DNA of 64,000 nucleotides from Candidatus Latescibacterota bacterium (GCA_965223905.1 CBDCXV010000011.1:1216001-1280000), one strand, 5' to 3'. Shown: positions 1 to 64,000, counted from the first letter of the stretch. Notes: generated from the sequence alone by a model not told the origin. Translations and numbers: made by a program.

Positions 1-13
1 GCGCGCCGGGTTT

Positions 14-1237
14 TCATTCCTCTACCGGCAGGCGCCAGCGCGCAAGTCGTTGGTTGGCTATCCATAACACGCTGCCGTCGTAGTACAGCTTTCGAGCCAG
101 ATAAACCCTACCAACGAAGGCATCCGCATTCGAGCCGGTAGGCGTGCGGTGCAATTGGCCGGACTCGAACACGCCGATCCATCCCCCTCCGTCCATCCAG
201 ATACGACCGGCGCGCTCTGCGGCCATCGAGGGCCTTCCCTGGCCGTAGAAAGAGGAGTACTCGTACTCCATCCACCCGCTCGCGGTCTTTTTTACCAGGA
301 GATAGGGAGTTGAAATCCACAGCGTTCCTCCCGGGTCGACCAGCATGCCCACGCTGTTTACCCCTATGGGCGCCCCAAGGGAAACCTGGTACCCGCGCCA
401 CTCGCTACCGTCATACGAAATCAGCGAAAAGAAATCCGAAGAAGTATTGACGAAGTCGGGAACATCATAGACCGGCTTGCCCCACACCGTGCCGGTGCCG
501 TCCACGGCAACCACATCGATCCATGAGTAGTCAGGCAACCCATCGGCCAACGAAAACCGCCGCCACTCACGCCCGTCGAAGCGTAGCATCAGGGCCGGAT
601 TCATCCCCCCCAAATCCACACTGTACCCTCCCATCCACACCGTGTCCCCCGTTCCTTCCCCCAAACTGGACAGAAATCCGATTCCGAAATCCTCCAAGCC
701 GCTGTACTCCGTCAGCGTATCCCCCGATATGCGGCACACCATGTCGTTCGACAGATGGTCCGTCACCGTTATCCAGATCCGGCCCTGCGCGTCCCGACCG
801 AGGTTCTGGACATACCGAGACCAGACTACACGCCGCCAAGAGGTGGTGCTGTCAGAGAATACATACAGCCCGGCTGGCTCCCTGGCGTATGCCCACAGCC
901 GTCCCTGGGCGTCCTTGGTGACTTGGGAGAACTTGCCGGGATACACACCGAGTTCGGTGACCAGATCCGATTCGGTGACCGTCGGCGTAATGACGGTCCC
1001 CGAACCGGTTCCGATCCGTTGCCCAGAGTCTGTGACCGACCGGCCCGGCCCTATATCGACCCTTACGAGATTCGAAACCGTGCGCGTCTCGAAGGTGGAA
1101 GACGGGGTGCCCCTGGCCCCCGAGGGGCCCTCCACCAGCACCTCCAGGGTTCCCGTATCGTTTTGGGCGGTCGCCTCTAGCCGCATCCACAGCAGCAGCG
1201 CCAGGCCGGCCAGAGAAAGTCGTCGTATCTGTCGCAT
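14..1237 (-). CDS. Secreted beta-propeller (two-component regulator propeller-like) protein
   Basis: Part of ORF 14..1369. ATG at 1237 follows a GAGGGAG RBS. Signal peptide MRQIRRLSLAGLALLLW; repeated 'D.QGR(L/I)W', 'FDGREW..F...DGLP' and 'VDPGGTLW' blades. Confidence 0.7.
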   Translation of the reverse strand: MRQIRRLSLAGLALLLWMRLEATAQNDTGTLEVLVEGPSGARGTPSSTFETRTVSNLVRVDIGPGRSVTDSGQRIGTGSGTVITPTVTESDLVTELGVYPGKFSQVTKDAQGRLWAYAREPAGLYVFSDSTTSWRRVVWSRYVQNLGRDAQGRIWITVTDHLSNDMVCRISGDTLTEYSGLEDFGIGFLSSLGEGTGDTVWMGGYSVDLGGMNPALMLRFDGREWRRFSLADGLPDYSWIDVVAVDGTGTVWGKPVYDVPDFVNTSSDFFSLISYDGSEWRGYQVSLGAPIGVNSVGMLVDPGGTLWISTPYLLVKKTASGWMEYEYSSFYGQGRPSMAAERAGRIWMDGGGWIGVFESGQLHRTPTGSNADAFVGRVYLARKLYYDGSVLWIANQRLARWRLPVEE

Positions 1238-1274
1238 GGGTATCTCCCTCTTATTTGGGATGACTCCAACTATC

Positions 1275-2342
1275 CTATCCTTGATTCGGTGAAGCAGCGC
1301 CGTCGGGTTCGGTTCCTGCCTTAGCTTCGTCCCCGCAGAACGGCAAATCTCCTCCGTATCTGATGCCATTCAGCGCCGCGGGAACGCATCCGCTCAAGTC
1401 GTTGCCGAAGAGGCGCAGCTCTTCCAGGTTGGTCAGTTGGCCCAATTCGGGCGGGATCGAACCGCTCAAGCCGTTCCCCTCGAGGTTCAGCCCTTTCAGG
1501 TGGGTCAGCTGCCCCAGTTCGGACGGGAGCGAACCCCACAACCCGTTTTCGGATAGAGACAGCCCGATGATGCGGCCGTTGGAGTCCGTCTCGACGCCAT
1601 ACCATTTACTCAGGGGCACGTCGTAGTTCAGCCAGTTGGTTTTTTTCTTCCAATTCTTCCCGTGGTTGTTCGCCTTGTACAGCGCCGCCAGTGCGGATGC
1701 TTCCGGATCCCCGTCAGGTGGTTCGCTTTGATCGTCCCCGCAGAACGGCAAATCCCCTTTGTAGGCTTCCTTTTTGAGCGCACCGGGGACGCATCCGCTC
1801 AACTGATTGCCGCGGAGGTCCAGCACTTTCAAGTTGGTCAGCTGGCCCAGCTCGGCCGGGACGAAACCGCTCAACTGGTTGTTGGAGAGGGACAGGTATT
1901 CCAAGTTGCCCAGCTGGCCCAGTTCAGGCGGAATGGAACCGCTCAACTCGTTGGAGCCAAGGTCCAGCGTATCCAGGTTGACGAGCTGGCCCACCTCGGG
2001 CGGAATGGAACCCCCCAACCCGTTTTCCGATAGAGACAGCCCGGTGATGCGGCCGTCGCGGTCCGTCTCGACGCCGTACCATTCACTCAGGGGCACGTCG
2101 TAGTTCAGCCAGTTGGTTTTGTTCCCCCAATTCTTCCCGTGGGTCGCCTTGTACAGCGCGGCCAATGGGGCAGCTCGTTCCCGGCGTTCGCCGATATTGT
2201 CGATCGCTGCTACCGGATCGCTATATGTCAGGCTGCTGCTGTCGCGCTTGGCGCCCTGATCAGGATTATTGACCCCCTTGCTTTTGTCTGAGCACGAAAG
2301 CAGCAACGGCAATGCGAGCCCAGCGAAAAACAGTCGTCTCAT
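1275..2342 (-). CDS. Lipoprotein with two plant-type LRR modules (LRRNT cap + LxxLxLxxNxLSGxIPxELG repeats)
   Basis: Lipobox LLLSC. The 'LAALYKAT.G.NW...TNWLNYDVPLS.WYGVETD..GRI.GLSLSENGL' cap occurs twice, each module ending 'GCVP.AL...Y.GDLPFCGD'. Confidence 0.9.
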   Translation of the reverse strand: MRRLFFAGLALPLLLSCSDKSKGVNNPDQGAKRDSSSLTYSDPVAAIDNIGERRERAAPLAALYKATHGKNWGNKTNWLNYDVPLSEWYGVETDRDGRITGLSLSENGLGGSIPPEVGQLVNLDTLDLGSNELSGSIPPELGQLGNLEYLSLSNNQLSGFVPAELGQLTNLKVLDLRGNQLSGCVPGALKKEAYKGDLPFCGDDQSEPPDGDPEASALAALYKANNHGKNWKKKTNWLNYDVPLSKWYGVETDSNGRIIGLSLSENGLWGSLPSELGQLTHLKGLNLEGNGLSGSIPPELGQLTNLEELRLFGNDLSGCVPAALNGIRYGGDLPFCGDEAKAGTEPDGAASPNQG

Positions 2343-2346
2343 GGCA

Positions 2347-2613
2347 TTATTCTCCTGCTTGGCTTGTGATACTCTTTGATCCGGTATCTCGAAGGGCCTT
2401 CAGGTATTCCGACTCGGTACCGGGGTACGAGTCATTCGCATAGTGATGCTCGTACGTCCAGCGATTACCCACCGCCAATGGGACGTAGTCGTGCGGATCG
2501 AGTTCTAACCGGAGAGAATCGGGCTCATCGATTTCATGGACGGCCACAGCGGCTGAATAGCTAACCAAAAAAACGAGCATGAACATTGGCAATCTCATCC
2601 CACGACATTTCAT
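2347..2613 (-). pseudogene. Truncated secreted protein (signal peptide + 'DYVPLAVGNRWTYE' motif)
   Basis: ATG 2613 with AGGAGG RBS; the frame ends about 30 aa after a motif that normally begins a longer domain. Confidence 0.5.
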
Positions 2614-3049
2614 CGAATAACCTCCTATGGGTACCGGGGCGAGCATCTGAATTTCACGTCCCAAGTTATGGACTACTCTACTGATATCATCGCACACAAG
2701 ATGACCCTCTGGTTGCCAAAACAAGCGCCCAGACACCGCCACCGCTTACGTGATTCGGGCCCTTTTGCATGAGCGCGGGGAAGGGCACGAGCACAGGGCG
2801 CCTTCGCCGCTGCCAAAACCCACTCCATCATTCGCTACACACCGCGCCCTAAGTTTAATTGCGCCTGACTGCGCAGGGTTTCGCTTGGCCCGTACAAGAA
2901 ACCCCGCCAATATGCCCTTGTCAATACCAATACCTAAATTTGTTTGGGAGCAAAAACATCCCTCCTTGCCCCCTTTATCTCTTCTATGGGCGCCTACCTC
3001 TCCTATCCGTTAGATCACCGGGTTCGGGCACGCTGTACCCTCCCTGCTT

Positions 3050-3380
3050 GTTAAGATCCGGTTCGCAAATTCTGTGCCAATTTTTTTGAAAACAGACTAA
3101 CATACGGTATATGCGGAAGTTATATCGTATGTGGGTTTCCTGGCAAGATTTCGGGAAGTGTTTCGAAATGCGACACGCCCATCGCTCGCGACGACCTAAT
3201 GCCCTGTTGCGGGGAGACTTCAACTGTAAGTTTTTGAACAAGTTATAGGAAATATTCGGAGACGGGACGGGGAATGTGTCGCATTTTTCAACGAATGTCC
3301 CATTTTGCGACAGTCCTCACGCATTGGGGGATCACCGCATCGATCCCCTCGACGCGCAGGCCGTCTCGACCCTCTATCCC
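3050..3380. repeat. Copy A of a ~330 bp diverged non-coding promoter cassette
   Basis: Colinear with 3698-4025; shared blocks AGTTATATCGTATGTG, GCAAGATTT, AATGCGACACG, GGACGGGGAATGTGT, CATTTTGCGACA, TCGATCCCCT. Confidence 0.85.
3065..3079 (-). promoter_or_regulatory. Sigma54 -24/-12 promoter
   Basis: Minus strand TGGCAC-AGAAT-TTGC, an exact TGGCAC-N5-TTGC match, pointing at the secreted-protein genes to the left. Confidence 0.75.
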
Positions 3381-3429
3381 CATCGTCAAGGCCTCCCCTG
3401 CTCAACCCACAGATTCTCCGGAGGAGCCT

Positions 3430-3633
3430 CATTTTTCCTCCTTCATTCAGGAGGGAGTCATCAAAGGCGCCCACCTCCACCGTGCTGCTGTCGATCTGAC
3501 CGCCTTTCAGGATCACCCCTGCCGGCGGCAGGTAGTCCGCGGCCTCACAGTCGGCAGCTACGGCCCCCCAGGCCCAGCTCACTGCGAGCAGCTCGGCCAG
3601 GGTCAGGCTGATCATCTTTTTCGTTTCCATCAT
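3430..3633 (-). pseudogene. Remnant of a secreted protein gene (MMETKKMISLTL...AADYLP)
   Basis: Signal-peptide-like start then 'ADYLP', resembling 'HDYVP' of 2347..2613. The start region has an 18 bp tandem duplication (3613-3647). Confidence 0.4.
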
Positions 3634-3712
3634 CTTTTCGTTTCCATGGTGTTTTCCTCTCCTCAATCGTTCAGCAGCGACGGGAAGAGTCTTGCATATC
3701 AAGACTTGGTCT

Positions 3713-3727
3713 GCAAATCCTGTGCCA
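3713..3727 (-). promoter_or_regulatory. Sigma54 -24/-12 promoter
   Basis: Minus strand TGGCAC-AGGAT-TTGC. Confidence 0.75.
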
Positions 3728-3880
3728 ATCTGTTAGAAAGCGGACTAACTTATTGCAAATGCAAGAGTTATATCGTATGTGAGTCTCCTTGCAAGATTTG
3801 GGGAAGCGTTGCAGAATGCGACACGTACATCGCTCCGAAGACCGAATGCCCTGTGGCAGAAGAAACTGCAACTGTTTGTT

Positions 3881-3893
3881 TATCAATAAGTTA
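3881..3893 (+). promoter_or_regulatory. IHF-binding site
   Basis: TATCAATAAGTTA matches WATCAANNNNTTR and lies between the sigma54 site and palindromic GTCGCA-TTT-TGCGAC boxes. Confidence 0.55.
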
Positions 3894-4099
3894 TAGAAAA
3901 GAATAAGAAGCAGGACGGGGAATGTGTTGCAATTTGGAACGCGAGTCGCATTTTGCGACACACCTCACACATAGCAGATCACCAGCTCGATCCCCTGGAT
4001 GCACCGGGAGTCCCGACCCTCGTACCGGGGTTTGCTGGTCAGGGAGGGTACTATCATGGACGCGACGATGGTTCAGGCCTCTCCTTCGACCAAGAACCG

Positions 4100-4290
4100 G
4101 GATCGTCAACGGGATCCGGAGATGGGCTCTCGACCGACTCGACGATCACCGGCGACGACACCGAGATCGGCAGTCGCCCGGTGCGGGGTGTGTCCGCCCC
4201 GGGGACCAGCTTCAGGCTGATCCGGCTGAGAGCCCCCACAACCCGGGGGACCTACTACTACGGAGCCTGCGTGCCGCCGGCCTCGACCCG
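4100..4290 (+). pseudogene. CARDB-like domain fragment
   Basis: 'STDSTITGDDTEIG...APTTRGTYYYGACV', with no proper start or stop context. Confidence 0.5.
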
Positions 4291-4812
4291 CAGGCCGTGC
4301 GAGGGGGTGCGGGCACCGGCCCGGTTGAGCGACCCGAAGGTCACGCCCGTTCCCACGGTCAGGTTGCCGTCATCGGCCACGATCAACTCCGGCCGGTCGT
4401 TTGCGTCGGTGCCGAGCGGCGCCAGGAAACAAACCGTCGTGTTGTCGGAAATCGTCAGGCTCGCGCCGTCCAGGACCGTGACGTCTCCGCCCACATGGAC
4501 CGGGCCCGGTCCCCAGGTTTCCGTACCGTCAATCGGGCCTACCCAATGGTCGAAATAGACATCGACCCGCGCGCTCCCGGTTCCCGGGTTGTTCTCGTCA
4601 CGGGTCACGCGGATGTTGCGGACCGCCCGCCGGGAAGATGGATGCGGCTCGAAGTCAGGGTGCCCCGGGTAGTAAGGGCGGGACCTGAATACACCTACAT
4701 CAGGTACCTGAAAATGGCCGTCGTCCGCGGCCGTCACCTCCAGGCGCAGATTCGGATTGTCCAGAGCCGTGCTCGTGGGCAAGGAGTTGTCCGGGTCCTG
4801 GTAATACGCCAT
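4258..4812 (-). pseudogene. Fragment of a large surface protein (beta-helix-like 'GDVTVLDGASLTI')
   Basis: Internal fragment lacking a signal peptide; abuts the CARDB fragment on the opposite strand. Confidence 0.4.
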
Positions 4813-4959
4813 CGCCTGGAATTTTGCCTATAAGATGCTACGGGCCGGGGGACTTGCGTCCTGCCGCGGCTTCCCCCCAGAGACCGGCTTGCCGCCGACG
4901 CGAAAATGTGCGATTACATAGCCGCAATTTTCCAAAGCCCTTCCGGAGGTATCGCTGCC

Positions 4960-5901
4960 GTGCTGCTCCTGCCCCCGCTCGAAAGCCTGCGCTTCTTCGA
5001 GGCCGCCGCCCGCCACCAGAGCTTCGCCCGCGCCGCGGCCGAGCTCGGCGTCACCCCGCCCGCCGTCGCCCACCGCGTCCGCAGCCTGGAGAAGCATCTC
5101 GAGGTCCCGCTGTTCGACCGCCACCACCGGGGCGTGCGCCTCAACCGCCGCGGCCGGGCCTACCTGAACGAGGTGCAGCGCATCCTCGGCGATCTCCACG
5201 GCGTCTCCGAACGGCAGCGCCGCTGGCCCCGCCGCGTGCGCATCGTCTCGGTCGAGGCGGTCGCCGAGAAGTGGCTGGTGCCGCGGCTGGCCACCTTCAA
5301 GGCCGCCCACCCCGGCATCGCCATCGAGGTCGAGACCAACCACCGGGGCGTCGATCCGGACCGCCGCGACTTCGACGCCTGGTTCGCCTACACCGGCGAG
5401 ACCGCGGCCCCGCGCCCGGTGACGCGGCGTGAGGACCTCTTGTTGGAGGAGACGCTCTACGAGGAGCAGCTGCTGCCGGTCTGCAGCCCGGCCCTGCTCG
5501 CGGCGCGCGGACGGCCCCGCCGACCGGCCGGCCTGCACCACTGGCCCCTGCTCTACGACCTGGGATGGGACGCCGACTGGTCGTACTGGTTCGCCCGCCA
5601 GGGCCAGTCCACGCCCGACCTGTGGCGGGCCTCGGGCTTCCGCCTCTACAGCATGCTGGTCCAGGCCGCAGTGGCCGGGCTCGGGGCCGCCATCGGACGC
5701 TCGAGGCTGATCGCGCAGGAGCTGGAATGCAGAACCCTGGTCCCCGTCTTCCAGCGCCAGGCCGAGGCGGTTGAACGCTGCTGCCTGATCACCACCGCGC
5801 CGGCCCGGCAGCGCCCCGAGGTGCGGACTTTCCGCAAATGGGTCCTGGGGGAGGCCGAAACCGCGGGCCGGCGAGCCGACGACCTCCCGCGCCAGCGGTG
5901 A
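4960..5901 (+). CDS. LysR-family regulator (GcvA-like)
   Basis: LPPLESLRFFEAAARHQSFARAAAELGVTPPAV HTH; GTG start after GGAGG. Confidence 0.9.
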   Translation: MLLLPPLESLRFFEAAARHQSFARAAAELGVTPPAVAHRVRSLEKHLEVPLFDRHHRGVRLNRRGRAYLNEVQRILGDLHGVSERQRRWPRRVRIVSVEAVAEKWLVPRLATFKAAHPGIAIEVETNHRGVDPDRRDFDAWFAYTGETAAPRPVTRREDLLLEETLYEEQLLPVCSPALLAARGRPRRPAGLHHWPLLYDLGWDADWSYWFARQGQSTPDLWRASGFRLYSMLVQAAVAGLGAAIGRSRLIAQELECRTLVPVFQRQAEAVERCCLITTAPARQRPEVRTFRKWVLGEAETAGRRADDLPRQR

Positions 5902-6069
5902 CCGGGCGCCGAACGTCCATTTCTGCAAGGGGATAGTGAGGCCCACGGGGGCCGCATCCGGGCCGGAGAGCGAGGGCCCCGGCCTGGGGGCGCGGTTCAC
6001 CTTCACGATTCCCGTGGTCAAAGAGGCCGCAACCAGGTCCGCTGCGCGTTCCCGAAGGGCGCCGCTGAC

Positions 6070-6286
6070 CGCGAGGGCCCCGGCCGCCGGCAGGTGCCCC
6101 CCGTTCGAGAAGCAGGCCGGCGGCTCGAGCGGCTGTCCCCAGGTCCTCGACGGCGACGCCGACCAAATACTCCGCTTCCGTCTGGTTCGGCGCGACGATA
6201 TCGAACGCCCCGAAGGCGTCCGCCGGGATGCCGGCAGCCGGGGCCGGGTCGAGGACGACGCGGACGTTGCGGTCCCTGGCGGCCAA
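6070..6286 (-). pseudogene. Ribokinase (PfkB) internal fragment
   Basis: 'VVLDPAPA...DIVAPNQTEAEYLVG...AARAAGLLLERGA'. A histidine-kinase C-terminal scrap ('SEGPGLGARFTFTIP') lies beside it on + at ~5960-6030. Confidence 0.65.
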
Positions 6287-6388
6287 TCTCCCGGGGTAAA
6301 TCCGGCAGGCCGTTGTACTTGATCAGCGTCTGCGAATGCTTGCCGGCCGTCGCAGGCTGCGGGGGGTCGCAGCCCGGACCGATGCAAC

Positions 6389-6958
6389 TCACTTCCCCGG
6401 GGGAAACACCTCCGGGTTGCGCTGCCGGAAGAGCTCCAACCAGTAGAACCCGGCGACGACGAGGGCGTGGTCGATGTCGCCGTTGCGGATCAGGCTTTCG
6501 ATCCCGGCCAGGTCCACCTCCTCGACGGCGATCTCCTCGGCGGCGTCGAGCCGGGGCTCCCGCTGGCGACGCGCCCCGAGGGCGAGGAAGGTGTGCATGT
6601 GATTGTCCTGGATCGCCGGGTTGGCGGCCACCCTGCCGATCAGGATGAGCTCCCCGGCAACGTAGCCGGTCTCCTCGAGCAGCTCGCGGCGCGCGGTTTC
6701 CTCATGCGTCTCCCCCGCGTCGACCACCCCGCCCGGGATCTCCAGGCTGATCTCCCCGGTCCCGTGCCGGTACTGCCTGATGACGACCACCTTCCCCTGC
6801 GGGGTGACTGGGATGACGTTGACCCAGTCCGGCATGCCCAGGACGTAGAAGTCGTGCAGGGCACCGGTGCGCGGGGACCGGCGCCGCTCCCGGCGGAGCT
6901 TGAAGACGCGGAAGTCGCCGAGGTCCTCGCTGTCGGTCGTCGGCCAGTGTTCGGTCAT
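6389..6958 (-). CDS. NUDIX hydrolase (ADP-ribose pyrophosphatase-like)
   Basis: Nudix box GVVDAGETHEETARRELLEETGY; 'RQYRHG' motif. Confidence 0.9.
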   Translation of the reverse strand: MTEHWPTTDSEDLGDFRVFKLRRERRRSPRTGALHDFYVLGMPDWVNVIPVTPQGKVVVIRQYRHGTGEISLEIPGGVVDAGETHEETARRELLEETGYVAGELILIGRVAANPAIQDNHMHTFLALGARRQREPRLDAAEEIAVEEVDLAGIESLIRNGDIDHALVVAGFYWLELFRQRNPEVFPPGK

Positions 6959-6967
6959 CGGATCGGC

Positions 6968-8386
6968 TCAGACCTCGAGGGCCTGGCGCAGCTGGCGCAG
7001 CGCCGCTTCCGGGGTCGTCGATACATCTACCGCTATCGCCCCGGCAGGGATCTCGAGGGTCTCGAACTGGCTGCGCAGCAGGCTCCGCGGCATGTAGCGG
7101 TGCACGCGGTCCGCGAGGCGGGCGGCGATCACCTCTTCGGCGGCGTGCAGGTGGGCGAAGCGGACCTCGCTGCGGCCGGCGGCGAGGAGGTCGCGGTAGT
7201 TCTGCTTCAGGGCCGAGCAGGCGAGGATGCAGCTCTCGCCGCGGCCGATCCGTTCCCCGAGCATGGCGGCGAGGTGCTCGAGCCAGGGGCGCCGGTCGTC
7301 GTCGTCGAGGGGCACCCCGGAGGCCATCTTGGCGACGTTCGCCTCCGGGTGGAAGTCGTCGCCGTCGAGGAACGGCCACCCGAGCTCGGCGGCCAGCAGC
7401 TCCCCTATCGTCGTCTTGCCGCTTCCGGTGACTCCCATCAGCACGAGCGCCACCGGGGGCTCCGGCGCTTGCAATACCCTGCGGTAGAACTGCTGCAGCA
7501 CCCGCTGTCCCGCGGCCGACACCGCGCACTCCACCGGGAACCCGGCGCCGCGGCCCAGGCCGCACGCGACCCGGCCGCGCGCCTCCGCGTCGGTCTCGAC
7601 GTCGATCCGGTGGACGGCGGTCTCGCAGAGAGAGCTGTCGATGGCGAAAGCGACGGCGAGCAGGTCGTGGAGGTGGATGACCGCTCTTCCCTGGGTCTGC
7701 TCCATGCGCGCCATTCCCGTGCGCGCCGCGGCCTCGCAGAATGCCGCGGCCGGCGTGGGATCGGCGCCCAGCCGCCGCTGCAGGGCGGCGCGGGACAGCT
7801 CGACCTGGCGGGTGGCGTCGAGCGGCACCAGGGTCAGGACGGCGCCGGAGCGGACGACCGCCTGGGCCGCCTCCGGGTCGGCGTAGAAGTTGAACTCGGC
7901 GGCGGCGGTGACGTTGCCCGGTTCCACGAGGGCCCCGCCCATGACGACGATCCTTCCGGCGCGCTTGAGCAGGCCCGGCTCGCGGGCCTCGGCGAGGGCG
8001 AGATTGGTCAGGGGCGCCACCGCGATCACGGTGATCCCGGGCTCCTCCCGCAGGCGGCCCACCAGGTAGTCGGCCGCGTCCCCCGAGGCCTGGCCGGAAG
8101 GGGACGGCAGCTCGGCCTCGCCGAGACCTCCGGCGCCGTGGAAGTGCGTGGCGCGCAGGGGCCGGCGCCGCAGCGGCCGCGCGGCGCCGGCGTACACCGG
8201 GACGTCGCCGCGGCCGGCGAGCTCGGTGATCCTGAGGGCGTTGGCGACCCCGGCGGCCAGCGGCACGTTGCCGCTGGCAACGGTGATCCCCCGGACCTCG
8301 AGCTCGGGCGAGGCGAGGGCGAGCAGGATGGCCATGGCGTCGTCGACGCCGGGGTCGACGTCGAGTATGACTGCTTCGGGTGGCAT
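6968..8386 (-). CDS. Nucleoside hydrolase (IU-NH) fused to gluconokinase (GntK/IdnK-like)
   Basis: N-terminal DVDPGVDDAMA and AAEFNFYADPEAA; C-terminal MGVTGSGKTT, DGDDFHPEANVAKM, LACSALK, SQFETLE; all in one frame. Confidence 0.85.
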   Translation of the reverse strand: MPPEAVILDVDPGVDDAMAILLALASPELEVRGITVASGNVPLAAGVANALRITELAGRGDVPVYAGAARPLRRRPLRATHFHGAGGLGEAELPSPSGQASGDAADYLVGRLREEPGITVIAVAPLTNLALAEAREPGLLKRAGRIVVMGGALVEPGNVTAAAEFNFYADPEAAQAVVRSGAVLTLVPLDATRQVELSRAALQRRLGADPTPAAAFCEAAARTGMARMEQTQGRAVIHLHDLLAVAFAIDSSLCETAVHRIDVETDAEARGRVACGLGRGAGFPVECAVSAAGQRVLQQFYRRVLQAPEPPVALVLMGVTGSGKTTIGELLAAELGWPFLDGDDFHPEANVAKMASGVPLDDDDRRPWLEHLAAMLGERIGRGESCILACSALKQNYRDLLAAGRSEVRFAHLHAAEEVIAARLADRVHRYMPRSLLRSQFETLEIPAGAIAVDVSTTPEAALRQLRQALEV

Positions 8387-8715
8387 TCGGGCGAGGCCTG
8401 TAGGCTCTTGCGGGAACCCCTTCGCCGCGGTCTCGGACAGCGGGCCTGAAGGTCGGTTGGTTAAGATCTGCGAAGTACCGGAATCGGGGGCGAACCGGAG
8501 CGATTCGGCCCTCGGCGAGACGCGAAAACCCGCCGCGAGGACGGTCCGTCCGCCCCACCCTGCACATGGATCCGCGTCCGGGGGAATCCTATCCAGCACC
8601 CCGGCGAGGGTCAAGCGCCTTCCCCCTGCCGCGGCGGCCTGGTGCCTGCGAGGGCAATTCCGCGTGAATTCGGGCCCGTTGCCTTCGCTCGCCGTACACC
8701 CCCGGTACGGCTCGC

Positions 8716-9963
8716 TCAGGCGCCTTGCGAGCCGGGCCCATCGGCGCCCTCGTTCGTACGCCTGCTTACGGGCGCAGGCACCAGGGTCTCGGGAACCCCC
8801 AGCAGCAGGATCGCCGCGGCCGCGACCCCGACCCCGGAGACGGCGACCGGGGCCGCGGTCAGACCGAGAAGATCGGCGACCGGGCCGACGACGAGGGGGC
8901 TGCCGGCGTTGCCGGCGTCGCCGATGAAGCGCCAGACCCCGAGGAACTCCGCCCGCGCATTCCCGGGAGCGAGGTCGGAGCCGAGGGTCAGCATGGTGCC
9001 CGAGCCGATGCCGTTGCCGAAACCGATCAGGATCGCCACCGCGGCGAGGCCGGCGAAGCTGCCGGTCAGGGGGATCGCCGCGATCCCGACTGCCTGCACG
9101 AGAAAGCTGGGGACCGAGGCGAACTTGCGGCCGAAGCGGTCCATCAGCAGACCTGCGGGGTAGAACATCAGCATGTCGACGCTGTACGAGAGGCTGGTGA
9201 CCACGCCGATGTCGGCGGCGCCGAGGCCGAGCTGATCGGCTCCGTACAGGGGGATCAGGACGTTGCGGGCCGAGCGGATCAGCGACACGCAGAGGTGGGC
9301 GGCGCAGGCCGGCACGATGGCGTTGTGCTCCCGGATCATCTGCAACAGGACGCCCCTGCGGCGGCCGCCCGCGGACCGCCCGGTGCGCTCCGGCCCGTCT
9401 CCGGGGATCCACCGGGCCGCGGCCAGCAGCGCCAGGAAGGTGAGACCGGCGCAGGCGAGGAAGGGGACGCGCAGGCCGAATGCGGCGGCGAGGAACCCCC
9501 CGGCCGCGGGCGTGAAGAAGGAGGTCACCCGGTTGATTCCGCCCATGAAGGCGCTGGCGCGGCCGCGGCGGTCGCTGCGGATCGCCTCGGCGAGGAACGA
9601 GTGGCGGGAGATGTTCCACATCGCCGTGCCGATGCCGCCGGCGAACTGCACCGCCACCGCCTCGAAGACCGACTCCACCCACCACAGGCCCAGAAGCGAC
9701 AGCGAGACCACGAGGCCGCCGGCGAGCATGACCCGCTTGCGCCCCAGGCGCCGGATCAGCACCCCGACCGGAAGGTCGGCGGCGAGGTTGCCCCCGGCGC
9801 CGGCCGCCAGGATCAGCCCGACGGTGGCGTAGGAATCGGAGAACTCCCCGGCGAACAGCGGCAGGATCGGCAGCAGCAGGCCCCGCGCCAGGCCGTTGAT
9901 GACCGTGGGGGCGTAGAGGGCCAGCAGCAGCGAGCCGCGCGCCGGGGTACGGCTCCCCGTCAT
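8716..9963 (-). CDS. MFS transporter
   Basis: About 12 hydrophobic segments; 'RRLGRKR' and 'DRFGRK' loop motifs. Confidence 0.9.
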   Translation of the reverse strand: MTGSRTPARGSLLLALYAPTVINGLARGLLLPILPLFAGEFSDSYATVGLILAAGAGGNLAADLPVGVLIRRLGRKRVMLAGGLVVSLSLLGLWWVESVFEAVAVQFAGGIGTAMWNISRHSFLAEAIRSDRRGRASAFMGGINRVTSFFTPAAGGFLAAAFGLRVPFLACAGLTFLALLAAARWIPGDGPERTGRSAGGRRRGVLLQMIREHNAIVPACAAHLCVSLIRSARNVLIPLYGADQLGLGAADIGVVTSLSYSVDMLMFYPAGLLMDRFGRKFASVPSFLVQAVGIAAIPLTGSFAGLAAVAILIGFGNGIGSGTMLTLGSDLAPGNARAEFLGVWRFIGDAGNAGSPLVVGPVADLLGLTAAPVAVSGVGVAAAAILLLGVPETLVPAPVSRRTNEGADGPGSQGA

Positions 9964-10009
9964 CGATCGCGAATCGCCGCGGGCACCGCCTGGCGCCGCC
10001 GGCCCCGGC

Positions 10010-10402
10010 TCAAGCCATCGGCTCGCGGCGTTCGCACAGCTGCAGGGCGAGGCCCCAGGGGTCGCGCAGCATGGCCATGCGATCCCCCCAGGCGTTCTCC
10101 GAGACCCCGCCGAGAGCGGTGGCCCCGGCCGCGGTCAGGCGCTCGTGGTCGGTGCGGGCGTCGTCGCTGGCGAAGGCGATGTGCAGCAGCAGCGGGTTCA
10201 TCGACCCGTAGTCGGGGACCTCGTCCGGCAGGGCGCGGTAGATCTCGAGCATCAGGCGGCCGCTGCCGTCGGCGAGGAACCGGGTGTCCGCGGGCGGATC
10301 GCCGGCGCGCACGACCTGCATGCCGAGGTGGCGGCAGTACCATTCCGTCATGGCGACGGGATCCTCGACGTTGACGGCGAAGTGCTCGACGTGAAGTGCC
10401 AT
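10010..10402 (-). CDS. VOC/glyoxalase family protein
   Basis: EHFAVNV...LEIY...HIAF...LRDPWG. Confidence 0.8.
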   Translation of the reverse strand: MALHVEHFAVNVEDPVAMTEWYCRHLGMQVVRAGDPPADTRFLADGSGRLMLEIYRALPDEVPDYGSMNPLLLHIAFASDDARTDHERLTAAGATALGGVSENAWGDRMAMLRDPWGLALQLCERREPMA

Positions 10403-10432
10403 GGAACAGCTCCTCTGAAGCGGAACTCCAAC

Positions 10433-10501
10433 AGCCTGTTGAAAAGGTCCATCCGGGCTGCGCCCGGCCCTGGCCTGCAGAGCAACTTCATCAACGGGCT
10501 G
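10433..10501. repeat. Small inverted-repeat (MITE/REP-like) element
   Basis: CAGCCTGTTGAAAA ... TTCATCAACGGGCTG imperfect terminal inverted repeats in an intergenic region. Confidence 0.35.
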
Positions 10502-10602
10502 CCGTGCGTTGTCGGTGGAATCTGCAGGCGCTACGTTCTTTTCGATTGAAGTCCGCACGCCCGCGGCGAGACCGCAAATATAGAAAACCCGCTCCCTGCC
10601 TC

Positions 10603-11649
10603 GTGAAGATCGCCGTACTGCTCTCGGGAGGAGTCGACAGCTCCGTCGCCCTGCGCCTGCTCGTGGAGGAGGGAGGGCACGAGCTGCGCGCCTGCTACCT
10701 GAAGGTCTGGCTCGAGGACGATGCGGTGCTCGCCGGCGACTGCCCCTGGGAGGAGGACGTCCGCTACGTCCGCGCCGTCTGCGAGCAGCTCGGCGTCCCC
10801 TTGGAGATCGTGCCGCTCCAGACCGAGTACCTCGAGCACGTGGTCGACCACGCCCTCGGCGAGCTCAGGGCCGGGCGCACCCCGAGCCCGGACATCCTCT
10901 GCAACCAGCGCATCAAGTTCGGGGCTTTCCTCGAGCGGGCGGGAGATTGCGACGCCGTCGCCTCCGGGCATTACGCCCGCGTCGGCCGGGAGAACGGCCG
11001 GGCGGTTCTGCTGCGCGCCGCCGACCCGGTCAAGGACCAGACCTACTTCCTGTCGAGCCTCTGCCAGCAGCAGCTGCAGGGCCTGCTCTTCCCGGTCGGC
11101 CACCTCCGGAAACAGGAGGTCCGCGACCTCGCCGCCCGTTTCCAACTGCCCACCAAGAACCGCAAGGACAGCCAGGGAATCTGCTTCCTCGGCAAGATCG
11201 ACTACCGCGAATTCGTCGCCCGGCGCCTCGGAAAAAAGGAGGGCGCCATCCTCGAGAAGGGGAGCAGCCGCGAGCTCGGCAGGCACCGGGGGTACTGGTT
11301 CTACACCATCGGCCAGCGCTTCGGCCTCGGCCTCGGGGGCGGCCCGTGGTACGTGGTCGCCAAGGACCTCGAGCGCAACCTCGTGTACGTCGCCCACCGC
11401 GACGCCGCGGAAACCCGGCAGCGCCGGCAGTTCCACGTCGACCGCGTCAACTGGATCTCGGGACCGCCGCAACGGACCGACCTGCAGTGCAAGCTGCGCC
11501 ACGGCCCCGGGACGACCGGCTGCCGCATCGATCCGGGGGCGGAGCCGATGGCCGTGACCCTGGAGCGCCCCGACCCGGGTATCGCCAGCGGCCAGCACGC
11601 CGTGTTCTACGACGGCGAGCGCTGCCTCGGAGGCGGGGTCATCGCCTGA
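10603..11649 (+). CDS. mnmA: tRNA 2-thiouridine(34) synthase
   Basis: SGGVDSS PP-loop, GRTPSPDILCN, ASGHYAR, KDQTYFL, KDSQGICF, YTIGQR. Confidence 0.95.
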   Translation: MKIAVLLSGGVDSSVALRLLVEEGGHELRACYLKVWLEDDAVLAGDCPWEEDVRYVRAVCEQLGVPLEIVPLQTEYLEHVVDHALGELRAGRTPSPDILCNQRIKFGAFLERAGDCDAVASGHYARVGRENGRAVLLRAADPVKDQTYFLSSLCQQQLQGLLFPVGHLRKQEVRDLAARFQLPTKNRKDSQGICFLGKIDYREFVARRLGKKEGAILEKGSSRELGRHRGYWFYTIGQRFGLGLGGGPWYVVAKDLERNLVYVAHRDAAETRQRRQFHVDRVNWISGPPQRTDLQCKLRHGPGTTGCRIDPGAEPMAVTLERPDPGIASGQHAVFYDGERCLGGGVIA

Positions 11650-11658
11650 TGCAGACAC

Positions 11659-12441
11659 GTGACTGAGCCCCATCCCAGACTCCTCGAGCTGCTCGAGGGG
11701 GCCTCCGACATCCTCGTCTTCACCGGCGCCGGGATCTCCACGGCGAGCGGCATCCCGGATTTCCGCGGCCCCCGGGGAATCTGGAAAACGCGCCGGCCCG
11801 TGTACTACCAGGACTTCATGACCTCGGAGCGGGCGCGCATCGAGGCCTGGGAGTTCAAGCTCGAGGGCTGGGAGCAGTTCCGCGACGCCAGGCCGACCCC
11901 GACCCACGAGGCGATCGCCGGCCTCGAACGCGCCGGCAAGCTGCTGATGGTGGTCACCCAGAACATCGACGGACTGCACGGCAAGGCCGGCACCTCCCGC
12001 GACAGGCTGATCGAGATACACGGGACCAACGCCGAAATCGAGTGCCAGACCTGCGGCGAGCGCTCCGATCCGGAGCCTCGCTTCGAATGGTTCAGGGCAA
12101 CCGGACGGCCTCCGGTCTGTCACTGCGGCGGGTTCCTGAAATCGGCGACGATCAGCTTCGGTCAGGACCTGGTCGCAGCCGACCTCGAGCGCGCCGCCGA
12201 GATGGCGGCAAGGACCGACCTGGCAGTGGCCCTCGGATCGACCCTGAAGGTGTACCCGGCCGCTTCCATTCCCCTGATGGCCGCCGAGCGCGGGGCGCCC
12301 TACGTTATCGTCAATCGCGGCGAAACAGGACACGACGCCCATCCCGGTGTCACCCTCCGGCTCGAGGGCAGCGTCGACGAACTGTTCGCCCCGGCATGCC
12401 GCGCGGCGTGCATGACCGGCAGCAATTCGGGAAACGAGTGA
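11659..12441 (+). CDS. cobB: Sir2-family NAD-dependent protein deacylase
   Basis: TGAGISTASGIPDFRG, TQNIDGLH, EIHG, Zn-binding cysteines. Confidence 0.9.
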   Translation: MTEPHPRLLELLEGASDILVFTGAGISTASGIPDFRGPRGIWKTRRPVYYQDFMTSERARIEAWEFKLEGWEQFRDARPTPTHEAIAGLERAGKLLMVVTQNIDGLHGKAGTSRDRLIEIHGTNAEIECQTCGERSDPEPRFEWFRATGRPPVCHCGGFLKSATISFGQDLVAADLERAAEMAARTDLAVALGSTLKVYPAASIPLMAAERGAPYVIVNRGETGHDAHPGVTLRLEGSVDELFAPACRAACMTGSNSGNE

Positions 12442-12442
12442 G

Positions 12443-13207
12443 ATGACGGAACCAGGCCTCAAGTCGCTGTCGCAGACCCAGCTCGACCAGTTTCACCGGA
12501 AGGGCTTCGCAGTGGTCGGTCCCCTGCTCGAGGAAGGGGAAGTGGGCGAGCTGAGGGAGGAGTACGACCGCCTGTTCGCCGAGGCCCGCGAGACCGCGAG
12601 GATGCGCAACCTTGCCAGCGCCGACGGAGAGGCGACCACCCCGGCGGAGGAAGAGATGCTGCAGATCGTGCAGATGTGCGAGCGCAGCATCATCTACCGC
12701 CGGCTCCTGTACGACGACCGCCTCCTCGATCTGGCGGAAGACCTGATCGGCTCCAACCTGCAGCTGTTTCACGACCAGGCCCTGTACAAGCCGCCGCGCC
12801 ACGGCGGCCCCATCCACTGGCACCAGGACAACGGCTACTGGCAGTGCGCGCCGGCGAACCTCGTCAGCTGCTGGCTGACCCTCGACGACGTGGACATCGC
12901 CAACGGCGCCATGCACCTGATCCCCGGATCGCACCTGCAGCCGGAACGGCACGAGCGCCAGGAGGGGACGCCGCTGTTCGACCTCGGCGACCGGGTCGAC
13001 GCGGAACGGGCCGAAGTGATCGAGCTGCCCGCGGGAGGAGTGATGTTCCACCACTGCCAGACCCTGCACCACACCCCGCGCAACACCACCGACCGCGAGC
13101 GCCGCGCCTTCGCCATCCACTACATGAACCCGGGAACCCGCTCCCTCAGGGACGGTGAGCACATGCCGGTGAGCTTCTCGCGCCCCCTGCTGCGGATGCG
13201 GATGTAG
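12443..13207 (+). CDS. Phytanoyl-CoA dioxygenase (PhyH) family 2OG-Fe(II) oxygenase
   Basis: WHQD, NGAM.LIPGSH, FHHCQTLH. Confidence 0.9.
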   Translation: MTEPGLKSLSQTQLDQFHRKGFAVVGPLLEEGEVGELREEYDRLFAEARETARMRNLASADGEATTPAEEEMLQIVQMCERSIIYRRLLYDDRLLDLAEDLIGSNLQLFHDQALYKPPRHGGPIHWHQDNGYWQCAPANLVSCWLTLDDVDIANGAMHLIPGSHLQPERHERQEGTPLFDLGDRVDAERAEVIELPAGGVMFHHCQTLHHTPRNTTDRERRAFAIHYMNPGTRSLRDGEHMPVSFSRPLLRMRM

Positions 13208-13218
13208 ACGGCGACGAC

Positions 13219-13725
13219 ATGAAACAGTACCACTCCCGCATGGACTTCCTGACCGTGCTGATCAACCTGCTGGCGGTCTTCGTCATCGACGCCGCGGCCC
13301 TGTTCGCCTCGTCGAAGGCGCTGGTGCGGGAATCCGGGCTCACCTCGTTCGGCCTCTTCCTCGGGGCGGTCTCGGCGCCGGTCGCCCTGATGCTCTTCTT
13401 CTTTCCGGTGCGCTACTTCCTCGGGAATTCCCTTCTCGTAGTCCGCAGCGGCGTCCTGCGCTGGCGCATCCCGGTCGAGAACATCCACCGCGCCGTGCGC
13501 CTGCGCAGCATCGTTCCCTCTCCGGCCCTCTCCCTGGAACGGATCCGCGTCGACTACTCGAAGGGGAACAGGGTCAAACGGATCTTCCTGTCGCCGGCCG
13601 ATCGCTCCGGGTTCCTCAACGACCTGGCGATGCTCGACCGCGGGCTCTCCCACGACCAGAACGGCCTCGTGAGGTGGGCCGGCAGGATCATGCCGCTTCA
13701 GGCCCGCGACCCGGAAGTCCGCTGA
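13219..13725 (+). CDS. Bacterial PH-domain membrane protein
   Basis: Two N-terminal TM helices; 'LVVRSG...IP...I...SPALSLERI.V.Y...LSPADR..F'. Confidence 0.7.
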   Translation: MKQYHSRMDFLTVLINLLAVFVIDAAALFASSKALVRESGLTSFGLFLGAVSAPVALMLFFFPVRYFLGNSLLVVRSGVLRWRIPVENIHRAVRLRSIVPSPALSLERIRVDYSKGNRVKRIFLSPADRSGFLNDLAMLDRGLSHDQNGLVRWAGRIMPLQARDPEVR

Positions 13726-13903
13726 ACCCAGTTCAAGAATCCCCAGGCCCCGGACTCGCGGCAATGCATCGGGCTGTCCGGGATACTCCTGATGAAGGTG
13801 GGCAATGCCCCGGCCTCGGGCAGGGCAGGGCGGATATACAGGGGGCTCGAACCGGTTTCCCAGGGCGCGATCCCGCCCGGGCATGGCCCGCCGCTTCAGC
13901 CGC

Positions 13904-14749
13904 CTACCCGGGCAGCTGCGCCCAGGCGGTTACATGGGGAGGCAGAAGCAGCGGGCGCTTGGACGCCACCACTTCCTGACGAACCCGCTCCGCCAGGGTG
14001 TCGACGTCGATCTCCTCAGCGGTCGCGAGCCCGAACTCCACAATGAGGGGCTGCAGGCTGCGAAAGCCGTTGGCGATGAACAGGTACCCCGCCCACGACT
14101 CCGGACCGCCGACCGGAGACTCGAAATGCATGTAGGGCTCCGGCAGGCCCGCATCGACGAAGGTGCGGTAGAGTTCGAAGCCCATGCCGACGTGCGCCCC
14201 GGAACGCTCGAAAACCCCGAGAGCCCAATCGATCAGCTTGTTGGCCAGGGGGGTATCGGGGCGATGCATCTGCCTGTAGGGAGTGAAGTCGACCTCCTGG
14301 AAGGCGACGATCCCCCCCGGGCGCACCCGGGCCGCCAGCTGTTTCAGGGCCTCGGCCGGATCGGCCATGTACATCAGGACCAGTCGGCCGATCAGCGCGT
14401 CGAAGTCGTTTCCCAGATCGAGGGTGCGCGCGTCCCCCGCTATGAACTCGACGTTGGAAAAACCGGCTTCCTGTGCCCGCGACCGCGCCGTCTCGAGAAT
14501 CGCCGGGTTGACGTCTACGCCTACGACCGAGCCTTCCGGACCGACAAGGTCCGCGGCGGTCGCCGCCACCTCCCCGGTGCCGCTGCCGATGTCGAGCACC
14601 TTCATGCCGCTGCCAATGCCCGCCTCCCAGAGAAGACGGCGGGTCACCGCGTCGTACAGCTGGGACTGCTGAATGAGACGATCCTCCTCCTCGCGGGTGC
14701 GTCCCATCGTGTATCTCGCATCGCTTCTCTCGCTTTTCGACTCGCTCAT
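13904..14749 (-). CDS. Class I SAM-dependent methyltransferase
   Basis: VLDIGSGTG, VVGVD, RPGG motifs. Confidence 0.9.
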   Translation of the reverse strand: MSESKSERSDARYTMGRTREEEDRLIQQSQLYDAVTRRLLWEAGIGSGMKVLDIGSGTGEVAATAADLVGPEGSVVGVDVNPAILETARSRAQEAGFSNVEFIAGDARTLDLGNDFDALIGRLVLMYMADPAEALKQLAARVRPGGIVAFQEVDFTPYRQMHRPDTPLANKLIDWALGVFERSGAHVGMGFELYRTFVDAGLPEPYMHFESPVGGPESWAGYLFIANGFRSLQPLIVEFGLATAEEIDVDTLAERVRQEVVASKRPLLLPPHVTAWAQLPG

Positions 14750-14943
14750 CGGGCTCGATTCTCCTCTTTTTGGGTTTCAGGGCGTCCATGGACGGGGTGC
14801 GGCCCGGGCTGCCAAGCGAAAGGCCCGGCAGTAGTTGGACAACCCCGCAGTTCGCGAGATGTTCCGGTATTTATAGTATCCCGCGGCAGGGAGTCAAACG
14901 CCGCGGCTCCTCCGGAAATGGCCCTGTTTGGCTGCCTCGACCG

Positions 14944-15488
14944 CATGTCCATCACCGATACCACCCCGGAGACGATTCGTGACCAGCGCGAAGATCGACA
15001 GCGTGACCGTCCATCTCGAAGACCCGGCATGGCTCAAGTGGGCGCTTCCCCTGTCCCTCCTGTTCTTGGCGGCCGTTTCCGTCTTCCAGTACGCCACGGG
15101 ACAGCACCCGGTGCTGTGGCTGCTCGCAACGGCCCTCTCCTTTCTGGGCATACTCTTCGGGGGGCTGCGCCGTATGAGGTCGAACGAGGGCATGTCCGAC
15201 GCCTATCTCCGCGTCGACGCCGAGGGAATCCGGATAAAGCGGCTTCTGTCCCGGCCCCGGCGTTTCCCCTGGGAGCAGGTGCAGCGGGTGTGGCTGCGGG
15301 GTTCGGTTGTGGAGGTGGACCTGCGGGGAGGCCGGCGGGAGCGCTACGTGCTCAACCCCCGGCTGCAGGCCGCCGTGCGCCTGCAGGAGCTGCGCGACCT
15401 GCTTGGGCGCTACAGGGACCGCCACGAGTTCCTGCTGGCTGTAGATGAGGTTGAAGCTGAGAGCGGAAGCCCCCGGCCGATGGGCTGA
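14944..15488 (+). CDS. Hypothetical membrane protein (PH-like); its 3' end is duplicated at 30057-30166
   Basis: ORF 14928..15488 with two TM helices and 'LRVDAEGI...FPWEQV'. The start is uncertain; there may be a frameshift near 14975. Confidence 0.55.
15378..15487 (+). repeat. Left copy of the 110 bp direct repeat bounding the CRISPR-Cas island
   Basis: Ungapped match to 30057-30166 with about 13 mismatches. Confidence 0.9.
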
Positions 15489-15566
15489 GAGTCCCAAGGA
15501 CCACCAGGACGCCTATTGTCGATGCATCCCACAGGACCACAGGATACATTAACTGGAGAGGCCTCG

Positions 15567-15743
15567 ATGACAACGACCAGAACGCAGTTTTCACCCTGGG
15601 ATGCGGCGGATTACCTCGCGACCGATGAGGACATCGCCGCCTGCATCGAAGCGGCATTCGAAGATGGCGACGCGCGCCTGATTGCCGCTGCTCTCGGCGA
15701 CGTCGCCAGGGCCAAGGGGACTTGGCTTGGAGATCATGGGTAG
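15567..15743 (+). pseudogene. Truncated addiction-module antidote protein
   Basis: 'FSPWDAADYL.TDEDIAA.IEAAFEDGD..LIAAALGDVARAKG' then stops before the HTH. Confidence 0.75.
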
Positions 15744-16131
15744 GTTTGCCGCCCAACTCGAAGTGGCTGATCCACAAGGCCGCCACTACGAAACAGTCGA
15801 AGTCATGGTGGACTCAGGGGCGACTTACACAGTCCTTCCGGCGTCGACCCTCGAACGCCTGGGCGTGGTTCCGCACGGCGCCCGGAGGTTCGTCCTGGCC
15901 GACGGCAGCCGCGTCGAGCGAGGCTTCGGCAGGACCTGGATGCGGCTCGACGGCCGCGAGGAGATCTCGCCTGTGGTATTCTGGGACGAAGGCGCCCAAC
16001 CGCTGCTGGGCGCGGTCACCTTGGAAATATTCAGTTTGGGCATCGACCCGGTGAACGGCCGCCTGATTCCCGTGGATGCCTTCATGCTGGAGGTGGCGAC
16101 CGGTCGAGCTCTCGGAGGAGAAGTGGGATGA
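15736..16131 (+). CDS. Small clan AA (retropepsin-like) aspartic protease
   Basis: VDSGATYTVLP catalytic motif, LADG, PLLGAVTLE..LGIDP. Confidence 0.85.
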   Translation: MGRFAAQLEVADPQGRHYETVEVMVDSGATYTVLPASTLERLGVVPHGARRFVLADGSRVERGFGRTWMRLDGREEISPVVFWDEGAQPLLGAVTLEIFSLGIDPVNGRLIPVDAFMLEVATGRALGGEVG

Positions 16132-16149
16132 ATTCTGGCAACGACATGA

Positions 16150-19361
<3,212 letters not shown>

Positions 19362-19377
19362 ACGAAAAGAGCCGGCA

Positions 19378-19677
19378 ATGAGAGAACCCGACTTGCCAAG
19401 AGTCAAGGATGTCGTCGAAGAGACCTTGAAAGAGCGATGCGGCGACGTGTTTAAACTGATTGCGGTAAGGCCGGACTTCGATGAATACGGTGGCGAGATT
19501 CTTGTTATCAAAGCTGTCTTCAACCAGGACCGCCTCGGTGCTCAGCGAACCTCCGGCCTGATACGTCACCTGCGTGCCAAACTGGCGGAGGCGGGCACGG
19601 AAGCGTTTCCGGTAATCTCGTTCATCGCCAGATCCGAACTGAGGGACCGCGACCTTGAAGCCCTCCGATCTTATTGA
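19378..19677 (+). CDS. Small hypothetical protein, likely an MNT-fold antitoxin-like partner of a lost HEPN gene
   Basis: 'DFDEYGGEIL.I..VF...FPVISFI..SE' pattern; overlapped by a stub 'MKPSDLIE' at 19655. Confidence 0.5.
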   Translation: MREPDLPRVKDVVEETLKERCGDVFKLIAVRPDFDEYGGEILVIKAVFNQDRLGAQRTSGLIRHLRAKLAEAGTEAFPVISFIARSELRDRDLEALRSY

Positions 19678-19701
19678 AAGGCGAAAGAATAAACGCCACC
19701 C

Positions 19702-20805
19702 ATGTCCAGACGCAGACTCCCCATCGGCATCCAGACCTTCCGCGAGATCCGCGGGCAGGACTGCTACTACGTCGACAAAACCCCGTACATCCGGCGCCTG
19801 GTCGACGGGGCCAAGCACTACTTCCTCTCCCGCCCCCGGCGCTTCGGCAAGAGCCTGTTCCTCGACACCTGCAAGGAACTCTTCGAGGGCAACGAACCGC
19901 TCTTCGAGGGGCTGGACATCCACGAGCACTGGGACTGGTCGGCGCGGCACCCGGTGGTGCGCCTCGACTTCAGCAGCTCCAACATCCGGACACCGGAAGA
20001 CGTGCGGACGGAAGTGGCGGCGCAATTGAGCGTCATGGAGAATCAAGCGGAGATACCCCCCCGCGACGACGACCCGTCCTTCCGTTTCGGGCGCCTGATC
20101 GAGGCGCTGCACGAGCGCAGCGGCCGGCGCGTGGCGGTTCTCGTGGACGAATACGAGAAGCCGATCCTGGACAACCTCGACACCCCCGAAACCGCCCGCG
20201 CCATCCGCGACTACCTGTTCGGTTTCTACGCGACGACCAAGTCGAGCGACGCCGACATCCATTTCAGTCTTTTTACCGGGGTTCACAAGTTTCCCCTGGC
20301 CGGACCGTTCTCCGGCCTCAACAACCTGATCGACATCACCCTGGACCCGCGCTATTCCGCCATCTGCGGCTATACCGATTCGGACCTGGACGCAGTGTTC
20401 GCCCCGGAGTTGCCCGGCCTCGACCGGGACGAGATCCGCGACTGGTACAACGGCTACAACTGGCTGGGCGAGGAGAAGGTGTACCACCCCTTCGACATGC
20501 TGATGCTCTTCGACAAGCGGGAGTTCGGCGCCGAGCGGTTCGAGACGGACGCCCCGGCGTTCCTGGTCGAAACCCTGACCGGTCTCGGGTTCCGCTCCAC
20601 AGATGCGGACGACATGCTAAGTAGCCAGGACCTGCTGTCCTTGTTAGACGTGGAGGATATGACGACGGAAGCGCTGCTGTTTCAGGCCGGCTACATCACG
20701 ATTACGAAGGATAGGAACCTTGGCGGAAACCTGTTCTGCTACATGGGTTATCCCAACCGGGCGGCGCGCTTTCGCCTCGACAGGGCACTGCGAGGGCGCA
20801 ATTGA
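19702..20805 (+). pseudogene. AAA-ATPase-like protein copy 1, nuclease domain deleted
   Basis: LPIGIQTF, YYVDKT, SRPRRFGKS. The C-terminal tail (QLKEKRYADKY...VERA*) survives out of frame at ~20798-20921. Confidence 0.85.
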
Positions 20806-20944
20806 AGGAGAAACGCTACGCCGACAAGTACCGCGGCTTGGGCCGGCCGATCTACCTGGTGGCCGTCGAGTTCAGCAGGGAGACCCGCAACCTGGCGGCC
20901 TTCGCCGTCGAGCGGGCTTGAAGAGCCGGAACAAGCTGACATCC

Positions 20945-22492
20945 ATGCCCCGACGCAGACTCCCCATAGGCATCCAGACCTTCCGCAGGATTCGCGAGGA
21001 AAACTGCTACTACGTCGACAAGACCGCGTACATCCGGCGGCTGCTCGACGAGGGCACGCACTACTTCCTCTCCCGCCCCCGGCGCTTCGGCAAGAGCCTG
21101 TTCCTCGACACCTGCAAGGACCTGTTCGAGGGCAACGAGCCCCTGTTCGAGGGGCTGCACATCCACGATCGCTGGGACTGGTCGGTTCGCTATCCCGTCG
21201 TGCGGCTCGATCTGGGCAGCGGGAATTGCATCGAGCCGGGGCATCTGCACGAGGACGTGATGGCCCAACTGGAGGACGAGGCGGAAGCAGCCGGCATTGC
21301 GACCCGCTACGACACCGCGCCAGCCCGTTTCCGCCACCTGATCCGGGCGCTGCACCGGCAGGTCGGCCAGCCCGTTGTCGTGCTGGTCGATGAGTATGAC
21401 AAGCCGATCCTGGACGCGCTGGAAAGGCCCGACGTCGCCCGCGCCAACCGGGACTATCTGCGCGGCCTCTACGCGACGATCAAGTCCAGCGACGCCCACG
21501 TCCGGTTCACCTTGCTCACGGGCGTCAGCAAGTTCTCCAAGGTCAGCCTGTTCTCCGGCCTCAACAACCTCAAGGACATCACCCTGGACCCGCGCTATTC
21601 CGCCATCTGCGGCTATACCGAGGCCGACCTGGATACCGTGTTCGCGCCGGAGTTGCCCGGCCTCGACCGGGACCAGATCCGCGACTGGTACAACGGCTAC
21701 AGTTGGCTCGGCGAGGAGAACGTGTACAACCCCTTCGACATCCTGCTGCTCTTCGACAGCCGCAAGTTCAAGGCCCACTGGTTCGAGACCGGTACGCCCT
21801 CGTTTCTGGTCGAAACCCTGTTCCGGCGCCGGATCGGCTCCTTGTCCCTGGAAAACATGGTGGGCACCGACGATCTGCTGTCGAAGTTCGACGTCGACGA
21901 CATCGCCACCGAGGCGCTTCTGTTCCAGACCGGCTATCTCACCATCGCCCGCGCCGAGCCGCGCGGCGGGGAGATGTTCTATCGTCTGGGCTACCCGAAC
22001 CGGGAGGTTCGGCAGAGCCTGAACCGAAGCCTTCTGAATCACCTGACGGGAAGCCCGCCGCAGCAGTCGGAGCACAGAGCCCGGCTCCACGACCTGCTGC
22101 TCGCCAACGACTTCGCCGGGCTCGAGACCCTGTTCCGCGCCTTCTTCGCCAGTATCCCCTACGAGTGGTACACCCGCAACGACATCTCCCGCTACGAGGG
22201 CTACTACGCCAGCGTGTTCTACTCGTACTTCGCGGCCCTGGAATCGGACGTCACCGTCGAGGACAGCAGCAGCCACGGCCGCCTCGACATGGCGGTCCGC
22301 TTCAACGACAGCGTCTACCTCTTCGAGTTCAAGGTGGTCGAGATGGCCCCGGAGGGCGCGGCCATGGCGCAGTTGAAGGAGAGGCGCTACGCCGACAAGT
22401 ACCGCGCCCCGGGCCAGCCCATCTACCTGATTGCCGTCGAGTTCAGCAGGGAAGCCCGCAATCTGGCGGCCTTCGACGTCGAGCGGGTCTGA
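20945..22492 (+). CDS. AAA-ATPase-like + PD-(D/E)XK nuclease (PDDEXK_9-type) copy 2
   Basis: RPRRFGKS, DEYDKP, YPNREV, EGYY, GRLD...FEFK, QLKERRY. Confidence 0.9.
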   Translation: MPRRRLPIGIQTFRRIREENCYYVDKTAYIRRLLDEGTHYFLSRPRRFGKSLFLDTCKDLFEGNEPLFEGLHIHDRWDWSVRYPVVRLDLGSGNCIEPGHLHEDVMAQLEDEAEAAGIATRYDTAPARFRHLIRALHRQVGQPVVVLVDEYDKPILDALERPDVARANRDYLRGLYATIKSSDAHVRFTLLTGVSKFSKVSLFSGLNNLKDITLDPRYSAICGYTEADLDTVFAPELPGLDRDQIRDWYNGYSWLGEENVYNPFDILLLFDSRKFKAHWFETGTPSFLVETLFRRRIGSLSLENMVGTDDLLSKFDVDDIATEALLFQTGYLTIARAEPRGGEMFYRLGYPNREVRQSLNRSLLNHLTGSPPQQSEHRARLHDLLLANDFAGLETLFRAFFASIPYEWYTRNDISRYEGYYASVFYSYFAALESDVTVEDSSSHGRLDMAVRFNDSVYLFEFKVVEMAPEGAAMAQLKERRYADKYRAPGQPIYLIAVEFSREARNLAAFDVERV

Positions 22493-22515
22493 GGATCCAG
22501 AACAAGGTGATGGCC

Positions 22516-24063
22516 ATGCCCAGACGCAGACTCCCCATCGGCATCCAGACCTTCCGCGAGATCCGCGAGCAGGACTGCTACTACGTCGACAAGACCGCGT
22601 ACATCCGGCGGCTGCTCGACGGGGGCAAGCACTACTTCCTGTCGCGGCCCCGGCGCTTCGGCAAGAGCCTGTTCCTCGACACCTGCAAGGAGCTCTTCGA
22701 GGGCAACGAACCCCTGTTCGAGGGGCTGGACATCCACGAGCACTGGGACTGGTCGGCGCGGCACCCGGTCGTGCGCCTCGACTTCAGCAGCGGCAACTAC
22801 CAGGCACCTGAAGACGTGCGGACGGAAGTGGCGGCGCAATTGAGCGTCATGGAGGACGAAGCGGAGGTAACCCCCCGCGACAACGATCCGTCCCTCCGCT
22901 TCCGGCACTTGGTCAAGGAGCTCCACGAGCGCACCGGCCGGCGCGTGGCGGTCCTCGTGGACGAGTACGACAAGCCGATCCTCGACAGGCTCGACGCGCC
23001 CGAGGTCGCCCGCGCCAATCGCGACTTTCTGCGCAGCCTGTATTCGACCGTGAAGTTCTCCGACGCGCACATCCGTTTCAGCTTCCTTACCGGGGTGAGC
23101 AAGTTCTCCAAGGTCAGCCTGTTCTCCGGCCTCAACAACCTGATCGACATCACCCTGGACGCGGAGTACTCCTCCATCTGCGGCTATACCGATTCGGACC
23201 TGGACGCGGTCTTCGCGCCGGAACTCCCCGGTCTCGACCGGGACGAGATCCGCGACTGGTACAACGGCTACAACTGGCTCGGCGAGGAGAAGGTCTACAA
23301 CCCCTTCGACATCCTGCTACTGTTTCGACGCCGCCAGTTCGGCGCCTGGTGGTTCGAGACCGGCACCCCGGCGTTCCTGGTGGAAACGCTGTTCCAGCGG
23401 AGAGTGAGTTCGCTGGCCCTCGACGACATGCTGGGAAGCAGCGACCTGCTGTCGGCCTTCGACGTCGATCACATCGCGACGGAGGCGCTGCTGTTCCAGA
23501 CCGGCTACCTGACCATTCGCCGCACCGAGCCGCGCGGCCGGCGGATGTATTACCGGCTGGGCTATCCCAACCAGGAGGTGAGGCAGAGCCTGAACGAGAG
23601 CCTGCTGAACCGCATGACGGGGGATGACTCGCGCCAGGAGGCGAACAGCGCCCGGCTCTACGACCTGCTGCTCGCCAACGACTTTGCCGGGCTCGAGGCC
23701 CTGTTCCAGGCGTTTTTCGCCAGCATCCCCTACGAGTGGTACACCAACAACGACATCGCCGGCTACGAGGGCTACTACGCCAGCGTGTTCTACTCGTACT
23801 TCGCGGCGCTGGGATTGGACGTTACCGTGGAGGACAGCAGCAGCCACGGCCGCCTCGACATGGCGGTCCGCTTCAACGACAACGTCTACCTCTTCGAGTT
23901 CAAGGTGGTCGAGATGGCGCCGGAGGGCGCGGCCATGGCGCAGTTGAAGGAGAGGCGCTACGCCGACAAGTACCGCGCCCCGGGCCGGCCCATCTACCTG
24001 GTTGCCGTCGAGTTCAGCAAGGAAACCCGCAACCTGGCCGCCTTCGGCGTCGAGAGGGCCTGA
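22516..24063 (+). CDS. AAA-ATPase-like + PD-(D/E)XK nuclease copy 3
   Basis: Same motifs as copy 2; its 3' ~400 bp are nearly identical to copy 2. Confidence 0.9.
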   Translation: MPRRRLPIGIQTFREIREQDCYYVDKTAYIRRLLDGGKHYFLSRPRRFGKSLFLDTCKELFEGNEPLFEGLDIHEHWDWSARHPVVRLDFSSGNYQAPEDVRTEVAAQLSVMEDEAEVTPRDNDPSLRFRHLVKELHERTGRRVAVLVDEYDKPILDRLDAPEVARANRDFLRSLYSTVKFSDAHIRFSFLTGVSKFSKVSLFSGLNNLIDITLDAEYSSICGYTDSDLDAVFAPELPGLDRDEIRDWYNGYNWLGEEKVYNPFDILLLFRRRQFGAWWFETGTPAFLVETLFQRRVSSLALDDMLGSSDLLSAFDVDHIATEALLFQTGYLTIRRTEPRGRRMYYRLGYPNQEVRQSLNESLLNRMTGDDSRQEANSARLYDLLLANDFAGLEALFQAFFASIPYEWYTNNDIAGYEGYYASVFYSYFAALGLDVTVEDSSSHGRLDMAVRFNDNVYLFEFKVVEMAPEGAAMAQLKERRYADKYRAPGRPIYLVAVEFSKETRNLAAFGVERA

Positions 24064-24121
24064 GCCTCCGGGACGCGCGCGAAAGGCAGGCAGCGGCCTG
24101 AATACCCATGCGCAATTCCTA

Positions 24122-25867
<1,746 letters not shown>

Positions 25868-25969
25868 TAGTTGATTTCAGGTATGGAAAATGCTCCGACC
25901 GCGGCCAGGCGGCCTTGCCCCGGCTCAGGCGAGAGTTGATTTTAAGTTAAACTTGAGAAAGGTACCCCG

Positions 25970-26215
25970 ATGCCAGAGATAATCAGTGCCAAACAGCTTC
26001 GAGAGCGCCTGCAGGATGTCGTAGAAAAAGTGCGGCACGGGGAGCGATTTACCGTTCTGTACCGCAGTCGTCCGGCCTTCGACATCGTCCCGGTTGGCAG
26101 TCCACCTATCGAAAGTGTGCCGCTGGAATCGGATTCGCTATACCAGGCCCCAGCCGTTGGTGCATCCGAATCGGGGGACGCTGCCGCACGGCATGACGAG
26201 GTGCTGTACCGGTGA
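25970..26215 (+). CDS. Phd/YefM-family antitoxin
   Basis: ISAKQLR..L..VVEKV..GERFTV; near-palindromic operator TTAAGTTAAACTTGA at ~25942-25956. Confidence 0.8.
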   Translation: MPEIISAKQLRERLQDVVEKVRHGERFTVLYRSRPAFDIVPVGSPPIESVPLESDSLYQAPAVGASESGDAAARHDEVLYR

Positions 26216-26619
26216 GGCAAATGTTCGTGGATACGGCCGCATGGGTTGCGGCCGCGGATAGCGGTGATACGGCGGGTTCGGCTGTACGGGAAGCTCGGGA
26301 TCAATGGCTGTCGTCTGGAGGCCTGCTGACGACGACCGACTATGTGATCGACGAAACTCTTACCACCATCCGGTTCCGCCTTGGTCTTAATGCTGCTGAA
26401 GCTTGGTGGCTGCAAATCGACGGCTCGGTTCGACTGCGGATCGAGTCCATTGACGAACCGCGAAGAGAACGGGCGCGGTCACTCTTCTTTGGCTATCGGG
26501 ATAAGGAATTCTCCTATACCGACTGCTGCAGCTTTGCCCTCATGCGAGAATTGCGAATTCGGCGGGCATTGACGTTGGACCATCACTTCCGACAGATGGG
26601 ATTTGAAGTTATTCCATAA
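26212..26619 (+). CDS. VapC PIN-domain toxin
   Basis: FVDTAAW, VIDET, SYTDCCS, LTLDHHF; GTGA overlap with the antitoxin. Confidence 0.9.
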   Translation: MRQMFVDTAAWVAAADSGDTAGSAVREARDQWLSSGGLLTTTDYVIDETLTTIRFRLGLNAAEAWWLQIDGSVRLRIESIDEPRRERARSLFFGYRDKEFSYTDCCSFALMRELRIRRALTLDHHFRQMGFEVIP

Positions 26620-26654
26620 CGCTGTTCCAGACCGGCTGCCTCACGGCGGCACCT

Positions 26655-26710
26655 TCACCGCCCTCGGCAAACCCTACCTCCACTTCGACGCCCCGCTGAT
26701 CGTCGTGTAA
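26655..26710 (+). repeat. Duplicate of the cas2 3' end (25815-25870)
   Basis: 55 bp with one mismatch; stop codon TAG versus TAA. Confidence 0.95.
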
Positions 26711-26723
26711 CGGAAACCATGCC

Positions 26724-28493
26724 ATGAGCACCGAGCCGGCTCCCGCCTCTTCCCGCCCCGCGCTGCCCGACTACATCTCGGCGCGCATGATCAACGAGTA
26801 CGTCTACTGCCCGCGGCTGTTCTACTTCGAGCAGGTCGAGGGAGTGTTCGTCCACAACGAACACACCGTGGAAGGGGCCGTGCAGCACAAGCGCGTCGAC
26901 AAGGAGGGCAAGTCCGCCCCCGGTCCGGAGGAAGAAACGGACGAGCCGGTCGTGGTGCGCTCGATGACCTTGTCCTCCGAGAAGCACCGCGTCATCGCCA
27001 AGCTCGACCTGGCGGAGTTCGACCACGGCCGTGCCACGCCGGTCGACTACAAGCACGGCCGGCCCATGTCCGACGACGAAGGCGTGCAGGCGTGGCCGAC
27101 CGACCGCGTTCAGCTCGCCGTCCAGGCGCTCGTTCTGCGCGCCAACGGCTACCGCTGTGAGGAAGGTTTCGTTTTCTACCAGAAGACGCGGCAGAGAGTG
27201 CGGATCGCGTTCGACGACGGGACGATCGCCGAAGCGGAGCGGGCCATCGCCGGCGCCTGGGACACCGCGGCCGCACAAGAGATGCCCCCGCCGCTAATCG
27301 ACTCCCCCAAGTGCCCCGGATGTTCGCTGGTCGGCATCTGCCTGCCGGACGAGACCTGGAGCCTGTGGTCGCGGGACGACGGCGAGGCCGAGCAGCTCGA
27401 CCTGTTCGAGACGCGTCCGGGAAAACGCCCAAAGCCGCGGGCCGGGGAACCCCGGTTGCTGGTAACCCCGCGCGACGACCTGCGGCCACTCTACCTCAAC
27501 ACCCAGAGGCTGCGCGTCGGAAAGACCGGCGGCCTGCTCCGCATCAAGGAGCGCGACAAGGTCGTCCAGGAGGCGCGCATCAACGAGATCTGCCAGGTCA
27601 ACCTGATGGGCGCCGTCCAGATCAGCACCCAGGCCGTGCAGGAGCTGTGCCGCGCCGAAAAACCGATCTGCTACTTCTCCCAGGGCGGATGGTTCTACGG
27701 CGTAACCACCGGGCTCAGCACCAAGAACGTCTTTTTGAGGAGAACGCAGTTCCGTCTCGCGGAGGAGGCCCGCTTCTGTCTGCGGATTGCCAGGACGCTG
27801 GTCGCGGGCAAGATCCGCAATCAGCGAACCATGCTGCTGCGCAACCACGTCGAGCCGCCGAAGCCGGAGCTGCAGGAATTGAAGTGGCTCGTTGCCCGCG
27901 CCGAAACCGCGGAGTCCCTTGAAGAGCTGCTCGGTTTCGAAGGCTGGGCGGCGCGCATCTACTTCGGGCTCTTCGCCGGCATGTTGAAGCGCGACCGCTC
28001 AGAACAGGAGGACCCGGAGTTCACATTCGATTTCCAGGCCCGCAACCGAAGACCGCCCCGCGACCCGGTCAACGCCCTGCTGTCCCTCGGCTACAGCCTG
28101 CTGGCCAAGGACCTGACCATCGCCTGTTACGCGGTCGGCTTCGATCCGATGATGGGCTTCTTCCACCAGCCGCGGCATGGCCGGCCGGCCCTCGCCCTGG
28201 ACCTGATGGAGCCGCTGCGGCCGTTGATCGCCGACTCCGCCGTGCTCAGCACGGTGAACACGAAGATGGTTTCCGAGCGCGATTTCGTGACCGCGGGACC
28301 GGCGGTGTCGCTGACCGCCGCGGGCAGGAAAAGCTTTCTGCGGGCGTACGAGGCACGGATGGACACCCTCGTCACGCATCCCCTCTTCGATTACCGCGTC
28401 AGCTACCGGCGCCTGCTCGAAATCCAGGCGCGCCTTCTGGCCAAAACGCTCGAGGGCGAGCTGGACGAATACCCGGTTTTCGTGACGCGATGA
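26724..28493 (+). CDS. cas1: Cas4-Cas1 fusion
   Basis: Cas4: YCPR, KLD, DYK, Q, C..C.....C Fe-S ligands. Cas1: EG.AAR.YF, RRPPRDPVNALLS.GY, GFFH, LALDLME. Confidence 0.95.
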   Translation: MSTEPAPASSRPALPDYISARMINEYVYCPRLFYFEQVEGVFVHNEHTVEGAVQHKRVDKEGKSAPGPEEETDEPVVVRSMTLSSEKHRVIAKLDLAEFDHGRATPVDYKHGRPMSDDEGVQAWPTDRVQLAVQALVLRANGYRCEEGFVFYQKTRQRVRIAFDDGTIAEAERAIAGAWDTAAAQEMPPPLIDSPKCPGCSLVGICLPDETWSLWSRDDGEAEQLDLFETRPGKRPKPRAGEPRLLVTPRDDLRPLYLNTQRLRVGKTGGLLRIKERDKVVQEARINEICQVNLMGAVQISTQAVQELCRAEKPICYFSQGGWFYGVTTGLSTKNVFLRRTQFRLAEEARFCLRIARTLVAGKIRNQRTMLLRNHVEPPKPELQELKWLVARAETAESLEELLGFEGWAARIYFGLFAGMLKRDRSEQEDPEFTFDFQARNRRPPRDPVNALLSLGYSLLAKDLTIACYAVGFDPMMGFFHQPRHGRPALALDLMEPLRPLIADSAVLSTVNTKMVSERDFVTAGPAVSLTAAGRKSFLRAYEARMDTLVTHPLFDYRVSYRRLLEIQARLLAKTLEGELDEYPVFVTR

Positions 28494-28675
28494 GCTTGCG
28501 AGCGGCGAGGCGACGCGCCAAGTCCCGCCGGTGCTCGCGTTGCCGCAAGTGACGTATTTTCAATGAGATCCATACGGGAGACGATCAGGGCACCAATCGA
28601 TTTAGAGGGGGCGGCGGTCGCCGCTCGCATTTACGCTTCCAGGTGTTTGATAATACTATAGATAGGGTGCAGGCT
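28494..28675 (+). promoter_or_regulatory. CRISPR leader
   Basis: Between cas1 and repeat 1; GCGAGC/GCTCGC boxes and an AT-rich TTTGATAATACTATAG segment. Confidence 0.75.
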
Positions 28676-30043
28676 GTTTCCGCGATCTATTGGTCGCGGC
28701 CTCATTGAAGCGACGATGCCCACTCCTACGAGCATGTCCGGCTCCCCCATGTTTCCGCGATCTATTGGTCGCGGCCTCATTGAAGCTCGTGTTACGTTAT
28801 ACGTGCACGCGTGCGGAAGGCGGTTTCCGCGATCTATTGGTCGCGGCCTCATTGAAGCTCGTGTTACGTTATACGTGCACGCGTGCGGAAGGCGGGTTTC
28901 CGCGATCTATTGGTCGCGGCCTCATTGAAGCCCTGCTCGTTGAGTCGGCCCTGGAGGATTCGGTCATCCGAGTTTCCGCGATCTATTGGTCGCGGCCTCA
29001 TTGAAGCATCCGTTACCCGATGCGATCTATCGCCGGCTGCTGCGAGTTTCCGCGATCTTTTGGTCGCGGCCTCATTGAAGCGTATCCATTCGCTATCGGG
29101 ACTGGATAGGGATTCCCCACGTTTCCGCGATCTTTTGGTCGCGGCCTCATTGAAGCCACTCGGTGATAAGGAACACCTCACGCAACCACTGCATGTTTCC
29201 GCGATCTTTTGGTCGCGGCCTCATTGAAGCGCGCTGTTGCATGGCGACAACTGCCCGGCGCGGGTCGGGTTTCCGCGATCTTTTGGTCGCGGCCTCATTG
29301 AAGCTCGGGCCAACAGGGGCAGGCAGGCACACCGTGAGAGGCGTTTCCGCGATCTTTTGGTCGCGGCCTCATTGAAGCTTTGTGCATCCGCATCGCGCAG
29401 CGAGACATCGTTTCAGGTTTCCGCGATCTTTTGGTCGCGGCCTCATTGAAGCGAGTAGACGATGGCCCTCTTCCCCCCGTCTCCCCGCACGTTTCCGCGA
29501 TCTTTTGGTCGCGGCCTCATTGAAGCTCCAGGTTGAAACCTCGATGTCGTAAAGCGTCCATCCGAGTTTCCGCGATCTTTTGGTCGCGGCCTCATTGAAG
29601 CAAGTAACAGGGATTCATGGAATTTCGCAGGAGCTATGTTTCCGCGATCTTTTGGTCGCGGCCTCATTGAAGCCAATCGCCATATGCAAACCTGTGCCAA
29701 GTTCCAACGGGTTTCCGCGATCTTTTGGTCGCGGCCTCATTGAAGCGCTGCTCCGTCCTGGTCGATGTAGCTGATCGCGTCCGAGTTTCCGCGATCTTTT
29801 GGTCGCGGCCTCATTGAAGCCGACACTGAAGGAAAGTATGTCGGAGTCGATGTGTTCCAAGTTTCCGCGATCTTTTGGTCGCGGCCTCATTGAAGCCTGA
29901 AACCGCTCACCGCTTGCCTCGAACCCAAACCGGAAGTTTCCGCGATCTTTTGGTCGCGGCCTCATTGAAGCACCACGAAGTCAAAAGTGTCATCGGGGTT
30001 TTCGGTCGTTTCCGCGATCTTTTGGTCGCGGCCTCATTGAAGC
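28676..30043 (+). CRISPR. Type I-G CRISPR array: 19 x 36 bp repeats, 18 spacers of 36-40 bp
   Basis: Repeat GTTTCCGCGATCT(A/T)TTGGTCGCGGCCTCATTGAAGC with hairpin CCGCGATC/GGTCGCGG. Repeats 1-5 have loop TATT; repeats 6-19 have TTTT. Confidence 0.98.
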
Positions 30044-30056
30044 GAGGCGGCAGGGA

Positions 30057-30166
30057 CGCATGCAAGAGCTGCACGACCTGCTCGGGCGGTACAGGGACGG
30101 CCACGAGTTTCTGCTGGCTGTAGATGAGGTTGGAACTGAGAGCGGAAGCGCCCAGCCGATAGGCCG
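30057..30166 (+). repeat. Right copy of the 110 bp direct repeat (host gene 3' end)
   Basis: Matches 15378-15487; starts 13 bp after the last CRISPR repeat. Confidence 0.9.
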
Positions 30167-30241
30167 CTGCATCAGCGGCCAGCGATGGTCCGCTACGACA
30201 TCGCCGACCAAGTTAATAGGTAGGGGCTAAAAGATTCAGAA

Positions 30242-30277
30242 CCAGAGGGAATCTTGTGGTCGCGGCTTGACCGAAGT
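30242..30277 (+). repeat. Isolated degenerate CRISPR repeat
   Basis: ATCTTGTGGTCGCGGCTTGACCGAAGT matches 21 of the last 27 repeat positions. Confidence 0.65.
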
Positions 30278-30376
30278 GATACTTTGGCCCGGACTTCTTA
30301 CTTAAGAAAAATCACCTGCTCTTCTTTTCCGCGGCTACCTCATGCAGTCCGGACTGAGTGCGACTGTCTCCGGCTA

Positions 30377-31694
30377 TCATTGGGTTGCGCAGCGCGAATC
30401 GTCTTCTGTGCAAACCGGCACATACTCCCACTCATATTTGCACGGTGGAGATTCACCACTTTCGCACAACTCAGTATCTTCGAACTCCTTGCAAAAAATA
30501 CTGTTTCCATCTTCATCTTTATTTTCTGTCGAATGGTATTCTTCCCGTGGTACATTGTGGCCGCAAACTACCGTAAACGGGTGATTGTAAATCGGAATTG
30601 TGGTTTGCCCAGCCGAATTCCCATCTACAGTGTAATAGCCCCAACTTTTGCTGTGAAGAAATAGGTCTCCGGGTTGGTCCCCGGGGTAATTTTCCCCGGG
30701 ACAGTAGCAATCAGTGGGACGACGAGGAGGAGGAGGTGGTGGTAGTGGTGGTGGTAGTGGTGGTGGTAGTGGTGGTGGTGGCTGCCCGTCGTCCGTGCCG
30801 CCGTCGCCCGTGGTGGTTCCATCCCCCCGACGCCGTCATCCGTCCCGTCGCCCGTGGTGGTTCCATCCCCGACCCCGTCATCCGTCCCGCCGCCCGTGGT
30901 GCTTCCATCCCCATCGTCGACCGAGCCGTCGTCCGTCGTCGTGCCGCCGTCATCCCCCTGACCGTCGTCCGTCGTCGTATCCGCCGTCGTCCATCCCCGA
31001 CCGCCATCCCCCTGATCCCCGTCTGTGCCATCCGTGCCTCCGTCCCCGTCGGCGTCGTCCGATCCTTTGCCGCAGTCGTGCCGCCATCCCCATCGTCGTC
31101 GTCGGTCCCGTCAGCAGTCGTGCCGCCGCCATCGTCCCCCTGACCGTCCTCCGTGCTATCCGGCGCTTCCATCCCCATCGTCGACCGACCCGTCATGCCG
31201 TCGTGTCCGTCACCGCCCCTTTGCCCGTCGTCCGTGGTGCCTCCGTCGTCGACCCTTTCCGTCATCCACGGTCAAACCTCCGTCGTCCGTCTGTCCCGTC
31301 GTCACGAGGCTCTCTGCCATCGTCGTCACACCTTTCCGTCATCAGTGGTGGTGCTCCCGTCGTCGACCGTCCCATCATCCGTGGTGGTGCTCCCGTCGTC
31401 GGCCGTCCCGTCATCCGTGGTGGTGCTCCCGTCGTCGGCCGTCCCGTCATCCGTGGTATCTCCGTCCTCACCTCCGGTTCCGTCCGTGTCCGTGGGTTCC
31501 CGGCGCTCTCCGAAGTGGTCGGCGAAGATGAAGAAATCGTCGAGGTCGACCAGCCCGCCGTCCCCATCGAGGTCGTACTTGGGGGCCACGGTGCCGAAGT
31601 GATCCTTGAACAGCCAGTAATCCTCCCATTCGACCACCCCATCCCCGTTGAAATCGGGAAATACCATCACCCCTGCCGCAAGCAAGAGCCACAT
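30377..31694 (-). pseudogene. Dockerin/EF-hand + D/G/T-rich repeat + poly-Pro + Cys-rich secreted protein, multiply frameshifted
   Basis: PDFNGDGVV..D...F.DHFG; DDGSTTT repeats; a (PPPL)n linker; then 'TDCYCPGENYPG...CKEFEDTELC...PPCKYEW...RCATQ*' ending at 30377. Confidence 0.65.
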
Positions 31695-32157
31695 GGCCTA
31701 CAACTCCTTCTCCCCCCCCGTAACCGTTCCCCTCCCGGATCGATGGGACCGGGAACAGGAACGCAGGGAGCTACGGTTACGGCGGTAGTTCGAGGTTGAA
31801 CGCGGTGCTGCCGAAGGCTGCCGGGGGGAGAACTGCTCGGATGGCTCGCCTTCTTCGATGAAACCAGAGAGCGTGCCGCCGGGGAATGCGACACTAAAAC
31901 ACTAGCTTAAAATACGAAGACGGGGGAATTCTTGCCCCTGGGCTTTAAATCCCGTCTTTGCGATTCCTCAGGGATTCCCTGACAGGCGGGATCACATAGG
32001 AAAATTCAACCTTTTCTCCCGCTTGCGGAAGTAGGGCCGCATCGGCGCCGCGGAACCAGATCAGGACCGGCGGTTCGCCGCAGCTGCCGGAAGAATCGCC
32101 GGAACCGTTCAAGGCCACTTCCCCTTTCCGTGAGAATCCCCTGCAAGGGCATTTCTC

Positions 32158-34468
32158 CTAGCGCATCACCCGGAAGCGGGCGCGGTCCCGGAAGCCGTGG
32201 GCGTCGACGATCTCGAGCGCGTGGGCTCCCGGTTCCAGCGAAACCGCCATGCGGTGGCGGTTGACGGTCCGGCCCAGAAAGCGGCGATCGACGTACCAGA
32301 ACAGGGCGCGGTCGCGATCCCTGTGGGCGGCGCTCAGGACGATCTTCCGCCGCTTGCCGTCGAAATCCCTGCCGGTCTGCAGGCGCGCCCCCGGGGTCGG
32401 GTAGAGGACCTTCAGGGGCCGGGTCTCGAGCTGCGCCGGGCAGTCCGCCTTGTGGGGCGGCGGAGCCTCGAGCGCCTGTCCCCGCTCCCGCAGGTACTGC
32501 ACGACATCGGGGGGATAGACCGTTTGCCGCGCCGGGCGGTGGTCGCCCGGCTTCCAGCACAGCGAGCAGACCTGGCGGGTCCCCGCTCCGTTGAGGACGA
32601 TCCCGCGATGGTAGGGGCAGCGGTCCATGGGCCGCATGTGCCGGGGAGCCCGGGCCCGGGTCGGATGAGGGCAATGGGGGCCGGCGGGCCGGCCGCTGTC
32701 GCGGCAGAGGGTGACGGTCGCCAGATCGGCTTCGGGCCGGGGAAACCAGGCGCGGTCGAGGTCCTTGGGCACGCGGTTGAAGATGTCGAACAGCAGGGGG
32801 CCGGCGGTGCGCGCCCCGCTCAGCTCCGGGTTCCCCTCCCCCGGGAAGTTGCCGACCCAGACGGCGATGGTCCACGAGGGACTGACGCCGACCGCCCAGG
32901 CGTCCCGCTGCCCGTAGCTGGTCCCCGTCTTCCAGGCCAGCGGCCACTGGTCCTGGTACTGGTGCCAGTAATGCTCGACCCCAGGCCGCCGCACCTCGCG
33001 CAGGGCCTCGAGCACGAGACAGGCGGCCCCCGGGCTGACGAGGGGCGCCGCGGCCGCCGGTTCCGCCTCCCCCTGCAGGCATGTGAGGGGCTCGATCCGC
33101 CCGCCTCGGGCGAGGCCGCGGAAGAGCCTGGCCATGTCCCGCAGGGTGACCTCGGCGCCGCCGAGAATCAGCGGCAGGCCGTAGTCGTCGGCAGGGCGCA
33201 CCAGGGTGGAGACGCCGGCATCCTGAAGGAAGCGGTAGAAATTGAACAGGCCGTAGCGCCGCGAGGAGGCGCACCGCCGGGACGTTGAGGGAACGGACCA
33301 GGGCCTCTTCGGCCCGCACCAGGCCGTCGTAGCTCTCGTCGGCGTTGCGGGGAGAGAAGCCGTGATAGTAGGTGGGGACGTCCTTGACCAGGGTCCCGGG
33401 AAGGACCAGGCCCTCGTCCATGCTCAGGGCGTAGAGAAAGGGCTTGAGCAGCGAGCCTGAAGAGCGCGGCGCGACCACGCCGTCGACCTGTCCCTGGTGC
33501 TCCGGATCGAAGAAGTCCCGCGAGCCGACCCAGGCCCTCACTTTCCCGCTGCCGGTCTCGACCAGCAGGGCGGCGCCGTTGCCGATGCCGAGGTGGTCGA
33601 GGTAGCGCAGGTGCCGTGCGACCAGGGCTTCGAGGTCCCGCTGCAGGCCGGCGTCCAGGGTGGTTCGGACGATGCGGCCCCGGCGGGCGCTCGCCAGCGC
33701 CCGCGACAGGTGGGGCGCCGTCACCGGCAACGGAAAGGCCCGCTCCGGCACCGGTTCGGCCACCGCCAGGCGCAGGGTCTCGGCGTCGAAATACCCGGCT
33801 CGCTGCAGGCCGGCGAGCAAACGGTTTCGCTTTTGCGCCAGGCGCCGCGGGTCCGCAGTTGGAGAGACGAGCCCCGGGGCGTTCGGCAGCACCGCCAGGG
33901 TCGCCGCCTCGCTCCAGGTCAGCTCCCCGGGCTGCTTGCGGAAGTACCTGCGGGAGGCCGCCCGGTAGCCGACGATGTTGCCGCCGTAGGGGGCGTGGTC
34001 GAGGTAGAGGCGCAGGATCTCCTCCTTGGGGGTGTGCAGCTCGATCCTGAGCGCCAGCAGGGTTTCCAGGGCCTTGTTGAACAAGGTGCGGGGCTTGGGG
34101 CGCATCAGCCGCGCCACCTGCATGGTGAGGGTGCTGGCGCCGCTGCGGACCTGCCCGGCCTCGGCGTTCTGGTACAGGGCGCGGACCAGCGCCAGCGGGT
34201 CGATGCCACGGTGGCCGTAGAAGCGCCGGTCCTCGAACCGGAGGACCGCGGCGCGCAGCTTGAGTGGGACGGCGAGGCTGGAATCGGGGGGAAAGCACCA
34301 CTGCTCCCCCTCGTTGAGGAAGGCGCGCAGGAGCCGGCCCTCGCTGTCGAGGATCAGGGTGCTGTAGTCCGGGGCGAACAGGGACCGCGGCAGGGGGAGG
34401 AGGAAATACAGGACCGCGCCGATGGCCGGCACGGCGAGGAGATACAGTCCCCACCTGGCGATGCGCAT
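32158..34468 (-). CDS. pbpC: Penicillin-binding protein 1C, single-base frameshift near 33258
   Basis: FEDRRF, SGASTLTMQVAR, GSLLKPF, SLN in one frame; YGLPLILGGAE, KTGTSYG.RDAWA and the C-terminal domain in the next frame. Confidence 0.9.
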
Positions 34469-34497
34469 GGCACCGGATTCTCCGCGGCGGTTCGGTC

Positions 34498-37400
34498 TCA
34501 CGGCCCCACAACGACCTTGCGTCCGGCCCGGCGGGCGCGGAAGTCGCGGTCGTACATCGCCTCCACCTGCGTCGGCGGCAGGAAGAATTCCCCCCGGGTC
34601 ACCGCGTTGAGCTTAAGGGCGAAGTCGAGGCTGCCCCTCCGGGGCAAGTCGAAGAACCAGTCGGCGCGGTCGTCGCGGATATCGAGGTATTCCTCGGCGT
34701 TGAGCCGCCACTTCTTCATCCAGCCGGGGCGGGCATCGGGGGTCAGCCGCGTGTTTTCAATCTCCCATCCGGCAGGCAGCAGTTGGGTGAGGGCCACTTC
34801 CTCCAGGGCCTGCTCGCGGCTGGGGTTGCCGACGCGGATATGCCCCCAGAAGCTGGTCCCCCGGGACAGGGTGTCCGGGTCGATGCGCATCCCGTCCTCG
34901 TCGAGCCACTGCACCGTCAGCCTGATACGGGACTCTTGGTCCTCCACCTCGGCGCGCAGGGGCACCCCTTCCCAGTCGAGGGCGGCGAACGCCCGCTCCA
35001 CCGAGTTGGTGGAGTCGAGCCGCACCTCGGCGTCGCCTCCGAAGCCGCTGGTGATCTCCAGCTGGTATCCCAGGGACTCGGTGCTGAAGGGCAGGGATTC
35101 CCCTCCGGGCAGACGGATGCTGCCGGTGAGCGGTTCCGGTGAACCGCCGCCCCGCTGCAGGGAGCGGGCGTACTTGCCCAGGGCCAGCAGCGCCACGCTC
35201 GTCGTCTGGGTGGAGTGCCATCCCCTTTTCATTTCGAGAGCCACCTCCCTGGCCAGCGCGTCGGCGGCATGCCAGCGCTCGAAGGAGACCAGGGCGTCGA
35301 GGATGAGGGCCCGGTCGCGCAGGTCCGAGCCGTAGGTGTTGCCCGATTCCCGGTACTGCTCGACCTCGACCCCGGCGCCGCGGGCGATCTCGTCGGCCGT
35401 CGCTTCGATCCCGGCGTGCAGGTAGGCCGCGGCGAGCATCCACTTCTCCGCGTTCTTCATGCTGCCGAGCTCGTTCTCCTTGAGCAGGTTCATCGCCCCT
35501 ATGGCCGGATCGCCCGCCAGGGCCAGCAGGTAGACCCGGTACACGCGCGCCTTCAGGAGGTCGCGGGTCAGGGGGGCCTGGGCGTGCTGGTAGCGGAGCC
35601 ATCCCTGGAGCATGTCGTCGGGCACGTGGTAGCCGAGTGCGCGGGCCTCGATCAGGAAGTGGCCGGCGTAGTTGCTGCCCCACAGCGAAGGGGAGCGCTG
35701 GCCCGGCCACAGGCTGAAGGAGCGGTCGGGCAGCTGAAAGCGCCGCATCCTCCGGATCGCCTTGTTCACGCGCTCGTCGATATCGGCGGCGACGAGGCCG
35801 CGCTCCTCCGGCTTCAAGTCGAGCAGGTCCTTGAGATACAGCTGGGGAAAGACCGAGGAGACGGTCTGCTCCAGGCAGCCGTACGGGTAGCGCACCAGGC
35901 GCAGCATCTGGTTGTCGAGGTTGAAGCCGGGGCGGCGGCGCACGCTGATCCGCGCCCGGTTGGTGCCGGGCATCCCCTTGTCCGGCACGGTGAAGGTCAC
36001 CGACCCGCCGGGGCTCACCCCGCGCTCGTCGCTCTCGTAGACAGTCGGGGACGAGGCCCGGACCTCGATATCGGTCCGCCGCGAGGCGCGAGCCGAGGCC
36101 GCCGCGGCCTCCACCCGCACGGTCGCCGGCCCCACGGCCATGTCGGCCTGCAGCTCGAAGGTCAGGTCGCGTTCCCCCGCGCCGGCGAACTCTACCTGCT
36201 TGCGCGCCTCCCCGGCGACGGCGAGGGGACCCTGCACTTCGATCGACACCTCGACCGTCCCCAGGCTCCCGGCCATGGCGAAGGCGGTGACCGGCACCGC
36301 GATCCGGTCTCCGGGGCCGATGACCCGGGGCAGGGTCGAAAGCACCATCAGGTCGCTCTTGACCTCCACGGTCTTCTCGGCGTGGCCGAACCTCCTCCCC
36401 CGGGCACCCACCACCATGGCGCGCACGGCGCCGACGTAGTTCGGCATGGTGAACGCCACCCGGGCGCGGCCGGCCGCATCGGTATCGAGGGGGCCGGCGA
36501 ACATGGAGACCGCGGGAAAGCGCCGGCGCCGCTGGCGCTGCGCCCGCTCCTGGGCGGCGAAACCGCCGCCGATGGAGAAGACCCGGAACGGGTCCCCCCT
36601 GGCCACGCCGATGACGTGGGCGAACAGGTCGAAGGTGCGCACCCCCAGGCGCCGTTTGCGGAAGAAGGACTCCCACGGGTCCGGGGTGTGGAAATCAGTC
36701 AGGGCCAGCAGGCCCTCGTCGACCACGGCGACGGTGAACGCCGCCGAGTCCGCGGCGCTGTGCACCTCGACCTCGAAAGGCTCCCCGGGACGCAGCAGGT
36801 CGGGCATGCGGATATCGAAACCGAGGCGGGTGCCCGGATCGTCGACCTGTATGGGAACCACCCCGAAAAGGCGCATGGGCCGGTCGTTCCCGGTCTGGGC
36901 GTGGGGCTGAATGAGGGAGACGGAGGCGTAGGCCGTGGGGATCATCCCGTCACTGACGGGAACCGGGATGCGAGCCTCCTCCCGGGTGCCGTCGAGGCGG
37001 TACCACCGGGAGTCGAGGACCCGGCCTCCCTGTTCCAGCGAGAACAGGATCGAGCCCTCTCCGGGCACGGGAAAGCTGACGACGGCCTCGTCGCCGGGCT
37101 GGTAGCGCTCCCGGTCGGTCTTCAGGGCCAGCACGCCGTCGCTGCCGCCTTCCGGGGCGCAGCCCCAGTGGTGGGCGCTCAGGAAGAAGGCCGCGGTATG
37201 GCCCCTGTCGTCGCCGTCGGCGACCTCTATCAGGTACTCTCCTCCCTCTTCCGGCTCGAAGACCAGATCGACCGGCGCCGGCGCGGAGAGGACCCGCTCC
37301 TCGGAGAGGAGCTCGGTGCCGCGGTCGCTCTTGAAGCGCCGCCGGAAGGCCTGGCGGTTCTCGTATTCCCACCACCAGTGGGTCATTCCCCGGTAGACGC

Positions 37401-40065
37401 GGTAGCGCAGGTTGCGGCCGGCCACGAGGTTGCCCTCGACGTCGGCCACGACCGCGGGGATGCGCAGCGGCGACCCGACCCGGGTATAGCCGTAGTCGAG
37501 CTCCGGTTTCTGCAGGCCGACGTAGTGATCGTACGGGTCGATGGGGAGCCGCAGCCGGCGGTGGTTGGGGCGGCCCCCCTTCTCCAGCACCTTGGCCGTG
37601 AGCAGGGCCTGCAGGGCGGAAGGCACACCTGCCATGTCCGGAAGGGTCCACTCGACGGCCGCCCGCCCCTTGGCGTCGAGCCGGCCCTTGAAGATCACCG
37701 CCTTCACCGGCTGGTAGTCGATCAGCTCGTTGGTGAAGCTGAAGCCCGAGAAGCCCGCAAAGGTTTTTTCCGCGCTCTGCAGGGAGACGGCCAGCTCCGC
37801 CTCCAGCCCGGCAGCGGGACTGCCGAACAGGTAGGCGCTGCGCAGCTCGGCCCCGAGGACCCCGTCCCTGCCCAGTCGCTCCTCGGCCACATCGATTTCG
37901 GTCTTGAGCCGGAAGGGGACGATGGTCTCGATTTTCAGCACATGGTCGAAAGTGCTGTCCCCGATCAGCACCCGGGCGCGCCAATTCCCCGTGGGATCGC
38001 CGGGACCGGTGGCGAAGGAGAAGCTGTACAGCCCTTCCCGACCCCCTCTGCGCACCTGCTGAAAGACCATCTGACCCCGGGGGTTGAAAATCCTGCAGGT
38101 GGCGGGATGTCCCTCCGGGAAGGTGAAGTCCTGGTGGCGGGCGATGACGGAGATGTTGATCTCGTCCCCGGGCCGGTACACCCCCCGTTCGGTGTAGATG
38201 AAGGCGCGGGTGCCCGGCAGCGACTCGGCGCCGCCGGTGTCGAAGCTCGACAGGTTCCAGGCCATGTCCCCCGGTTTGACCAGGCTGCGCTGGCCCCGGT
38301 GCTCGGCTTCGACGTAGAAGACCTCCTCCTCCACGCCATCGAAACGCGCCATCCCGCGGCCGTCGGTGGTGCCTCTGGCCGCGATCTGGTTCTGGTAGGT
38401 GCGCAGGGTGACCTCGACTCCGGGCAGGGGCCGGGCATTGTCGATGCGGCTGGCGTACACGAGGTGCTGGTCGTGGCCGCGCTTCCAGGTCAGGCCGATA
38501 TCGCTGACGACCAGGGCCTTCCAGACCCTGCCGTGGGCCCTGACGTAGCCCTCGGATTGCGGATCGGAGTAGTAGGTGTCGTTGCGGCGACGCTGCTGGT
38601 AGTGCCGGCGAACCTCCTCGGCCCCGGCGGCCGCAGACCGGTACAGCATGTCGTCCCGGCCGAAGCTCAGGCCGACCAGGAAGAGGCCCCGTTCCCCCTC
38701 GGCGATCAGGGCGCCGAGATCGAGCTCGTGCTCCAGCCAGGCGTTGCGCCGGTCGGAGATCTCGAGGGTGTCGAGGGCGACCCGCACGCCGACGCGGCGC
38801 ACGTTGTAGTCCCGGAAGTTATCGCGCCGCTGCTTGCCGCTGTGCAGGCGCTCGGTCTGCAGAAACTGCCCGAGGTTGGAGGCGTAGACCTTCTTCACCT
38901 CCAGAACCACGCGGGCCAGGTTCAGGGTGGCGAAGCGCAGCCGCTTGTCCCTCGACGACGGCAGGAACATCCCGTCGCGGGCGAAGCGGAGCTGCGGCTT
39001 GCGGTCGGCGAAACCGATCTCCCGCGGCGTCGCTTCCCCGGTGCGGGTGCCCCAGCGGCTGCGGATGCCGGCATGGACTTCCAGCTCATAGGTGCGTCCG
39101 TGGGCGAACTCCCCGTCGACGAGGATCTGCTTCCCCGAAGCCTTCAGGCGGACCGGCACCTCGGGCCGCACCTGGACGAGCCCCTCGATATCCTGGCGCA
39201 GGTCCAGCTCGTCGGAGAACCGCAGGGTCAGCCGCGGGTAATCCCCCTCCTCTTCCTTCTCGACCTTCTCCAGCCGCATCTCCTGCAGCGGGGCCAGGGA
39301 GATCTCCTTTCGGTACTCGTGGGAGATCTCCAGTCTGCCGTCGTCTACGGTCAGCTCGAAATTCTGCCGGGTCGTATCCCTCCGGATGGCGGCGCTGGTG
39401 AAGGTGAAAACCTTGCCTGCCGCGTCCCCCTCCCAGTCCAGGTTCAGCAGGGTCTCTCCCCGGCGCAGGGACACCGCCTCCCGCACCTCGGGAAGACCGG
39501 CCTCCTCGGTCAGCTCGAGGCGGCCCCCGTAGACCAGGTAGCGGGGGTCGTCGGAGGCCTTCAGGTCGAAATCCCCTTCGAGAGAGAGGATCTCGCGGCC
39601 GGCGACGGTGAAGTCGAAGTCCAGGGGCTGCAGGCCGGCGCGCCGCGGCAGGAGGGCGGCAAGATCGAGGCGGCCCCGGTACTGCTGGCGCGCCGGCAGG
39701 GACCGGTTGGGGCGAAAGACCAGCTCGCGGGTCGTTTCCCACAGGGCCATGCCGTCCAGCGGCGGGGTGAAGGTGAACACCCGCTTCTTCAGGGGGTGGC
39801 CGGCCAGACTGGAGTCGACGGCCGGCTTAATAAACCGGACTCTGACGGCGTCTCCCGACGACACCGTTCCCGACGTCACCGTGCTGACCAGCCGGGCGGT
39901 TTCCGGCGTCACCGTTCCCGGCAGGTCCTCCACCGGCTCCCGGGCGCAACCCAGGGCCAGGGCGGCCACCGGCAGGAGGCGTTTGACGAGGTATTCGGCG
40001 GTCCGGCTGCAAACTCGCTGATCCCGGGAAACCTTCCTTTCCGGGTTCGAAGTCGGTTGGTCCAT
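34498..40065 (-). CDS. Bacterial alpha-2-macroglobulin lipoprotein (YfhM-like)
   Basis: Lipobox LALGC, TERGVYRPGD, thioester motif YPYGCLEQ, DIRDDR, EAMY. Confidence 0.95.
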   Translation of the reverse strand: MDQPTSNPERKVSRDQRVCSRTAEYLVKRLLPVAALALGCAREPVEDLPGTVTPETARLVSTVTSGTVSSGDAVRVRFIKPAVDSSLAGHPLKKRVFTFTPPLDGMALWETTRELVFRPNRSLPARQQYRGRLDLAALLPRRAGLQPLDFDFTVAGREILSLEGDFDLKASDDPRYLVYGGRLELTEEAGLPEVREAVSLRRGETLLNLDWEGDAAGKVFTFTSAAIRRDTTRQNFELTVDDGRLEISHEYRKEISLAPLQEMRLEKVEKEEEGDYPRLTLRFSDELDLRQDIEGLVQVRPEVPVRLKASGKQILVDGEFAHGRTYELEVHAGIRSRWGTRTGEATPREIGFADRKPQLRFARDGMFLPSSRDKRLRFATLNLARVVLEVKKVYASNLGQFLQTERLHSGKQRRDNFRDYNVRRVGVRVALDTLEISDRRNAWLEHELDLGALIAEGERGLFLVGLSFGRDDMLYRSAAAGAEEVRRHYQQRRRNDTYYSDPQSEGYVRAHGRVWKALVVSDIGLTWKRGHDQHLVYASRIDNARPLPGVEVTLRTYQNQIAARGTTDGRGMARFDGVEEEVFYVEAEHRGQRSLVKPGDMAWNLSSFDTGGAESLPGTRAFIYTERGVYRPGDEINISVIARHQDFTFPEGHPATCRIFNPRGQMVFQQVRRGGREGLYSFSFATGPGDPTGNWRARVLIGDSTFDHVLKIETIVPFRLKTEIDVAEERLGRDGVLGAELRSAYLFGSPAAGLEAELAVSLQSAEKTFAGFSGFSFTNELIDYQPVKAVIFKGRLDAKGRAAVEWTLPDMAGVPSALQALLTAKVLEKGGRPNHRRLRLPIDPYDHYVGLQKPELDYGYTRVGSPLRIPAVVADVEGNLVAGRNLRYRVYRGMTHWWWEYENRQAFRRRFKSDRGTELLSEERVLSAPAPVDLVFEPEEGGEYLIEVADGDDRGHTAAFFLSAHHWGCAPEGGSDGVLALKTDRERYQPGDEAVVSFPVPGEGSILFSLEQGGRVLDSRWYRLDGTREEARIPVPVSDGMIPTAYASVSLIQPHAQTGNDRPMRLFGVVPIQVDDPGTRLGFDIRMPDLLRPGEPFEVEVHSAADSAAFTVAVVDEGLLALTDFHTPDPWESFFRKRRLGVRTFDLFAHVIGVARGDPFRVFSIGGGFAAQERAQRQRRRRFPAVSMFAGPLDTDAAGRARVAFTMPNYVGAVRAMVVGARGRRFGHAEKTVEVKSDLMVLSTLPRVIGPGDRIAVPVTAFAMAGSLGTVEVSIEVQGPLAVAGEARKQVEFAGAGERDLTFELQADMAVGPATVRVEAAAASARASRRTDIEVRASSPTVYESDERGVSPGGSVTFTVPDKGMPGTNRARISVRRRPGFNLDNQMLRLVRYPYGCLEQTVSSVFPQLYLKDLLDLKPEERGLVAADIDERVNKAIRRMRRFQLPDRSFSLWPGQRSPSLWGSNYAGHFLIEARALGYHVPDDMLQGWLRYQHAQAPLTRDLLKARVYRVYLLALAGDPAIGAMNLLKENELGSMKNAEKWMLAAAYLHAGIEATADEIARGAGVEVEQYRESGNTYGSDLRDRALILDALVSFERWHAADALAREVALEMKRGWHSTQTTSVALLALGKYARSLQRGGGSPEPLTGSIRLPGGESLPFSTESLGYQLEITSGFGGDAEVRLDSTNSVERAFAALDWEGVPLRAEVEDQESRIRLTVQWLDEDGMRIDPDTLSRGTSFWGHIRVGNPSREQALEEVALTQLLPAGWEIENTRLTPDARPGWMKKWRLNAEEYLDIRDDRADWFFDLPRRGSLDFALKLNAVTRGEFFLPPTQVEAMYDRDFRARRAGRKVVVGP

Positions 40066-40177
40066 CTGTGTCTCCTCCGTGGCTACTCTTTCGAACCTCG
40101 AGGTGCGAGGCCAGTTCCGGAACCGCTGCTCCGGGCTATCTGAGGTAGAGCAGCCAGCGTGTCCGGCGCCGCGGGCG

Positions 40178-40549
40178 TCACTGTATTGAATCGAGAACTT
40201 CGGCTACCGGAGGTGGTGCTGTTTCTCGAGCCAGTTTCCGGGCCACCAGGGCGTTCATGCTGATACCTGCCCGCGCTGCTTCCATCGCCAGCCGCCGATG
40301 CAGGCACTTGTCGATGCGCACGTTGAATTGACCGCTGTATTCCTTTCGGGCGGGGGCGACCGGCACCTGCTCACCGTGGGCCCGGTAGCTTTCCTTGGCC
40401 GCCTCCCAGGCTGCGGCCAACTCCTCCAGGGCTGCGGCCGGCGTGTCGGCAAAGGCCGAAATGGCGGGCATTTCCACCAGGTGCGCCAGCCAGTCCCTGT
40501 CTTCATCCTGAAAGAGATTGACCGAGAAGCCGTCGAAATCATCCTGCAT
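40178..40549 (-). CDS. hicB: HicB-family antitoxin
   Basis: ISAFADTPAAALEEL...YSGQFNVRI...LH..L..EA...GISMN. Confidence 0.85.
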   Translation of the reverse strand: MQDDFDGFSVNLFQDEDRDWLAHLVEMPAISAFADTPAAALEELAAAWEAAKESYRAHGEQVPVAPARKEYSGQFNVRIDKCLHRRLAMEAARAGISMNALVARKLARETAPPPVAEVLDSIQ

Positions 40550-40783
40550 CGCCCGATTCCTCCGCAAAATGCCGCAAGAATTGCTTGACTTGATAACCTT
40601 TGGCCCGGTTTCCCTTGGCCTGGATCGACAAGCGCACTCCTTGGGGCGAATACCAGATCCGGTGCGAGCCCCGTTGCCGGTCAAAGGTCCATCCGCACTG
40701 TGTCAGCAAGGTTTCGAATTCGTTGAAGCGCAACCCGTTGGGGGTTCGGATTGCCCTGTCGAGCAGCATTTCCTTGCTGACAT
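40539..40783 (-). CDS. hicA: HicA-family toxin
   Basis: RF.EFETLL..G....RQRGSHRI...AKGYQVKQF. ATG 40783 needs one extra A in an A-run to be in frame; ATG 40769 is in frame. Confidence 0.8.
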
Positions 40784-41099
40784 AGTAACTGTATACGGTT
40801 ACACCGAAGATGCAAGGAGGGTGGTTATCTGATCGTCCAGACCAGCTGCCTCAGGGTCTGATGTTGCGAGGCCCAAGGCATCTCGTGGTGTTGGATCTGG
40901 GTGAATGGGACCCGGCGACACCTTGATTGAATGGAACGCCCTGTCACGGGCCATCCACCTCCCGCGGGATTTGGACGCGGGCTTGGCAGTAGCCTGCTTG
41001 AAGGCGGCACTGGCCAGTTGCGAAAGTCCCAATCCGCGCCGGACGCCAAGCCCCGGCGCCGGCCCGGAGCCCCTCCGGCCTGTCCCCGTAACGGAGCCG

Positions 41100-43721
41100 C
41101 TACTTGAGCAGGAGCATCCCCATGCAGAGGTGCCCCTGCGGCGTGCTCAGGAGGGCGTGGTAGCGGCCGCTGGCCAGCGGCCGGCCCGCCTGGTCGGTTC
41201 CGTCCCAGGCGATTCGGTAGGCCCCCGGGTCGCGGTGGCCTTCGTCGAGGATCCGGATCAGTTGCCCGAGGCTGTTGTAGATACCGAGGCGCACCGGTCC
41301 GGCCGCGGCCAGTTGAAAGGGAATGACGGTGAGGGCGTTGAACGGGTTGGGGTGGTTGGGCTCCAGGAGGAACCGGTCCGGACGGGTCGGTTCGGATTCG
41401 ACCGCGGTGGGCCACCCCTCCCCGGGAGAGAGGATCGGCCGGTCGGCGAGGTGGACGGCGGTCAGCCGGGCTTTCCCGTTGCGGGTGTCGGAATCGAGGT
41501 ACATGCGCAGCAGCTCCCCCTCCCCGAGGGCCGGCCGGGCCCCGGCAAATGCGATCCGGGTGCCGCCGTCCCCGTGCCGGTAGTCCAGCAGAAAACCGGC
41601 CAGGTCGGCATCCAGCTCCACCCGCCCCCGGACGCCTTCGAGAAGCATGCTGCCGGACGGAGCTGCCGAGCGCTCGTCGATCCAGACCGCCAGGAAGCCC
41701 GGAGTAACCTTCAAGGCCAGCCGGGGTTCCAGGTTCAGGGTTTTGGATGCCGGGCTGAGGATCCGGGGATGGTTATCCGATCCGTCCTCCTGCACGGGAA
41801 AGCGGCTGATCAGGCCGACCCGATGCTGCAGAATGAGAGAGGCGTCCAGGGGGGAGATGCTGCCGGCCGCGGCGTCGAAGGCCTGGGCGTCGACATTGGC
41901 GGCGAGCGAATCGAGGCCCGTCAGAAAGGGCTCCAGCACGTGGGAAAGCACCCGGGCGGCGTCGAAGGTCTGCAACCGTCCGTTGCCGTCGGCGTCGCCG
42001 AAGAGGCCGACGATGGCCGTCGCCGCGGTTCGCACTTCGGGGATGCCCGTCTGCGTCAGGGCGTCCGCGTAGCTCACTTCGACCCGGTCCCCCCGGGCCA
42101 CGGCCAAGCCAGTCCCGGACCCCGTCAGGGTTACCGGCAGGCGGCCGGCGAACTGGCTGTCGTCCGCACCCGCCTCCAGCAGGCTTACGGCGACAGGGAT
42201 GCCCGCGAGGTTGCGCCGCGCCTCCACGGCGACCCGCTCGCGGACCAGTGGATCGAGGTTGAGGTCCATGTCGGTCACCAGAATCCGCAGCGAGTCCCCC
42301 GGCTCGGCCGCGGTTGTGACGGCCAGCACGCCATCCTCGCCGCCCACCGATACCGGGACACAGTGTTTCAATGCGCCTCCCGCGGCGTCGAGCTCGTCGT
42401 CGTAACAGGCCGTCAAAGCGCTGCCAGCTCCGACTTCGATCCGGTCGTTTCCAGGCACCGGGGTTCCCCGGACCGTGCCGAGAGAGCCCTGGAACAGACC
42501 GGTGCTGGCGTCGACTTCGAGGAGGTTCACCTCTTCGCTGTCGGCCCCCCCTTCCACGCGAACCGCCAGTTGGTCCGGAGCATCGGGGTCGAGATCTCCA
42601 TCCCCGTCCCGCAACTTCAGGGTCAGGGCCGTCCCGGGAAAAAGCAGCAGGGGCTCGGCTTCGAGAGTGCCGGTGGCCCCGGTCCAGCGCAGCCGGCCGT
42701 CGGTCTTGAAGACCCCCAGGGCGCCGTCGTTGAGCAGGGCGTGGGTCAGGTAGAGCGGGGCCGTGGTGACCTGGCGGCGTTCCGCGGTGTCGAAAGAGAG
42801 ACGCACCAGGGTGCCGTCCTCCGCCAGCGGATCGCCGGTGGAGGCCAGGACGATCTTGAGGGTGTTGAAATCGGTGCCGGCCGCGTTATTCACCTCGAGA
42901 ACCCAGTCGGTCGTCAGGTCGGTGAGAGCGACCGCTGCCGGAGCCGCGGTCAGCAGGTCGGGGTCATAGGCCACGAAAAGCTCGACCGCGACGATGCCCT
43001 CGCCGGTGACCCCGGTCAGCCGCACCGGAAGGTCGATGCGCGTTCCGTAAGAGGCCGTCGTATCGGGCAGGACCAGCCTCGGGCCCGAGGGAGTGCCGCT
43101 CCCGGGTGTGGAGGGTTGGCCCGGACCCGGCGGGGATGCACCGGTCCCGGGGGTAGGAGTATCCTGGGCGGTGAAGTCGGCCAGGTTGTCGCCGGTGTCC
43201 GACCCGTCCGCGGCCCGGGAGAGACTCTGGCCCGCCTCCACCTGAGGCGCCGGAGTCCCCTCGCCGGCGTTGTGCTCGCCTGCATCTCCGTACTGAAGGG
43301 CGTCGACGACCTGGTCCTGGGGATCGCGCAGCTGAACCGCGTCGGGGCCGTTCTGCCAGTCGACGTTGGCGGTGAAATCCCGGTGAGTCAGGGCCGCCCC
43401 TGTGGCATTTTCGTGGGCCACGACCAGCAGGCCGTCCGCGGGAATGGTCGCCCCGTCGAGGGCGATGGTGCGATAGGCCTCCCCGTTGCTGCCGTTGACG
43501 CCGACCAGGCTCCAGCCGTCGAGAGCCGTCCCGGCCTCCCCGGCGATTTCGGTGAATGCCTCTTCCGCATCGCTGCCGGACCCGTCGTAGAGCACCTCCT
43601 GAATGCGGGGCGGGGGGTTCTGGCCTTCAGCCGGGTGAACGGTGGAAAGGGCGAGAGCCAGCAGACCGCTCGCCAGACCGAGGGTTCGGGGATATGAGGA
43701 TGCAGCAGTGCGCTGTGTCAT
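41100..43721 (-). CDS. Secreted protein: lamin-tail domain + cohesin + dockerin + FlgD-Ig/T9SS-like C-terminus
   Basis: IQEVLYD..GSD..EAF.EI (LTD), GDADGNG...DAA.VL (dockerin), EPNHPNPFN...W.G.D..G..LASG.Y. Confidence 0.85.
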   Translation of the reverse strand: MTQRTAASSYPRTLGLASGLLALALSTVHPAEGQNPPPRIQEVLYDGSGSDAEEAFTEIAGEAGTALDGWSLVGVNGSNGEAYRTIALDGATIPADGLLVVAHENATGAALTHRDFTANVDWQNGPDAVQLRDPQDQVVDALQYGDAGEHNAGEGTPAPQVEAGQSLSRAADGSDTGDNLADFTAQDTPTPGTGASPPGPGQPSTPGSGTPSGPRLVLPDTTASYGTRIDLPVRLTGVTGEGIVAVELFVAYDPDLLTAAPAAVALTDLTTDWVLEVNNAAGTDFNTLKIVLASTGDPLAEDGTLVRLSFDTAERRQVTTAPLYLTHALLNDGALGVFKTDGRLRWTGATGTLEAEPLLLFPGTALTLKLRDGDGDLDPDAPDQLAVRVEGGADSEEVNLLEVDASTGLFQGSLGTVRGTPVPGNDRIEVGAGSALTACYDDELDAAGGALKHCVPVSVGGEDGVLAVTTAAEPGDSLRILVTDMDLNLDPLVRERVAVEARRNLAGIPVAVSLLEAGADDSQFAGRLPVTLTGSGTGLAVARGDRVEVSYADALTQTGIPEVRTAATAIVGLFGDADGNGRLQTFDAARVLSHVLEPFLTGLDSLAANVDAQAFDAAAGSISPLDASLILQHRVGLISRFPVQEDGSDNHPRILSPASKTLNLEPRLALKVTPGFLAVWIDERSAAPSGSMLLEGVRGRVELDADLAGFLLDYRHGDGGTRIAFAGARPALGEGELLRMYLDSDTRNGKARLTAVHLADRPILSPGEGWPTAVESEPTRPDRFLLEPNHPNPFNALTVIPFQLAAAGPVRLGIYNSLGQLIRILDEGHRDPGAYRIAWDGTDQAGRPLASGRYHALLSTPQGHLCMGMLLLK

Positions 43722-43786
43722 GGCCGTACCGCCTTGGATTCAGATGAGCTGGGATCAGGGCAGTTGGTGCGTCGGCCAGCTCTTCT

Positions 43787-43801
43787 GCACGGACCGTGCC
43801 A
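43787..43801 (-). promoter_or_regulatory. Probable sigma54 promoter
   Basis: Minus strand TGGCAC-GGTCC-GTGC(A), about 65 bp upstream of the ATG at 43721. Confidence 0.45.
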
Positions 43802-44159
43802 GCGCCGCCGGGGGGCTGCCCGGGGCAGGCCAACCTATTGTGGAGCAAGGCGATAGGACCGAGCCCCCGGGGGCGGTCCACCGGTGGGGGGTGTCACCTG
43901 TTCGGGGCACTGGGTGGGGCGGTATGGGTACAGTTCGGGGACGGTCGCAGGATCGCGGCTGCCGTATGTCCTCAGTGTTGCGGCTGTCTACCTACTGCAT
44001 CGGGCAACCGCGTACCCGTTCAGGGGTGCCGCGCGGGGACCGGAGAACGGGGTCACCTGGCCTTCACCGGTGCTAGACGGAAAGGCAGGTGCCGGAGGTG
44101 TGGTGTCGCCCGAGTACAGTCAGGCGGCCAGGGGGTGCTCCGGGGAAATACGCGGTGGG

Positions 44160-44819
44160 CTACCGGAGCAGGAGCAGTCGCCGCGTTTGTACCCCGCCGG
44201 GATTGCTCAGCCGGCTGAGGTAGACGCCGGTGGCCACTGCAGCGCCCTGTTGATCGCGGCCGTCCCAGCGGACCTCGTAGGAGCCGGCGGTCTGGAATTC
44301 CTCCACCAGGGTGCGTACCGGCTGCCCCAAGGTGTTGTAGATCACCAGCCGCACCGGGCCGGCCACGGCCAGACGGTAGGGGATCTTCGTGGTGCCGTTG
44401 AAGGGATTGGGGTGATTGGGCTCCAGGCTGCTGGCGGACGGCGCCACAGGCGCTGACGCCTCCGCAACGTGCGTCGAGGCGCCTCCTGTATCCCACAGGA
44501 GAACGGTGCCGTCCCTGCTGCCGCTGGCAAGGGTGCGGCCGTCCGGAGAGAAAGCCACGGAACTGACCCGCTTCCGTTCCCCATACGCGTCAATGGACCT
44601 CTTTTTCCCGCCGGTATTCGAATCCCACACCTCGATCGGGCCGCGGCCTCCGCCAGCCAAGGTTCCATCGGAAGAAAACGACACGGAAGAGACCGATCCC
44701 CCATGCTCCAGGGTCGCCTGAAGCTGGCCGCCGAGGTTCCATAACCGGATGCCGTCGCGACTTCCGCTGGCCAGGGTGCAGCCATTCGGGGCGAACTGCT
44801 CATCGATGCAGCGCATCAA
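44160..44819 (-). pseudogene. C-terminal fragment of a WD40-repeat protein with FlgD-Ig tail
   Basis: SVAFSPDGRTLASGSRDGTVLLWD; PNHPNPFN; lacks N-terminus and signal peptide. Confidence 0.75.
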
Positions 44820-44977
44820 CTGCCGGTTGAAGGAGCTGCCTGATCTGGCGGTGCGCTCAGCGCCTTGACCGAAAGTCCAAAAAGGTGCCGCATTTTACCT
44901 ACTCCTTTGGGGTATATTCAGCCCTGAGCTGAGAACGTGTGTGCCAGTGGCGGACCTGCAAGGTCTCTGAGGCTTAC

Positions 44978-47092
44978 ATGCACCTGCCGATCCTTCCAAC
45001 AATCCTCCTGGGGCTGACGGCACTCGGGATTCCCGCAACGGCGGCGGAGACCGAGGTACCCTTTGCCGCCGGCACCGACCACAGCGGCCGGGCGCGGGCG
45101 GTGAGCGATGCGGAAGGCCGGGTGATGATCGAGTCGCCGGAGTTCCCCCGCGGCCTGTGGGTGGACCTGACGGATGAAGCCGGGCAGGCCTTGGCGGGCA
45201 TCCAGGTGGAGTATCAGGGCCGGGCCGACAGCCTGGTGGTCATCTGGTCCGTCGATCCGTCCGGTTTGCGGCAGGAGACGCTGCTGTGGACCCGCACCGA
45301 CGGGGACGCCTTGCGCCTGACCCTCCAGGCTGCGGACCCAGCTGACCTGCCACCGGGCTTGGCCTCCATCGACTGGCGGATCGACCCGGGCGCCGAAGAG
45401 CTGCTGGTGCTGAATCCGGTGGAAGGGCCCCTGCTCGCAGGCTGGGGGGACCTGAGGGCTTTCCTGCAGGAGCGCTGGATGGGGCGCACAGGGCGGGTAG
45501 CCGTGCAGGTCGACAGCACCACCCTGGCCGTGGACCTGGCTCACCCGGAGCCTGTAGACCGGCTGGTCGGCTACCTCCAGGACCAATCCCGGAGGTCACT
45601 GGGAGAAGCGCAAGCCCCCCTCGTGCAGACATTCCTGAGTCCATACGCATTTGACGAGGACCTTGCTCTCCTCAAGGACTCGATTGTCCTCATCGCCTAC
45701 CTCGTCCTGGTCCCGGGATCGGAGTTGGAACAGTGGGTATTGGGGTCATTGTCCAGATCCAGCGGCCCGGTCACCCTGTCGGAAGCCGCCGCGTTGACAA
45801 GGCTCGATGTCCCGGGCCGCAAGATCGTCGACGTGAGCCCTCTGGCGGCCCTGACCAACCTGGAAGCGTTGGTCCTGCGTTACAACGAGATCGTCGACCT
45901 GAGCCCTCTGGGCGGCCTGGCCCGATTGGAAGTGCTGGACCTGCGAAAAAACCAGATCGCCGATGTGAGTCCTCTGGCGGCCTTGACCAGCCTGCAACAG
46001 CTGCGGTTGGAGGACAACGAGATCGTCGACGTGAGCCCTCTGGCGGCCTTGACCGGATTGGAACTGCTGGCCCTGGCGGGCAACCAGATCACCGATGTGA
46101 GTCCTCTGGCGGCCTTGACCAGCCTGCAACAGCTGGGACTGAGCGAAAACCGGATCGTCGATGTGAGTCCTCTGGGTGCCCTGACCAGCTTGAAGTGGCT
46201 GACGCTTAATGACAGCGAGATCGTCGATGTGGGCGCTCTTGCCGCCCTGACTGGTTTGGAGGGACTGGTTTTGGCTGGAAACGAGATCGTCGACGTGGGT
46301 CCTCTGGCCGCCCTGACCGGCTTGAAGGAACTGGGGCTGCATTACAACGAGATCGTCGATGTGGATCCTCTGGCCGCCCTGACTGGCTTGGAAAGGCTTA
46401 GGCTGCGTGGGAACCGGATCGGCGATGTGCGTTCACTGGCCAACCTGACCCGTCTGGAATGGCTGGAACTGGGCGACAACCAGATCTTCGATGCGAGTCC
46501 TCTGGCGGCCATGACCCGTCTGGAATGGCTGGAACTGGGCGACAACCAGATCGTTGATGTGAGCTTCCTGGCGGCCATGACCGGCCTGGAAAGGCTTAGA
46601 CTGCATTACAACGGAATTGTCGATGTGAGTCCTCTGGCCTCCCTGACCCGCTTGGAGGGGCTGGGCCTAAGTGGTAACCGGATCCTCGATGTGAGGCCCC
46701 TGGGCTCCCTGACCCGCTTGGAACAGCTTGCGCTGGCTGGAAACGGAATCGTCGATGTGGGACCGTTGGCCTCCCTCACCAGCCTGTTCCTCCTGATCTT
46801 GTCCGACAACCAGATTCAGGACATCAGTCCTCTGGCCGCCATTACCGACTTGGAAGAGTTGGAGCTGGCTGGCAACGTGATCGTCGATCTGACCCCTCTC
46901 GCCACCCTGAGCGAGCTTTACTATCTGAACTTGCGCAACAACCAGGTCCAGGACATCAGTCCTCTGGTCGCCAGTACCGGTTTGGGTGAGGGAAGCTATG
47001 TCGACTTGCGAAACAACCCCCTCAGTGACCTGGCCATGAAGGAACAGATTCCCGCCCTGGAGGCACGGGGTGTCGAAGTCGACTACTACTGA
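44978..47092 (+). CDS. Internalin-like secreted LRR protein (~19 x 22 aa repeats)
   Basis: Signal peptide MHLPILPTILLG; LAALTxLExLxLxxNxIxDVSP repeats; 'LRNNPLS' cap. Confidence 0.9.
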   Translation: MHLPILPTILLGLTALGIPATAAETEVPFAAGTDHSGRARAVSDAEGRVMIESPEFPRGLWVDLTDEAGQALAGIQVEYQGRADSLVVIWSVDPSGLRQETLLWTRTDGDALRLTLQAADPADLPPGLASIDWRIDPGAEELLVLNPVEGPLLAGWGDLRAFLQERWMGRTGRVAVQVDSTTLAVDLAHPEPVDRLVGYLQDQSRRSLGEAQAPLVQTFLSPYAFDEDLALLKDSIVLIAYLVLVPGSELEQWVLGSLSRSSGPVTLSEAAALTRLDVPGRKIVDVSPLAALTNLEALVLRYNEIVDLSPLGGLARLEVLDLRKNQIADVSPLAALTSLQQLRLEDNEIVDVSPLAALTGLELLALAGNQITDVSPLAALTSLQQLGLSENRIVDVSPLGALTSLKWLTLNDSEIVDVGALAALTGLEGLVLAGNEIVDVGPLAALTGLKELGLHYNEIVDVDPLAALTGLERLRLRGNRIGDVRSLANLTRLEWLELGDNQIFDASPLAAMTRLEWLELGDNQIVDVSFLAAMTGLERLRLHYNGIVDVSPLASLTRLEGLGLSGNRILDVRPLGSLTRLEQLALAGNGIVDVGPLASLTSLFLLILSDNQIQDISPLAAITDLEELELAGNVIVDLTPLATLSELYYLNLRNNQVQDISPLVASTGLGEGSYVDLRNNPLSDLAMKEQIPALEARGVEVDYY

Positions 47093-47220
47093 CCCGACAT
47101 CTCCGGTTCCTCTCCTGCTGAACGGAACTACCGGTAGCGTTTTCCCGGTTGCAACCGTTCCTCCACGACCCGTCATCCCCTGCTCAGGGCACCAGATAAA
47201 GACTGCCGACGCCATCGACG

Positions 47221-47727
47221 TCATAGCTCTGTCCCTTGGTCGGCCTCCACATGATCCACCACTGGCCGCTCACGCGCCTCACCGTGAGGTTGAACCGGAT
47301 GCTGCCGCCCGGCGAGATCCGGAGGTTCCAGCGGCACCTCCCACTCGGCGCTCCACCGGCCATCTCCGACTCGGGCCCCGTACCTCACCCCGCGGGCGAG
47401 CCGTTGCCTCGCCTCCTCGCTCGCGCCCGTCTCGTTCTTGGTCTCCCAGGTCCCTTCGGTGTAGCCGCGCAGCACCTGCGTCTCCGCGAAGAGGTCGTCC
47501 GCCGCGTTGAAGGCGAGTTCCACGGCATCGCTGCCCCCCTAGACGGTCCCGAGATCGCGGGTCTCGGCGAGCTCGGTGACCAGGCCCACCCTGAGGGCGC
47601 TGCCGTCATGGGTCAGCCACGCCCACGCCGCCGGCTCGACGAGCGCTCCCGACACGTGCGCCTTGAGAACCATGGCTGCCTCCGGCGACAGGCCGCCCCA
47701 CTCCTCCGGCTGCAGCTCGCCGTCCAC
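47221..47727 (-). pseudogene. Frameshifted fragment of a CBM9/sugar-binding-like domain
   Basis: 'DGELQPEEW', 'DAMELAF', 'WSAEWEVP' spread over two frames. Confidence 0.4.
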
Positions 47728-47840
47728 GATTATCTCATAAAAAACATGCTATGGTATAGGAGAGAGACATGCAGCGTTTTGTTTCGGTGCCCGCGTTCCT
47801 GACGGTCTTTGCAATGGCCTCACATACCTCTGCTCAGAAG

Positions 47841-48426
47841 ATGGATACTTGGCGGAAATTGGTTTTTTCGCCCGACCTCCTGAAGGACTCCGTGCTTGTT
47901 ATTCAGGATGAGCGTGCGGACGTACTCACCGATCCACTTCGTTGGGGTATCCTCGAAATTCTCGGAGATGGGAAGTCCATTACGGAGATTTCGCAGACCC
48001 TGGAAGTAACCGATGCCCGGGTGCTCTATCACCTCCGACGCTTGGCACGAACGGGTGTCGTACGATTGGAGGAAGATGAAGGAGACCCTCGGGAATGGCG
48101 CTGTTTGCCGGCGGCAGGAACACTACGGGTCCGAGAGCCCCTTCCCGGAAAGGACCCAACTACTGAGGCCATACCAGCCGAGGTTGCCACCCAGTTCAAT
48201 CAAGCATTTCGCGAAGCTGCCGAGGGCTTGTACGGTTCGACATTTCAGATGGCAGTCAACCACAACCGGGCACGCCTGTCTGAAGAACAAGCAGCAGAAT
48301 TTAGTCGTCGAACTATTGGCTCTGATCGAAGAATACTTTCCCCCCGGGAAAGGGGACCGATCAGGCATCAAGTACGGTTTCCATGGGGTTCTCACCCCGA
48401 TTGACCTCCACCTTCTTGGGGACTGA
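47841..48426 (+). CDS. ArsR-like winged-helix regulator, frameshift near 48313
   Basis: LTDPLRWGILE.L...SITEI...L......V.YHLRRL...GVV; the C-terminus continues in the next frame (LLALIEEYFP...). Confidence 0.7.
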
Positions 48427-49081
48427 AAACCGGTTCGACGATTTGCTCTAAAGACTGACATGACCTTACCGCCGACCCCGGATGGTTCCCCGAGTACACC
48501 GAACCTGCGGTTCCTGTCTTCCCGGATACGCGGTCTTTCTTCAACGTCAACCCCACCGCTCGAGGCACCGTTCCTGATCGCCAAGTGTCCCGGCCATAGG
48601 TGAGTCCCCACCGGCGACGGCTTGCAGACCCAGGGGGGATCATTACCCCCTCCATCGGAGCTGGTGACCTTCCCGACCCCCGGTGCCAATCTGACATGCT
48701 TCCGTGTCGGAAACCTGAGCTTCTTCAACCGAAATCGGGGAGATGCGCTTTCCAGATCACCTGACTTTTTCAGCACGAATCCTGTGAAAATTGCCCGCCA
48801 GCCGACATCCCCCGTTTCCCCCTAAACAGCAAGGATCTGGATGTCCTGGTTCTCATTTTTCTCTATATGGTTATACCACACTTTTATTCATTTTGTTAGC
48901 TGACTTTTCGTAACATTCCGATGTAATTCCTTTTTCTTTGAGTGAATGAACCCAGTTATCACCATATGCCCGCATACAGTCGACCGCAGCTCGACGGTTG
49001 GAGGGGGTGGGTGTGACTATCCGCATTGCCCGCCAGCGGGAACAGTCCGGCCTCCCGCAAGCCGAGCCTTCCCGTTACGGG

Positions 49082-49150
49082 CTACCTGAGCAGGAGCAGC
49101 CGCCGAGTCTGCACCCCGCCGGGGTATCTCAGGCGGGCAAGATAGACCCC
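49082..49150 (-). pseudogene. Orphan FlgD-Ig C-terminal scrap
   Basis: GVYLARLRYPGGVQTRRLLLLR*, homologous to 44160-44230. Confidence 0.6.
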
Positions 49151-49316
49151 CGTAAGGGCACGGTGTGGACCATATCGTATACGTAAGCAGTGCGAGTTCG
49201 GAGCCGGCCTGTGCGCAAAATGGCCATGTAATTGACATTACCTCCCCCGCAATTTTTTTGGATAACCCCCAATTGGAACCCCCTGCGCCAACAACCCCTG
49301 GGAGCGACGGCGACTT

Positions 49317-50123
49317 GTGATCTCCGCATTCATCGAAACAGTCAACCCGCGTCCGAACTCACTCGGGAAACCGCTGGTTCGGCGGCTTGGTCGGATCCCG
49401 GCGGCCCTTCTCGTCGCCTGTGTGTCGGGCGCATCCTGTATCCACACGCAGGAGGCGGCCGAGGTGGAATTCAGCTTCTCTTTCCAAAGCGATGCCGAGG
49501 GGTGGAGCGCCGGATTCGCGGACCTGCCTGCCGACTTCGCCCCATCGATCTACGAGCTCGACTCCGGGCATCGCCGGCTTCCCGACGGCCTCGAAGGCAA
49601 CGGCCTCTACATCCAGGGGCACAATCGCAGCGACGACCTCTTCATGTTCTTCAAGAGGCAGGTCGGCGGACTGAAGGCCGATGCGGAATACACCGCCGTC
49701 CTGTACCTCGATCTGGCGACCAACGTCCCGGAAGGTCTGGTCGGCATCGGCGGCTCTCCCGGGGAGAGCGTGTTCGTGAAAACGGGAGCGTCCACCGTCG
49801 AGCCCCTGGCTCCCGAGGACGACAACGGATACTTCAGGATGAACATCGACAAGGGAAACCAGTCCAACGGGGGCCGGTCGATGGTTGTTCTGGGACACGT
49901 CGCTCACCCGGAGGTGACCGGCGAGGAGTACCGCATCAAATCCCTCAACAACTCCGGCAGTCCGGTGCATGTCACCGCGGACGGAGAAGGCAGGCTGTGG
50001 CTTGTCGCCGGCACCGATTCCGGATTCGAGGGTCTGAGCGCCTTCTACTACGCCCGCATCGCCTGCACGCTCACCCCGGTGGAAACTCCGGGCACGGGGG
50101 CTTCCCTCCTCGGGGTCGAATAG
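49317..50123 (+). CDS. Conserved hypothetical exported protein
   Basis: Hydrophobic N-terminus; GFAD.P, GHNRSDDLFMF, NIDKGNQ, GTDSGFEG. Start uncertain. Confidence 0.7.
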   Translation: MISAFIETVNPRPNSLGKPLVRRLGRIPAALLVACVSGASCIHTQEAAEVEFSFSFQSDAEGWSAGFADLPADFAPSIYELDSGHRRLPDGLEGNGLYIQGHNRSDDLFMFFKRQVGGLKADAEYTAVLYLDLATNVPEGLVGIGGSPGESVFVKTGASTVEPLAPEDDNGYFRMNIDKGNQSNGGRSMVVLGHVAHPEVTGEEYRIKSLNNSGSPVHVTADGEGRLWLVAGTDSGFEGLSAFYYARIACTLTPVETPGTGASLLGVE

Positions 50124-50147
50124 AGTTCGGACAGGTCGGGTTTACGA

Positions 50148-53100
50148 CTACGGCCTCCGGGCTTCCTCCGAAAACGCGCACACCCCGTTGGCCAGCCGCA
50201 TCTGCCGCACCGAGCGGCACTCCGGCTCGAACAGCTTCGGGCTCGCCACCAGGACGCAGACGCAGCGGGCGCGGCTGGTGGCGACGTTGAGCCGGTTGAG
50301 GCTGTACAGGAACTCCATGCCGCGCGGCGCATCCTCCGGGCTCGAGGTGGTCATGCTGTAGACGACGGCCGCGGCCTCCTGGCCCTGGAACCTGTCGACG
50401 GTGCCGACCTTCGCCCGGCGGCCGAGCTTCAGCTGCAGCTCGGCAACCTGGGCGTTGTAGGGGGCCACCACGAGGATGTCCTCGAGCCGCAGCGGTTTCG
50501 ATTTTCCGCCGACGTCCCTCCAGGTCACCCCCTCCCGGGTCAGCTCCGCCACCACCTCCGCGACCCGCGCCACCTCTTCCGGGCTGGTGCCCTGGTTCCC
50601 CTCGTGTTCCACCTCCTCCACCCACAGGCCGGCGCCGCGGTACTTCGTCGGCCCGGCAACGGCCTGGCGCTCCATGCCTTCGCGGGACGTCAGCTGCCCC
50701 TCGTAGAACTGCCGCGAGGTGAAGCCGCAGATCGCCGGGTGCAGGCGCCAGGTCTGCTCGAGGAACAGGCCCTTCTCCTCCGGCATGACGCTGCCCTCGC
50801 CGATCACGTGCTGCAGCGCCGACACGCCGGTCCCTTCCGGGTGGCTTCCCTTCTGCGGCTGTTCCAGCTGCTGCGGGTCGCCGAGCAGCACGAGGTTGCG
50901 GGTGCACGGACTCATGGCCAGGACGTTGGCGAGGCTCATCTGCCCCGCCTCGTCGACGAACAGCACGTCCAGCGACCCGGCGTACTGCTCGCGCGACCAC
51001 AGCCAGGCGGTACCGCCCACCACGTTGGCTTCCCCCGCCTCGAGGGCGGCGAGCAGCGCGTCGTTGCTATTGGTCTCCTCGATTCCCTCGGGCGGCTTGG
51101 CCGAGAGCTCGGTCACCTTGTGAATACAGGCCAGTTCCACCCGTTCGTCCGCCGCGGCTTTCAGGGCGCTCTGCAGCAGGTTGTCGATCACCTTGTGGCT
51201 CACCGCGGAGACCCCCACCCGCTTCCCCCGCTTCACCAGCTCGACGATCATGCGGCCCCCGGTGAAGGTCTTGCCGCTGCCCGGCGGACCCTGGACCGGC
51301 AGCGTTCCTCCGTCGAGCTCGCCGGCGAGGCGGCGGGCGGCATCGACTGCGGATTCCCCTTCGCGGCGCAGCGGACCGGGGGCGTTCCGCCGTGGAGAGA
51401 GTCGCAGCAGCAGGTCGCGGCCGGCGCGGGCGCAGCTGCCGGCATCACCGGCGTCCACTCCGTTTTCTGCAACCCATTCCCCGAGGCGCATCAGGCTATC
51501 CCGCAATACGTTCGTGCGCACTACGCCGAACTCGTACAGGCAACGCGGACGGTCCTCTTCCCTCCCTCCCGCCTGCTTGACATCCACCGTCCCGGCGATG
51601 AGGTCGATGCCGACAAGGTTCCCCAGCTTCGCGCCTTCGCCGTCATACAGCTCCGCCCCTTCCCCGATCTCGACGATCTGCTCCGGGTAGGAGTACCGGT
51701 GGCGAGGGTTCCTCTCCTTTCCCACCTTGGGCAGCTGCTCCTTCCAGACGAGCCCGGCGATCGCCGCCTTCTCGTCGAGGAGCTCCTCCCCGGGCAGGTC
51801 GCGGAGCCGGAAGAACTCCCACCAGGCCGTCTTCTCCTCGCGCCAGTGCCAGTCGAGCATGTAGGCGAGCAGCCAGCGCCCCTGCTCTTCGCCGTTGCGC
51901 TCCTCGGGCAGCTGTGACACCCCCTCCGTCAGTTGCCGGCGCAGATCCTCCAGCTCCTGCTGCCGCTCCGTCAGCTCCTCCCCGGGCTCCCCTTCCTTCA
52001 GCTGCGGCCGCGGCACCTCTTTCCCTTCCGCGACGCGGGCCCGCAGCTCCTCCAACCACTGCCGCAGCCGCCACGTCGACACGCAGTCGTCCTCGTTGTA
52101 CCCGCGCACGATCTCGCGGATCTCCTCCGGCGCATCCTGCCCCTGTCCGGTCTCCAGCAGCGCCTCCAGAAGGCGCTTCGGGCGGCTCACATCCGGCAGG
52201 GCGACGCGGCGCTCGTACCCGAAGAACCGCTCCAGCTCCTTGATCGAGTAGCTCTCGACGCCGGCGCGCACCGCCTGCCGCGTCACCCGGTAGAGGTCGA
52301 CGAAGGCCTCGGCGCGCAGCAGCTCGTCCACTTCCTGCTCGCGCGTGGCGTAGCGGCCCATCAGCCGCTTCAGGGCTGCGGGCTCGTACGCGGCGTAGTG
52401 GTAGACGTGCATCCCCGGATGCCGCCGGCGCCGCTCCATCACCATGTCGATGAAGTGCTCGAAGGCAGCTTTTTCCGATAGCCCGTCGTGCGCCCAGGTA
52501 TGGCAGTAGGCCGGATCCCCGCTGCTCCCGCCCGGGACTTCCGCCCACCCGAACAGGTACTCGAGGCCGGCCTCGCCGGCGAACGGGTCCCCCTCGAGAT
52601 CGAAGAACAGGTCCCCGGCATCCGGCTCCGGCAGGCGCGTCAGGCCGCTGTCCTCGCAGACCTCGAGCATCTCGTAGCAGGGCTCGGGGCTGGTGCGGTC
52701 CTTCAGCTGCACGTGCGCCTGGTGCTGGGAATGGTCCAGGCTCTCGCGGCTGCCCCGCTCCGGTTTCAGGCCGGGTTCGAGAGGTTCGCGGCCGAATCGC
52801 GCGAGGGTGTCGATCTCCCACCCGGTCAGCTCGCTCCGCTGCCCGCGCGTGATCCCCGCCACCAGGCTGAGGTGATCGTCGGCGCGGCGCTGCCCGTCGC
52901 ACAATCTCCACCAGTCGCAGACGTTGCAGTGCTCGCACGGCTCCGGGTAGGTGCCGGCTCCGTTGCGGGCCGCCTCCTCGAGGCGCGCCTTCACCCGACG
53001 GTAACAGGCCTCGTAGTGATCGACGCGGTACACCTCCGGCTCGAAACCGGTACCCGGGGTCACCACCTTGAGCTCGTCGGGCCTCCGCCCCTGCAGCCTG

Positions 53101-53555
53101 CCCAGCATCTCGGCGTAGAGGCAGAGCTGCAGGATGGTTCCCGGTTTCGTCTGCGCCGACAGCTTGGTATCCACCACCTCGTAGTGGTACTCCCCAAGGG
53201 TGCTTTTCCCAGGCACCCGCAGCAGCACGTCGGCGCGGCCGGTCCAGCACCCGTCCTCCAGCCAGGCCTGGGTGATGGCCCCGGAGCCCGCGGCCATGGC
53301 CTGGCGGGTCGCTGCGAGGTTCTGGTTTCCCCGCACCTCCTCCACTCGCACGCCCTGATCCCTGAGGTGGTCCAGGTAGGAGCGCTCGTGCTCCTCCCCT
53401 TTCTGCTGCAGCACCTCCAGGCCGGGGTCGTACCAGTAGGGTTTCTGCAGCTCACCTTTTGCCCGGCGCAGGTCGAGCTGGGTCTTGTGGCGGCAGGCGA
53501 GGTGACTGGCGAGGTCGGTGGCTGACAGCCTGAGACCGGATTCCGAGAAATGCAT
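50148..53555 (-). CDS. TM0106-family RecB-like nuclease / RNase H-like / SF1 helicase
   Basis: GRADVL...VDTK..LQL..Y, FFDLE, HYAAYE, YNEDDC, QGPPGSGKT, DEAGQ, GDPQQL, PYNAQ, GTVDRFQGQE, NVATSRAR. Confidence 0.9.
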   Translation of the reverse strand: MHFSESGLRLSATDLASHLACRHKTQLDLRRAKGELQKPYWYDPGLEVLQQKGEEHERSYLDHLRDQGVRVEEVRGNQNLAATRQAMAAGSGAITQAWLEDGCWTGRADVLLRVPGKSTLGEYHYEVVDTKLSAQTKPGTILQLCLYAEMLGRLQGRRPDELKVVTPGTGFEPEVYRVDHYEACYRRVKARLEEAARNGAGTYPEPCEHCNVCDWWRLCDGQRRADDHLSLVAGITRGQRSELTGWEIDTLARFGREPLEPGLKPERGSRESLDHSQHQAHVQLKDRTSPEPCYEMLEVCEDSGLTRLPEPDAGDLFFDLEGDPFAGEAGLEYLFGWAEVPGGSSGDPAYCHTWAHDGLSEKAAFEHFIDMVMERRRRHPGMHVYHYAAYEPAALKRLMGRYATREQEVDELLRAEAFVDLYRVTRQAVRAGVESYSIKELERFFGYERRVALPDVSRPKRLLEALLETGQGQDAPEEIREIVRGYNEDDCVSTWRLRQWLEELRARVAEGKEVPRPQLKEGEPGEELTERQQELEDLRRQLTEGVSQLPEERNGEEQGRWLLAYMLDWHWREEKTAWWEFFRLRDLPGEELLDEKAAIAGLVWKEQLPKVGKERNPRHRYSYPEQIVEIGEGAELYDGEGAKLGNLVGIDLIAGTVDVKQAGGREEDRPRCLYEFGVVRTNVLRDSLMRLGEWVAENGVDAGDAGSCARAGRDLLLRLSPRRNAPGPLRREGESAVDAARRLAGELDGGTLPVQGPPGSGKTFTGGRMIVELVKRGKRVGVSAVSHKVIDNLLQSALKAAADERVELACIHKVTELSAKPPEGIEETNSNDALLAALEAGEANVVGGTAWLWSREQYAGSLDVLFVDEAGQMSLANVLAMSPCTRNLVLLGDPQQLEQPQKGSHPEGTGVSALQHVIGEGSVMPEEKGLFLEQTWRLHPAICGFTSRQFYEGQLTSREGMERQAVAGPTKYRGAGLWVEEVEHEGNQGTSPEEVARVAEVVAELTREGVTWRDVGGKSKPLRLEDILVVAPYNAQVAELQLKLGRRAKVGTVDRFQGQEAAAVVYSMTTSSPEDAPRGMEFLYSLNRLNVATSRARCVCVLVASPKLFEPECRSVRQMRLANGVCAFSEEARRP

Positions 53556-53743
53556 TTACCTGATTCCTGGGTTGGACAGCGGTGGAAGGCCGTTCGGGCT
53601 GCGATGGATTGGGCCATTCCACATAACGGCGGTTGGGTATGGTGGCCGCAAAGATCGAACAATCCCCCTGTACAAGCCGGGCAAGAGCTGACGAGCGCAT
53701 TGGTCCCGTCCGCCACCGTCGTTGGTCCACATCCGGGCGGCGG

Positions 53744-55006
53744 TTACCCCGTTCCCTCCCCCTCCTCGGCGAACTGCCCCTCCCTTTCGAGCCGTTCCCA
53801 TACGCGCCGGAACGCCTCGCTGCCGTCCTCCTGCCAGAGCTCGAAACCGATGCCGCGGATCGCCCCCTCCTCCGTGCCGGTCTCCCTGCCGACCTGGGGG
53901 AAGGACTGGGTGTACAGAGTCGTGCCGTAGGGCAGGCGCAGCACCCCGATACCCTTCGGGATGCTCTCGTACGGATCGGGGTTGGCCGCCAGCCTGTGCA
54001 GGGCCTCGTCGTCGACCTCGACACCGAGGCCGGGAGCCTCGGGCACGCGCGCGCAGCCCTCGCTCACCCGGATCGGCTCGCGCAGGACGTCCTCCTCGTA
54101 CTGTTCCATCTGCGTGATCGCGTGGCCGGTTGCCGTGGGCAGCACCGCGGCGAGGTGCAGGACCAGGGCGGTGCTCAGCCCGTTGCCGACCAGCTGGAAC
54201 ATCACCTGGGTGTTGAGCAGCCCCAGAGCGGTGCCGCAGGCCAGCACGTTGCCGATGCCGCCGCCCCCGAGCATGTAGAGGTCGGCCATGCCGAGGGTGG
54301 CGTCCATGGCGGTTCCGAGCTGGCCGCCGTGCCCCATGATGAGGGGCATGCGGGTGCGCTCCCGCAGGTTGCGCCAGCCGTGGACGTCCCAGCGCGCCAG
54401 CGGATCATCGACGAACCCGACCACCGGGCGATCCTCGAGCTGCCGCAGGACCGGCAGCACCGTGGCCACGGTACGCGGCTGGCGGCTGTGGAGGGCGCCT
54501 CCGTTGAAGTCGTAGTGGATGCGGAAACCGGCAGGCGACGCGGCCTCGGCGCAGGCGGTATGCTCCATCACGTCCCACAGCGGCGAGGTGTGCATCTTGA
54601 GGATGGTGTAACCCCCGGCCGCGGCGTGCCGCACCTCTTCAGCGAACTCGGCAGGAGAGCAGGGCCGCGTCCAGGCCGCCAGCGACACGGCATCGCGCCG
54701 CTTCTGCCCCATCAGCTTGTAGGCCGGGACCTCGAGCCGCTTCCCCATCAGGTCGTACAGGGCCGCGACCAGGCCGTGGTTGAGGTTGCTGCCGACGAAG
54801 TCGAACGGGTCGCGGCCGATGACCGGCTCCACCGCGGACCGGGGCGGCACCGGGCCCCGCGTCTCCCCGTAGCCGACCAGCCCGGAGTCGGTGGCGACGC
54901 GGTACACGGCGATCTTGGAGACCTGCCCGTAAAAGGCGAAGTTGCCGCGGTTGCGGGCCTGGTTTCGGGGATGGATCTGGAAGAGGTCTACGTCGGTGAT
55001 TTTCAT
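53744..55006 (-). CDS. Mandelate racemase/enolase-superfamily protein
   Basis: ALYDLMGK, KMHT, YDFN, PEAPGLGVEVD; paralog of 60605..61831. Confidence 0.9.
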   Translation of the reverse strand: MKITDVDLFQIHPRNQARNRGNFAFYGQVSKIAVYRVATDSGLVGYGETRGPVPPRSAVEPVIGRDPFDFVGSNLNHGLVAALYDLMGKRLEVPAYKLMGQKRRDAVSLAAWTRPCSPAEFAEEVRHAAAGGYTILKMHTSPLWDVMEHTACAEAASPAGFRIHYDFNGGALHSRQPRTVATVLPVLRQLEDRPVVGFVDDPLARWDVHGWRNLRERTRMPLIMGHGGQLGTAMDATLGMADLYMLGGGGIGNVLACGTALGLLNTQVMFQLVGNGLSTALVLHLAAVLPTATGHAITQMEQYEEDVLREPIRVSEGCARVPEAPGLGVEVDDEALHRLAANPDPYESIPKGIGVLRLPYGTTLYTQSFPQVGRETGTEEGAIRGIGFELWQEDGSEAFRRVWERLEREGQFAEEGEGTG

Positions 55007-55067
55007 GGGGGCCCGGGGCTCCCGGGGACAGCAACACGGACAGAGGCAGGCAGCCTGGAGGGGGACG

Positions 55068-55261
55068 TCAGAAGGCTTTTTCGCCGCCGGATTCCTTCAG
55101 GATGTGATGGCGGTGTGACGCGATTTTATTTTTCGGGCAACGGTAACGTGTCTTTTTGTCAGAGGGCTGTACCAGATCTCGTGACTGCCCTTCCCATCCC
55201 GAACTTTATGGCATCCCATATCCGTGAGCAGTCTTCTGACCTGCCTTGAAAAATCCGCCAC
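55068..55261 (-). CDS. hicA: HicA-family toxin (not in the ORF track); frameshift near its 3' end
   Basis: GTG overlapping the upstream stop: MADFSRQVRRLLTDMGCHKVRDGKGSHEIWYSPLTKRHVTVARKIKSRHTA; the tail (N)HILKESG is restored by one added A. Confidence 0.8.
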
Positions 55262-55494
55262 TACACAAACTCAAGCACTGTTTCGCCGTGTATTTTGCAG
55301 GGAAGGGAGGCGGCCGTGTCGCCTGTAACGCCGTTCAGGCGCAGCAATTCCGGCACCAGGCTGCGCGCCTCCTCGATTATGCCATCGAGGGTGTCTGCTT
55401 CAATGACCAAGCCCGGGACCTCCTCACTGGTGGCAACCCATACCTTCGCTTCGGAATCCCAGATCGAACTTATAGTGATTTCCCCGACGGCCAT
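55261..55494 (-). CDS. DUF1902 / HicB-like antitoxin
   Basis: WDSEAKVWVATSEEVPGLVIEADTLD...VPELL.LN. Confidence 0.85.
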   Translation of the reverse strand: MAVGEITISSIWDSEAKVWVATSEEVPGLVIEADTLDGIIEEARSLVPELLRLNGVTGDTAASLPCKIHGETVLEFV

Positions 55495-55599
55495 ATCGCT
55501 CCTCCTTGATTCGAAACAGTACCGGAGGTGATCAACGCGTTTTCCGCCCCTTGCTCCCTCTGGACAGGGGGCCTTGCTGGTCCGGGTACCACATGCCGA

Positions 55600-56276
55600 T
55601 CAATCCGGCGCCGCCTCGCGGCGGCGGAGATCACCCTGCAAAATCGTTCTGTCAACGCGAGCCCTCGTCCAAACCAGCTGGCCGAACGGGATGCTGGGAC
55701 ATGGCTCCATTCCAGGCAGGACTTGCCGGGTGCAACCCTGAAAGTTTTCGGAGTGACGAGGGCGACGTCGACGCGGTCGGCATACCTGCCTCGGTGCTGA
55801 AAACAGAGAGCATTCTCCGCCACCCGGGCCAGTTGGTTACGGTGAAGGTCATGGGTGACATCATGGGACAGATCCGAATACATCTTCATCTCGCAGAAGC
55901 ATATCCAAGGCTCGGAAACATCATCGAGCTCTATCCCGCCCTTGGTTTCCCCCCTGCCACGGATAGTGCCAATGGCGAGGTCGAGATGGGTGTTCCCCTC
56001 CTGTTTTCTCGGGGGCAGCGGCATGGCTTCCATCCATATCTTCGGGTAGCGCTGATACAGGTCGGCGCCAGTCAGGATTTTCGTGAGCCGGGCCACACCG
56101 TCGGCTCCCACAATCGCGTACCCGCAGGCGGCTAGAAAAAGTCCAGAGTTGCTCATCTCGGCCGGCTGAATTTCCGCACACCCGCTGTGCCAATCGTCCT
56201 ATTCGACGCTGCCCAGAGAGAGGTACCGGGTTATGGCGCTGCAGTTTTCTCTCAATAATTCCTCAAGGGGTTTCAT
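55600..56276 (-). pseudogene. Degraded PD-(D/E)XK-like nuclease
   Basis: EGNTHLD...FCEMK..SD...RNQLAR; in-frame TAG near 56200 and an eroded C-terminus. Confidence 0.5.
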
Positions 56277-56307
56277 TTCTCCCTCCTTATGAACGATCCC
56301 GATGGTA

Positions 56308-56631
56308 TTAGCCTTTGCCTACATCCGAGAAGTTGGTTATTACAACCTCCCCTTCAGGAAACTCGGCGACGATCTTCAGCTGTCCGCCTAACGCTTCGAT
56401 GTAGGATCGAAGGGTCGAGATGTACATGTCCGTCCGCCGCTCCATCTTGGCGATGGCGGGTTGGTTTACCGTCAAGGTTGCGGCGAGCGCCTTCTGTGTC
56501 ATAACCAGCGCCTGCCGCAGCTCGTGCAGCGGCATGGCGACCCGCAACTCGGCCTTCTTTTCTTCGACCCGCTGACGGCGCTCCGGCGTGAAGTCTTTGG
56601 TCAACTCACGAAAGGGACGGTGTCTGCTCAT
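56308..56631 (-). CDS. XRE/HigA-type HTH antitoxin
   Basis: LHELRQA..MTQ..LA..L.VNQPAIAKMERRTDMYISTLRSYIEALGG. Confidence 0.9.
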   Translation of the reverse strand: MSRHRPFRELTKDFTPERRQRVEEKKAELRVAMPLHELRQALVMTQKALAATLTVNQPAIAKMERRTDMYISTLRSYIEALGGQLKIVAEFPEGEVVITNFSDVGKG

Positions 56632-56864
56632 GGGATCAATCCTTCCTTTCGCAAGGTTTCAAGATGCTCGTCGTAGAGTCTATCAGCTACCGGCACGTAC
56701 TGATCGTAAAACCGTTCGTTGCCCGTCTTGTCTCCCCCGATCAACAGGATCGCTACCCGTCTCGGATCAAAGGCATAGAAGACGCGGATCGGCTTACCGC
56801 CGCTTTGTATTCTGAGCTCGCGCATATGTCCGTGGCACGACCCACGTATGTCCGAGGAATAAGG

Positions 56865-58328
56865 GGGTCTATCCGGGTTTTTCAACGCCGAAACGTAAGT
56901 ACGGAAAGTACCTGAGCCCTTGCTGTCCATCTGAGTACATGACAAGGCCATAGGTCGTTCCCTATGCTTGGTGTATCCCCATCAAGCACTCCCCAAGAAA
57001 GGGAAGGGAAGGCGACCTATGACCGCTATGAAGTTCGTCTCCAAGCTGTTCCAATTCAAGGGATTTCGCGCGGTGGGCGTGTGGTTCGAAGGACACGGGG
57101 AAGAAGCGGCCGTCGTGGTCGCGGTGAAGCCCCAAAGGAACGGGTGCCGGTGTCCCGAGTGTGGGCGCCGCGGCAAGATCGTACAGGTCATGGAGTTCCG
57201 CCGCTGGCGCGACGTCCGCGTTTGCGGCCGTACCCTCTGGTTGCACCACGCCCCTCGGGAGATCCGCTGCCCGACCCACGGCCGTCGCGTCGAGGAGGTG
57301 CCCTGGGCGGCGCCCTCGGCCCAGGTCAGCTACCGCTTCGAATACCTGCTGCTGAGGTACTGCCAGTGGATGACGCAGGCCGCCGCCGCGCGCCTGCTGG
57401 GTCTGGCCCCGTCGACCCTGTCCGACCAGCTGCACCGGCTCATCGAGCGCCGGCGTACGGGGCACCGCATCCGCCGGCTGAAGACCCTCGGCATCGACGA
57501 GATCTCCTACGCCAAGGGCCATAAATACGCTACCCTGGTCTACGACCTGGAACGCTCCCGTGTCGTCTGGGTCGGCAAGGGCAAGGCACGGAAGACCATC
57601 GACGCGTTTTTCCGGGACCATCTCAGCGCCTTCCAGAAGGACCGCATCCGCTGGGCCTGCTGCGACCTGAGCGAGACCTTCATCGGCGCCATCCGGCAGC
57701 ATGGTCCCAACGCCGAGTTGGTCCTGGACCGATTCCACGTCGTCAAGGCCCTCAACGAAGCCGTCGACGAGGTGCGCAAGGAGCAGTGGCGGCAAGCCTG
57801 TGGCGAGGACCGCAAGCTGCTCAAGGGCCTGCGCTGGGTGCTGCTGCATCACTCCGCCCAGCGCTCGCGAAAGGATCGGCGCACGCTCCAAACCCTGGAG
57901 AAGGCCAACCGCCGCATCTACCGCGCCTGGCGCCTGAAGGACGAGTTCGAGCACTTCTGGCGCTACAAGGCGCGCTGGGCCGCCGAACGCTTCCTCAAGA
58001 AGTGGACGACGGCGGCCCTGCGCAGCCGCCTGCAGCCCCTGCGCAAGTTCGTCAACACGGTGCGCAAGCAGGCGGCCGGCATCACCGCCTTCGTCGACAC
58101 GCACCTGACCAACGCCGCCGCCGAAGGGCTCAATCGCATTATCCGCATGGTCAAGAATCGAGCCAGTGGATTTAAAACTCTGGATGCCTTTGCCGACCTG
58201 ATTTACCTGTGCGTCGGAGACCTCGATATCCCTGCGCAGATTCCGGCCCGATTCCGTACAGTATGAAACCCTAAAAATCTCATTGGGGAAACGCTATAAA
58301 TACCACGTTGAAAAACCCGTATATAGCC
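56865..58328 (+). mobile_element. ISL3-family IS copy 2, 1464 bp, 8 bp TSD GAATAAGG
   Basis: Same ends, length and ORF translations as 24122-25585; TSD at 56857-56864 and 58329-58336. Confidence 0.95.
57019..58266 (+). CDS. ISL3 transposase
   Basis: Identical translation to copy 1. Confidence 0.95.
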   Translation: MTAMKFVSKLFQFKGFRAVGVWFEGHGEEAAVVVAVKPQRNGCRCPECGRRGKIVQVMEFRRWRDVRVCGRTLWLHHAPREIRCPTHGRRVEEVPWAAPSAQVSYRFEYLLLRYCQWMTQAAAARLLGLAPSTLSDQLHRLIERRRTGHRIRRLKTLGIDEISYAKGHKYATLVYDLERSRVVWVGKGKARKTIDAFFRDHLSAFQKDRIRWACCDLSETFIGAIRQHGPNAELVLDRFHVVKALNEAVDEVRKEQWRQACGEDRKLLKGLRWVLLHHSAQRSRKDRRTLQTLEKANRRIYRAWRLKDEFEHFWRYKARWAAERFLKKWTTAALRSRLQPLRKFVNTVRKQAAGITAFVDTHLTNAAAEGLNRIIRMVKNRASGFKTLDAFADLIYLCVGDLDIPAQIPARFRTV

Positions 58329-58445
58329 GAATAAGGATGCGGCAGTTGAGGACCGCGCTCTTGGAGCAACTCCACCATTGCAGCAATGTCTTCCTGTTGC
58401 GAAGCCGAAAGTCCCAGCCACCATTCGCCAAACTCGTTTGTATAT

Positions 58446-58895
58446 TCAACCTCCCACACCTGATTCTTTGATCTCGACCACAGCCAGCACGACGCCTCCG
58501 CGCAGGATGTCATTAGTGAAGATGATAGACGTAGCCCCCTGGCTTTGTTCGACTATATAATCGCGCCCTTTTTTCAGCTTGCCGAAGCGGGCTATCAACT
58601 CCTTCAGCCTTTGATCCGGTTTGAGGGCCAGAGATTCGCCGATGGATACGATTTTGACTCGGGGATCGTCGACTCCAGGTTTTTTGCCAAGCCTATATAT
58701 TTTTCCCAAGCTCAAACCGCCGCCCGTTTCGAGAAAGCCGTCTTTCTTGAGACGCTCCTCGGTCCCTACTACAAAGGCCGAAACTTCCGTCTTCTCCATG
58801 TCGGCCCGTAGCTCGGCCTTCTTCGCTTCGACACGCTGACGGCGCTCCGGCGTGAAGTCTTTGGTCAACTCACGAAAGGGACGGTGTCTGCACAT
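58446..58895 (-). CDS. Chimeric ORF: duplicated antitoxin N-terminus fused to an unrelated AT-richer fragment
   Basis: The first 30 aa are nearly identical to those of 56308..56631; the remainder is unrelated. Confidence 0.5.
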   Translation of the reverse strand: MCRHRPFRELTKDFTPERRQRVEAKKAELRADMEKTEVSAFVVGTEERLKKDGFLETGGGLSLGKIYRLGKKPGVDDPRVKIVSIGESLALKPDQRLKELIARFGKLKKGRDYIVEQSQGATSIIFTNDILRGGVVLAVVEIKESGVGG

Positions 58896-59100
58896 GGATC
58901 AATCCATTCAGTCATACATTCCTTAGAAGGAATGTATGGTCGCCATGGGGACATCGCAATTGCCCATTTGGTCGCCTTCATGGGTATGGAGCCCACGCGG
59001 CGCCTGTTCATCCTGCGTCCAGCGCCCTCTATATTGATCTTGCCGGGGGCATAGGCCGTCCCTCCAGAAATCCCCCGCACCACCAATCCTGCATCCGTCC

Positions 59101-60480
59101 ATGGACCCATTCACCAACGCGTGCCCGGAGCTCCAGGCCCTCCTTGGAAAACGCCTGTCCGTGGCCGGCGAAGTGCTCGCCTCCCACTCGAAGGACGCCT
59201 CCCACCACCGGCCGCAGCCGCCCCAGGCGGTCGCCTTCCCGAACGGCAATCCCGAGGTCGCGGCCCTGGTCGAGATCTGCCGGCGCCACCGCCTGCCGGT
59301 CATCCCCTTCGGCAAGGGGACCGCAGTGGAAGGGGGCGTGGTCGCGGTCAGCGGCGGGCTCAGCGTCGACCTCTCCCGCATGAACGCCATCCTCGAGGTC
59401 AACGCCGGCGACCTCGATGCCAGGGTCGAGGCGGGGGTGACGCGCAAGCAGCTCAACCGCCATCTCGCGGAAGCCGGCACCGGCCTGCACTTCCCGGTCG
59501 ACCCGGGGGCCGACGCCAGCCTCGGCGGCATGGCGGCCACCCGGGCTTCCGGCACCGAGGCGGTCGGCTACGGCACCATGCGCGAGAACGTGCTGGGGTT
59601 GACGGTGGTGACCGCGGACGGGCGGCTGGTGCGGACCGGCGGCCGCGCGCGCAAATCGGCCGCGGGGTACGACCTCACCCGGCTGCTGGTCGGCTCCGAA
59701 GGGACCCTCGGCATCATCACCGAGGTCTGCGTCAGGCTGGCGCGCCTGCCCGAGGCCATCGCCGCGGCGGTCTGCCCCTTTCCCGGGATCGAAGCGGCCA
59801 CCGCGGCGGTAATCGAGCTGATTTCGGCAGGCATCCGGGTCGCGCGAAGCGAGCTCCTCGACGAGATCCAGATCGACGCCGTCAACCGCTACGCCGGCTT
59901 CGACCACCCAGTCACGCCGACGCTGTTCCTCGAGTTCCACGGCAGCGAGCAGGCTGTCGCCGAGCAGGCCGCGGCCGCCGGGGCCATCGCCGCCCGCCAC
60001 GGGGGAGCGGATTTCCGCTGGGCCACCGAGGCATCGGAGCGGGAGCGTCTCTGGCAGGCCCGCCACGACGGGTACTACGCCTGCCTGGCCCTGCGCCCCG
60101 GCTCGGTCGGGTACGTCACCGACGTCTGCGTGCCGGTCTCACGGCTGGCCGACTGCATACTGCGAGCCAAGCGCGACCTTTCCGGCTCGGAGCTGATTGC
60201 CCCGGTCTTCGGGCACGTGGGGGACGGCAACTTCCACGTCGTCTACCTGCTCGACCCGCAGCGCCCCGAAGAGCTGGAGGAGGCCCGCCGTCTCGGGGAC
60301 CGCCTGATTGCCCACGCCCTCGAGCTGGGCGGCACCTGCAGCGGCGAGCACGGCATCGGCATCGGCAAGCTCGACGCCCTCGAGCGGGAGTTCGGCGAGG
60401 GAGTGGAGCTCATGCGCGACATCAAGCGGGCCCTGGATCCGGACAACATCATGAACCCGGGAAAGGTGGTGCGGCTGTAG
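59101..60480 (+). CDS. FAD-linked oxidase (D-lactate dehydrogenase/GlcD family)
   Basis: PVDPGADASLGGM, KSAAGYDL, GSEGTLG, GHVGDGNFH, GEHGIG, NPGK. Confidence 0.92.
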   Translation: MDPFTNACPELQALLGKRLSVAGEVLASHSKDASHHRPQPPQAVAFPNGNPEVAALVEICRRHRLPVIPFGKGTAVEGGVVAVSGGLSVDLSRMNAILEVNAGDLDARVEAGVTRKQLNRHLAEAGTGLHFPVDPGADASLGGMAATRASGTEAVGYGTMRENVLGLTVVTADGRLVRTGGRARKSAAGYDLTRLLVGSEGTLGIITEVCVRLARLPEAIAAAVCPFPGIEAATAAVIELISAGIRVARSELLDEIQIDAVNRYAGFDHPVTPTLFLEFHGSEQAVAEQAAAAGAIAARHGGADFRWATEASERERLWQARHDGYYACLALRPGSVGYVTDVCVPVSRLADCILRAKRDLSGSELIAPVFGHVGDGNFHVVYLLDPQRPEELEEARRLGDRLIAHALELGGTCSGEHGIGIGKLDALEREFGEGVELMRDIKRALDPDNIMNPGKVVRL

Positions 60481-60604
60481 CCCCTCGGAGGGGCCGCGAA
60501 GGCCGCGATCGGCTTTACCCTCGGCAGGCGATTTTCTATCGTTAGCCGCCCTCGACGGCACCCCCACCCGCGCAGAAAACAGCCTCCCACCCGGAAAAAG
60601 CCTA

Positions 60605-61831
60605 ATGAAGATCACCGACGTAGAAGTCTTCCACATCAACCCGCGCCTGGCCGACCGCAACGCCGGCCAGAAGCCGCGTTTCGTCGGCATCGACACCCAG
60701 ACCGTGTACAAGGTCGCCACCGACAACGGCATCGTCGGCTACGGCGAAACGCGCGGCCACTCCCATCTCCCGGAGAAGACCCTCGGCGCGCTCGTCGGCC
60801 GCAATCCCTTCGAGTTCGTCAACGCCCCCTGGACCGGCGGCCTGACCGGGGCGCTCTTCGACGTCATGGGCAAGCACGTCGAGCTGCCGGCGTACCGGCT
60901 GATGGGAGAGAAGGTGCGGGAGCGCGTGCCGGTGGCGGCCTGGACGCGGCCGGCTTCCCCGGAGGACTTGGCGGCCGAGGTGCAGCGCGCCGCGGACGAG
61001 GGGTACACTCTCTTCAAGATGCACACCTGCACCTACTACGACGTGCTCGAGCAGCACCGGGCGGTCGAGGACGTCGCCCCCCCGGGATTCCTCATGCACT
61101 ACGACTTCAACCACAACCGCACCCCGGACTCGGTGTCGCGGCTGATCGAGGAGCTGGAGAAGTCGCCGATCACCGGCTTCATCGAGGACCCGGTGCGCTG
61201 GCAGGACCTCGACGGCTGGCGCTCCCTGCGGGCGAGGACGCGGCTGCCGCTGGTGATGCACGTGCCCCAGCTCGGAGGCGGGCCGGAGATCATCCACGGC
61301 TGCGCCGACTTGTACATGGTCGGCGAAGGGGGTACCGGCACCCCGGTGCAGTGCGGCTTCGCCTGCGCCCAGGCCAACCTGTCGGTGGTGATCCAGATGA
61401 CCGGCGGCACCCTGTGCAAGGCCCTGGCCATGCACCTGGGGGCGGTGCTGCCGAACCTGTCGCATTCCATCAACCTCGACGACCAGTACGGCGAGGACGT
61501 CACCGGCGGCCGCCTCGAGGTCGCCGAGGGCAGCACCCCGGTCCCCGAGGAGCCGGGGCTCGGCGTCTCCGTCGACGAGGCGGAGCTGGCGCGCATCGCC
61601 CGGAACCCGAAGACGGTGCTGCCGCGATTCATCACGGTGACGCGCCTGCCCCGCGGCGGGGTCTACTCGACGGCGGGCTGGCCCAGCGTCGAGAGCCTCA
61701 CCGGTTTCGCCGAGGGAACGGTAAGGGGGATCCGCCTCGACATGCGCGACGACGACGGCAGCGACGAGTTCGACCGCCTCTACCGGGAGCTCTCGGAGCA
61801 GGGCCCCCGCTTCGACAACCCCAACGCCTGA
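60605..61831 (+). CDS. Mandelate racemase/enolase-superfamily protein
   Basis: KMHT, YDFN, IEDP, PEEPGLGV. Confidence 0.9.
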   Translation: MKITDVEVFHINPRLADRNAGQKPRFVGIDTQTVYKVATDNGIVGYGETRGHSHLPEKTLGALVGRNPFEFVNAPWTGGLTGALFDVMGKHVELPAYRLMGEKVRERVPVAAWTRPASPEDLAAEVQRAADEGYTLFKMHTCTYYDVLEQHRAVEDVAPPGFLMHYDFNHNRTPDSVSRLIEELEKSPITGFIEDPVRWQDLDGWRSLRARTRLPLVMHVPQLGGGPEIIHGCADLYMVGEGGTGTPVQCGFACAQANLSVVIQMTGGTLCKALAMHLGAVLPNLSHSINLDDQYGEDVTGGRLEVAEGSTPVPEEPGLGVSVDEAELARIARNPKTVLPRFITVTRLPRGGVYSTAGWPSVESLTGFAEGTVRGIRLDMRDDDGSDEFDRLYRELSEQGPRFDNPNA

Positions 61832-61929
61832 GCGCAAGCCGGCCAGGTATCCACCACCCCACAAGCCGGCCGCCCTGTGCGGCCGAGCGATAACGAGACA
61901 GCTCGCGCTGTGCTCATGGGCGACATCGG

Positions 61930-63069
61930 ATGACTCTCATCGACCAACTGACCCGCATCGGCAGCGGCACGACGGGCCGCGCCTCCTCCTGGGACACCAG
62001 CGGCCGCAACGCCGACTTCTGGGCCTTCGAGCCGGGGGAATCCCGGGTGCTCGCCGACCTCGACGGCCCCGGCGCCATCACCCACCTGTGGATGACCCAG
62101 CCGAACCACTACCGCGAGGTGCTGCTGAAGATCACCTGGGACAATGCCGGGCAGCCGAGCGTGCTCTGTCCGCTCGGGGACTTCTTCGGGCTCGGCCACG
62201 GGATCGTCAACTCCTACCAGTCGCTCCTGTTCACCGCCTCGACCCGCCGCGACAACTGCTTCAACGAGGGATGCGCCCTCAACAGCTACGCGCGCATGCC
62301 GTTCCGCGAACGCGCCGTCGTCGAGCTCGTCAACGAGAGCAGGGAGCTTCACCGCCAGTACTTCTACGTCGACTACGAGCAGGACGCCTCGTCGCCGCCC
62401 GAGGACGCCGGGTATTTCCACGCCGAGTTCCGCCGCGAGAACCCGTTCGGCGGCTGGGCGCACGACATCCTCGTCAACCACCCGGAAGCCGACGTCGTCA
62501 ACAAGGAGCGCACCGCCTGGGAGAACAACTACGTCATCCTCGACACCGCGGGCCGCGGCCACTACATCGGCTGCAACCTCAGTGTCACCAACTTCCAGGG
62601 GACCTGGTGGGGGGAGGGGGACGACATGATCTGGGTCGACGGGTACAAGTGGCCCCCCGACCTGCACGGCACCGGCAGCGAGGACTACCTCAACCAGGCC
62701 TGGGGCATGCAGGACAACGCCTTCCTGCGCAACGGCTCGTCGATCCACGAGGAGAACACCGGCGGCTACCAGACCAGCTACGTCCACCACCTCGAAAACC
62801 CGGTCCGCTTCGAGAGGGAGATCAAGGTCACCATCGAGCACGGGCACGGGAACCATCTCTGCAACGAGATGAGCAGCGTCGCCTACTGGTACGCGGCGGA
62901 GCCGGGCCGGGTGAAGAAGCCGCCCGCGGTGGCCAGGCGCATGCCGGTGCTCCGCGACAACCGGGGAAACTGGCTGTATCAGCGCCGCAACCAGACGACG
63001 TCGAGGCGGGTCGAGCCGAACCGCGAGATGCGGGGGATGGCGGAGAAGTGGAAGAAGCGGGGCTCCTGA
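61930..63069 (+). CDS. DUF2961 (GH172-like) protein
   Basis: RASSWD.SGRNAD, GPGAITHLWMT, PLGDFFG, WWGEGD, GTGSEDY, SSVAYWY. Confidence 0.9.
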   Translation: MTLIDQLTRIGSGTTGRASSWDTSGRNADFWAFEPGESRVLADLDGPGAITHLWMTQPNHYREVLLKITWDNAGQPSVLCPLGDFFGLGHGIVNSYQSLLFTASTRRDNCFNEGCALNSYARMPFRERAVVELVNESRELHRQYFYVDYEQDASSPPEDAGYFHAEFRRENPFGGWAHDILVNHPEADVVNKERTAWENNYVILDTAGRGHYIGCNLSVTNFQGTWWGEGDDMIWVDGYKWPPDLHGTGSEDYLNQAWGMQDNAFLRNGSSIHEENTGGYQTSYVHHLENPVRFEREIKVTIEHGHGNHLCNEMSSVAYWYAAEPGRVKKPPAVARRMPVLRDNRGNWLYQRRNQTTSRRVEPNREMRGMAEKWKKRGS

Positions 63070-63123
63070 TCCCTGCCGCAATCTCCTCACCCACCCGCAT
63101 GCAAGGCGAATCCGCGGACTGCC

Positions 63124-64000
63124 TTGGTTGAACCGTCCTTCGAGCCGGCCGTCTTCGCGCCCTCGGGACTCGACGGGGAGGCCCTCTACTTCGCCTTCCG
63201 CGGCGACCGCCTGCTGGTGCGAATGGCCGCAGGCCGCCCCGAGGTTCCGCGGCTGGCTTCCTTCGCCGAGGCCCGAGTCGAGAGGCACGCGGGTCCGGGC
63301 GAACCGGGAGATGGCGGCCCTGAACCAGGGGAATCCCCGGGAGCCAGCGGGGACCCAGTCGGAGCCCCCGCCGAAAACCGGGGTTCTGAAGGCCGCGGAC
63401 AAGGAGAAACCCAGGGAGCCGGCACGGGCGGGGACGAACCGTCGGATGCAGGTGGCGGCGGCAACCCTTCGGAATCCCCGGGAGCCGGCGGGGACCGGGC
63501 CGAACTGGGGGGTGCGGGCGGCCGCGACCAGGCAGAATCCCCGACGGGAGCCGGGCGGAGCGGGGCCCAACCTCAGGATACGGACGTTGGCAACAGGTCT
63601 GAATCCCCGGGAGCCTGCCCCGCCGAGCATTACCTCGGGGTCATCGCCGAGGCCCACCCCGGTGAGCACGCCGGCCTTGCCTGCATCGCCGTCGACCTTC
63701 CCGCCTCCGCCGAGGCGGCTGACGGCCTCGCCTTCGAGGGGCTGAGGCAGCTCTTCGGCCTCATCGACGACGAGCTGTTCGCCGTGGCCGGCCGCGCCTT
63801 CCAGGTCGTCGAGTGGGACCGCACCCACCGCTTCTGCGGGCGCTGCGGCGGCGCCACCGTCCACCACGAGCGGGACCGCGCCCGCCAGTGCCCGGGCTGC
63901 GGCCTGGTCTCCTACCCGAGAGTATCGCCGGCCGTCATCGTCCTCGTCAGCCGCGGCGACCGCTTCCTGCTCGCCCGCAACGCCAGCTTCCCCGGAAAGC
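63124..64000 (+). CDS. nudC: NADH pyrophosphatase NudC, partial, with a low-complexity insertion
   Basis: Open frame from TTG 63124: ...AGRAFQVVEWDRTHRFCGRCG...CPGCG..SYPRVSPAVIV...LLAR; runs off the window. Confidence 0.88.
   Translation, partial: MVEPSFEPAVFAPSGLDGEALYFAFRGDRLLVRMAAGRPEVPRLASFAEARVERHAGPGEPGDGGPEPGESPGASGDPVGAPAENRGSEGRGQGETQGAGTGGDEPSDAGGGGNPSESPGAGGDRAELGGAGGRDQAESPTGAGRSGAQPQDTDVGNRSESPGACPAEHYLGVIAEAHPGEHAGLACIAVDLPASAEAADGLAFEGLRQLFGLIDDELFAVAGRAFQVVEWDRTHRFCGRCGGATVHHERDRARQCPGCGLVSYPRVSPAVIVLVSRGDRFLLARNASFPGK

Follow-up and report, generated by a model that had tools for sequence, protein, structure and literature searches.

A CRISPR array in the genome of a Candidatus Latescibacterota bacterium raises the question of what sets the 3' end of a spacer, because 13 of its 18 spacers end in the triplet C-purine-N, against approximately 16-18% expected. 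An initial annotation of this DNA had read the bias as a sequence-defined, PAM-distal end produced by type I-G spacer acquisition, and had offered it as an explanation for the variable length of the spacers. Here we consider this reading in light of the gene context of the array, the spacer ends of related arrays, and published accounts of spacer acquisition in other systems.

The array and its surrounding locus

The array lies within a stretch of 64,000 nt (GCA_965223905.1 CBDCXV010000011.1:1216001-1280000; genome of 7.9 Mb), to which we refer as the window. The features that bear on the question are the following:

16168..19361, + strand: Cas3g without approximately its first 190 residues, then a type I-G Cas3-extension protein (TIGR02621, 511.5 bits against a cut-off of 400; NF049934)
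19702..24063, + strand: three AAA-ATPase_like genes, two of them with PDDEXK_9 nuclease domains (PF09820, PF08011); the start of the third gene is uncertain, with overlapping ORF calls
24225..25523, + strand: ISL3-family transposase, directly upstream of cas2 (NF033550, 298.9 bits)
25540..25950, + strand: cas2 (PF09827, 64.9 bits, match at 25592-25795)
25970..26619, + strand: Phd-family antitoxin and PIN-domain toxin pair, between cas2 and cas4/1 (TIGR01552, PF01850)
26724..28493, + strand: Cas4g/Cas1g fusion gene (cas4/1), an ORF of 589 aa (NF049935, 738.8 bits against a cut-off of 560, profile positions 1-546; Pfam Cas_Cas4 and Cas_Cas1)
28494..28675, + strand: leader of 182 nt, from the cas4/1 stop codon to the first repeat, its 3' end being an AT-rich stretch followed by GGGTGCAGGCT
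28676..30043, + strand: CRISPR array of 19 repeats of 36 nt ending in ATTGAAGC, with 18 spacers of 36-40 nt
28712..30007, + strand: the 18 spacers, 13 of which end in C-purine-N (none of the three 36-nt spacers)
28787..28895, + strand: spacers 2 and 3 with the intervening repeat, recovered as a repeat-family match of 72 nt at 100% identity
30244..30292, + strand: degenerate repeat remnant (71% identity), approximately 200 nt past the last intact repeat

The 36-nt repeat unit reads GTTTCCGCGATCT[A/T]TTGGTCGCGGCCTCATTGAAGC and is found in 19 copies on the + strand; a search of the entire 7.9 Mb genome recovers only 19 matches to it, all inside 28676-30043, making this the sole array with this repeat. 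A 3' ATTGAAGC tag is typical of type I-G repeats, and the combination looked for in this subtype, namely a 36-37 nt repeat with a stem and this tag, is present. Position 14 of the repeat is A in the five leader-proximal copies and T in the other 14, which fits growth of the array at its leader end, with new units copied from the first repeat. The spacers themselves are heterogeneous in length, with three of 36 nt, two of 37 nt, seven of 38 nt, four of 39 nt and two of 40 nt. Spacers 2 and 3 represent one sequence in two lengths (36 and 37 nt), the longer copy having an additional G at its 3' end; the shorter copy ends in GCG and the longer in CGG, and hence the states without and with the motif are both seen for this spacer.

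The Cas4/1 protein has as its nearest solved structure that of Geobacter sulfurreducens Cas4/1 (7MI4; E = 7e-138), and the alignment of the two shows that the D...DYK motif of the Cas4 domain and the E and H...D stretches of the Cas1 domain are conserved in the protein from the window. A related locus is found in another genome of the same genus, here termed G011, the Cas4/1 of which is identical at 550 of 572 residues (96%, 22 substitutions), and the array of which contains 99 repeats that differ from the repeat of the window at three positions. In both loci cas2 is upstream of cas4/1, and the trio of AAA-ATPase_like genes occupies an equivalent place. In G011 cas2 stops approximately 150 nt before cas4/1, a spacing too tight for a Phd/PIN pair; no match to a PIN domain was recovered among the ORFs scanned at that locus, and none of eight locus ORFs scanned there is an ISL3 transposase.

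The profile for Cas3g (TIGR02621) is matched only over its positions 163-854, and the alignment of this protein with the 982-aa Cas3g of G011 (34% identity) begins at residue 192 of the latter; accordingly, the cas3g gene of the window looks truncated at its 5' end. A profile search for Cas7g (TIGR02570) yielded no match in the window, and the ORFs upstream of cas3g are housekeeping genes. Elsewhere in the genome, Cas7g is found on another contig beside a different cas set, along with a weak match approximately 800 kb away. Given the absence of Cas7g from the window and the truncation of Cas3g, the locus is, to judge by its gene content, a type I-G adaptation module with its array, the interference side of which is damaged.

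Base preference at the 3' ends of the spacers

The last three bases of spacers 1-18 are CAT, GCG, CGG, CGA, CGA, CAC, CAT, CGG, GGC, CAG, CAC, CGA, TAT, CGG, CGA, CAA, GAA and GTC. Our recount reproduces exactly this list as given in the initial annotation, together with its 13 C-purine-N ends and its 16 purines at position -2 (8 A and 8 G, with one C and one T), and likewise bears out the range of lengths, the lack of a base bias at any 5' position of the spacers in the array, and the TCCGA end shared by spacers 4, 12 and 15. Position -3 is occupied by 13 C, four G and one T (p = 2.7e-4 for the excess of C), and position -1 is unbiased. Since spacers 2 and 3 are the same sequence, the array provides 17 independent spacers, with the motif in 12 or 13 of them depending on the copy that is counted; C-purine is found at 16% of interior spacer positions, and against this rate 12/17 corresponds to a binomial p of 9e-7. 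We also scanned 1000 motif definitions, combining 10 offsets at both ends with 100 base-class pairs, using 300 shuffles as a null. The best of these definitions was exactly C at -3 with a purine at -2 (p = 6e-8), and none of the 300 shuffles was as extreme, the lowest null p being 3.4e-5, which leaves a margin of approximately 500-fold. The claim that the bias goes beyond chance is hence upheld.

The bias recurs in G011, where 27 of 91 spacers end in C-purine-N against a background of 16% (p = 8.5e-4), and 43 of the 91 have C at -3 (p = 8.5e-4); these 91 come from 98 intervals, aberrant leader-proximal units having been dropped by the filter. For a wider view, one genome scan and one metagenome scan were run for arrays whose repeat has the same 3' part; they yielded 103 arrays, with 69 different repeats among them, and a total of 2506 unique spacers. 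Spacers outside 28-50 nt, with N, or beside a repeat with more than two mismatches were dropped, and duplicates were recognized by their first 25 nt. The exact repeat type of the window had no match in a narrow metagenome scan. With the motif fixed beforehand, and the expectation taken from phase-matched interior positions, 570 of the 2506 spacers (22.7%) end in C-purine-N against 442.7 expected (17.7%; z = 6.7), such that the enrichment that the initial annotation had proposed to look for in larger related sets is indeed found there; C at -3 alone is present in 35.5% against 31.3%.

This pooled excess is seen with each first base of the repeat (C, z = 3.2; G, z = 5.0; A, z = 3.1), in spacers from either source (genome, z = 5.2; metagenome, z = 4.3) and in the two stem families (z = 4.4 and 5.0), and it persists without the six arrays that contribute most to it (z = 4.0). 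When individual arrays are compared to their own background, 49 lie above it and 20 below. Across 13 offsets anchored at the 3' end, the C-purine rate is highest at -3 (0.227) and lowest at -2 (0.123), and a purine at -2 is favored both with C at -3 (64.0% vs 56.5% at interior positions) and without it (54.1% vs 46.1%). Codon phase was considered as a cause of the bias and rejected, the enrichment being present within each phase class. The arrays differ from each other in rate (chi-square p = 0.015 over 56 arrays), and one related array has C at -3 in 16 of its 20 spacers. The idea that the bias is episodic along arrays was likewise set aside, with no clustering of neighbors in 32 arrays (Stouffer z = 0.38) and a cluster permutation p of 0.065 in G011. 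Overall, a few arrays show the bias strongly, and in the repeat family as a whole it is slight, with an excess of approximately 5 percentage points. The description of the end as sequence-defined was thus an overstatement, given that a 96%-identical Cas4/Cas1 yields 27/91 and the repeat family 22.7% against 17.7%. The rate of this array is probably inflated, since the array was picked for looking extreme; even so, a beta-binomial based on 56 related arrays, with a mean of 0.23 and an sd of 0.047, assigns at least 13/18 a probability of 9.6e-5. The unusual height of the rate is in part real and probably in part an effect of this choice.

The other arrays of the same genome show a related pattern. 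An orphan array with a type I-G-like repeat has C-purine-N in 5 of 12 spacers and C at -3 in 8 of 12, and an array beside a separate cas4-cas1-cas2 set has 7 of 23 and 11 of 23 respectively, giving 12/35 and 19/35 for these two Cas4-type arrays taken together. In contrast, a type I-E-like array of this genome is at background, with C-purine-N in 15 of 73 spacers and C at -3 in 22 of 73. The bias therefore tracks Cas4-type adaptation and not the host in general. The two type I-C-like arrays of G011 show C-purine-N in 3 of 14 and 11 of 47 spacers, neither of which is significant.

The motif is also linked to spacer length. In the window it is found in none of the three spacers of 36 nt vs 13 of the 15 of at least 37 nt (p = 0.012). 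In the pooled set its frequency is 398/1892 (21.0%) at up to 37 nt, 129/491 (26.3%) at 38-39 nt and 43/123 (35.0%) at 40 nt or more, and an array-stratified comparison over 50 related arrays gives an odds ratio of 1.55 (p = 0.0018); this link is a correlation in natural arrays. The proposed connection of the motif with the variable length is hence seen in the window and in these 50 arrays, but not in G011, where the shorter and longer spacers show no such effect (8/28 vs 19/63).

Multiple indirect lines of evidence suggest that the biased end is the PAM-distal one, as the initial annotation had maintained. These are the leader, which is conserved beside cas4/1, the polarity of the repeat and the distribution of its variants, the decayed repeat at the far end of the array, and the relationship of the spacers to codon phase. 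Alignment of the 2506 related spacers by their 5' ends gives a codon-phase information of 0.0062 bits, compared to 0.0005 bits for alignment by their 3' ends; the null values did not exceed 0.00036. Such a phase lock is expected if a constant distance separates the 5' end from a PAM coupled to codon phase, with the 3' end floating. Searches for protospacers with the whole array gave no match in phage records at E up to 1, and one pattern scan of IMG/VR likewise gave none. In the genome itself, the spacers of the window and of G011 yielded just chance matches of 16-24 nt, and in 76 genomes of the family, 132 of the class and 168 of the phylum only other arrays and short chance matches were recovered. 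Spacer 15 has a match in each of three genomes, with agreement at 26 of the 28 bases that begin the spacer; this was rejected as a protospacer, since at the one locus checked the match lies in a 4HBT thioesterase gene, without similarity beyond it. Pairs of the same spacer with differing 3' ends, from which the bases following the shorter end could be read, are rare, with only two among 2506 prefix groups in addition to the pair in the window.

A potential mirror signal is seen at the 5' end in the related set, where G is present at spacer position 3 in 38.7% of the spacers against 33.0% at interior positions of the same phase, and in 50.5% of those of G011. This G would be in keeping with a preference acting at each of the two 3' ends that are integrated; alternatively, it could come from flipped spacers, by analogy with the type I-B study discussed below. 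The two signals, G at position 3 and C at -3, showed no association, whether compared spacer by spacer (odds ratio 1.05, p = 0.58) or array by array (38 arrays, Spearman 0.10).

Explanations for the bias and for its strength

We consider it probable that this is an ordinary type I-G array following the third-last-cytosine rule of the Haloarcula hispanica type I-B system, in an unusually strong form. Under this rule, the PAM end would be set by the Cas4 domain, and the other 3' overhang would be shortened inside a loose ruler window, of approximately 36-40 nt in this case. The last cut, or the integration, would then prefer a point two bases past a cytosine and, in this array, also one base past a purine. 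Spacers trimmed all the way to the 36-nt minimum would be those without the motif, and the longer ones would have stopped at C-purine. The analogy with type I-B and the link to length suggest that the bias is caused by acquisition and not by later selection; more tentatively, the Cas1 domain of Cas4/1 may be the trimming enzyme. The counterweights to this reading are that the excess in the family is of only about 5 points, that natural arrays have already passed through selection, and that the window was chosen as extreme.

The strength of the bias calls for a separate account. The G011 system combines a 96%-identical Cas4/1 with a rate of 30%, vs 72% in the window (Fisher p = 0.001), implying that the protein alone does not set the rate of the window. 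Part of this gap is likely to reflect the selection of an extreme case. The rest could come from the 22 substitutions, from the first repeat base and the end of the leader (GCT followed by G in the window, GCC followed by C in G011), from the insertions around cas2, or from a host nuclease. The AAA-ATPase/PD-(D/E)XK genes, which the initial annotation had put forward as a potential source of the bias, are common to both loci, including the one with the weaker bias, and hence do not account for the difference.

Beyond this array, a C three bases from the integrating 3'-OH might be a conserved trait of Cas4-partnered Cas1 integrases (I-B, I-G and perhaps I-C), read in the Cas1 substrate channel at both ends and tunable in strength; we offer this as a tentative generalization that is possible but rather unlikely. 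The notion of tunable strength comes from the 96%-identical enzyme, with C at -3 in 47% of the spacers in one species vs 72% in the other. The species with 72% is the one in which the interference genes appear to have been lost, and in which the insertion sequence and the toxin-antitoxin pair border cas2 and cas4/1.

Among the alternatives, one would assign the strong bias to a factor of the host or of the locus, for example a 3'-to-5' exonuclease stalling at C-purine, or altered expression of cas2 and cas4/1 following the insertions of the IS and the toxin-antitoxin pair, with Cas4/1 functioning only as a ruler. The disparity between 13/18 in the window and 27/91 in the 96%-identical system (p = 0.001) is in its favor, as are the presence of the ISL3 and Phd/PIN insertions flanking cas2 in the window, neither being seen in the G011 locus, and the confinement of the enrichment to spacers above the minimum length, which fits trimming that stops early. 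The two other Cas4-type arrays of the genome, one of which adjoins a separate cas4-cas1-cas2 set, also have C at -3 in 19 of 35 spacers. However, the type I-E-like array of the same genome lacks an excess of C (22/73), such that the factor cannot be one acting throughout the host, and the rate in the two other arrays (34%) is nearer to that of G011 than to that of the window (p = 0.019). Furthermore, G011 also has the AAA-ATPase/PD-(D/E)XK genes, and no candidate exonuclease was identified. Taken together, we regard this explanation as unlikely. That C-purine-N spacers simply survive better after acquisition, for example through completion of the R-loop or handling of the crRNA, appears quite improbable. 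Our data do come from natural arrays throughout and not from an assay of unselected acquisition; nevertheless, the C at -3 of H. hispanica arose under conditions that its authors regard as imposing no selection on new spacers, and it tracked a cytosine that had been moved (Li et al. 2017, PMC5416893), a link to length is expected of cutting rather than of targeting, and the locus has a truncated Cas3g and no Cas7g nearby.

Two further alternatives remain. Chance combined with post hoc choice of the motif, with no mechanism behind it, has in its support that the motif was defined after looking at the array, that a very large number of windows had been scanned to arrive at this array, and that the rate in its relatives is far lower. 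Against this, the same fixed motif is enriched in independent sets, namely G011, the Cas4-type arrays of the same genome and the pooled spacers (z = 6.7), and the margin over the best of 300 shuffles is approximately 500-fold, making chance a very improbable explanation. We attach next to no credence to an artefact of a misplaced repeat boundary or wrong orientation, by which the biased end would in reality be repeat sequence or the PAM-proximal end. In its favor, the searches described above recovered no protospacer that would fix the PAM side. Against it, the last three spacer positions differ from one spacer of the array to the next, in contrast to the repeat, which is constant starting with its first base, and across arrays this first base can be G, C or A with enrichment in each class. 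The conserved leader beside cas4/1, the variant in the five leader-proximal repeats and the locking of codon phase to the 5' end only likewise argue for the orientation used here.

Comparison with known adaptation systems

Two of the systems available for comparison are of type I-G and have the same fusion protein. In one of them, that of Methanosarcina barkeri, non-PAM overhangs are cut back to 4-7 nt by the Cas1 domain of Cas4/1. This trimming is described, using four substrates that varied the position of the PAM, as length dependent and sequence independent (Dhingra and Sashital 2023, JBC 299:105178, PMC10504553). The variable length of its non-PAM overhang and its leader-side integration fit variable spacers with a free PAM-distal end as in the window; unlike the reported trimming, this end shows a sequence bias in the window and its relatives. 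If the conserved Cas1 preference considered above is real, the sequence-independent trimming of type I-G Cas1 would hide a base preference that sets crRNA length. The same report describes the G. sulfurreducens Cas4/1 as being without such a Cas1 nuclease activity, and this, together with the sequence independence reported for M. barkeri, counts against the reading preferred here. The catalytic motifs are conserved between that protein and the one in the window, and the predominant spacer length of G. sulfurreducens, 36 bp, corresponds to the minimum length in our array. As described in the text of Almendros et al. 2019 (PMC6547450), the analysis of that system, formerly termed I-U, covered the upstream flank alone and identified a TTN PAM. 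Full-text searches of the main texts of the literature turned up no description of preferred bases at the PAM-distal end of type I-G spacers.

A sequence preference inside the PAM-distal end of the spacer is also known from the E. coli type I-E system, where it takes the form of an AA, the acquisition affecting motif, at the spacer's 3' end (cited via Li et al. 2017, PMC5416893). The motif differs from that seen here, and E. coli has a rigid 32-bp ruler, such that its motif alters the frequency with which a protospacer is taken up and not the position of its end. In Pyrococcus furiosus, the downstream motif, 'NW', is reportedly located outside the spacer, whereas the bias described here is inside it. 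That system resembles the present one in belonging to the Cas4 family, but it has two separate Cas4 proteins, Cas4-1 and Cas4-2, in place of a Cas4/Cas1 fusion; both ends of the prespacer are processed in it, and the resulting length is nuclease-dependent (Garrett et al. 2020, PMC7293040).

The nearest parallel to the bias itself is the H. hispanica type I-B system (Li et al. 2017, NAR 45:4642, PMC5416893), and the third-last-cytosine rule that we favor for the present array was already demonstrated there by experiment. The rule is hence not new, the initial annotation having cited only the motifs of E. coli and Pyrococcus. In its mechanistic reading, that annotation was heading the right way. 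Among 37,628 new H. hispanica spacers, C made up 47.5% at the third-last base, compared to 26.8% for the source DNA; the authors regard their set-up as exerting no selection on new spacers. The same bias was noted in approximately 600 haloarchaeal spacers from databases, with T the least used base. No bias was reported downstream of the protospacer, and moving or mutating the cytosine changed the end of the spacer. The model put forward by the authors is that of a relaxed ruler, with fine-tuning through cleavage two bases past a cytosine, and they asked how general it might be.

The two systems agree in favoring C as the third-last base of the spacer and in making little use of T there, as well as in being Cas4-bearing type I systems with heterogeneous spacers (32-39 bp in H. 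hispanica, 36-40 nt here). In the present arrays the end concerned is probably PAM-distal, as it is in H. hispanica, and the correlation with length suggests that its position may likewise depend on the cytosine. The mirror G at position 3 in the flipped spacers of H. hispanica also has a counterpart in the enrichment of G in our related set. The purine preference at -2 is an additional feature of the present arrays that does not figure in the text of Li et al. 2017 (PMC5416893). With respect to rates, C is found at -3 in 72% of the spacers of the window and in 35.5% vs 31.3% in the repeat family. The H. hispanica system is archaeal, with a TTC PAM and primed acquisition, and was studied through fresh spacers and mutation tests, whereas ours is a bacterial type I-G system with a fused Cas4/Cas1, examined through natural arrays alone.

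[quoted passage not shown] The practical gain would be small, in that the lengths of spacers and crRNAs, as well as integrase preferences, could be predicted a little more accurately; the main value is a sharp experimental question, namely whether the nuclease of the Cas1 domain cuts two bases past a cytosine. On the question of generality that Li et al. 2017 (PMC5416893) asked of a cytosine-tuned ruler with variable spacer size, the present data suggest an extension of the rule from an archaeal type I-B system to a bacterial type I-G system with a fused Cas4/Cas1.

Spacer ends across the repeat family

Among the related arrays, that of L129 (repeat GTATTCCGCGGCTAATCGCCGCGGCCTCATTGAAGC) carries a cytosine at the third position from the spacer 3' end in 16 of its 20 spacers, and is the strongest array in this respect apart from that of the window itself; a purine preference at -2 is not clear in these 20 spacers. 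When the spacers pooled from the arrays sharing the 3' part of the repeat (L033-L249) were aligned at their 5' ends, their base composition displayed a period of three, which was lost upon alignment at the 3' ends. This restriction of the period to the 5' alignment implies a coupling of this repeat family's PAM to codon phase in these GC-rich genomes, the outcome expected if most TTN sites come from TTC or GAA codons. In the pooled set, guanine occupies spacer position 3 in 38.7% of cases, versus 33.0% at interior positions of the same phase, and reaches 50.5% in the same-genus relative G011. The position-3 guanine enrichment mirrors, on the opposite strand, the cytosine at -3.

Repeat and spacer variants within arrays

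The window array (+ strand) displays internal variation at the following positions:
28676-29007: five leader-proximal repeats with A at repeat position 14
29046-30043: the other 14 repeats, with T at this position
28787-28895: spacers 2 and 3, identical in sequence, respectively 36 and 37 nt in length

The A/T split is the trace of a mutation in the first repeat, copied on in later integrations. Spacers 2 and 3 differ by a single additional 3' G, which adjoins the first G of the repeat; they could represent one protospacer acquired twice with different trimming, or the unit could have been duplicated and a one-base slip have occurred thereafter. At the leader end of the 99-repeat array of G011 (L033:10673-11300) the first eight units are aberrant, with "spacers" of 20-77 nt, some containing partial repeats, which points to errors of integration, to recombination or to misassembly at the newest end of the array.

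The genome of the window has at least four further CRISPR arrays (C9:1756-3132, C10:92083-92766, C10:1255282-1256813 and C11:366045-370351). Of these four, two have type I-E-like repeats of 28-29 nt, in about 26 and 74 copies. The third is an orphan with 13 copies of a type I-G-like repeat, and the last, adjoining cas4, cas1 and cas2, has 24 copies of a 37-nt repeat.

Gene content of the window locus

16168-18444: Cas3g, lacking a counterpart to roughly the first 190 residues of the 982-aa protein of G011
19702-24063: three AAA-ATPase_like paralogues (PF09820), of which two also carry a PDDEXK_9 nuclease domain (PF08011)
24225-26619: ISL3 transposase directly upstream of cas2, together with an inserted Phd/PIN toxin-antitoxin pair that separates cas2 from cas4/1

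The missing N-terminal part of Cas3g takes in the region preceding the DExH motif, and no Cas7g was found near this gene; the locus looks to have lost its interference side, and its adaptation genes look intact. Neither the transposase nor the toxin-antitoxin pair was seen in the G011 locus. The AAA-ATPase_like trio lies between the Cas3-extension gene and cas2-cas4/1 in both genomes (G011 counterpart, L033:4270-8366), an arrangement shared despite only 34% identity between their Cas3g proteins, and may be a conserved accessory of this type I-G lineage.
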